Of a DNA stretch of 31,826 nt, positions 1 to 31,826 are shown piece after piece (position 1 is the first letter of the stretch; each line of letters begins with the position of its first letter). The stretch covers positions 1-31,826 of the forward strand of contig DATAAL010000832.1 in the NCBI GenBank assembly GCA_036260145.1, in the 5' to 3' direction. Source of the DNA: Longimicrobiaceae bacterium (GTDB lineage: Bacteria > Gemmatimonadota > Gemmatimonadetes > Longimicrobiales > Longimicrobiaceae). The position numbers were made by a program, and so were the translations under genes. The notes below the pieces were generated by a model. The model ran no database searches and was not told where the DNA came from. It saw nothing but the letters and a program-made list of their open reading frames with translations.

Positions 1-1
1 G

Positions 2-556
2 ATTCGCGGGGCCCCCCGCCGGCTGGCCGCCGGCCTGCTCGTCTTCGCCGCCGGGTGCGGAGACGACGACGGGACGGGACCGACGCCCCTTTCGCCGGAA
101 GAGGTGGCCGGGGTGTACCGGATTTGCTCGCTCGCCTTTGCGCCGTCGAGCCGGTTCCTCCCGGCGGTCGACATCCGCGCCCGCGCCTTCGACACCGCCA
201 GCGTGGGGGTGACGCCGCCGCGGCTCAAGCTGGACGCCACCTGGACGTTCGAGCTGGAGTACACGCCGCGGGGGCAGTTCACGGACGTGGAGCACCGGGG
301 GACGTTCGCCACGGGAGCGAGCCGCGTGCGCCTTGCCTTCGCGCGCCCCGCCGAGGTCGCTCCGCTCCTGCTCCCGGAGCGGGTGGACGCGGAGTTCGAT
401 GCCGCCTCCCGGCTGCTGCGGATCGCCGACTCGGGGCTCCCGTTCACCGTGTCCAAGGGGGACTACGAGTGGCTCCTGGGAGAGAGTGACCCCGGGATCC
501 CCCCCCGCGTGGAGGGGAGGCTCACCGGACGATTCACCGCCGGCGCCTGCCCCTGA
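2..556 (+). CDS. Hypothetical lipoprotein, 5'-truncated by the window edge
   Basis: Frame 2 is open from position 2 (IRGAPRRLAAGLLVFAAG-CGDDDGTGPTP...). It has a hydrophobic stretch plus a lipobox-like FAAG|C. The ORF-track start at 104 is internal. Confidence 0.7.
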   Translation: MRGAPRRLAAGLLVFAAGCGDDDGTGPTPLSPEEVAGVYRICSLAFAPSSRFLPAVDIRARAFDTASVGVTPPRLKLDATWTFELEYTPRGQFTDVEHRGTFATGASRVRLAFARPAEVAPLLLPERVDAEFDAASRLLRIADSGLPFTVSKGDYEWLLGESDPGIPPRVEGRLTGRFTAGACP

Positions 557-638
557 CGCACCGCCGGGACCGTTCCGACCACCGGGTCCGCGCCGTGCAG
601 GGCGGACCCGGATGCGTTTCCGGGAGCCGGAAACCACC

Positions 639-2681
639 ATGGACATCATGCGCAGAGCACCGTTCTTCTTCTTTGTCACCCTCCTCGCCGCCCCCGCGGC
701 TGCGCAGGAGCCACCCCGGTCCACCGCGGGGTGGGACGAGCCGCGGGCGCTGGAGCTGATCCGCCGCGCCCAGGAGCGCCGCTCGGCGACCCTGATCGAT
801 ACGGCACTCACCAGCTACCAGGCGGATGCACGCGGGTACGTGTACTTCTACCTGGACCGCCGGGACACCGGGGAGCGCACCCTGGTCAAGACCGACCAGG
901 TGGCGCTGGACGTGTTCTGGAAGGCGCCCGCCTTCGCCAAGCAGCGCATCATCGGGCTGCGGGACGAGAAGAAGCTCCCCACCAACATCCACTACCACCT
1001 GGACCACCTGGCGGTGGTGCAGGACAACTTCGGCGACCGGATCCGCCTGGGGGATGGGGACGAGGTCCGTGACGTCCTGCACCCGGCGGCGCCGGGTGCG
1101 GAGCGGTTCTACCAGTACCGGGTGTCGGACTCCCTCTCCATCCGCCTTCCCGGGGCGGCGGAGCCGGTGCAGGTGTACGAGGTGGAGGTGCGCCCCCGCG
1201 ACCTGGGGCAGCCGGCCTTCGTGGGGGCGGTGTTCGTGGACCAGCGCCGGGGCGACCTGGTGCGGATGGACTTCACCTTCACCCCTGCCTCGTACGTCGA
1301 CCGGTACCTGGACTACATCAACATCTCCCTGGACAACGGGCTGTGGAGGGAGCGCTTCTGGCTCCCCAACCAGCAGCAGGTGGAGATCCGGCGGCAGCTC
1401 CCGGAGCTGGACTTCCCGGCGGGCGGGGTGATCCGCGGCACCATGCGGATCTCCAACTACCGCTTCAACCAGGACTTCCCGCTGGCGCTCTTCCAGGGAC
1501 CCAAGGTGGTGACGGTCCCCCGGACGCAGCGGGAGAGCTTCGCCTTCGAGCAGGGGCTGTACGAGGAGCTGCGGGAGGAGGGGATCGGCCCAGACACGGA
1601 GCTGGCGGAGATCCGCAGGCAGGCGGCGGAGCTGGCGCGCGCCCGGATGCTCAGCGGGCTCCCGGTGTCGCGTCTGGACGTGGGCACCGCGTCGGAGATG
1701 CTGCGCTACAACCGCGCGGAGGGCGCGGTGCTGGGGCTCGGCCTGGCCTTCCGCCCGCGGGAGACGCTGACCGCGCGGGTACGCGGCGGGTACGCCCTGG
1801 GGGTCGGGCACCCGCTGGCCGAGGTGGAGGTGGCGCTCACCCCGCCGTCGCTGGGGCTTGTGGCGTCGGCCTACCTCCACCGCCCGCGCGAGCTGGGGCC
1901 GTTCCCGGTGGCTTCCGGCGTCCTCAACACCCTCTCCTCGCTGCTGGCGGGCGAGGACTACTCGGACCCATACTATACGACCGGGGTGGCGCTCTCCGCG
2001 GCGCGCCCCGTTCGCCCGGGGTGGACGCTCACGGGCGGGGTGCGGGTGGAGGAGCACGAGTCGGCCTCGCTCGCCTCGGAGTTCTCGTTCTTCGGCGACC
2101 TCCGGCCCGTCCGCCCCGTGGACGAAGGGGCGATGGTCGCCGCCTCACTGGGCCTGGAGCGCACCGCTCCGTCGGACGCGGCGCGGAGCTGGAGGCTGGG
2201 CCTCCACTCCGAGATCGTGACCCTGGACCCAGGCGGGTGGGACCTCGCCGGAGCGATGGCGGGGACCGGCCGCACCTGGGCGCAGTCGTGGGTGGAGGTG
2301 GGGTGGACGCGCCGCTGGGCGCCGCGCGACGCGCTGCTCGAGGTGGAGGGCTCCGCCGGGATCGCCTCGGGCGACGTCCCCGCGCAGGGCCGCTTCTACC
2401 TGGGCGGGCGGGGGACGATCCCCGGGTTCGAGCTGCGCTCCTTCAGCCCCCGTGAGTTCGTGCTGGCGCGCGCCACCGCGTCCGCGGACCTGCGCGCCCC
2501 CTGGCTCCGTGGACGCCTCTTCGCCGCGGCGGGACAGGCGTCCGGCACCCACGTGGGGATCGGCGCGGGGCTGGGGATCTTCTACGACCTCCTGCGGATC
2601 GACCTGGCCCGGGGGCTCGGGAAGGAGGGGCGGTGGGAGGTGATCGTGGAGACGCGTCCCACGTTCTGGGACTTCCTGTAG
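639..2681 (+). CDS. Secreted outer-membrane protein with a C-terminal Omp85/BamA-TamA-like barrel and an N-terminal DUF5686-like region
   Basis: Signal peptide (MRRAPFFFFVTLLAAPAAA|QE). The C-terminal half has alternating beta-strands and an Omp85 loop-6-like segment FYLGGRGTIPGF. The start is probably 639 or 648 rather than 333. Confidence 0.6.
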   Translation: MDIMRRAPFFFFVTLLAAPAAAQEPPRSTAGWDEPRALELIRRAQERRSATLIDTALTSYQADARGYVYFYLDRRDTGERTLVKTDQVALDVFWKAPAFAKQRIIGLRDEKKLPTNIHYHLDHLAVVQDNFGDRIRLGDGDEVRDVLHPAAPGAERFYQYRVSDSLSIRLPGAAEPVQVYEVEVRPRDLGQPAFVGAVFVDQRRGDLVRMDFTFTPASYVDRYLDYINISLDNGLWRERFWLPNQQQVEIRRQLPELDFPAGGVIRGTMRISNYRFNQDFPLALFQGPKVVTVPRTQRESFAFEQGLYEELREEGIGPDTELAEIRRQAAELARARMLSGLPVSRLDVGTASEMLRYNRAEGAVLGLGLAFRPRETLTARVRGGYALGVGHPLAEVEVALTPPSLGLVASAYLHRPRELGPFPVASGVLNTLSSLLAGEDYSDPYYTTGVALSAARPVRPGWTLTGGVRVEEHESASLASEFSFFGDLRPVRPVDEGAMVAASLGLERTAPSDAARSWRLGLHSEIVTLDPGGWDLAGAMAGTGRTWAQSWVEVGWTRRWAPRDALLEVEGSAGIASGDVPAQGRFYLGGRGTIPGFELRSFSPREFVLARATASADLRAPWLRGRLFAAAGQASGTHVGIGAGLGIFYDLLRIDLARGLGKEGRWEVIVETRPTFWDFL

Positions 2682-2705
2682 ACGGCGCGCTCCGCCGATC
2701 CTCAC

Positions 2706-2740
2706 GGCCCTCCTCCGGAACCGGGGGAGGGCTGTTATTT
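2706..2740 (+). terminator. Intrinsic terminator-like hairpin
   Basis: gccctcctccgg-aa-ccgggggagggc followed by tgttatttt, downstream of the stop at 2681. Confidence 0.55.
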
Positions 2741-2743
2741 TCC

Positions 2744-4189
2744 ATGGGCCCCTTGCCGCGGCTCCCGCAGTCACCATCCGTGAAGATCGACGCCTTCCAC
2801 CTCCCCGCCCTCGCCCACCCCCCGACGACCACCTGGTCGTACGGCCGGGGGAAGGACGAGGTACAGCTCCGCGTCCCGCGGCTGGACGCCGCGCTCCTCC
2901 GCCGCCAGGGAGAGGCGCTGGGGAAGGCGCGCGACCGGCACCTGCGGAACCGTCCGGTGCACGAGGTGGTGCGGGTGGTGGACCGCGTGGCCGCGCGGCT
3001 CTCCGACCCGGAGGACCCGCTGCGGCGGGCGGCGGAGGCAGCGCTCCCTCTGGTGACCGGGTACTCCCTCCCCATGATCCGCCGGGTGCTGGACGCCATG
3101 GCCGCCGACTGGCGCGCGGACCGGCTGCGCACCCTCCTCCGCGCCGAGCTGGGGGACCCGCGCGTGCTGGACGGATTCCGCCCGCGTCTGGGGGTACCCG
3201 GGCGGGAGCGTGCCTTCGGCCCACGGGTGGCGGCGCACATCTTCAGCGGCAACGTCCCGGGGGTGGCGGTCACCTCGCTGGTCCGCTCCCTCCTGGTCAA
3301 GGCGGGGACACTGGGGAAGACGGCCGTGGGGGAGCCCGTGCTCCCCGCCCTCTTCGCCCGGGGGGTGGCGGAGGAGGACGCGGAGCTGGGAAGGTGCATC
3401 GCGGTGACCTACTGGCCCGGGGGGGACGCGGCGCTGGAAGGGGTGGCGCTGGGGCTGGCCGATGCGGTGGTGGTGTACGGAGGGGCGGAGGCGGTAGCCG
3501 CCGTGCGGGCCGCAACGCCGCCGGTGACGCGCGTACTGGCGTATGGACCGAAGGTGTCGTTCGGGGTGGTGGGGCGGGAGGCGCTGGCGCGAGCGGAGGA
3601 GTCGGCGGGGGTGGCGGCGCGGGCCGCGCTGGACGCCTCCACTTTCGACCAGCAGGGGTGCGTCTCCCCCCACCTCTTCTACGTGGAGGAGGGGGGCGCC
3701 GTGGAGCCGCGGGAGTGGGCCCGCCAGCTCGCGTCGGCCATGGAGGAGCTGGAGCGGGACCTTCCGCGCGGCACGCTCTCCCCCAGCGAGTCCTCGGCGA
3801 TCCGCCAGCTCCGCGGGGAGGCGGAGTTCGCGCAGCTCGCCGGGGGCGGGACCGAGCTGCACGCCTCCGCGCATGGGACCGCCTGGACCGTGGTCTTCGA
3901 CCCGGACGCCTCGTTCACCCCCTCCTGCCTCAACCGGGTGGTCCGCGTCAAGCCGGTCGCCGACCTGGAGCAGGTTCCGGAGCGGGTGACGCCGGTCGCG
4001 CCCCTCCTCCAGACCGTGGGCGTGGCCGCCTCCCCCGAGCGGACCATCCTGCTGGCGGAGGCGCTGGGCCGCGCCGGTGCCAGCCGCATCGCCCCGCTGG
4101 GGCGGATGGCCTGGCCCCCCGGGACCTGGCACCACGACGGTCGCCCGCCGCTGGGGGATCTTCTGCGCTGGTGCGACCTGGAGGAGTAG
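2744..4189 (+). CDS. luxC: Acyl-CoA reductase, LuxC family (ALDH-like fold)
   Basis: HIFSGNVPG, VVVYGGAEAV, YGPKVSFG and the catalytic-Cys segment FDQQGCVSPH; C-terminal RIAPLGRM...WHHDG. Start is 2744 (ATG) or 2780 (GTG). Confidence 0.85.
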   Translation: MGPLPRLPQSPSVKIDAFHLPALAHPPTTTWSYGRGKDEVQLRVPRLDAALLRRQGEALGKARDRHLRNRPVHEVVRVVDRVAARLSDPEDPLRRAAEAALPLVTGYSLPMIRRVLDAMAADWRADRLRTLLRAELGDPRVLDGFRPRLGVPGRERAFGPRVAAHIFSGNVPGVAVTSLVRSLLVKAGTLGKTAVGEPVLPALFARGVAEEDAELGRCIAVTYWPGGDAALEGVALGLADAVVVYGGAEAVAAVRAATPPVTRVLAYGPKVSFGVVGREALARAEESAGVAARAALDASTFDQQGCVSPHLFYVEEGGAVEPREWARQLASAMEELERDLPRGTLSPSESSAIRQLRGEAEFAQLAGGGTELHASAHGTAWTVVFDPDASFTPSCLNRVVRVKPVADLEQVPERVTPVAPLLQTVGVAASPERTILLAEALGRAGASRIAPLGRMAWPPGTWHHDGRPPLGDLLRWCDLEE

Positions 4190-4207
4190 CGCGATCCGCG
4201 CTCTTTG

Positions 4208-4223
4208 TGGCACTGCTCTTGCC
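4208..4223 (+). promoter_or_regulatory. Sigma54 (-24/-12) promoter
   Basis: TGGCACT-GCTC-TTGCC matches TGGCACG-N4-TTGC with exact spacing, about 60 nt upstream of the ATG at 4282. Confidence 0.7.
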
Positions 4224-4281
4224 GCCACCTGTTTCCCGCAAGCCCATCTCCCCCGCCGGATCCCTCCCTCCCGGAGGCACC

Positions 4282-4671
4282 ATGGCCGCCCACCGGAAGC
4301 CCAACCCCGGCTCCCTCCGCTCTCTCGCCGAAGCCTCGCCCGGCGAACAGCTGGAGGTGGCGTATATCCTGTTCGGGAGTCTTCGCCGGAGGTATGAGGC
4401 GCTGGGGGTGCGGCTGGGGACGAGGATCCGGTGCCGGGAGTGGACCGCGAAGACCGTCGTGGTGGAGCTCCCGGACGGCAGGCTGGCGGAGGTGGATGGG
4501 GTGCACGCCCCCTTTGTGGAGGTGCGGCCGGTGGTGGCTTTCCTCGCACCGGAGAGCGACGGGTCCGGCAACGGCGGCGACCCCGCGCCCGCTCCGGATC
4601 CCGTTCCCTTCGTTCCGTTCCCGGACCGGACTCCGCACGGAGAGCCGGAGCGTCAACCCCGAATCGCATGA
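4282..4671 (+). CDS. FeoA-like (SH3-like) domain protein with a Pro/Asp-rich tail
   Basis: GGAGG RBS at 4273. SLAEASPGEQLEV...LRRRYEALGVRLGTRI...FVEVRP resembles the FeoA pattern L.EL.PG...V...LRRRL..LG..PG..V. Confidence 0.6.
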   Translation: MAAHRKPNPGSLRSLAEASPGEQLEVAYILFGSLRRRYEALGVRLGTRIRCREWTAKTVVVELPDGRLAEVDGVHAPFVEVRPVVAFLAPESDGSGNGGDPAPAPDPVPFVPFPDRTPHGEPERQPRIA

Positions 4672-5027
4672 CCGGAATGCGCCCGATCCGCTCCCTCCCC
4701 TCCGACCGGCGCCGCGCGCGCCCCATGTGGCGGGCCTTCGAGTCCCGCGACCGCCGCGAGATCGACCACCAGCTCCGCGAGGAACGCGACCCCTGCTGCC
4801 CGTGCTGCGGGGAGCTGCTGGAAGCGCACCCCGGGACCCGCCTGGCGCGCTACCTCCCCCTGGACGCCACGGGATACGACCTGGAGTGCCGGGGCTGCCG
4901 TCGCTTCCGCTGCGTGGTGCGCCATACCGCCCGTTCGCTGCGGCTGCTCCGGATGCGCCGCCTGGTGGCCGCCGTACGTGCCGCGGGGGGGCGCGGATCC
5001 CTCCACGGGGAGCCCATGCTGGCGTAA
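4668..5027 (+). CDS. Hypothetical Cys-rich, probably Zn-binding protein
   Basis: ATGA overlap with the upstream stop. Contains CCPCC and CRGC motifs and a basic C-terminal helix. Alternative start at 4725. Confidence 0.65.
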   Translation: MTGMRPIRSLPSDRRRARPMWRAFESRDRREIDHQLREERDPCCPCCGELLEAHPGTRLARYLPLDATGYDLECRGCRRFRCVVRHTARSLRLLRMRRLVAAVRAAGGRGSLHGEPMLA

Positions 5028-5086
5028 TCCGGCCCCGGCGTCACCCGCGGGTCGGGTATCGAAAGCAGGGCGACGGCCACACCTCG

Positions 5087-5102
5087 TGGCACGCCCGTTG
5101 CT
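5087..5102 (+). promoter_or_regulatory. Sigma54 (-24/-12) promoter
   Basis: TGGCACG-CCCG-TTGCT is a perfect consensus match in the intergenic region before the ATG at 5181. Confidence 0.85.
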
Positions 5103-5180
5103 CCTCCCACCCGGGCACCCGGGACGGACGGGCGGCGGGCGCCGCATTGTCGCGCCCCGGCCCTGGATCCCCGCCGCACC

Positions 5181-5624
5181 ATGAGCATGCACCTGTTCAG
5201 TACCCCGGTCCAGTGCACCCAGTGCGGGACCGTCGTGGACGATCCCCGCGTGGACCGCTGCCCCACCTGCAGCTCGCTCCTCCGGGAGCGCCGCACTCCC
5301 AGCCGCCTGGCGGGGGTGGAGAAGCGGTACGGCGGGCTCCGCGTCCTCCTCGGCTTCCTCCGCTTCCTCGCCATCGCCACGCTGCTGGTGGGGGTGCTGG
5401 TCTTCGCCTACGGGCTGGGCGACGACCGGGCCACCCTCCAGTCTACGGTGCTGACGCTCCTCTCCACGGTGGTCACGGCGGTGGTGATCCTGGCGTTCGC
5501 CGCCTTCTTCGAGGTGGCGCTGGACATGGAGGAGAACACGCGGGCTTCCTTCCGCGTCCAGCAGATGATGCTGGAGCAGATGCAGGAGCACGGCACCTCC
5601 TCGTCGCCGGTCCAGTCCGGATGA
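5181..5624 (+). CDS. Zinc-ribbon, two-TM membrane protein (hypothetical)
   Basis: CTQC...CPTC followed by two hydrophobic helices and a helical tail (EVALDMEENTRA). The stop overlaps the dacB start. Confidence 0.75.
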   Translation: MSMHLFSTPVQCTQCGTVVDDPRVDRCPTCSSLLRERRTPSRLAGVEKRYGGLRVLLGFLRFLAIATLLVGVLVFAYGLGDDRATLQSTVLTLLSTVVTAVVILAFAAFFEVALDMEENTRASFRVQQMMLEQMQEHGTSSSPVQSG

Positions 5625-7111
5625 AGCCGATCCCAGGGGTGGAAGGCACGTTCACGATGAGACGCAGAACCGGTCGGAGGCGGGCCCTCGGGCTCGCCTT
5701 TTTCGCCGCTACCGCCGCGCTGCTCGTCCCGGAGCCCGCTCCCTCGCGGCAGGTGCAGGCCCCGCTGCAGGCGGCCGCGGCGGGGATCGTCGGGGGCTCG
5801 GCGGACGAGTGGAGCATCCTGGCGTGGTCGCTGGACCGGCGCCGGCCGCTCTTCGCCATCAACGCCGACAGCATCCTCATCCCGGCCTCCAACAACAAGG
5901 TCTTCACCGCCATCTGGGCGCTGGACGTCCTGGGGCCGGACCACCGCTTCCCTACCGACCTCCTCCTCCCGGGGCCGGTCCCGCAGAACGGGGTGGTGCA
6001 GGGCGACATCTACCTGCGGGGCTCCGGCGACCCGGCCTTCGGGTACCCCGAGTTCGACCGCGACCCCATGGAGCCGCTGCGGGTCATGGCGCGACAGCTC
6101 AAGGCGCGCGGAGTGCGGGTGGTGACGGGCGGGGTGGTGGGGGACGCCAGCATCTTCGACACCCTGTTCTACGGCCCCGCGTGGCCGGCCGACACCGGGA
6201 ACGGCGCGGCCTTCTACGCTCCCACCGCCAACGGCCTCCCCTTCCAGCGCAACATGCTCTGGGTCAACGTGCAGACCGGGGGGGGAAGGGTGGCCATCGT
6301 GCGGGAGCCGGACGTGCCGGAGATCCCGGTGATCTCCACCGTGCGGTTGGGTGGGAGCCGGGGGTGGGCGGTCCGCAAGCCGGACGAGGACACCATCCGC
6401 GTCAAGGGAGGGGTGTCCGGGCGGGGGCCGCACCGCTACCCCGTGGGGGTGGCCGACGCATCGCTTCTGGCCCCCGCCGCGCTTCGGCAGGCGCTGCGCG
6501 AGGAGGGGATCCAGGTGCGCGGGGCGGTGCGCCGCGGCAGGACCCCCCGGAGCGCCAAGCTGATCCACCGGCGCCTCTCCATCCGCCTGGCGGACATGAT
6601 CCCCAAGCTGAACCGGGACTCGGACAACTTCTTCGCCGAGCACCTGTGGAAGGCTGCGGGGGCGCACACGGTGGGAATCGGGAGCTATGTCCTGGGCGGG
6701 CCCGCCTCGGCCAAGTTCTTCATCGAGCGGGCGGGGGTGCCACACGGGGAGATCTGGCAGGCCGACGGGTCGGGTCTGTCGGCGCAGAACCGTAGCAGCG
6801 CGCGGGCGCTGGTGAACGCCCTGGCCTACGCGGACCGGCGCCCGTGGCGGGAGGAGTTCCACCGGTCGATGGCGGTGGCGGGGGACCGGGAGGGGACGCT
6901 GCGGAGCCTGTTCCGGGGCGGGGCGGCGGAGGGGAACCTGCACGCCAAGACAGGCTACATCCGGGGGGTGCGGACGCTCTCCGGGTATGTGAAGACGCGG
7001 AGCGGGGAGAACGTGGCCTTCTCGTTCCTGTACAACGGGCGGAATACTTCGGGGGCGCGGGGGGTGCAGCAGCAGCTGGGGGAGCTGATCGCGAGCTACG
7101 CGGGTCCGTGA
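5621..7111 (+). CDS. dacB: D-alanyl-D-alanine carboxypeptidase/endopeptidase (PBP4, peptidase S13)
   Basis: SxxK (PASNNK), SxN (DSDNFFAE), KTG (AKTGYI), plus GDIYLRGSGDP and DGSGLS. ATGA overlap at 5621; alternative start at 5657. Confidence 0.93.
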   Translation: MKPIPGVEGTFTMRRRTGRRRALGLAFFAATAALLVPEPAPSRQVQAPLQAAAAGIVGGSADEWSILAWSLDRRRPLFAINADSILIPASNNKVFTAIWALDVLGPDHRFPTDLLLPGPVPQNGVVQGDIYLRGSGDPAFGYPEFDRDPMEPLRVMARQLKARGVRVVTGGVVGDASIFDTLFYGPAWPADTGNGAAFYAPTANGLPFQRNMLWVNVQTGGGRVAIVREPDVPEIPVISTVRLGGSRGWAVRKPDEDTIRVKGGVSGRGPHRYPVGVADASLLAPAALRQALREEGIQVRGAVRRGRTPRSAKLIHRRLSIRLADMIPKLNRDSDNFFAEHLWKAAGAHTVGIGSYVLGGPASAKFFIERAGVPHGEIWQADGSGLSAQNRSSARALVNALAYADRRPWREEFHRSMAVAGDREGTLRSLFRGGAAEGNLHAKTGYIRGVRTLSGYVKTRSGENVAFSFLYNGRNTSGARGVQQQLGELIASYAGP

Positions 7112-7154
7112 GGGGGTTCAGGTCGGTTTCGAGGTGATGTGACGGACCGCTCCA

Positions 7155-7270
7155 GAGCCCCGGAAACAGCCCCGGGTCTCTTCCGCGGGCTGCGCGAGCC
7201 CCGCGATACCACTGCGGGTCTCCCGCAGCCGGAGGGAGCTTCACCGATACCGCCGGTGAGTCTCCCTCCG
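7155..7270. repeat. Three tandem imperfect palindromes (REP-like) with a shared GAG-C...T-CTC core
   Basis: A 7155-7180 gagccccgg-aaacagcc-ccgggtctc; B 7188-7230 ggctgcg-c-gagccccgc-gataccact-gcgggtctc-c-cgcagcc; C 7230-7270 cggagggagcttcacc-gataccgcc-ggtgagtctccctccg. Confidence 0.75.
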
Positions 7271-7336
7271 CACATCTTTTTATGGGTACTGCGAAACGGA
7301 GAACCGCGGAACCACAGGACTGCCAGCGTGGACCTT

Positions 7337-7384
7337 ACCCTCCCCTGCCTGCGGGGGAGGGTGGCGCGCAGCGCCGGGTGGGGG
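7337..7384. repeat. Two-hairpin intergenic repeat of the CCCTCCCC...GGGGAGGG-TGGCGCGCAGCGCC-GGGTG type
   Basis: accctcccc/ggggagggt stem (7337-7345/7354-7362), then ggcgc-gca-gcgcc and gggtgggg. From recollection it resembles a widespread bacterial intergenic palindromic repeat; not verified by search. Confidence 0.55.
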
Positions 7385-7474
7385 CCGCCGTTGCCATTGT
7401 CCCACAGCCCCGCCCCGCCTATTCTCCCGCGCTCCCGTTCCTCTCTCGCGAAATGACCCGCATCCCTACGGCCG

Positions 7475-8578
7475 TTGAGTTCCGCTGATCCCGGCACCCC
7501 TTCCCTCCGCGACCGGCTCCTGGAGCGCATCCGGGCCGGGACGCGGAGGGCGGTCCCCGACGAGGAGTTCGACGCGCTGGCGCGGGCGGTGTTCGCGCAC
7601 CAGTACGCGCGCAACACCCCCTACCGCCTGTTCTGCGAGCGGCGGGGCGCCACGCCGGCGACCGTGGGACACTGGACGGAAATCCCTGCCGTCCCCACCG
7701 ACGCCTTCAAGGCCGCGGGGCTGGTGTGCGGGGACCCGGCGTCCGTCCGTACGGTGTTCCGGACCAGCGGGACCACGGCGGGCCCGGAGCGGCGGGGGGA
7801 GCATTACCTCCCCGACCTGGCGTTCTACGATGCGGCGCTCCGCGAGAGCTTCGCCGCCCACCTCCTCCCGGAGGGGGGGCGGATGCGGATGCTCTCGCTG
7901 ATCCGGCCGCCGGAGGAGGTCCCGGACTCCTCGCTCTCGCACATGGTCGGCGCGGTGGTGCGCGACCTCGGCGCGCCGGGGAGCGGGTACTTCGTCGGGG
8001 AGGTGGGGATCGACCACGCCGCGTTCGGGGCGGCGCTGCGGGACGCGGAGGCGCGGGGGGAGCCGGTCTGCGTCCTGGGCACCAGCTTCGCCTTCGTGCA
8101 CTGGCTGGAGGCCGTGGAGGAGGCCGGGGAGCGCTACGCCCTCCCGACCGGCTCGCGCATCATGGACACCGGCGGGTTCAAGGGACGCTCGCGGGAGGTG
8201 TCGCGCGAGGAGCTGTACGCGGCGCTGGGGGAGCGGCTGGGGGTGGGGACGGAGTGGTGCGTCAACGAGTACGGGATGACGGAGATGAGCTCGCAGTTCT
8301 ACGACGCCGTCGCGGGGGTCCCCGCCCCCCGCCTCCACCGCGCCCCGCCCTGGGTACGCTCCCGGGCCGTGGACCCGGAAACGCTCGACCTCCTCCCGGA
8401 GGGGGAGACCGGCGTCCTCCGCCACTGGGACCTCGCCAACCTACACTCCGTCATGGCCATCCAGACGGCGGACCTGGGCACCGTCGCCCCGGAGGGGGTC
8501 CGGCTGCTGGGGCGGGCGCGCGGAGCCGAGGCGCGGGGGTGCTCCATCGCCATGGACCAGTTCCTGGGGGCCTTGTAG
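7475..8578 (+). CDS. luxE: Acyl-protein synthetase, LuxE family
   Basis: IPAVPTDAFK, FRTSGTT (P-loop-like), LGTSFAF, IMDTGGFKG, NEYGMTEMSSQFY, and C-terminal LLGRARGAEARGCS with the acyl-accepting Cys. The TTG start is approximate. Confidence 0.88.
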   Translation: MSSADPGTPSLRDRLLERIRAGTRRAVPDEEFDALARAVFAHQYARNTPYRLFCERRGATPATVGHWTEIPAVPTDAFKAAGLVCGDPASVRTVFRTSGTTAGPERRGEHYLPDLAFYDAALRESFAAHLLPEGGRMRMLSLIRPPEEVPDSSLSHMVGAVVRDLGAPGSGYFVGEVGIDHAAFGAALRDAEARGEPVCVLGTSFAFVHWLEAVEEAGERYALPTGSRIMDTGGFKGRSREVSREELYAALGERLGVGTEWCVNEYGMTEMSSQFYDAVAGVPAPRLHRAPPWVRSRAVDPETLDLLPEGETGVLRHWDLANLHSVMAIQTADLGTVAPEGVRLLGRARGAEARGCSIAMDQFLGAL

Positions 8579-8602
8579 CGGGGCATACCCAAGTACGGCA
8601 GC

Positions 8603-9259
8603 TCAATGCTCGTCCCCGTACGCCTTCCCCTCCTCGTCCTCCACGATCCGCCGCAGCGCCTCCTCGAAGCTGGCCCCCTCGCTCATCGCCGCCGCCTGCG
8701 CCTCGATCCAGATCCCCCGCAGCACCACCTCCATCAGCGACAGCGACAGGTGCTCCCGCGTGCGGCGCAGCTCCGCCGCCCGGCGCGCCAGGGGGAGGAG
8801 CTCGTCGGGGATGTCCGCCTCGGGGTGGAGGTAGGCCGCCCCCGCCGTCTCCGGGGTCCTCCCGTCCCCCTTCTCCTGGGGCCGCTGCGGCGTGGGGGCG
8901 AACATCGCGGGGTCGCGGGCTACCCGCAGGGCGATGCTCCCCGGCCCGAACGGCTGCCACCACTCCACCAGCTTCCCGGAGAGCTCGTTCAGCACCCCCT
9001 CCACCGCCAGACGCACCGGGCTCTTGCGCGCGGGGGCGTGCCTCCGCCCGCGCTCCAGCACCAGGAGCAGGTCGGCCCCGGGCTGCTCGTGCGCGAACAT
9101 CTGGATCCAGCGGAGTGCGCGGTCCCGCGCCGTGGCCGGCCCCTCCCCCTGCAGGTCGAGCCGCCGGGTGGGCGGGTAGTGCCGCGCCTCGTACTCGCGG
9201 AACAGGTCGTTGAGATGCGTCAACGGGTCTCCCGATGCTGGCGGAACGAGCCTGGTCAT
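8603..9259 (-). CDS. Degenerate Smr-like domain fused to an unknown C-terminal helical domain
   Basis: RRLDLQG...A...ALRWI...LLLVLERG...SPVRLAVEGVL follows the Smr pattern LDLHG...IIHGKG...LK..V. Likely start MTRLVPP at 9259. Confidence 0.6.
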   Translation of the reverse strand: MTRLVPPASGDPLTHLNDLFREYEARHYPPTRRLDLQGEGPATARDRALRWIQMFAHEQPGADLLLVLERGRRHAPARKSPVRLAVEGVLNELSGKLVEWWQPFGPGSIALRVARDPAMFAPTPQRPQEKGDGRTPETAGAAYLHPEADIPDELLPLARRAAELRRTREHLSLSLMEVVLRGIWIEAQAAAMSEGASFEEALRRIVEDEEGKAYGDEH

Positions 9260-9274
9260 CCGGGGAACACGGAT

Positions 9275-9290
9275 TGCAGCGTCCGTGCCC
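9275..9290 (-). promoter_or_regulatory. Possible sigma54 promoter for the Smr-like gene
   Basis: Minus strand reads GGGCACG-GACG-CTGCA with exact -24/-12 spacing. It would give a very short leader to 9259. Confidence 0.45.
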
Positions 9291-9346
9291 TCCCGGCCGG
9301 ATGCACCCGGCGCGCGGCCGGTCTGACCAGAACCAGGGAGCAGCCG

Positions 9347-9754
9347 ATGGCACGCTACGATCGCAGCTACGATTACGGGCTCCGCGGGTACCGGGAGACC
9401 ACCTTCTTCCGCGGCGGACAGGGCGCCCGCCCGCGCGCCTGGGGGTACGATCGGGACTTCGCGTACCCGAGGACCGCGGGCGGAGGGTTCTCCAACCGTG
9501 TCACCGCGCGCTACAACCGCGACTACGCCTACGACCGCCCGTACCGCGGCTTCGAGCGCAACTACAACCCGTACGGCGGGGACCGGATCGGCCGGATCGG
9601 GGACATGCAGGACTACCTGCACGGCTACCACACCATCGGGGGGACGCACACCTCGCGGGGTGGGTTCCAGCCGCCGCACGAGGTACCGAGAGATCCGCTG
9701 CAGGACAACATGGCGAGCGGGTACGACTGGGACCTTCGCCGGGGCCGGTGGTAG
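9347..9754 (+). CDS. Tyr/Arg/Gly/Asp-rich low-complexity protein, predicted disordered (135 aa)
   Basis: AGGGAG RBS before the ATG at 9347. Repeated Y[DN]R[DSP][YF] motifs; no Lys, no Cys. Confidence 0.8.
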   Translation: MARYDRSYDYGLRGYRETTFFRGGQGARPRAWGYDRDFAYPRTAGGGFSNRVTARYNRDYAYDRPYRGFERNYNPYGGDRIGRIGDMQDYLHGYHTIGGTHTSRGGFQPPHEVPRDPLQDNMASGYDWDLRRGRW

Positions 9755-9781
9755 CGGTGGGATGCCGTGCCGGGTAAGGAC

Positions 9782-9817
9782 CGCGGGAGACCCGGGAACA
9801 GCCCCGGGTCTCCCGCG
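9782..9817. repeat. Perfect 15-bp palindrome, fourth member of the 7155-7270 family; possible bidirectional terminator
   Basis: cgcgggagacccggg-aacagc-cccgggtctcccgcg lies between the convergent stops at 9754 and 9866. Confidence 0.8.
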
Positions 9818-9865
9818 ATATCCCCGTCATGAGGAACACCGTCCCCGCATCACCCCCGATCGTAG

Positions 9866-11227
9866 TCACTCCTCCGCCTCCGTCTCCAGTTCGCTCAGCA
9901 GCGGGATCTCCCCCGCCCCCGCGCGCCCTCCACGCCTGCGGCGCGCCGGGGGGACGGGGTGCTCCGGGAACTCCACCTCCGCGCCGGAGTCGCCCAGGGA
10001 GCGGTACACCGCCTCCCCCGTGCGCTTCAGCGCCGCCATAGCCCTCCGTACCTCGTCCGGGGACAGGTCGGTCTCCACCAGCTCCAGGAGCACCTCCCGG
10101 TAGGATACCGCCCTCCCCCGGAACCTCCCGGCCAGGGTACGCGCCAGGCGGCTCACGTCCACCCCCCGCCCACCGGGGGGGAGGAGCGTGGCGTCCGGCT
10201 CCTCCGGGGCGAACAGCTCCAGCACCTCCGCCGGCTCCGCCGCCTCCTCCGCCCGGAAGGAGGTACCCAGCTCCGCCCGGTCCTCCACCCCGGCCTCCCG
10301 CGCCGCGCGGTTCAGCGCCAGCGCCCGCAGGGGGTCCCCGGTCACCAGGAACAGGTAGAGCGAGTCCGCGGGCTCGTCCGAGAGGTGTACCGGGAGGCGC
10401 TTCACCACCCACCCGGCGAGCTCCGCCAGCCGCTCCGCGTACCGCCCGGCGACCCGCGCCTCCGCCGCCCTCTCCCCTCCCTCCCGCTCCGCCTCGCGCC
10501 ACCGGTACACCCACTCGTAGCGCACGTCGCCCAGGAGGGCGGAGTACCCGTCCACCACCCGCCGGACGTGCGTGGGGAGGTCCGCCAGCGTGCTCCCCCG
10601 GTACCGGGCCTGCTTCTGGAGGTCGGCGTGGGGGAAGGAGAGGAGGAGGTCCGCTCCGCGTGCCCTGGCGAGGGTGCGCACCGCCGCGAGGGGGAGCTTC
10701 CCGGCCGCGGGTGGTGCCAGGAAGCAGAGCGCGTGGTCCGCGGACGCCACCCAGCGCGCCACCCGCTCCGCCGCCTCGCCGAAGGCGGCGTGCAGCAGCG
10801 CGATCTCCCCTGCCCCGAGCCCCGCGGGGTCGTCCACGCGGCGGACGCGCCCCCCGAGCCCCACCGCCTCCAGTTCCCGCTCCAGCCGCTCCACCTCCGC
10901 CGGATCCTCCTCCACCAGCACCGCCGTGGCGTGCAGGGGAGCGCGCGCTCCCGGGGCGCGCGCCGCGAGCCGCTCCAGCGCCCGGAGGCCGCGGAGCGCC
11001 GACCCCGCCCCGGCGCCACCCTGCCCCGCCCCCACCAGCGAGTGCCGCCCGCCCGAGTTGCAGAAGCCGTCCACGTACACCACCCGGAGCGGCGGGGGCT
11101 CCGTCCCCTCCTCCGGAGGCTTCGCGCTCCGCAGGCCCCGCGCGACCGCCTCCGACCACTCCGCCAGGTAGTGGTCCAGGATCTCGTGTGCGACGACGGT
11201 GGAGGGGTGCGGAGCGACCGGACTCAC
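9866..11227 (-). CDS. tcmP: TcmP-like (three-Cys-motif partner) methyltransferase-fold protein with a wHTH-like C-terminus, degenerate motifs
   Basis: AHEILDHYLAEW, VYVDGFCNSGG, GSALRGL, VLVEEDP, FLAPP...LP...DLLLSF parallel TcmP KHEILR.YL..W, YIDGFAGPG, GSPL, FIE.D, FLDPFG, EVLINF. GTG start at 11227. Confidence 0.65.
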   Translation of the reverse strand: MSPVAPHPSTVVAHEILDHYLAEWSEAVARGLRSAKPPEEGTEPPPLRVVYVDGFCNSGGRHSLVGAGQGGAGAGSALRGLRALERLAARAPGARAPLHATAVLVEEDPAEVERLERELEAVGLGGRVRRVDDPAGLGAGEIALLHAAFGEAAERVARWVASADHALCFLAPPAAGKLPLAAVRTLARARGADLLLSFPHADLQKQARYRGSTLADLPTHVRRVVDGYSALLGDVRYEWVYRWREAEREGGERAAEARVAGRYAERLAELAGWVVKRLPVHLSDEPADSLYLFLVTGDPLRALALNRAAREAGVEDRAELGTSFRAEEAAEPAEVLELFAPEEPDATLLPPGGRGVDVSRLARTLAGRFRGRAVSYREVLLELVETDLSPDEVRRAMAALKRTGEAVYRSLGDSGAEVEFPEHPVPPARRRRGGRAGAGEIPLLSELETEAEE

Positions 11228-11270
11228 GGACTTCGCCTTCGGGGTACCCGGCGCGGGGAGGGGACGACGA

Positions 11271-11299
11271 AGACTATCCCCGCCACCTACCCCAATCAA
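11271..11299 (-). promoter_or_regulatory. Sigma70-type promoter for the TcmP-like gene
   Basis: Minus strand TTGATT-N17-TAGTCT in a locally AT-richer patch, about 45 nt upstream of 11227. Confidence 0.65.
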
Positions 11300-11412
11300 G
11301 TCCGAAAGTCCCGGGGCGCCCGCGCCCGCGGAACGCGCCGTGCTGCAGGATCCGGCGGTGCGACGGGTCCTCCGTCGAGGGAGCAAACGGAGAAGCGCTT
11401 GGAGGCGAGACA

Positions 11413-11871
11413 ATGGCGGAAACGACGACCACGGGGCGCAGGGCGACGGTGCGCTGCGCCTCCTGCGGCAAGCTGAACCGGGTGGACCTGGCGCGTGCCG
11501 CCGACCGGCCGAAGTGCGGAAGCTGCGGCCGGCCGATCCTTCTGGACCGCCCGCAGGTGCTGACGGACGCGGACTTCGACCGGGTGGTGGGGGACGCCGG
11601 GGTCCCTGTGCTGGTGGACTTCTACGCCGACTGGTGCGGGCCGTGCAAGATCATGGCGCCCACCATCGACCAGCTCGCCCGCGACCGGATGGGGAGCGCC
11701 CTGGTGGCCAAGGTGGATACCGACCGCAACCCCGGGGTCGCCGCGCGCTTCGGGATCCGCTCCATCCCCACCCTGATCGCCTTCCGCGGCGGCCGGGAGG
11801 TGGGGCGCGAGCTGGGGGCGGTCCCCCGGCCGCGGCTGGACGCGCTCCTCGACGCGGCCGGGCGCGGGTGA
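11413..11871 (+). CDS. trxC: Thioredoxin 2 with N-terminal zinc finger
   Basis: CASC...NRV...CGSC followed by VDFYADWCGPCK and IRSIPTL; GGAGG RBS at 11401. Confidence 0.93.
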   Translation: MAETTTTGRRATVRCASCGKLNRVDLARAADRPKCGSCGRPILLDRPQVLTDADFDRVVGDAGVPVLVDFYADWCGPCKIMAPTIDQLARDRMGSALVAKVDTDRNPGVAARFGIRSIPTLIAFRGGREVGRELGAVPRPRLDALLDAAGRG

Positions 11872-11948
11872 AGGACGACGCCGGGCACTCCCCGGCCGGT
11901 GCAGCGTATCAGGAGCGGCCCGCGTGAAGCACCCGTTCCCGGAGCACC

Positions 11949-12629
11949 ATGCAGCCGCCCCGCACCGCGTACCCCGCCACCGAGACCGCCCTCCGCGCCA
12001 CCCTCGGCGACGCGCCGCTCGACCGTGCCTCGTTCGAGCGGCGCCTGGCTCCGTGCACCCTGCCGCACTGCCGGGGGACGTGCTGCTCCGAAGGCGTGCG
12101 GCTGAACGGCGAGGAGGCCACCGTCCTCCGGCACCTGGTGTGCGGGGAGGCGGAGCATCTCCGCTCCCTGGGGGTCGAGGACCCGGAGGGGGCGATCGTG
12201 CGGGAGGGGCGGGGGTGGCGGACCGCGCTCCGGCCGGAGCCGTTCCACGGACGGGTCCCGGACTACCCCGCCCACCTGGGCGACACCGCCTGCACTCTGC
12301 TGCTGGAGGACTCGCGCTGCGCCCTGCAGGTCCTGGCCGAAGCGCGGGGGCTGCACCCGTGGCATTACAAACCACTGGCCTGCTGGCTGCACCCCATCTC
12401 CCTCTCCGCGGAGGGGATCCGCCTGCACGACGAGACCTCGGACCCGTATCGGGAGGACGGCTACGCGGGGTTCACCAGCCAGACGCACTGCGGCCGGACG
12501 GACCCGTGCGGCCAGCCGGCGCGGGAGGTCCTCCGCACGGAGCTGGAATTCCTGGGAGAGATCCTCGGCCGGGATCTCCCGGGGGAGACCCGCGGGGAAG
12601 CCGTGCCGGACGGAGGAGGTGGGACATGA
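11949..12629 (+). CDS. DUF3109/YkgJ-like Cys-cluster (zinc- or iron-chelating) protein
   Basis: CTLPHCRGTCCSEGV...CTLL...CAL...G..PWHYKPLACWLHPI...C. Confidence 0.75.
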   Translation: MQPPRTAYPATETALRATLGDAPLDRASFERRLAPCTLPHCRGTCCSEGVRLNGEEATVLRHLVCGEAEHLRSLGVEDPEGAIVREGRGWRTALRPEPFHGRVPDYPAHLGDTACTLLLEDSRCALQVLAEARGLHPWHYKPLACWLHPISLSAEGIRLHDETSDPYREDGYAGFTSQTHCGRTDPCGQPAREVLRTELEFLGEILGRDLPGETRGEAVPDGGGGT

Positions 12630-13108
12630 TCGCGAAGGAGCCGCTGGCCGCGGGCGGCCGCCTCCCGGACCTCGCCCTCCCGGCGGCGCCGGACGGGCGG
12701 TCCGTGCCGCTCCGCGCCCGGGGGAGGAGCGCGCCCGTGGTGGTGCAGACCCACGGCGCGGGGTGCGCGGAGTGCCGCGCCTGGCTGGAGGGGCTGGCGG
12801 GGGTGGAGGACGCGGTGCGCGAGTGGGACGGGCGCGCGGTGGTGGTGGTGCCGGAGGGGCTCGACGCCGCGGACCGGTTGCAGGCCGCGAGCCGGCTCCC
12901 CTACCCCGTCCTCGCCGACCCGGAGCGCCGGCTCGCGGAGCGGCTGGGGACGGAGGACGCGGTGGTGCTCGTCGCCGACCAGTGGGGGGAGCTGTTCCTG
13001 GTGGCCAACGCGGGCACCGCGCACCGCCTCCCCGACCCCTCCGAGGTGGTGGAGTGGCTCCGCTTCCTCGCGGTCCGCTGCCCCGAGTGCGAGGGAGAGG
13101 CGCTGTAG
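12626..13108 (+). CDS. Redoxin (AhpC/TSA-like thioredoxin fold) protein with CxxC and a C-terminal CPEC
   Basis: GGRLPDLALP, HGAGCAEC, LPYPVLADPE, VLVADQWGEL, WLRFLAVRCPECE; ATGA overlap with the upstream gene. Confidence 0.8.
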   Translation: MIAKEPLAAGGRLPDLALPAAPDGRSVPLRARGRSAPVVVQTHGAGCAECRAWLEGLAGVEDAVREWDGRAVVVVPEGLDAADRLQAASRLPYPVLADPERRLAERLGTEDAVVLVADQWGELFLVANAGTAHRLPDPSEVVEWLRFLAVRCPECEGEAL

Positions 13109-13118
13109 CCGCGGCGGG

Positions 13119-14312
13119 CTACCGCTCGAAGAAGACCGCGTGCAGCCGCCGCACCACCTCCCCCAGACTACGCAGCTCCGCCAGGATCGTCTCCAGGGCG
13201 TAGGTCTCCTCCAGCGACAGGGAGACACTCACCTCCGAGGTGGTGACCACGTCCACCGCCGTCCGGTGCCGGGCGAACACCTCGAACAGGGCGCGGAGGA
13301 AGCCGTGCGCCCCTAGCATCCGCGCCGAGGTCACCCGCAGGACGGTGATCCCCGTCTTGTGCGCGATGGCCCGGACCCCGCCCACACTCGGCTCCACCCG
13401 CCCGTCGATCAGCGTGCTCCCCGCCTCGGGTGCCCGGGAGTTGCAGATCCGCACCGGGATCCCGCGCTCCACCGCGGGCTGGATGGTCTTGGGGTGCAGC
13501 ACCTTCGCGCCGAAGTAGGCCAGCTCCGCGGCCTCCTCGTAGGAGAGGTGGTCGATGCGCCGCGCCTGGGGCACCACTCGCGGATCCGCGGTGAGGAACC
13601 CCGTCACGTCCGTCCAGATCTGGATCTCCCGCGCCCCCAGCGCCGCCCCCACCAGCGCGGCGGTGTAATCCCCCCCCCCGCGCCCCAGGGTGGTGGTGGC
13701 CCCGCTCTCCGCGGCGCCGACGAACCCGCCCAGCACCGGGATCTCCCCCTCCTCCAGCGGAGGGAGGAGGTGGGCGCGCGTGCACCGCTCCGTCGGCTCC
13801 GGGAGCGGCGCGGCCCGCCCGTGCTCCTCGTCGGTGCGGATGCAGTCGCGCGCGTCCACCCAGCGCGCCGGGAGGTCGTGCGCGCGGAGGACCGCGGCCA
13901 GGAGGAGCGAGGAGAGCCGCTCCCCGTAGGAGACCACCTCGTCGCGCAGCGGGCGGCGTGTCCCGGGGTGAGCGGCGATGACGCGCAGCAGGTCGCCGAT
14001 CTCCCTCCGGGTGTCCCGGAGGGCGGAGTGCACCGGCACCGCCCCCGCCGGACTCAGCAGGGCATCCGCCACTCCGGCGTGGCGCTCCAGGTGGCCGCTC
14101 AGCTCGGCGCGGGCGCGCGCCGGATCCCCCGACGCCGCGAGCTGCACCACGTCCAGCAGCGCGTCCGTCATCCGGCTCATGGCCGAGGCCACCACCACCG
14201 GATGCGCGTGCTGCGCGGCGCCCACGATCCGCGCCACGCGCTCGAACGCCGCGGCGTCCTCCACCGAGGTGCCGCCGAACTTGAGGATGGTAGGTCCGGG
14301 ATCAGATGACAT
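13119..14312 (-). CDS. lysC: Aspartate kinase, apparently missing most of the second ACT domain
   Basis: LKFGGTSV, VVASAMSRMTD, VSYGERLSS, TTLGRGGGDYTAA, IWTDVTG..TADPR, EAAELAYFGAKVLHP. It is only 397 aa and ACT1 joins directly to VVRRLHAVFFE. Confidence 0.92.
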   Translation of the reverse strand: MSSDPGPTILKFGGTSVEDAAAFERVARIVGAAQHAHPVVVASAMSRMTDALLDVVQLAASGDPARARAELSGHLERHAGVADALLSPAGAVPVHSALRDTRREIGDLLRVIAAHPGTRRPLRDEVVSYGERLSSLLLAAVLRAHDLPARWVDARDCIRTDEEHGRAAPLPEPTERCTRAHLLPPLEEGEIPVLGGFVGAAESGATTTLGRGGGDYTAALVGAALGAREIQIWTDVTGFLTADPRVVPQARRIDHLSYEEAAELAYFGAKVLHPKTIQPAVERGIPVRICNSRAPEAGSTLIDGRVEPSVGGVRAIAHKTGITVLRVTSARMLGAHGFLRALFEVFARHRTAVDVVTTSEVSVSLSLEETYALETILAELRSLGEVVRRLHAVFFER

Positions 14313-15234
14313 CGGCGTCCGGCTCCGGGCCCTGGGGGTTGAAGAGCGCGGTGCTCAGGTAGCGCGCGCCGGTGTCGGGAGCGATGGTCACCACCCGCCC
14401 CCCCGGCCCCACCTCGCGCGCCACCTGAAGCGCCGCCCATACCATCGCCCCGCCGCTCATCCCCACGAACAATCCCTCCTCCCGCGCCAGCCGCCGCGCC
14501 AGCGGGAAGGCGTCCTCCTCCCACGCCTTCATCAGCCGGTCGATCACGCCGCAGTCCAGGTTGGACGGGATGAACCCCGGCCCCATTCCCTGGAACTGGT
14601 GATGACCGCGCTCCTCCCCGTGCAGCACGGCGGAGCGGCCCGGCTCCACCGCCACCACCTGGACCTCGGGGGCGTGCTCCTTGAGGTAGCGCCCCACCCC
14701 GGAGATCGTCCCTCCGGTCCCCGTGCCGTAGACGAAGGCGTCGATCCGCCCCTCCATCCCGCTCCACACCTCCGGCCCGGTGGTCTCGTAGTGGATCCGG
14801 GGGTTGGCGGGGTTGGCGAACTGGTTGGGGAAGAACGCCCCGGTGGCGTCGCGGATCCGCTCCGCCTCCTCGATGGCCGCGAGCATCCGGCGCTCCGGGT
14901 CGGTGAGGACCAGCTCCGCCCCGTAAGCGCGCAGCGTGGCCTTGCGCTCCTCGCTCATCTGCGCGGGGAGGCAGAGGACCAGTCGGTAGCCGCGCGCGGA
15001 CGCCACCTGCGCCAGCCCGATCCCGGTGTTCCCGGAGGTAGGCTCCACGATGGTCCCGCCCGAAGGGAGGACACCGCGGCGCTCCGCGTCCACGATCATC
15101 GCGAGGGCGGTGCGGTCCTTGATGGAGCCGCCGGGGTTCATCCCTTCCACCTTGACCCACACCTCGGCCATGTCCGGCTCGACGACCCGCTCCAGCCGCA
15201 CCAGCGGGGTGTTCCCGATGAATGCGTCGATCAC
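14302..15234 (-). CDS. cysK: Cysteine synthase A (PLP-dependent O-acetylserine sulfhydrylase)
   Basis: IGNTPLV, KVEGMNPGGSIKDR (PLP lysine), EPTSGNTGIGLA, NQFANPAN, GTGTGGT, EEGLFVGMSGGA. Confidence 0.95.
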   Translation of the reverse strand: MIDAFIGNTPLVRLERVVEPDMAEVWVKVEGMNPGGSIKDRTALAMIVDAERRGVLPSGGTIVEPTSGNTGIGLAQVASARGYRLVLCLPAQMSEERKATLRAYGAELVLTDPERRMLAAIEEAERIRDATGAFFPNQFANPANPRIHYETTGPEVWSGMEGRIDAFVYGTGTGGTISGVGRYLKEHAPEVQVVAVEPGRSAVLHGEERGHHQFQGMGPGFIPSNLDCGVIDRLMKAWEEDAFPLARRLAREEGLFVGMSGGAMVWAALQVAREVGPGGRVVTIAPDTGARYLSTALFNPQGPEPDADVI

Positions 15235-15677
15235 CCGCCCGGCCCCGCTCCGGCCGCGGCGGGCTCCATCTCCACCTCCCAGGACAGGCGCGTGTCCGGG
15301 GCGATGGTGTGCGCCACCGAGCAGTACTTCTCGAACGACAGCTCCACCGCCCGCTCCACGTGCTGCCTCTCCGAGCCGGTGGCGACGGTGAAGCGGAGCC
15401 GTGCCTCGGTGACGCGCCGCGGGGGCTCCGGCGCGCGGGCGAACTCCACCCGCACGCGGAGCGCGGTGGGCGGGGTGCGCCGCTTGCTCAGGATCTCCAC
15501 CACGTCGATGGCGGAGCAGGACGCGAGCGCCACCAGCACCGAGTCCACCGGGCTGGGCGCAGCCTCCCGGTTCCCGTCCACCAAGTGCGTCGGCCCGCCC
15601 TCGGGGCCGCCGCGGTAGCGCATCCCCCCCTCCCAGACCACCTCTACGGGGTACGGCGAAGGAACTCCCTCCGGCAT
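15231..15677 (-). CDS. OsmC family protein (YhfA-like)
   Basis: SPVDSVLVALASCSAIDVV...SFEKYCSVAHTI with the two conserved Cys; GTGA overlap with cysK. Confidence 0.9.
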   Translation of the reverse strand: MPEGVPSPYPVEVVWEGGMRYRGGPEGGPTHLVDGNREAAPSPVDSVLVALASCSAIDVVEILSKRRTPPTALRVRVEFARAPEPPRRVTEARLRFTVATGSERQHVERAVELSFEKYCSVAHTIAPDTRLSWEVEMEPAAAGAGPGG

Positions 15678-15701
15678 CTCATCCTCCCTGGAAGAAAGCG
15701 A

Positions 15702-15725
15702 ATCGCCCCGCCGGGGCGGGGCGAT
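15702..15725 (-). terminator. Intrinsic terminator-like hairpin
   Basis: atcgccccgcc-N2-ggcggggcgat, followed on the minus strand by tcgctttctt, downstream of the stop at 15760. Confidence 0.6.
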
Positions 15726-15759
15726 CTCGACCGTCGCGCGGGCGAGATTCGGGTCCGTC

Positions 15760-15984
15760 TCAGTACGGCTGCCGCGGCCCGGTCCCCGGCGGGTAGGGCG
15801 GGTCGCCGGGGTGCTGCGGGTCGCGTGGCTTGGTGCGGCTGGTGGCCGACAGGATCCCGATCCCGAGCAGCACGATCACTCCGATGGCGATCCACACCGC
15901 GGGGACGTTGAGCACGTACGCCGCGGCGGCCAGTCCGATCACGACTACGATAAACCCGAGCAGGTACGTCTGGAAGGACGTCAT
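15760..15984 (-). CDS. Small two-TM membrane protein with a Pro-rich tail (74 aa)
   Basis: Strong GGAGGTGA RBS; MTSFQTYLLGFIVVVIGLAAAAYVLNVPAVWIAIGVIVLLGIGILSATSRTKPRDP... Confidence 0.8.
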   Translation of the reverse strand: MTSFQTYLLGFIVVVIGLAAAAYVLNVPAVWIAIGVIVLLGIGILSATSRTKPRDPQHPGDPPYPPGTGPRQPY

Positions 15985-16061
15985 TCTCACCTCCGGTGGA
16001 GAGCGGAACCCGGCGCCACAGCGGCGCCCCCGGCGCGGAGATGCACGACGAATGCCGCCCC

Positions 16062-16871
16062 TCAGAGCGCGTGCACGTGCCGCGCCGCCAGCTCCTCCAG
16101 CCAGGGGTGCAGCCGGCCGTTGCTGGCCAGGACGCGCCCCGTCTCCACCGGGCCGAGCTCGTCTCCCGGCCACCCGCCCACCCGTCCCCCCGCCTCCTCC
16201 ACCAGCAGCGCCCCCGCCGCCACGTCCCATGGCGACAGCCCGATCTCGAAGTACCCCTCCACCCGCCCCGCGGCCACGTACGCCAGGTCGAGCGCGGCGC
16301 TCCCCGCCCGCCGCACGTCGTGCGTTCCCGTGATGGCGTCCGCCACCAGCCGCATGTAGGCATCGAGCCGTCCCTTCCCCTCCTTGAAGGGGAAGCCCGT
16401 GGCGAGGAGCGCCCCGGCGGGATCGCCCACCGGGCTGACGCGGATGGGGACGTCGTTGAGGAACGCCCCGCCTCCTCGCACGGCGTGGAAGACCTCGCCC
16501 AGGAGGGGAGCGTGGATCACGCCCACGGCGACTCCCCGGTCGTCCGCGAAGGCGATGCTGACGCAGGTGAAGGGATACCCGTGGACGAAGTTGGTGGTCC
16601 CGTCGATGGGGTCGATGATCCACCGCCGGCCCCCGGAGAGCAGCTCCCCCGCCGACTCCTCGGCCACGATCCCGTCGCCCGGGAAGTGCTCCCGGATCCG
16701 GGCGATTACCGCTCGCTCCGAGGCCTCGTCCACGGCGGTCACCAGGTCGCGCAGCCCCTTCTCGCGCACCTGCGCCGCCCCCTCCCGCGCCACGATGATC
16801 GCCGCAGCCTCCGCCGCCGCCCGCCGCGCGACCGCGAGCTCCGGCGCGAATGTAAGAAAATCGTCCGTCAT
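16062..16871 (-). CDS. suhB: Inositol monophosphatase family protein
   Basis: DLVTAVD, WIIDPIDGTTNFVHG, RRAGSAALDLAYVAAGR, PWDVAAG. Likely start MTDDF at 16871. Confidence 0.92.
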   Translation of the reverse strand: MTDDFLTFAPELAVARRAAAEAAAIIVAREGAAQVREKGLRDLVTAVDEASERAVIARIREHFPGDGIVAEESAGELLSGGRRWIIDPIDGTTNFVHGYPFTCVSIAFADDRGVAVGVIHAPLLGEVFHAVRGGGAFLNDVPIRVSPVGDPAGALLATGFPFKEGKGRLDAYMRLVADAITGTHDVRRAGSAALDLAYVAAGRVEGYFEIGLSPWDVAAGALLVEEAGGRVGGWPGDELGPVETGRVLASNGRLHPWLEELAARHVHAL

Positions 16872-16900
16872 CCGTAAGCCGTTTACGGTTCCCGCACTCC

Positions 16901-17842
16901 TCACTCCTCCGGGACCGCCACCCCTTTCCGCGACCCCAGCACCAGAGCCAGGGTGCTCCCCACGATCAGCAGCGCCCCCAGTACCGACCACCCGTCCGGG
17001 TACTCACCGAAGAAGACAGCCCCCCACGCCGCCGCCCACACGATCTGCGTGTACCCCACCGCGGTGGCCCGCCCCGCCCGCTCCAGCTGGAGCCCCCGCG
17101 TGAGGTACACCTGCCCGATCTGCGTGGCCACCCCCACCCCCAGCAGCACCAGCCAGTCGAGCGGCGTGGGCCAGACCGCCGGGGAGCCCATGAGCACCAG
17201 CGGCACCGTGAACGGCACCGTCACCAGCGGGAGGTAGAAGACGACCACCAGCGGATGCTCCCCCCGGAGTGTCCGGATGGTGGTGTACGCCACGGCGCTG
17301 AACACCGCCCCCGTGAGCGCGAGTGCCACGTACCACGGGTTGAGCCGGGCCTCCCCGCCGAAGAGCACGGCCGGGTGCGTCACCAGCACCACCCCCGCCA
17401 GGCTGACGAAGACGCAGGCGATCTCCCGGCGCCCCATGCTCTCGCCGAGCAGCACCCCGGCCAGCACGGCCGTGAACACCGGGTTCATGTAATGGATGAC
17501 CGTGGCCTCGGCGATGGGGAGGTGCACCAGCGAGAAGTAGAAGCAGCTCAGCGCGATGCAGCCGTACAACCCGCGCAGCGCCAGCCGCCCCGGGCTCCGC
17601 CCCCACACCGGCACCCCCGCGCGCCGCATCATCGCCCAGCTCAGCACCAGGGTGATCACCGCCCGGGCGAGCACGATCTGCTGGCTCGGGAACCGCTCCC
17701 CGGCCACCTTCACCAGCAGGCTCATCACCGAGAACCAGAACGCCCCCACCGCCATGTACCACAGCCCCTTCGTGGAGGCCCGGACCGACGGAGCCCCCTG
17801 CGCCTCTCCCGGACCAGCGGCGGCGGCCTCGCCTTCGCCCAC
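16901..17842 (-). CDS. DMT (EamA/RhaT) family transporter
   Basis: Two EamA repeats (LPIAEATVIHYMNPVFTAVLAGVLLGE; AGRATAVGYTQIVWAAAWGAVFFGE) and about 10 TM helices. The start is uncertain (about 17756-17914). Confidence 0.9.
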   Translation of the reverse strand: MGEGEAAAAGPGEAQGAPSVRASTKGLWYMAVGAFWFSVMSLLVKVAGERFPSQQIVLARAVITLVLSWAMMRRAGVPVWGRSPGRLALRGLYGCIALSCFYFSLVHLPIAEATVIHYMNPVFTAVLAGVLLGESMGRREIACVFVSLAGVVLVTHPAVLFGGEARLNPWYVALALTGAVFSAVAYTTIRTLRGEHPLVVVFYLPLVTVPFTVPLVLMGSPAVWPTPLDWLVLLGVGVATQIGQVYLTRGLQLERAGRATAVGYTQIVWAAAWGAVFFGEYPDGWSVLGALLIVGSTLALVLGSRKGVAVPEE

Positions 17843-18089
17843 GCTTCCCCCCCCGCGCCTCCCGGCCCCCGGGAGTGCGGCGCGGGCGGAGACATCACCG
17901 ATCCTGCTTCGCATCTGCGTATACGGAAAGGGGGTGCGCCCGCGCCACCCCCGGAGGTTCTAATGCGTCGTCGCGCGCCCAAAGGTAACCGCGTTCCCGG
18001 CGCCGGTCCACGTCCGGCCGCCCCTCCCTCCCGCGCCGATGAAGCCGGAAGCCCGGGAGCATGGCGGATCTTGCGCACGGAGCGTACAT

Positions 18090-18105
18090 TGGCATCTTCT
18101 TCGCA
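18090..18105 (+). promoter_or_regulatory. Possible sigma54 promoter for the POT transporter
   Basis: TGGCATC-TTCT-TCGCA with exact -24/-12 spacing, about 140 nt upstream of 18244. Confidence 0.45.
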
Positions 18106-18243
18106 ACGCCGTGACCCACCCGTAGCCGCAGGACGCCGGATCGTACCGCGACGGAACCGCGCGTTACGTCGATCGGTACCACGCCCCATGGGATCCGCTG
18201 CTCCCTGTACGGCCCGAACCCGAACCCCCTACGCACACCCCCT

Positions 18244-19857
18244 ATGGCCAGGAATCCCTCATCGGATAACGCCGGCTCGTCCGCGGCCACCCTCTCCCCC
18301 CCGGGACCGCGCGGACCCGTCCCGGAGGACACCGGGTTCTTCGGACACCCGCGCGGCCTGGCGACGCTGTTCTTCACGGAGATGTGGGAGCGCTTCTCGT
18401 ACTACGGGCTGCGCCCCCTGCTGGTGCTGTTCATGGCCGCCGCGCTCAGCGAGGGCGGCTTCGGGTTCAGCCGCGACCAGGCATCGGCGATCGTCGGGAT
18501 CTACGGCTTCAGCGTCTACCTCGCCTCGCTCCCCGGCGGGTGGGTTGCCGACCGGCTCCTCGGCCTCCAGCGCGCCATCTTCATCGGCGCCTGTCTCATC
18601 ACGTCAGGGCACCTCTCGATCGGCCTCTCGGGGCTCGCCGGACCGGGCGGCGGGAAGGTGCCGTTCTTCCTGGGACTCGTCCTGATCGTGCTGGGCACCG
18701 GCCTCCTCAAGCCGAACATCTCGGCCATCGTCGGCGACCTGTACCCGGAGGGCGGCTCGCGGCGCGATGCCGGCTTCTCGATCTTCTACATGGGGATCAA
18801 CACCGGCGCCTTCTTCGGTCAGCTCATCACCGGCGCCCTCGGGGAGAAGGTCGGCTGGCACTACGGTTTCGGGGCCGCCGGCGTCGGCATGGCGTTCGGC
18901 CTCGTCGTCTTCTGGCTGACGCGGGGCAGGACGCTCCAGGGGATCGGCACATCGCCGTCGCGCCACCCGGACCCCGCCGTGCAGGCCCGCCAGGAGCGGA
19001 CGGTCAAGCTCGCACTCGGCGTCGGCCTCGCGCTCGTCGCGCTCGTCTTCGTGCTCGCGGCCATGGGGACGATCACCATCAACGCGCAGGCCATCGGCCG
19101 GCACCTGGTGAACATTACCCTGGCGCTGGTGACGCTCTTCTTCCTGTTCGTCTTCTTCGCCGGCGGCATCGACCGGGACGAGAGGAAGCGCGTCGCGGTG
19201 ATCTTCGTCCTCTTCCTCTTCGCGATCGTCTTCTGGGGCGCGTTCGAGCAGGCGCCGACCTCGCTCAACCTCTTCGCCGCCGACTTCACCGACCGAAACA
19301 TCGGTGGCTGGGAGGTGCCGGCGACCTGGTTCCAGTCGATCAACTCGCTCTTCGTGATCCTGCTCGCGCCCGTGGCCGCCTGGGTCTGGGTTTCGCTCGG
19401 CAGGCGCGACCGGGACCTCTCGAGCCCGGGCAAGTTCGCGCTCGGCCTCGCCTTCGCGGCGATCGGCTTCGCGCTCATGATCGTCGCCGCCAACCGCGTG
19501 GTCGAGAGCGGCGGCTCGCTCAGGGTCTCGGCCTGGTGGCTGGTGGGGAGCTACTTCTTCCAGACGGTCGGCGAGCTCTGCCTGAGCCCCGTCGGACTCT
19601 CGTCGATGACGAAGCTCTCGCCGCGCAAGTACGTGGGGCAGATGATGGGGATCTGGTTCACCGCCTCCGCGCTCGGCAACCTGATCGGCGGCCTCGTCGG
19701 AGGCCACGTCGACCCGGAGAAGCTCGAACAGATGCCGATCCTCTTCACGCGGACGACGATCTCGCTGGTCATCGCCGCCGTCGTGCTGGGGCTCCTGATC
19801 ATCCCCATCCGCCGCATGATGGCGGGCACCTCCCAGCACGGGGGGACGACGCACTGA
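18244..19857 (+). CDS. Proton-dependent oligopeptide transporter (POT/PTR family, MFS)
   Basis: FFTEMWERFSYYG (ExxERFxYY), GTGLLKPNIS, FSIFYMGINTGAF, FQSINSLF, GELCLSPVGLS. Confidence 0.95.
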   Translation: MARNPSSDNAGSSAATLSPPGPRGPVPEDTGFFGHPRGLATLFFTEMWERFSYYGLRPLLVLFMAAALSEGGFGFSRDQASAIVGIYGFSVYLASLPGGWVADRLLGLQRAIFIGACLITSGHLSIGLSGLAGPGGGKVPFFLGLVLIVLGTGLLKPNISAIVGDLYPEGGSRRDAGFSIFYMGINTGAFFGQLITGALGEKVGWHYGFGAAGVGMAFGLVVFWLTRGRTLQGIGTSPSRHPDPAVQARQERTVKLALGVGLALVALVFVLAAMGTITINAQAIGRHLVNITLALVTLFFLFVFFAGGIDRDERKRVAVIFVLFLFAIVFWGAFEQAPTSLNLFAADFTDRNIGGWEVPATWFQSINSLFVILLAPVAAWVWVSLGRRDRDLSSPGKFALGLAFAAIGFALMIVAANRVVESGGSLRVSAWWLVGSYFFQTVGELCLSPVGLSSMTKLSPRKYVGQMMGIWFTASALGNLIGGLVGGHVDPEKLEQMPILFTRTTISLVIAAVVLGLLIIPIRRMMAGTSQHGGTTH

Positions 19858-19881
19858 CGCCGCAGCGACCGCCGGGCCGGA

Positions 19882-19923
19882 CGCCGGGGCGCTCCCTTGC
19901 CGGGGGGCGCCCCGGCGCTGTTT
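19882..19923 (+). terminator. Intrinsic terminator-like hairpin after the POT gene
   Basis: cgccggggcgctccc / gggggcgccccggcg stem followed by ctgttt. Confidence 0.6.
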
Positions 19924-20003
19924 GACGGAGGAACGGGCGGCGCGTCCCGGTTTACAGGAGAGGGCCGGCGCGCGGCGTGTGATCCGGAAACGGAGAGGCG
20001 AGA

Positions 20004-20198
20004 ATGACGGACGAGCAGATCGGCGAGGAGATCCGCACCCGGGGGCTGGAGGTGGAGTACCTCCGGGAGCTGGCGGCGGCGCTGGGGTTCGCGGAGGAGG
20101 AGGGGTGGACCGAGGAGGTGTTCGCGGCCATGGAGGTGGCGACCCTGGAGGTGCGGCGCCACGCCGCGCTCCGGACGCTGGAGCTGAGCGGCGGATAG
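20004..20198 (+). CDS. Small acidic hypothetical protein (64 aa)
   Basis: GGAGAGG RBS and natural-looking helical sequence with 14 Glu. Confidence 0.65.
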   Translation: MTDEQIGEEIRTRGLEVEYLRELAAALGFAEEEGWTEEVFAAMEVATLEVRRHAALRTLELSGG

Positions 20199-20214
20199 AC
20201 ACCGGACGGCGCGC

Positions 20215-20245
20215 TTGACACCGCCGCATCGCATGTTTACCCGTT
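20215..20245 (+). promoter_or_regulatory. Possible sigma70 promoter for gntR-slipin
   Basis: Perfect TTGACA at 20215-20220; the -10 element is weak (tttacc/tacccg). Confidence 0.4.
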
Positions 20246-20270
20246 CAGCACCTCCTCCGCCCGGGTCTCC

Positions 20271-20636
20271 ATGTTCCACGTCGACCGGTCCGACCCCACC
20301 CCTGTCGAGATGCAGCTGGTCCGGACGATCCGCTCCGCGATCGGCGCCGGGCTCCTGTCCCCCGGGGAGCGGCTCCCCACCGTGCGGCAGCTCGCGGTGG
20401 ATCTCCGGGTGAACGCCAACGCGGTGGCGAACGCCTACGCGGAGCTGGAGCGGGAGGGGGTGCTCGAGACCCGTCCCGAGGTAGGGGTCGTGGTCCGTTC
20501 CACGCGGGAAGCGATCCGGCGGGAGAAGCTGGAGCTGGAGCTGTGCGCCCTAGAGGACGCCTTCCTCCGGGAAGCGGCGGCGCTGGGGTTCTCGCTGGAC
20601 GACGTCATCATCCACCTCGACAGCCGTCGAAGATAG
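20271..20636 (+). CDS. GntR-family transcriptional regulator, YtrA-like (short C-terminal domain)
   Basis: PVEMQLVRTIRSAIGAGLLSPGERLPTVRQLAVDLRVNANAVANAYAELEREGVL...GVVV; 121 aa ending EAAALGFSLDDV. Confidence 0.9.
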   Translation: MFHVDRSDPTPVEMQLVRTIRSAIGAGLLSPGERLPTVRQLAVDLRVNANAVANAYAELEREGVLETRPEVGVVVRSTREAIRREKLELELCALEDAFLREAAALGFSLDDVIIHLDSRRR

Positions 20637-20646
20637 GAAGGTCCCC

Positions 20647-21609
20647 ATGCCGTCCACCGATCTGGTTCCGGTCAGGACCAACCTCCCCGTCCCCCGGGGT
20701 CCGCGTCCCAACATCCTGGCCACCCTGGCCCTGGTGGCGCCCACCGCGCTCGGCGTCGGGGTGGCCGCCGCGCTGAACAGCCCGCTCGCCGCGATCGTGG
20801 GGGCGGGGCTGGGCTTGGTGGCCTCCTTCTCCCCCAAGATCGCGCAGCAGTGGGAGCGCGCGGTGGTGCTGCGGATGGGCCGCTACGTGGGACTCAAAGG
20901 GCCCGGTCCCTTCTGGCTGATCCCCTTCGTGGACAGGGTCACCGGATGGGTGGACCAGCGCACCGTGACCACCCCGTTCGCCGCGGAGCAGACGCTCACC
21001 TCCGACGCGGTGCCGGTGAACGTGGACGCGGTGCTCTTCTGGACGGTGTACGACCCGGAGAAGGCCGCGCTGGAGGTGCAGGACTACGGGCAGGCGGTGA
21101 GCTGGGCATCGCAGACGGCGCTGCGCGACATCATCGGGCGCACCTCGCTCACCGAGCTGCTCCGGGGGCGGGAGCGGATCGAGAAGGAGCTGCAGGCCCT
21201 GATCGACCAGCGCACCACCCCCTGGGGGGTAACGGTGCACTCGGTGGAGATGCGCGACGTGGTGATCCCCGCCTCGCTGCAGGACGCTATGTCTCGCGAG
21301 GCCCAGGCCTCGCGCGAGAAGCAGGCGCGGATCATCCTGGGCGAGGCCGAGGTGGAGATCGCCCGCCTCTTCGGGAAGGCGGCCGAGGAGTACCAGGGCA
21401 ACCCCACGGCGCTCCAGCTCCGGCAGATGAACATCCTGTACGAGGGGCTGAAGCAGAAGGGCGGGATGATGGTGGTCCCCAGCAGCATCGTGGACTCCCT
21501 GGGCCCCGCCGGGGTGCTGAGCGCGGCGGCGATGGCCGGTCAGGCACAGGCGCAGGAGGCGAAGGACCGGCGGACCCCGGAGCCGCTCCAGGTGGTCGTG
21601 GAGGAGTGA
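20647..21609 (+). CDS. SPFH/band-7 slipin (stomatin-like) membrane protein
   Basis: QQWERAVVLRMGR, GPGPFWLIPFVD, DAVPVNVDAVL, QTALRDIIG, WGVTVHSVEMRDV, AMSREAQASREKQAR, ALQLRQM. Confidence 0.93.
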   Translation: MPSTDLVPVRTNLPVPRGPRPNILATLALVAPTALGVGVAAALNSPLAAIVGAGLGLVASFSPKIAQQWERAVVLRMGRYVGLKGPGPFWLIPFVDRVTGWVDQRTVTTPFAAEQTLTSDAVPVNVDAVLFWTVYDPEKAALEVQDYGQAVSWASQTALRDIIGRTSLTELLRGRERIEKELQALIDQRTTPWGVTVHSVEMRDVVIPASLQDAMSREAQASREKQARIILGEAEVEIARLFGKAAEEYQGNPTALQLRQMNILYEGLKQKGGMMVVPSSIVDSLGPAGVLSAAAMAGQAQAQEAKDRRTPEPLQVVVEE

Positions 21610-21655
21610 GGGCGGCGGCCGAGGGAAGCCCGCGTGGTCGCCGGCCAGGCGCGCC

Positions 21656-21689
21656 GAAGGGCCCGGATCCGCCAGGACCCGGGCCCTTC
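21656..21689. terminator. Hairpin between the convergent slipin and M13 genes, likely a bidirectional terminator
   Basis: gaagggcccgg ... ccgggcccttc 11-bp stem. Confidence 0.6.
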
Positions 21690-21716
21690 GTCACGGATGG
21701 CGCCGTCTGCCCGTGC

Positions 21717-23801
21717 TTACCAGATCTTCACCCGCTTGTCGGCGGAGAGGTACATCCGGTCCCCCTCCTTCACCCCGAAGGCGGCGTAGAACTCCGGCAT
21801 GTTCCGCAGCACCCCGTTGGTCCGGTACTCGCCCGGCGAGTGGGGGTCCGTGAGGAGCTGCTGGCGCAGCGCCTCCTCGCGGAACAGGGCGCGCCAGACC
21901 TGCGCCCACCCCAGGAAGAAGCGCTGGTCGCCGGTGAAGCCGCCGATCACCGGCGCCTCCCGGCCGTTCAGCGACCGCCGGTACGCCTTGTACGCCACCG
22001 CCAGCCCGCTCAGGTCGCCGATGTTCTCACCCAGGGTGAGCCGGCCGTTGACGTTCAGTCCCTCCACGGGAGAGTACCCGCTGTACTGCTCCACCAGCGC
22101 GTTGGCCCGCTGCTGGAAGGCGGCGTTGTCCGCCTCGGTCCACCAGTCACGCAGGTTCCCCTCCCCGTCGGAGCGCCGCCCCTGGTCGTCGAAGCCGTGG
22201 CTGATCTCGTGCCCGATCACCGCCCCGATCGCCCCGTAGTTGACGGCGTCGTCCGCCTCCGGGTTGAAGAATGGCGGCTGCAGGATCGCCGCGGGGAAGA
22301 CGATCTCGTTCATGGTGGAGCTGTAGTACGCGTTCACCGTCTGCGGGGTCATCGCCCACTCGGTGCGGTCGATCGGCTTCCCGAGACGGTCGACCGCGCG
22401 CCGGAACGCGAACTCGCTCGCGCGCCGCACGTTCCCCACGAGGTCGCCCGGGCGGATCTCCAGCGCCGAGTAGTCACGCCACTGGTCCGGGTACCCGATC
22501 TTGACGGTGAACCGGGAGAGCTTGGCCTTCGCCTGGGCCTTGGTCTCGGGGCTCATCCACTCGAGCTGGTCGATCCCTTCGCGGAAGGCGGCCACCACGT
22601 TCGCCACGAGCTGCTCCATGCGCGCCTTCTGCTCGGGCCGGAAATGGCGCTCCACGTACATCCGCCCCACCATGTGCCCCAGGGCGCCCTCCACCACGTC
22701 CACGCCACGCTTCCAGCGGGGACGGTTCTGCTGCTGCCCCTGGAGCGCCCGGCCGCGGAAGGCGAACCGCGCCTCCACGAACGGGCTGCTCAGCGACGGG
22801 GCGTACGCGTCCACCAGCTTGAAGGTGAGGTACTGCCTGAGCGTCTCCAGGGGAGTCCGGGCCAGGATCTGGTCCATGGCCTGGAAGTAGTCCGGCTGCC
22901 GGACCACCACCCCGGGGGTCTGCTCCGCGTCCAGCGCGTCCAGGTACTTGCTCCAGGAGAAACCGGGGGTGAGCTGGCCCAGCTCGGCCTCACTCTTCAG
23001 GTTGTAGGTGGCCTCGCGGTCGCGGCTCCTGGCGCGGTCCCAGTGCTTCTCGGCGAGCGCGGTCTCCAGGGCCAGGATGTTCCGCGCGCCCGCCGCGGGG
23101 TCACGCTCCCCCGCCAGGCGGAGGAGGGTCTCGATGTAGCCGAGGTACGCCGTCCGCGTCTCGGCGAGGCGGGGCTCCTGCCGGAGATAGTAGTCGCGGT
23201 CCGGGAGCCCCAGTCCGCTCTGGCTCGCCGTGGCGATGTAGCGGGTGGCCTGCTTCTGGTCCTGCTGCACGGAGAAGCCGATCGGCGTCTGCACCCCGAT
23301 CTTCTGCAGGTCGGCGAACAGCTCCGGGAGCTCCTGCCGGTTGCTCAGGGTCCGGATCTGCCGAAGGTTGCGCTCCAGGGGCTGGATCCCCAGCGACTCG
23401 ATCCGCGCGCTGTCCATGAAGCTGAGGAACAGGTCGCCCACCTTCTGCTGGTTCGAGCCGGGGGTCCGGTTCGGGCTGGCCGCGGCCTCCTCGATGATGG
23501 CGCGCAGCGCGGTCTCGCTCCGCTCGGCCAGCTCGGTGAATGCGGCGTAGGAGGCCCGGTCTGCGGGGATCTGCGTGCGACGGAGCCAGGCGCCGTTGGC
23601 GAAGCGGTAGAAGTCGTCCTGCGGGCGGACGCTCCGGTCGATGGCGGAGGTGTCCACGCCCAGGGCCTGCGCCTGCGAGGGCTGGGCTGCATGGCCGGCG
23701 TGGCCCTGCTGGGCGTCCAGCCCACCCGCCAACCCGCCCACGAGAAGCGAGGCGCCGAGCGCGCCGACCCACGGCCGGAGCAAACGCTTGTTCGGGTTCA
23801 T
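21717..23801 (-). CDS. Secreted M13-family zinc metalloendopeptidase (neprilysin/PepO-like)
   Basis: Signal peptide, RPQDDFYRFANGAW, VNAYY, FPAAILQPPFF, GHEISHGFD (HExxH), LGENIGD, DPHSP..R.NG. Confidence 0.95.
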   Translation of the reverse strand: MNPNKRLLRPWVGALGASLLVGGLAGGLDAQQGHAGHAAQPSQAQALGVDTSAIDRSVRPQDDFYRFANGAWLRRTQIPADRASYAAFTELAERSETALRAIIEEAAASPNRTPGSNQQKVGDLFLSFMDSARIESLGIQPLERNLRQIRTLSNRQELPELFADLQKIGVQTPIGFSVQQDQKQATRYIATASQSGLGLPDRDYYLRQEPRLAETRTAYLGYIETLLRLAGERDPAAGARNILALETALAEKHWDRARSRDREATYNLKSEAELGQLTPGFSWSKYLDALDAEQTPGVVVRQPDYFQAMDQILARTPLETLRQYLTFKLVDAYAPSLSSPFVEARFAFRGRALQGQQQNRPRWKRGVDVVEGALGHMVGRMYVERHFRPEQKARMEQLVANVVAAFREGIDQLEWMSPETKAQAKAKLSRFTVKIGYPDQWRDYSALEIRPGDLVGNVRRASEFAFRRAVDRLGKPIDRTEWAMTPQTVNAYYSSTMNEIVFPAAILQPPFFNPEADDAVNYGAIGAVIGHEISHGFDDQGRRSDGEGNLRDWWTEADNAAFQQRANALVEQYSGYSPVEGLNVNGRLTLGENIGDLSGLAVAYKAYRRSLNGREAPVIGGFTGDQRFFLGWAQVWRALFREEALRQQLLTDPHSPGEYRTNGVLRNMPEFYAAFGVKEGDRMYLSADKRVKIW

Positions 23802-23909
23802 ACGATCCGCTGTTGTGGATGAGTGTGCACAGGAACCACGGGAACAGATTTCTTTTTACCAGTACCGGCCGAAACGGTTCCGACAATCCGGCGGGCGCTC
23901 CACACGCGA

Positions 23910-23935
23910 AAGGCACCCCTCGCGAGGGGTGCCTT
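23910..23935 (-). terminator. Perfect 26-bp palindrome terminating the TonB-dependent receptor gene
   Basis: aaggcacccctcgcgaggggtgcctt is its own reverse complement and lies about 20 nt past the stop at 23957. Confidence 0.7.
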
Positions 23936-23956
23936 CCGCGGCGTCTCCACCTCCGG

Positions 23957-26452
23957 TCACGGAGGCGTCGGGAAGCCCGTCTGCGGCTCCTGCTGCGGCT
24001 CCTGGCGGCGGGGCCGTACGCGCGGAGCCTGCCCGAAGCTGTACTGGAAGGTCACGTGCACCGCGCGGGAGGTGAACGTCCTCTCGGTGAGCTGGATGAT
24101 GTGGTCGTCCCCCGCCCGGACCCGGAACCGCTGCGTGTTGAGCGGGTCGGAAACGCGCACGGTCAGGCTCGCCTTCTCTCCGTAGATCTTCTGGCGCAGC
24201 GAGAGGTTGGCGAAGGCGAAGGCGTCGAAGCGGCCGCGCTCGATGTTCATCGGCGCGCGGTAGAAGTACATCGCCGTCAGCGAGGTCTGCGGGCTCAGGT
24301 TGAAGGTGCCGTTCACCCGCGCCGACCACGTCACCGCGTTCGACGAGAGGCTGGATTCGCCGCCGCTCCCCTCGGTGACCATCTTGAAGACGTTGAACGC
24401 GGCGAACCCGTTGAGCTTCTGCCCCAGCCGCAGCGACCCGTTCAGGTCGGCGCCCCAGGAGTCGCCAGTGTCCAGGTTCTCGAAGCTCACCGAGGTGACC
24501 TCGCGGCCCGCCACCGTGTCCGCCGTGTTGACGATGAAGCGGATGACGTCCGTCGTGCGGCGGTAGAAGGGCGAGAGCTGCACCGAGCCCATCCGCCCCG
24601 AGCGCTGCAGCCCCAGCTCGATGGCGTCGGTGTACTCCGGGTTCAGCTCCGGATTCCCCAGGAAGACGTTCTGCAGGTCGAAGAAGACCGGGAACGGGTT
24701 CAGCTCCTGGGTGCCCGGCCGGCGGATGCGGCGCGAGTAGCTCAGCTTCGCCTGCGTCTGGTCGTTCAGCTTGTAGCTGATCAGGCCGCTGGGAAAGAAG
24801 CTGACGTAGTCGTGCGGGAAGCTCTCCCCCGAGTTCGCCAGCGAGAACTCGCGGCTGGCATACTCCGCCCTCAGACCCGCCTGCAGCTCCACCCGGTCCG
24901 TGCCGTGGCTCAGCACTCCGTAGACCGCGTTCACCTGCTCGTCGAACTCCAGCACGTTGCTCAGGTCGCTGCGGACCCAGCTCCCGGTCCCGAGAGGGTC
25001 CCTGAGCACGCTGAAGTCCCGGTCCAGCCGGCGGCCGGTCCCCTTGTACCCCGTCTCCAGCTTGGTGCGTTCCGCCAGGGCGCGCGTGTAGTCCGCCTGG
25101 GCGGTGAGCTGGTAGGTGAGCGCGTCCGTCTCGTTGACTTCCGCATCGGTCAGCCCTCCCCCGGCGCCGGGCGGTTGCCGCCAGAGGTCGGTGCGGTCCT
25201 CGTCCTCCATCCGGTTGAGGCGCACCTCGGCCGAGAGCTCGTGCCGCTGTGGCTCCAGTGTCCGTCTGAAGGCCAGGGAGTAGTCCACCATCCGGTTGTC
25301 CGTCTCCGAATCACGGACCCGCTCGTACGTGTCCAGCAGGACCCGGGTGGCGTCCAGCTCGTTGTACGCGCTGAGCGACTCCTCCGTGGCCCCGCGGACG
25401 TTCACCAGCAGGGCGCTGGAGAGCACGTCGCGCCGGTTCAGCCGGTAGTCGAGGGTGGTGTTGAGATTGTGGCCGCTGTTGCCGTTCGATCCCCGGATGT
25501 CCTGCTCCGTGAAGGAGAGCGGCGCCTGCCGGACGCCCAGGCGGGTGCGGTCGTTGATCCCGGCGACGTTCCGCTCGTCGCTGTTGAAGCCGTAGCTGAG
25601 GAAGAGCGTGGCAGGGCCGCGCTGGTAGCCCAGGTTCCCCGACGCCGTGTAGCGGTCGGCGGTGGAGGCGGCCAGGGTGAGGCCCCCGCTCATCCCCAGG
25701 TCGACGTTCTGCTTCAGGACGATGTTGAGGATCCCCGCCATCCCCTCCGGATCGTGCTTGGCCGAGGGATTGGGGATCACCTCCACCCGCTCCAGCGTGT
25801 TGGCGGGGAGCTGCTTGAGATAGCTCGCGAGCTGCGCGCCACGGATGGGCGCCGGGCGGCCGTTGATCTGCACCACCACGTTCTCGTTCCCACGAAGGCT
25901 CACCCGGCCGTCCGCGTCCACCTGCACGGACGGAACCGCCTCCAGCACCTCGCTGGCGGTGCTGGCCGCCGGGGCCACGTCCCTCGTCCGGTAGGCGTTC
26001 CGGTCCGGCGCGATGGCGACCGCGGTGCGCTCCGCCGTCACCTCGATCCCATCCAGGGCGACCGCGCTCTGAGCGAGCCGGACGACCCCGGCGTTCGCGC
26101 GGGGGGAGGCGGGATCGAGGGCAATCGCGCCGGTGGTCTGGGGAGCGTACCCGATGGCGCTCACCCGCAGGTAGTAGGCGCCGGGGCGCAGCCCTTCGAT
26201 GCGGAAGGACCCGTCGGGGCGAACGACCGCGCCGGTGACCAGCGACGAATCCGCCCGGCTCCTCACGGTGACCGAGGCGGAGGGGACCGGGGCGTTGCTC
26301 CCTGCGTCGACTACGGTGCCGCGAATCTCGCCGTTACCGGCCGCGGGAGGTTGCGGCGCGCCAGTGGCGCGACCGGGCGTCTGCTGGGCGCGGGCGGCCT
26401 CGCCGCCGACCGCGAGAAGGAGGCCCAGGAGGGTGATGGCGATGCGCTTCAT
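23957..26452 (-). CDS. TonB-dependent receptor / outer-membrane beta-barrel family protein with a carboxypeptidase-regulatory-like N-domain
   Basis: Signal peptide, GEIRGTVVD...DGSFRIEGLRPGAYYLRVSAIGY, plug segment VPSVQVDADGRVSLRG...INGRP...IEVIPNPSAK, barrel SYSRRIRRP..LNPF...GNPELNPE, C-terminal TFQYSFG. Confidence 0.9.
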   Translation of the reverse strand: MKRIAITLLGLLLAVGGEAARAQQTPGRATGAPQPPAAGNGEIRGTVVDAGSNAPVPSASVTVRSRADSSLVTGAVVRPDGSFRIEGLRPGAYYLRVSAIGYAPQTTGAIALDPASPRANAGVVRLAQSAVALDGIEVTAERTAVAIAPDRNAYRTRDVAPAASTASEVLEAVPSVQVDADGRVSLRGNENVVVQINGRPAPIRGAQLASYLKQLPANTLERVEVIPNPSAKHDPEGMAGILNIVLKQNVDLGMSGGLTLAASTADRYTASGNLGYQRGPATLFLSYGFNSDERNVAGINDRTRLGVRQAPLSFTEQDIRGSNGNSGHNLNTTLDYRLNRRDVLSSALLVNVRGATEESLSAYNELDATRVLLDTYERVRDSETDNRMVDYSLAFRRTLEPQRHELSAEVRLNRMEDEDRTDLWRQPPGAGGGLTDAEVNETDALTYQLTAQADYTRALAERTKLETGYKGTGRRLDRDFSVLRDPLGTGSWVRSDLSNVLEFDEQVNAVYGVLSHGTDRVELQAGLRAEYASREFSLANSGESFPHDYVSFFPSGLISYKLNDQTQAKLSYSRRIRRPGTQELNPFPVFFDLQNVFLGNPELNPEYTDAIELGLQRSGRMGSVQLSPFYRRTTDVIRFIVNTADTVAGREVTSVSFENLDTGDSWGADLNGSLRLGQKLNGFAAFNVFKMVTEGSGGESSLSSNAVTWSARVNGTFNLSPQTSLTAMYFYRAPMNIERGRFDAFAFANLSLRQKIYGEKASLTVRVSDPLNTQRFRVRAGDDHIIQLTERTFTSRAVHVTFQYSFGQAPRVRPRRQEPQQEPQTGFPTPP

Positions 26453-26629
26453 GGTCCGAAAGCCCCAGGTGGAGGGAGTCTGCGTCGGCGGGGGATGCGG
26501 ACCGGTGGGGCGGCCCGCTGCCGGCTCCGGCTACTACGCGGAGGGGTTCGAAGGGGTTTCCGAACGGGCCGGACTTACCGCACAATTCCAGCCACACTTT
26601 ACGAGACGACTACACATGGCGGGGCCGGA

Positions 26630-27421
26630 TCAGTCGCGGCGGATCTCCTCCAGCAGCGTGCCGAAGTCGCGGAAGGCCCGGAGGTAGTCGGCGCCCGCCC
26701 GCCAGGCCACGTCGTTGTGCCCCGCCTCCACCCAGAGCGAGCGCTTGGGCTCCGGTGCGGCAGCGAAGAGCCTCCTCCCGTGGGAGACCGGGATTACCTC
26801 GTCGTGGACGCCGTGAATGACGAGCACCGGGGCGCGCACCTTCCGGATGTTGCGGAGGTTCGGGAACTTGTCGAAGGGGAGGAGCGGGATGCGGGTCACC
26901 ACCCGGTAGGCGCTCACGAAGCCGCTCTCCACCACCAGCCCCGCCACCGGCTCCCGGGCGGCCAGCTCGACCGCGGGGCCGGAGCCCACCGAACGCCCGT
27001 ACACCACGATCCGGTCGGGCGGGATTCCCAGCTCCCTCGTGGCATGCCGGTACACGGCGGCCTCGTCCCGGTAGGCGGCCTCGGCGCCGGGGGGTCCTCC
27101 CGTGCTCGCCCCGTACCCCCGGTAGTCGAAGGCCAGCACGGCGAACCCCGCCCGGCGCAGCTCCTCCAGGGCGGGGGCGACGTGCCCCAGGTCCTCGGCG
27201 TTGCCGTGGCTGTAGAGGAGGGTGAAGGTGGCCTCGGGGTTGGGGAGGTGGAGCGTCGCGAGCCGCGCCCCGTCCTCCGTCTCCACCAGGCGCACCGGGA
27301 GCCGGCGCGCGTCGTAGGAGGCGGCCGGGGGGAGGAAGATCATCCGGTCGGAGACCAGGTACGCCAGGACGGCGAGGCCCACGTAGACCGAGACGACCGA
27401 GACGATGAGGAGCTTCAGCAC
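26630..27421 (-). CDS. Alpha/beta hydrolase (ABHD17/Bem46-like) with an N-terminal membrane anchor
   Basis: YSHGNAEDL, DYRGYGAS, YGRSVGSG (GxSxG), HGVHDEVIP, AGHND. Likely GTG start at 27421. Confidence 0.9.
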   Translation of the reverse strand: MLKLLIVSVVSVYVGLAVLAYLVSDRMIFLPPAASYDARRLPVRLVETEDGARLATLHLPNPEATFTLLYSHGNAEDLGHVAPALEELRRAGFAVLAFDYRGYGASTGGPPGAEAAYRDEAAVYRHATRELGIPPDRIVVYGRSVGSGPAVELAAREPVAGLVVESGFVSAYRVVTRIPLLPFDKFPNLRNIRKVRAPVLVIHGVHDEVIPVSHGRRLFAAAPEPKRSLWVEAGHNDVAWRAGADYLRAFRDFGTLLEEIRRD

Positions 27422-27499
27422 GGGAAGTCCTTTCCGGCGGGACACGAGCGGGGGCGGACCGCCGTGGCCCGCCCCCGCGTCGCCTCGGTCCGGCGCTGC

Positions 27500-27709
27500 T
27501 CAGCGGTTCGGATCCGAATCCAGGTTGCGCTGCACCCTGCCGAGCGTGTCCTGGGCCTTGCCCTTGAGCTGGTCCCACTTCCCCTCGCCCTGCAGGCTGG
27601 TGTCGCCGGTCAGCCCCCCGGCGGCGTCCTTTACCCTCCCCTTCAGGTCGTTCCCCTTACCTTCCAGCGAGTTCTCCGTGCCCTCGCGCGTGAGGTCCCG
27701 ATCGGCCAT
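27500..27709 (-). CDS. csbD: CsbD-family general stress protein (69 aa)
   Basis: EGKGNDLKGRVKDAAGGLTGDTSLQGEGKWDQLKGKAQ; GGAGG RBS. Confidence 0.92.
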   Translation of the reverse strand: MADRDLTREGTENSLEGKGNDLKGRVKDAAGGLTGDTSLQGEGKWDQLKGKAQDTLGRVQRNLDSDPNR

Positions 27710-27765
27710 GATTGCCTCCCCTGCCGGATGTGATGCCGCGTCGACACGCGGCTGCAACCCCGGAC

Positions 27766-27781
27766 GGCAATATGCGTACCG
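27766..27781 (-). promoter_or_regulatory. Sigma54 (-24/-12) promoter for csbD
   Basis: Minus strand CGGTACG-CATA-TTGCC with exact spacing, about 57 nt upstream of the ATG. Confidence 0.65.
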
Positions 27782-27843
27782 TATTGATTCACAGCGACTT
27801 ATGAGGTCACCCGCGGAGCACCGGCGAGGCCGGTCCTCCCCGC

Positions 27844-28548
27844 TCAGTGCCGCAGGTCCACCACCAGCCGGGCGGGGTCGGTCAGCTCCAGCACCCGGTA
27901 GCGGTTCGGACGGGCCACTCCCAGCACCCAGGTCACGTCCGCCTCGAAGTCGCAGGTCAGCTCCAGCTCCCGGAGCACGGGAAAGCCCAGCTTCCGCTCC
28001 CGCTCCCGGATGGTCACCCGCCCCGCCTCGTCGTGCGCCTGCGCGGGGGTAAGCCGCACCTGAAGCCATCCGTCCCCCGCCACCTCGGCCACGTGGCCCG
28101 ACCCGCACCGGCGTACCGGGCGGTCCACGTACTCCACGTGGTACCCCGGGAGCGCCTCCGCGAACTCGAACACCACGCGGTCCCACTCCGGGTTGCGGGC
28201 GGTACGCACCGCCCGGAGCGTCACCACCCCCCCGCCCCACCGGCGCACGGTGATCCCCGCCGTCCACCCCCCGGAGCGCGCGGATTGCTGCCGTGCGGGG
28301 GGGGTGGAGTCCAGCGCGGGAGTGATCCGGGCACCCGGGGGGGCCACCCAGGGCGTGCCGTCCATCGGGCGGGCGGGGGGGCGGAGGCGCTGCGTGTCCT
28401 GCGCGGGAGCGGGAGCGGCCCGCGTCTCCGACTGCCGCGCCGGGGCGGAGGCCGTCTCGGTCTTCGGCTCGGGCTGCGGGCGCGCGCACCCGAGCGCCGC
28501 CGCGCACAGCACCAACCCCGCCACTCCCAGCCCGCGAAGCTCCGTCAT
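27844..28548 (-). CDS. Lipoprotein with a Pro/Ala linker and an AMIN-like C-terminal domain
   Basis: Lipobox AALG|C; LRAVRTARNPEWDRVVFEF...PGYHVEYV...GSG...FEADVTWVLGV....YRVLELTDPARLVVDLRH. ATGA overlap with the fdhD stop. Confidence 0.75.
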   Translation of the reverse strand: MTELRGLGVAGLVLCAAALGCARPQPEPKTETASAPARQSETRAAPAPAQDTQRLRPPARPMDGTPWVAPPGARITPALDSTPPARQQSARSGGWTAGITVRRWGGGVVTLRAVRTARNPEWDRVVFEFAEALPGYHVEYVDRPVRRCGSGHVAEVAGDGWLQVRLTPAQAHDEAGRVTIRERERKLGFPVLRELELTCDFEADVTWVLGVARPNRYRVLELTDPARLVVDLRH

Positions 28549-29429
28549 GGTCGCCGCCCTCCCGTCGCCGGTTGCGCCGGGGCGAGGATCCGCTCTCCCC
28601 CGGTGTACACGTTGAAGCGCCCTTCCCGCAGGAACCCCACCAGCGTCATCCCCGTCTCCTCCGCCAGCTCCACCGCCAGGCTGGACGGGGCTGACACGCC
28701 CGCCAGGAGCGCCGCCCCCGCTCGCGCCGCCTTCTGCACCAGCTCGAAGCTCAGCCTCCCGCTGACCAGTACCACCCGGTCCCGGAGCGGAAGTTCCCCC
28801 GCCAGGAGGCTGGCCCCCACCAGCTTGTCCAGGGCGTTGTGCCGCCCCACGTCCTCCCGCACCCGGAGCAGCTCCCCCCCGGCGGTGAACAGCGCCGCCG
28901 CGTGCAGCCCCCCGGTGCGCTCGAACACCGCCTGCGCCTCCCGCAGCTTCTCCGGGAGGGCGAGCAGAGTCTCCGCGGGTACCTCGACGTCCCCGGCGAC
29001 GGCGGGGCACCCCCCGCCCCGCACCGCCTCGATGGAGGCCTTGCCGCAGACGCCGCAGCTCGAGGTGGCGTAGAAGTTCCGGCGGAGCGACTCCGGGTCG
29101 AAGCGTGCGCCCGGGGCCAGGACGACGCTGACCACGTTGTACTGCTGCGCCCCGTCCACCTCGGGATCCACGCAGTACCGGATGGCGGCGATCTCCCGGG
29201 CATCGCCCACCACCCCCTCCGTGAACAGGAACCCCGCGGCCAGCTCGAAGTCCGACCCCGGGGTGCGCATGGTCACCGAGACGCGGTGCGGGGGCTCGTC
29301 CCCGCGCGCCAGGCGGATCTCCAGCGGCTCCTCCGTGGCGAGGGAGTCCCGGCGGCGGCGCCGCTCCACCCCTCCTCCCCGGAGCGCCACCTCCTCCACG
29401 GCGCGGCGGGAGGTGCTCCCCCGGCGCAT
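28545..29429 (-). CDS. fdhD: Formate dehydrogenase accessory sulfurtransferase FdhD
   Basis: EEPLEIRL, TMRTPGSDFELAAGFLFTEG, SSCGVCGK, TGGLHAAALF, REDVGRHNALDKLVG, SGRLSFELVQKA, SAPSSLAV. Confidence 0.95.
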   Translation of the reverse strand: MRRGSTSRRAVEEVALRGGGVERRRRRDSLATEEPLEIRLARGDEPPHRVSVTMRTPGSDFELAAGFLFTEGVVGDAREIAAIRYCVDPEVDGAQQYNVVSVVLAPGARFDPESLRRNFYATSSCGVCGKASIEAVRGGGCPAVAGDVEVPAETLLALPEKLREAQAVFERTGGLHAAALFTAGGELLRVREDVGRHNALDKLVGASLLAGELPLRDRVVLVSGRLSFELVQKAARAGAALLAGVSAPSSLAVELAEETGMTLVGFLREGRFNVYTGGERILAPAQPATGGRRP

Positions 29430-29430
29430 C

Positions 29431-31722
<2,292 letters not shown>

Positions 31723-31826
31723 GGATCACCTCGGGAGGATGCGTAACGTCTTGCTCCGAAAGGTGCTTCCGGCCGTGTAGCGGCGCAAGGGAGGGGCCCG
31801 CGCGCCGGAAAGCGGTGGCCCCCCCC

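Follow-up and report, generated by a model that had tools for sequence, protein, structure and literature searches.

The window, that is, the whole 31,826-nt stretch of DNA analysed here, is contig C832 of a 5.87-Mb assembly of 844 contigs (71% GC, 86% complete; G000 below, or the window's own genome). It contains a spacer, between a Peptidase_S13 (dacB-like) gene and a LuxE-family gene, that holds three adjacent hairpins belonging to a composite repeat element (Table 1). Positions 7140-7290 are predicted to fold into exactly these three hairpins, at -78.7 kcal/mol and with z = -5.6 relative to shuffles; the opposite strand of the hairpin region folds similarly. A sequence-only reading had reported GAG-C and T-CTC arms, a fixed C/T mismatch, a shared loop and covarying stems in the three hairpins, all of which were borne out.

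Table 1. Parts of the composite repeat element and associated features in the window.
Feature	Position	Strand	Remarks
dacB stop codon	7109-7111		
Leader, G/T-rich and C-poor, from the dacB stop to the head	7112-7143	+	composition conserved, sequence not
Composite element, one copy: head, three hairpins and tail	7144-7325	+	about 180 bases, non-coding
Conserved head GGACCGCTCCA	7144-7154	+	columns invariant or nearly so in the 36-copy alignment
Hairpin 1 (hp1): GAG-C / CCCGG / loop AAACAGCC / CCGGG / T-CTC	7155-7180	+	covariance-model E = 1.3e-5
Hairpin 2 (hp2): outer stem GGCTGCG/CGCAGCC, core module 7196-7222	7188-7230	+	covariance-model E = 4.7e-10
Hairpin 3 (hp3): outer stem CGGAGG/CCTCCG, core module 7236-7264	7230-7270	+	covariance-model E = 0.0024
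Tail: CACATCTTTTT, GGG, then unpaired WACNRC repeats TACTGC, AACCGC, AACCAC	7271-7325	+	
Second repeat family: CCCTCCCC/GGGGAGGG hairpin, then TGGCGCGCAGCGCCGGGTGGGGGC	7338-7385	+	separate from the three-hairpin unit
Solo hairpin (fourth copy), GAG-A...T-CTC subfamily	9782-9817	+	loop AACAGC; between convergent genes
Module core: GAG-C, 5-7 bp stem, 7-9 nt loop, complementary stem, T-CTC			the three window hairpins
Module formula: GAG-C / variable stem / AAACNNCC / stem / T-CTC			

The CCGC of the head pairs with GCGG at 7186-7189 and forms a clamp around hp1 (7147-7189); in the 36-copy alignment the clamp (columns 9-12 against 51-55) is paired in 97% of cells. The core of hp2 has the stem CCCGCG, the loop ATACCAC and a G.T closing pair, and its outer and inner stems covary in 12-16 of the 36 copies. 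The core of hp3 has the stem TTCACCG, the loop ATACCGC and a single T.G wobble beside the mismatch. The leader is rich in T (30-50%, against about 14% genome-wide, in upstream profiles of 45 copies from the own genome and 71 from a related genome, G006), and its information content stays below 0.5 bit per position until about 17 nt before hp1 (99 copies of the complete genome G007).

A fourth copy with a perfect stem had been noted 2.6 kb away, and it belongs with the others. A covariance model derived from 63 hairpins located elsewhere, with neither hp1, hp3 nor the fourth copy among them, was run over the whole 31.8-kb window and ranked the four hairpins as its top four matches (E = 4.7e-10, 1.3e-5, 0.0024 and 0.0024), with the next at E ≥ 0.1. 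The solo hairpin is a perfect 15-bp palindrome, matched at 9787-9812 with E = 0.0024 on the plus strand and 0.1 on the minus strand; given its GAG-A...T-CTC core, the C/T mismatch is replaced by an A:T pair.

Across the family the module is 25-32 nt long and comprises an invariant GAG/CTC foot, the C/T mismatch, an inner stem of 4-8 bp that is free in sequence yet always paired, and a WACNRC loop. The modules are set into a unit with a constant order: leader, head GGRCCGCTMCA, hp1, linker TTCCGCGGG, hp2 within its outer stem, CGGAGG, hp3, CCTCCG, CACATCTTTT, GGG and, finally, two to five unpaired WACNRC motifs. Arrays contain one to three hairpins, never more than three, all co-oriented on one strand with centres 40-42 nt apart, and span about 125 bp. 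The loop motif is strongly enriched in the tail, with 1.64 WACNRC per 50 nt in 74 own-genome tails, compared with 0.13 for the genome as a whole and 0.09 for the opposite strand, and 2.6 per 60 nt against 0.05 in G007; the tail is covered by the consensus of the nhmmer model. The modules are surrounded by conserved sequence (head, linkers, outer stems and tail), and the second repeat family is often appended, forming a fixed mosaic. MITEs have terminal inverted repeats and a target-site duplication; here the head bears no relation to the tail, and 38 flanks show no duplication, although the ends of the element are fuzzy. Neither sharp ends, nor a target-site duplication, nor a target motif could be defined from copy flanks and profiles. 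At many of the loci L164-L262 of G007, the AACGGCG repeat of the tail pairs as the 5' arm of one more long, GC-rich hairpin, with a 3' arm ending in CGCCGTT, and so gives a terminator-like structure behind the element, 40-90 nt past the tail.

The element is one of many. An iterated nhmmer search started from window positions 7120-7339 returned 87 matches in the own genome, about 40 of them full-length units of about 165 nt and the rest one- or two-hairpin versions or copies cut by contig ends, so that the genome carries some 40 full and some 40 partial copies. Scans of the same genome for the hairpins themselves gave 46 hp1-type hairpins on other contigs (simple pattern), 188 GAG-C...T-CTC hairpins (structural scan), at least 137 covariance-model matches at E ≤ 0.01 among the 150 candidates scored, and 281 hairpins in a loop-anchored scan. 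Among the latter, 166 have the C/T mismatch and between them at least 45 distinct inner stems; another 56 make up a separate class, in which the mismatch is A/A and the foot (C/A)GT...AC(G/T). Many contigs of this assembly start or end inside a hairpin element (e.g., C68:1, C232, C437, C695:1-140, C814:1-58); the repeats thus fragment the assembly, and the copy numbers are lower bounds.

In relatives, the module pattern occurs 26-631 times per genome in nine of nine genomes of the genus (631 in G007), while the reversed-pattern control gives zero; it drops to 8-29 in three sister genera and 0-4 in the rest of the family, and is at chance level in 120 other Gemmatimonadota genomes. BLAST finds look-alike elements of about 160 nt in all genomes of the genus. 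The exact head of the window type is common only to G006 (JAFAYN01, a Gemmatimonadota MAG, the sole match of a stricter head pattern in a contig scan), with one further match in G002. The family is dispersed, and it is a non-coding intergenic repeat, lineage-specific, present in tens to hundreds of copies in one soil Gemmatimonadota genus.

Other repeats were noticed as well. The 3' motif of the second repeat family is found in 124 copies in the genome, often behind a three-hairpin element; in the dacB-luxE spacer it is missing from G001, G004, G007 and G008, and in G005 a variant lies further downstream. Two more composite repeats occur in G000 (Type 2, about 81 copies, and Type 3; e.g., C722:10440-10640 and C339/C143/C814). 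Their first hairpin has the WACNRC loop motif, an A/A mismatch and a (C/A)GT...AC(G/T) foot, and behind it come a GAG-C...T-CTC module and a small hairpin of the CUUC type. The 129 copies of the Type 2 hairpin in G007 hardly vary.

Pairing in the stems is under strict constraint. In the alignment of 36 full copies, RNAalifold predicts 36 pairs, 18 of which show double changes; 97.4% of cells are paired, compared with 84.1% in shuffles and 40-54% when the partners are slid, and 153 cells are compensated as opposed to 46 in shuffles. A census of the mismatch position in five other genomes of the genus gives C/T 2106 times, A:T 143 times and C:G 8 times, so that about 93% of modules retain the C/T mismatch. 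Its loss is nearly always a change in the 5' arm that leaves GTCTC intact. The A:T form is a propagating subfamily, with 8-44 GAG-A...T-CTC copies in each of five other genomes, and the fourth copy of the window is a member of it.

A three-hairpin element occupies the dacB-luxE spacer in six species (G000, G001, G004, G005, G007 and G008), and the corresponding spacer of G002 is an empty site. Among these copies head, linkers, feet, mismatches and loops are kept, whereas the inner stems differ as whole cassettes: for instance, hp2 has CCCGGG in G001 and CAGCCG in G007 between nearly identical flanks. The same cassettes are met again at different positions and in different species, and the foot, too, covaries (GAAC...TTTC, AAGC...TCTT). 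At another site there is one hairpin in G000 and there are three in G006, and further G006/G000 sites are filled in one and empty in the other or carry different repeats. The sequence-only reading had proposed compensatory change under selection on structure rather than simple duplication. Its first element stands, in that pairing, mismatch and loop are kept; however, since the stems change as whole cassettes at orthologous sites, the differences point to exchange between copies and not to step-by-step compensation. Much of the apparent covariation is therefore exchange of pre-paired cassettes, atop a real constraint that each cassette pair, and such swapping can mimic covariation without selection on each pair.

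The non-Watson-Crick pairs bear on which strand folds. The pair that closes the loop is G:C or G.T, with G.T found 77 times and A.C never; a closing G.T is accompanied by G as the next loop base, able to pair with the final C of the loop. This favours the plus strand, in agreement with the slight preference proposed earlier. Single mismatches inside the stem (A.C 23 times, G.T 3 times) would point to the minus strand, although a single propagated G006 allele supplies 16 of the 23. In the 36-copy alignment G.U and A.C are similarly frequent when the closing pair is left out, and internal wobble pairs give an ambiguous choice of strand. The G006 allele is an hp3 (e.g., L062, L097, L106) with the cassette CACGCCC...GGGCGCG, in which the A.C forms a second fixed mismatch two positions from the C/T mismatch.

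Copies lie in intergenic spacers at the 3' ends of genes and avoid divergent spacers: convergent and divergent spacers hold 21 and 4 copies in G000 and G006 taken together (p = 0.0009) and 30 and 5 in G007. This placement, together with the high stability of the hairpins and a short T run after hp3, is what would be expected of ordinary intrinsic terminators that resemble one another through GC-rich composition only. But in an intrinsic terminator a U tract comes immediately after the hairpin, and here the T run starts 6-9 nt past the hp3 stem, and a scan of positions 6900-7600 for sigma-70 promoters and terminators called neither. Several copies sit directly behind a separate, classic terminator, and copies occur in both orientations relative to genes, with 17 sense and 17 antisense in tandem gene contexts of G000 and G006. 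Foot, mismatch and loop are conserved over thousands of copies, with none in the reversed-pattern control; these family-wide sequence constraints already contradict the terminator reading, which we regard as highly improbable.

Orientation relative to replication was followed in G007, a complete genome in a single contig of 8,423,711 bp with dnaA at 3.127 Mb, and the replication polarity rests on this one genome. The hp1-type matches, which occur once per element (99 loci), are distributed 15+/27- to the left of dnaA and 44+/13- to its right. After merging with a second hairpin subset (the 100 of its 122 matches that were listed), the counts are 24+/47- and 61+/22- (p = 9e-7), and a change point fits best at 3.2 Mb. 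Elements are thus co-directional with replication in 108 of 154 cases (about 70%) and flip near dnaA, with the origin placed only from dnaA, coarse GC skew and gene-strand bias. Sampled GC skew has means of -0.021 to the left and +0.012 to the right of dnaA; single 20-kb windows are dominated by local gene direction, and only the means of the two sides were used. The coding-strand share flips alike, from 36% plus on the left to 61% plus on the right, and a search for a DnaA-box cluster near dnaA gave three near-matches, which is not significant. Long stretches of the chromosome (6.46-7.79 Mb and 4.68-5.42 Mb) are devoid of hp1-type elements, and in sampled 20-kb windows at 6.72 and 7.14 Mb all coding lies on a single strand, suggestive of giant gene clusters.

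In these roughly 70% of elements, the strand that bears the mismatch and the loop has the leading-strand sequence, i.e., it is the lagging-strand template. The flanking coding strands of the 99 loci, called from codon periodicity, allow gene direction to be separated from replication. In convergent spacers, in which gene direction offers no cue, 21 of 30 elements follow replication. If both neighbours are oriented against replication, the element goes with replication in 11 cases and with the genes in 6; where the neighbours run with it, the split is 35 to 12. The Type 2 hairpins of the same genome (129 copies) have no polarity (23/27 against 24/26). The 70% is modestly higher than the 62-65% of protein genes (p ~0.04), and transcribed units also prefer the leading strand.

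A rival explanation is a role as double-stranded DNA, as phased sites for a nucleoid or topology protein or as a chromosome-polarity signal in replication or segregation. BIMEs bind gyrase and IHF, and KOPS and Chi are chromosome-polarity signals. The spacing of hairpin centres would correspond to about four helical turns, orientation is polar to replication and flips near dnaA, and constraint is much tighter on the GTCTC arm than on the GAGCC arm, with 143 repairs of the mismatch on the 5' arm and 8 on the 3' arm. Yet the stem is free while its complementarity is strict (97.4% of cells paired), which points to intrastrand pairing and not to recognition of a duplex; the polarity is weaker than in known polar motifs such as KOPS, and we know of no binding protein. 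A duplex role is accordingly a distinctly unlikely explanation.

Another rival is a structured RNA. The element could be a small RNA gene family or a 3'-UTR module in which three loops and the tail show five to eight WACNRC sites to an RNA-binding protein, acting as a CsrB/RsmZ-like sponge or platform. The best argument for this is the loop motif of the tail, found on the same strand and enriched 13- to 50-fold; the fixed architecture of at most three hairpins at 40-42 nt spacing, the plus-strand loop closed by G.T but never by A.C, and the persistence of an element at one orthologous site in six species also fit, and a leading-strand preference is typical of expressed genes too. Against it, no promoter-like motif is conserved upstream in the window or in the 99 G007 copies, in which conserved promoter hexamers were sought, and several copies come right after a classic terminator. 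The even split of sense and antisense copies in tandem contexts, and the tracking of replication where genes run against it, likewise weigh against an RNA. Rfam contains no matching family: the window gave no matches at the gathering score, and positions 7100-7460 gave only chance-level matches to miRNA hairpins (E 0.7-3.8). On balance an RNA function seems unlikely, if less so than a duplex one.

The sequence-only reading had named a HUH/RAYT-type enzyme as a possible partner and had looked to clusters flanking a RAYT/TnpA(Y1) or DUF559 gene; neither expectation was borne out. Y1_Tnp (PF01797) has no match in G000 (86% complete) or in seven other genomes of the genus, including the complete G007, so that eight of the nine are without such an enzyme. 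The sole match in the nine is an IS200-like gene of G004 that is not bracketed by hairpins. This gene, with flanks of lower GC, is inserted beside a three-hairpin element (L115, G004:C23:187348-190707, at about 1380-2050). A search for Y2_Tnp, for which the positive control matched nowhere, returned no matches. DUF559 was rejected as a partner: 30 of 41 relatives have it, some of them from genera that lack the hairpins, and it is not consistently flanked by them. No REPtron-like gene bracketed by arrays was found; the genes between close array pairs are housekeeping genes (hydrolase, SDR, dUTPase, spermidine synthase, IspF, Xer-like integrase, PLP enzyme, ClpP). A literature search retrieved no paper linking Gemmatimonadetes with REPs, and RepRanger does not mention the phylum.

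The suggestion of an undescribed, dispersed REP/BIME-like family fared better and is upheld by copy number, extragenic sites and mosaic build. Like the REPs, BIMEs and REPINs of Proteobacteria, E. coli among them, the elements are extragenic palindromes, short (REPs measure 20-40 bp) and rich in GC, that number tens to hundreds and lie at the 3' ends of genes; they form mosaic clusters with other motifs, have lineage-specific abundance, are gained and lost between relatives and carry a conserved imperfection in the hairpin. They are differently built, however. A GTAG (or CGTC) tetranucleotide at the end is a criterion for REPs (PMC3733652), whereas the conserved ends here are GAGC/TCTC on the plus strand and GAGA/GCTC on the minus strand, with neither tag. 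Unlike REPINs, whose replicating unit is an inverted doublet, the hairpins are co-oriented, in arrays of at most three, and there are no such doublets; unlike BIMEs, orientations do not alternate, and all modules of an array lie on one strand. In contrast to REPs, it is the loop that is conserved and the stem that is free, and, unlike REP-RAYT systems, whose cognate RAYT (Y1 HUH) gene usually has REPs on its flanks, eight of nine genomes have no RAYT gene and there is no REPtron. In this last respect the family resembles CGTC-tagged REPs, abundant palindromes for which no dedicated transposase gene has been found (Di Nocera et al. 2013, PMC3733652), from which it differs by the absence of the CGTC tag and by a loop motif, C/T mismatch, head and tail that have no counterpart there.

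Two further systems offer parallels. The subterminal hairpins of IS200/IS605 elements (IS608, ISDra2), substrates of Y1 TnpA, are likewise imperfect and are read as single-stranded DNA on one strand, as the present hairpins probably are; these elements act on the lagging-strand template (PMC6006769), which the orientation bias of the present family matches. Unlike them, the repeats are gene-less units of 170-180 nt that lack a transposase gene, a target tetranucleotide and well-defined ends on the left and right. As in integron attC sites, structure is conserved and not sequence, and fixed unpaired bases mark the folding strand; unlike attC sites, the elements are tandem arrays dispersed through the chromosome and lack R/L boxes, cassette ORFs and an integrase context.

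The combination of strict pairing, a free stem, a mismatch fixed where foot meets cassette, a conserved loop and polarity fits recognition as single-stranded DNA, and recognition in that form would predict what is seen in G007, where the plus strand is the lagging-strand template. The family is an undescribed REP/BIME-like one that is probably handled as single-stranded DNA by a putative enzyme. The fuller account, to which we incline by a little, is a lineage-specific mosaic repeat, REP/BIME-like but differently built, that would be read as single-stranded DNA at the replication fork by a putative protein. When exposed on the lagging-strand template, the plus strand may snap into hairpins; the protein would recognise foot, mismatch and loop and copy or exchange modules, functionally like RAYT on REPs or TnpA on IS200/IS605 ends. 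Recognition would keep pairing, mismatch and loop constant, while the letters of the stem could drift or be exchanged by gene conversion. Transcription of either strand would give very stable RNA hairpins that could, as a side effect, block 3' exonucleases or read-through. More specific, and held only tentatively as a rather doubtful proposal, is a RAYT-independent system in which a fork protein reads the foot, the mismatch and the WACNRC loop on the lagging-strand template and copies or swaps single cassettes between dispersed arrays.

The family matters for annotation too: with many copies at contig ends, the arrays break assemblies of soil Gemmatimonadota MAGs, and they could pass for RNA genes or terminators. 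The family also offers a clean handle, with a strict module, a fixed mismatch and loop, a free stem and thousands of copies in nine genomes, one of them complete, and cassette exchange at orthologous sites together with replication-linked orientation makes it testable who reads the hairpin and on which strand. REP-like repeats fill the intergenic space of bacteria, and the origin and maintenance of the many families lacking a RAYT gene have yet to be explained (PMC3733652). If the proposal is true, a RAYT-independent system would be a new enzyme-substrate pair for REP-like spread and would explain how transposase-less REP families propagate.

Follow-up and report, generated by a model that had tools for sequence, protein, structure and literature searches.

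We analyzed a 31,826-nucleotide stretch of DNA (the window) from a Longimicrobiaceae bacterium, in which an open reading frame at positions 9347 to 9754 on the forward strand, stop codon included, encodes a 135-residue protein (P0001) rich in Tyr, Arg, Gly and Asp, referred to below as the Tyr/Arg protein. Translation yields 22 Arg, 21 Gly, 15 Tyr and 13 Asp residues and neither Lys nor Cys, in exact agreement with the length and composition given in the original prediction, which had described a stand-alone, low-complexity Tyr/Arg "sticker" protein. All six of the short repeats named there (YDRSY, YDRDF, YNRDY, YDRPY, FERNY and YDWDL) were found, as [YF][DEN][RW]x[YFL] pentads at residues 4, 34, 56, 62, 69 and 126, with Y-[DN]-R-x-[YF] as the unit that recurs. 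This number is far above expectation: shuffles that preserved composition contained a mean of 0.11 pentads, and none of 20,000 contained six or more. The protein had also been said to lack a hydrophobic core, which is borne out by an Ile, Leu, Val and Met content of 8.9% and by a charge-hydropathy value on the disordered side of the boundary.

Because the G+C content of the window is 72.6%, long chance open reading frames are common within it, as spurious long frames generally are in high-GC DNA, and a 358-residue frame on the minus strand overlaps the 9347-9754 region. The Tyr/Arg frame might then be such a chance frame or the shadow of an opposite-strand gene. Against this, its GC3 of 0.91 and GC2 of 0.54 resemble those of confident genes nearby; dN/dS is <0.5 (0.23-0.50 in comparisons with six congeneric orthologues); and orthologues are present in 52 genomes, with indels that stay in frame and with a conserved ATG, ribosome binding site and promoter box. 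The conservation data refute a chance origin, the probability of which we consider close to nil. These results show that the Tyr/Arg frame is a real gene under purifying selection; it is single-copy in its own genome.

Searched with a family profile, 52 of 61 Longimicrobiaceae genomes proved to carry the gene, as did 29 of the 31 high-quality ones and 17 of 20 genera (the tallies for this family take in one unpublished genome, G002). In a phylum-wide sample, no match came from 27 genomes of the two sister families within the order, and a single marginal one (E 7e-4) came from roughly 170 other Gemmatimonadota genomes. A protein search returned 127 homologues of 74-237 residues, all annotated as hypothetical, and every named one came from a Longimicrobiaceae or Gemmatimonadota assembly. 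When 1.84 billion representative proteins were searched exhaustively with the profile, only 64 clusters, all of 41-201 residues, and no remote relatives were recovered. Longer, fused forms were absent among the matches listed, which is weak evidence that none exist. The Tyr/Arg gene is thus a family-level orphan, near-universal within Longimicrobiaceae.

The unusual composition belongs to the family as a whole. Mean contents are 18% Arg, 11.4% Tyr, 15% Gly and 9% Asp, with 9.6% aliphatic residues, compared with 2.4% Tyr, 24% Ile, Leu, Val and Met, and 1.4% Lys in a proteome proxy. Neither Phe nor Trp is enriched across the family, which makes Tyr the only aromatic residue in excess. Lys is absent from 145 of 158 members; since the proteome proxy itself holds just 1.4% Lys, this is in part a genome-wide G+C effect, yet it is also a family trait. 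Net charge is about +6 for the protein studied here and averages +7 over the family.

Alignment of the family revealed 18 invariant columns grouped in three blocks. The N-terminal block (M-A-R-Y-D-R-x-Y-D-Y-G-L-R-G-Y-R-E; 9347-9397, forward strand) starts at Met1, with D9, G11, L12, R13 and G14 invariant, and its motif occurs in 155 of 168 family sequences. The middle block (N-R-V-T-A-R-Y-N-x-D-Y; 9494-9526, forward), in which R51, T53, Y56, N57 and Y60 are invariant, was matched in 146 of 168. The C-terminal block, defined from the alignment at 9560-9661 (forward), reads N-Y-N-P-Y-G-G-D-R-x-x-R-I-G-D followed at a distance by Y-x-T-x-G-G-T-x-T-x-R-G; TxGGTxTxRG was matched in 148 of the 168 sequences, and all three motifs occur together in 128. 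Between and after the blocks, length varies widely: the first linker spans 6-95 residues, the second 30-46 and the tail 13-70. Through these changes the Arg, Gly, Tyr, Asp and Pro composition of linkers and tail stays constant, so that the sticker-like character originally proposed is retained family-wide even where linker lengths differ greatly. Sticker-and-spacer sequences evolve in this way.

Two variants depart from this plan. In a g14 sub-clade (G013, G024, G021 and G043; loci L022, L029, L030 and L031), the Tyr/Arg gene has become separated from the neighboring gene described below, and the protein carries an N-terminal extension that repeats M-R-Y-D-x-G-[FY]-G-R-G-Y ahead of YD[YF]GLRG. 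In G022, of genus g17 (locus L032, G022:C47, about 1679-1861), a truncated gene encodes 61 residues that keep the MARYDYGLRG N-terminus and a YGGRYPDEI tail and lack the middle and C-terminal blocks.

The Tyr/Arg protein is predicted to be disordered when alone. AlphaFold2 (AF2), given a 37-sequence alignment, returned a mean pLDDT of 45 and a pTM of 0.15, with every residue at or below 70; it draws one low-confidence beta-hairpin at residues 92-104 (strands 92-95 and 101-104). The charge-hydropathy value is 0.354 against a boundary of 0.429. No known globular family emerged: there were zero matches in Pfam or NCBIfam at E ≤ 10, zero in PADLOC or PHROGs even at permissive thresholds, and zero when the family profile was compared with PDB sequences at E ≤ 10. 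The ESM Atlas held no stored model and offered only compositional look-alikes at sub-threshold scores of 0.82-0.84, the third of which, at 0.82 and below the 0.9 line, was an SWFGD cluster. An Rfam scan of 8500-10000 gave only sub-threshold matches, to Guanidine-II (E 0.12) and mir-877 (E 0.34), which we take as chance. Short motifs within the protein probably become ordered on a partner.

The strong ribosome binding site originally noted is AGGGAG at 9335-9340 (forward strand), 6 nt upstream of the ATG, and the orthologous loci that were inspected have a purine-rich site in the corresponding position. Upstream of it, 68 nt before the ATG, is a -24/-12 box of sigma-54 type (GGAAC-ACGGA-TTGCA; 9264-9278, forward), which would place the start of transcription near 9288-9289. 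In an upstream alignment of 16 orthologous loci, GGGAAC-N5-(A/C)TTGCA was the sole conserved block besides the ribosome binding site; in two of these loci the -24 element differs by one base. Boxes of this type are present in 28 orthologous loci, 43-80 nt before the ATG and oriented toward the Tyr/Arg gene, and accompany it whether it is divergent from its neighbor, in tandem with it, separated or truncated: the box was relocated together with the gene in the g14 sub-clade and is kept by the 61-residue form in G022. The box at our locus matches 9 of the 12 specified positions of the consensus TGGCAC-N5-TTGCW, and its GG and GC elements lie ten bases apart, as the sigma-54 consensus demands.

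The genome encodes RpoN (PF04552, E 1.4e-64) and about 24 enhancer-binding activators (24 strong PF00158 matches), none of them on the contig studied here. Genome-wide, GG[AC]AC-Nx-TTGC[AT] occurs 34 times at x = 5 and 7-18 times at other spacings, and 25 of the 34 N5 sites are followed within 140 nt by a ribosome binding site and an open reading frame. Because the box is conserved, RpoN and its activators are present and site number peaks at the N5 spacing, sigma-54 dependence of the Tyr/Arg gene is well supported at the level of sequence, and its expression is likely to be conditional given the conserved promoter box of this type. That GGAAC is instead a -35 element recognized by an ECF sigma factor is less likely: TTGCA is conserved here at a constant 5-nt spacing, which ECF promoters can do without. 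A scan for sigma-70 promoters and intrinsic terminators found none.

The N5 sites also suggest that this genome holds a sizeable sigma-54 regulon. Strict GG[AC]AC-N5-TTGC[AT] sites lie, for example, at C784:2668, C744:2352, C741:2168, C28:1613 and C832:5088. Judged by their N-terminal sequences, the frames downstream of strict N5 sites include those for a DnaK-like chaperone, a PtsN-like protein and a glycogen-debranching-like enzyme, as well as several small hydrophilic proteins or lipoproteins and an HU-like protein whose tail is rich in Lys, Ala and Ser.

Downstream of the Tyr/Arg gene, the original prediction had noted a clean hairpin after the stop codon. A perfect 15-bp stem is indeed present at 9782-9817, between convergent genes, and the 91-nt stretch that contains it folds at -51 kcal/mol (z = -4.0). 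The hairpin is not specific to this gene, however, and is instead a copy of a dispersed REP-like repeat: its core, CCGGRAACAGCCCCGGGTCTC, occurs in 40 copies counted across the genome whatever their intergenic status, compared with 0 for the reversed control, and another copy lies at 7160-7180. Because the core is dispersed in this way, the hairpin, which has no T tract, is not a terminator built for the Tyr/Arg gene. It may nevertheless act as a two-way terminator between the convergent genes.

The convergent gene (9866-11413, minus strand) encodes 515 residues and matches the NCBIfam profile for TcmP, the three-Cys-motif partner protein (TIGR04474, E 1.7e-16). Beyond the divergent neighbor on the other side lies a gene resembling LuxE-family acyl-protein synthetases (7475-8578, forward; PF04443, E 8e-20), which occupies that place in one congener only (L009). 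In other genomes, no TcmP-like gene was found next to the Tyr/Arg gene. We rejected a three-gene module that includes the TcmP-like gene, as neither the TcmP-like nor the LuxE-like gene is syntenic with the conserved pair beyond the closest relatives.

The second member of that pair, P0169, is divergent from the Tyr/Arg gene (8603-9223, minus strand). Its best start, at 9223, gives a protein of 206 residues and an intergenic region of 123 bp. We obtained a confident AF2 model (pLDDT 83) in which residues 19-103 form an Smr fold, followed by a disordered linker, whose G-R-T-x-x-T-A-G core is invariant, and by a helical domain at the C-terminus. The top five Foldseek matches were all Smr domains, and a VIA search against Smr structures gave Z scores of 11.1 (2zqe; rmsd 1.9 over 75 of 80 residues), 9.4 (3qd7), 9.2 (3fau) and 8.6. 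At the sequence level P0169 did not match the Pfam Smr profile PF01713 at E ≤ 10, and the catalytic DxH (LDLHG) and HGxG motifs are absent from the family alignment: LDLQG(EG) stands in place of LDLHG and ERGR(R) in place of the HGKG-type loop, with Gln at least 90% conserved at the DLQG site and E27, G28 and R58 invariant. P0169 thus shares its fold with Smr-domain proteins such as SmrB, YdaL and the Smr domain of MutS2, and differs from them in its replaced motifs, its failure to match PF01713 and its additional C-terminal helical domain. Its Smr fold is catalytically degenerate. A genome-wide PF01713 search did not hit P0169 but recovered two canonical Smr genes, at C620:1830-2054 (E 1.5e-23) and C571:2310-2504 (E 2.1e-11).

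Smr domains are nucleic-acid- and ribosome-binding modules, and SmrB and MutS2 bind collided ribosomes, as in PDB entries 7qgr and 8r55, both of which are among the fold matches of P0169. Folds of the TusA/SirA-like and IF3-C types also resemble that of P0169, so the ribosome is not its only possible target.

A GG-N10-GC motif on the minus strand (GGGCAC-GGACG-CTGCA; 9275-9290) points toward the Smr-fold gene and shares a palindromic TGCA with the -12 element of the Tyr/Arg gene. In g14 loci, CGG(C/T)CC-N5-C(G/C)TGCA lies 31-53 nt before the start of the partner. The Smr-fold gene may also be sigma-54 dependent.

P0169 has 348 homologues, and the best 120 of the 348 are at least 62% identical to it; those that are named all come from Longimicrobiaceae or Gemmatimonadota assemblies. 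A partner of this type is present in 58 of 61 Longimicrobiaceae genomes, and outside the family only weak partial matches were found. The two genes are adjacent in 43 of the 52 genomes that carry the Tyr/Arg gene, divergently in 40 and in a tandem, operon-like layout with the Tyr/Arg gene first in three, all of genus g17; contig ends make adjacency undecidable in four. Consecutive NCBI locus tags for homologues of the pair were found in five assemblies. Linkage is kept across at least 17 genera, even through the change in orientation, and both genes are missing from the reduced genome G004. In five g14 genomes the two genes lie on different contigs, and in the three of these that were checked (G021, G024 and G043) the Tyr/Arg gene sits deep inside a long contig. 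The partner is present in G007 (L035) and G025 (L033), where the Tyr/Arg gene was detected neither beside it nor elsewhere. Given this separation in g14 and the solitary partner in G007 and G025, neither gene strictly needs the other nearby. Taken together, coupling to the Smr-fold gene in 43 of 52 genomes and the three near-invariant blocks contradict the description of the Tyr/Arg protein as a stand-alone low-complexity protein. The conserved sigma-54-type box, the linkage to the Smr-fold gene and the identity of the hairpin as a copy of a dispersed repeat are all new here.

Three groups of known proteins invite comparison. With the low-complexity regions of FUS and hnRNP proteins the Tyr/Arg protein shares predicted disorder, enrichment in Tyr, Arg and Gly, RG/RGG dipeptides and a composition conserved through indels. 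Unlike them it is bacterial, free-standing, 135 residues long and built around three near-invariant blocks, and homology was not detected. Its family has spacers rich in Arg, Gly, Pro and Asp with little Ser or Gln, whereas those of FUS are uncharged and rich in Ser, Gln and Gly; FUS-type [G/S]Y[G/S] repeats with uncharged Gly/Ser/Gln spacers were not found in the family. Bacterial hydrophilins and general-stress proteins (KGG-repeat YciG/GsiB, and SWFGD) are likewise small, Gly-rich, hydrophilic, conditionally expressed and coreless. KGG-repeat and SWFGD-type proteins are rich in Lys, Gln and Ser, poor in aromatic residues and dependent on sigma-S or sigma-B, and the Tyr/Arg protein differs from these families in matching none of the curated profiles, in its Tyr and Arg content and in its sigma-54-type promoter. 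Stm1 and SERBP1, disordered ribosome-preservation factors, are comparable only in how they might work: like the Tyr/Arg protein, they are basic, rich in Arg and Gly and unstructured in isolation, and they contain short conserved stretches; those of the Tyr/Arg protein could similarly order on a large RNA-protein partner. There is no homology to them, the net charge of about +6 is much lower than theirs, and the link to the ribosome runs only through the Smr-fold neighbor.

The reading that we favor, tentatively and at less than even confidence, is that the Tyr/Arg protein, expressed conditionally, is a disordered adaptor which, together with its Smr-fold partner, acts on RNA or ribosomes. It would be produced only when a sigma-54 activator fires, and would then work jointly with the neighboring Smr-fold protein. 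The three blocks would be docking motifs that fold on binding either the Smr-fold partner or that partner's RNA or ribosome target, while the Arg/Gly/Tyr/Asp/Pro linkers would provide numerous weak contacts of the Tyr-Arg and Arg-RNA types. In response to a particular signal, nutritional or stress-related, the pair would then serve as an adaptor or scaffold directed at RNA or ribosomes. Direct binding of the partner, the RNA or ribosome target and the inducing signal are all inferred in this model, which we prefer because Smr domains bind nucleic acid and ribosomes and because a composition rich in Tyr, Arg and Gly is typical of RNA-binding disordered regions. Confinement of both genes to Longimicrobiaceae and their joint absence from G004 speak for it. 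Their separation in five g14 genomes, the partner's occurrence alone in G007 and G025 and a net charge that is modest for an RNA binder speak against it.

A possible, if doubtful, alternative remains close to the original prediction: the Tyr/Arg protein would self-associate through Tyr-Arg stickers and form condensates or a protective glass or gel by itself, perhaps with RNA, during starvation or drying, and its position beside the Smr-fold gene would be incidental or merely regulatory. Tyr-Arg cation-pi contacts drive the phase separation of FUS (PMC5927716). Family-wide enrichment in Tyr (more than four times the proteome proxy), Arg and Gly suits such a role, as do linkers that keep their composition as they change in length, the repeated pentad, the absence of a predicted fold and a promoter that is likely to be conditional; papers in which Longimicrobiaceae and desiccation are mentioned together also include studies of Atacama and Namib desert soils. 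Condensate formation is plausible. Yet the three near-invariant blocks exceed what generic condensation needs, as does a second linker held to 30-46 residues; the spacers contain much Pro and charged residues (Asp, Arg), where those of FUS are rich in Gly, Ser and Gln; and linkage to the Smr-fold gene has survived a change of orientation over at least 17 genera. Self-association and an adaptor role are not mutually exclusive, but self-association by itself explains neither the linkage nor the invariant motifs. The blocks might instead form a small beta-structure on oligomerization, or a cross-beta core, and so build a structural oligomer or fiber invisible to single-chain prediction, which we consider quite improbable. 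The middle block does alternate like an amphipathic strand (R-V-T-A-R-Y-N-R-D-Y), and the Y-x-T-x-G-G-T-x-T-x-R-G segment of the C-terminal block is hairpin-like and coincides with the two strands drawn by AF2; against this weigh pLDDT values that fail to exceed 70 even with an informative alignment, the lack of a sequence match among solved structures and the extreme variability of the first linker. Very improbable is an exported Tyr-rich adhesive or a cross-linked component of the wall or coat. Mussel foot protein 3 and the Bacillus spore-coat proteins CotC and CotU have compositions similar to that of the Tyr/Arg protein, and it is on composition (Tyr, Arg, Gly, Asn and Asp) that this idea draws; the N-terminus, conserved from Met1 (MARYD...), is polar and has no signal peptide or hydrophobic segment, and no conserved secretion or cross-linking gene lies near the Tyr/Arg gene.

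Combining elements of the adaptor and self-association readings, one can envisage a two-gene module invented within Longimicrobiaceae, in which a sigma-54-induced sticker protein and a catalytically dead Smr-fold ribosome binder would reversibly condense ribosomes or mRNA, with limitation of nutrients or water as the trigger. As a joint claim, trigger included, this is unlikely; if true, the module would be a lineage-specific bacterial counterpart of the stress-granule or ribosome-preservation systems of eukaryotes. The biology of bacterial condensates leans on few model proteins, and to these the Tyr/Arg family adds a compact, free-standing protein with about 170 natural variants and a first linker of widely variable length, together with a sigma-54 switch predicted from sequence and a candidate structured partner in the pseudo-Smr protein. 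Two questions thereby become directly testable: what docking motifs and sticker composition each contribute to the work of a disordered protein in bacteria, and what role a catalytically degenerate Smr fold plays. Should the Tyr/Arg protein prove merely a minor stress protein, its value would be modest. The two genes provide an example of an orphan pair at the level of a bacterial family, near-universal in a lineage reported from dryland soils.
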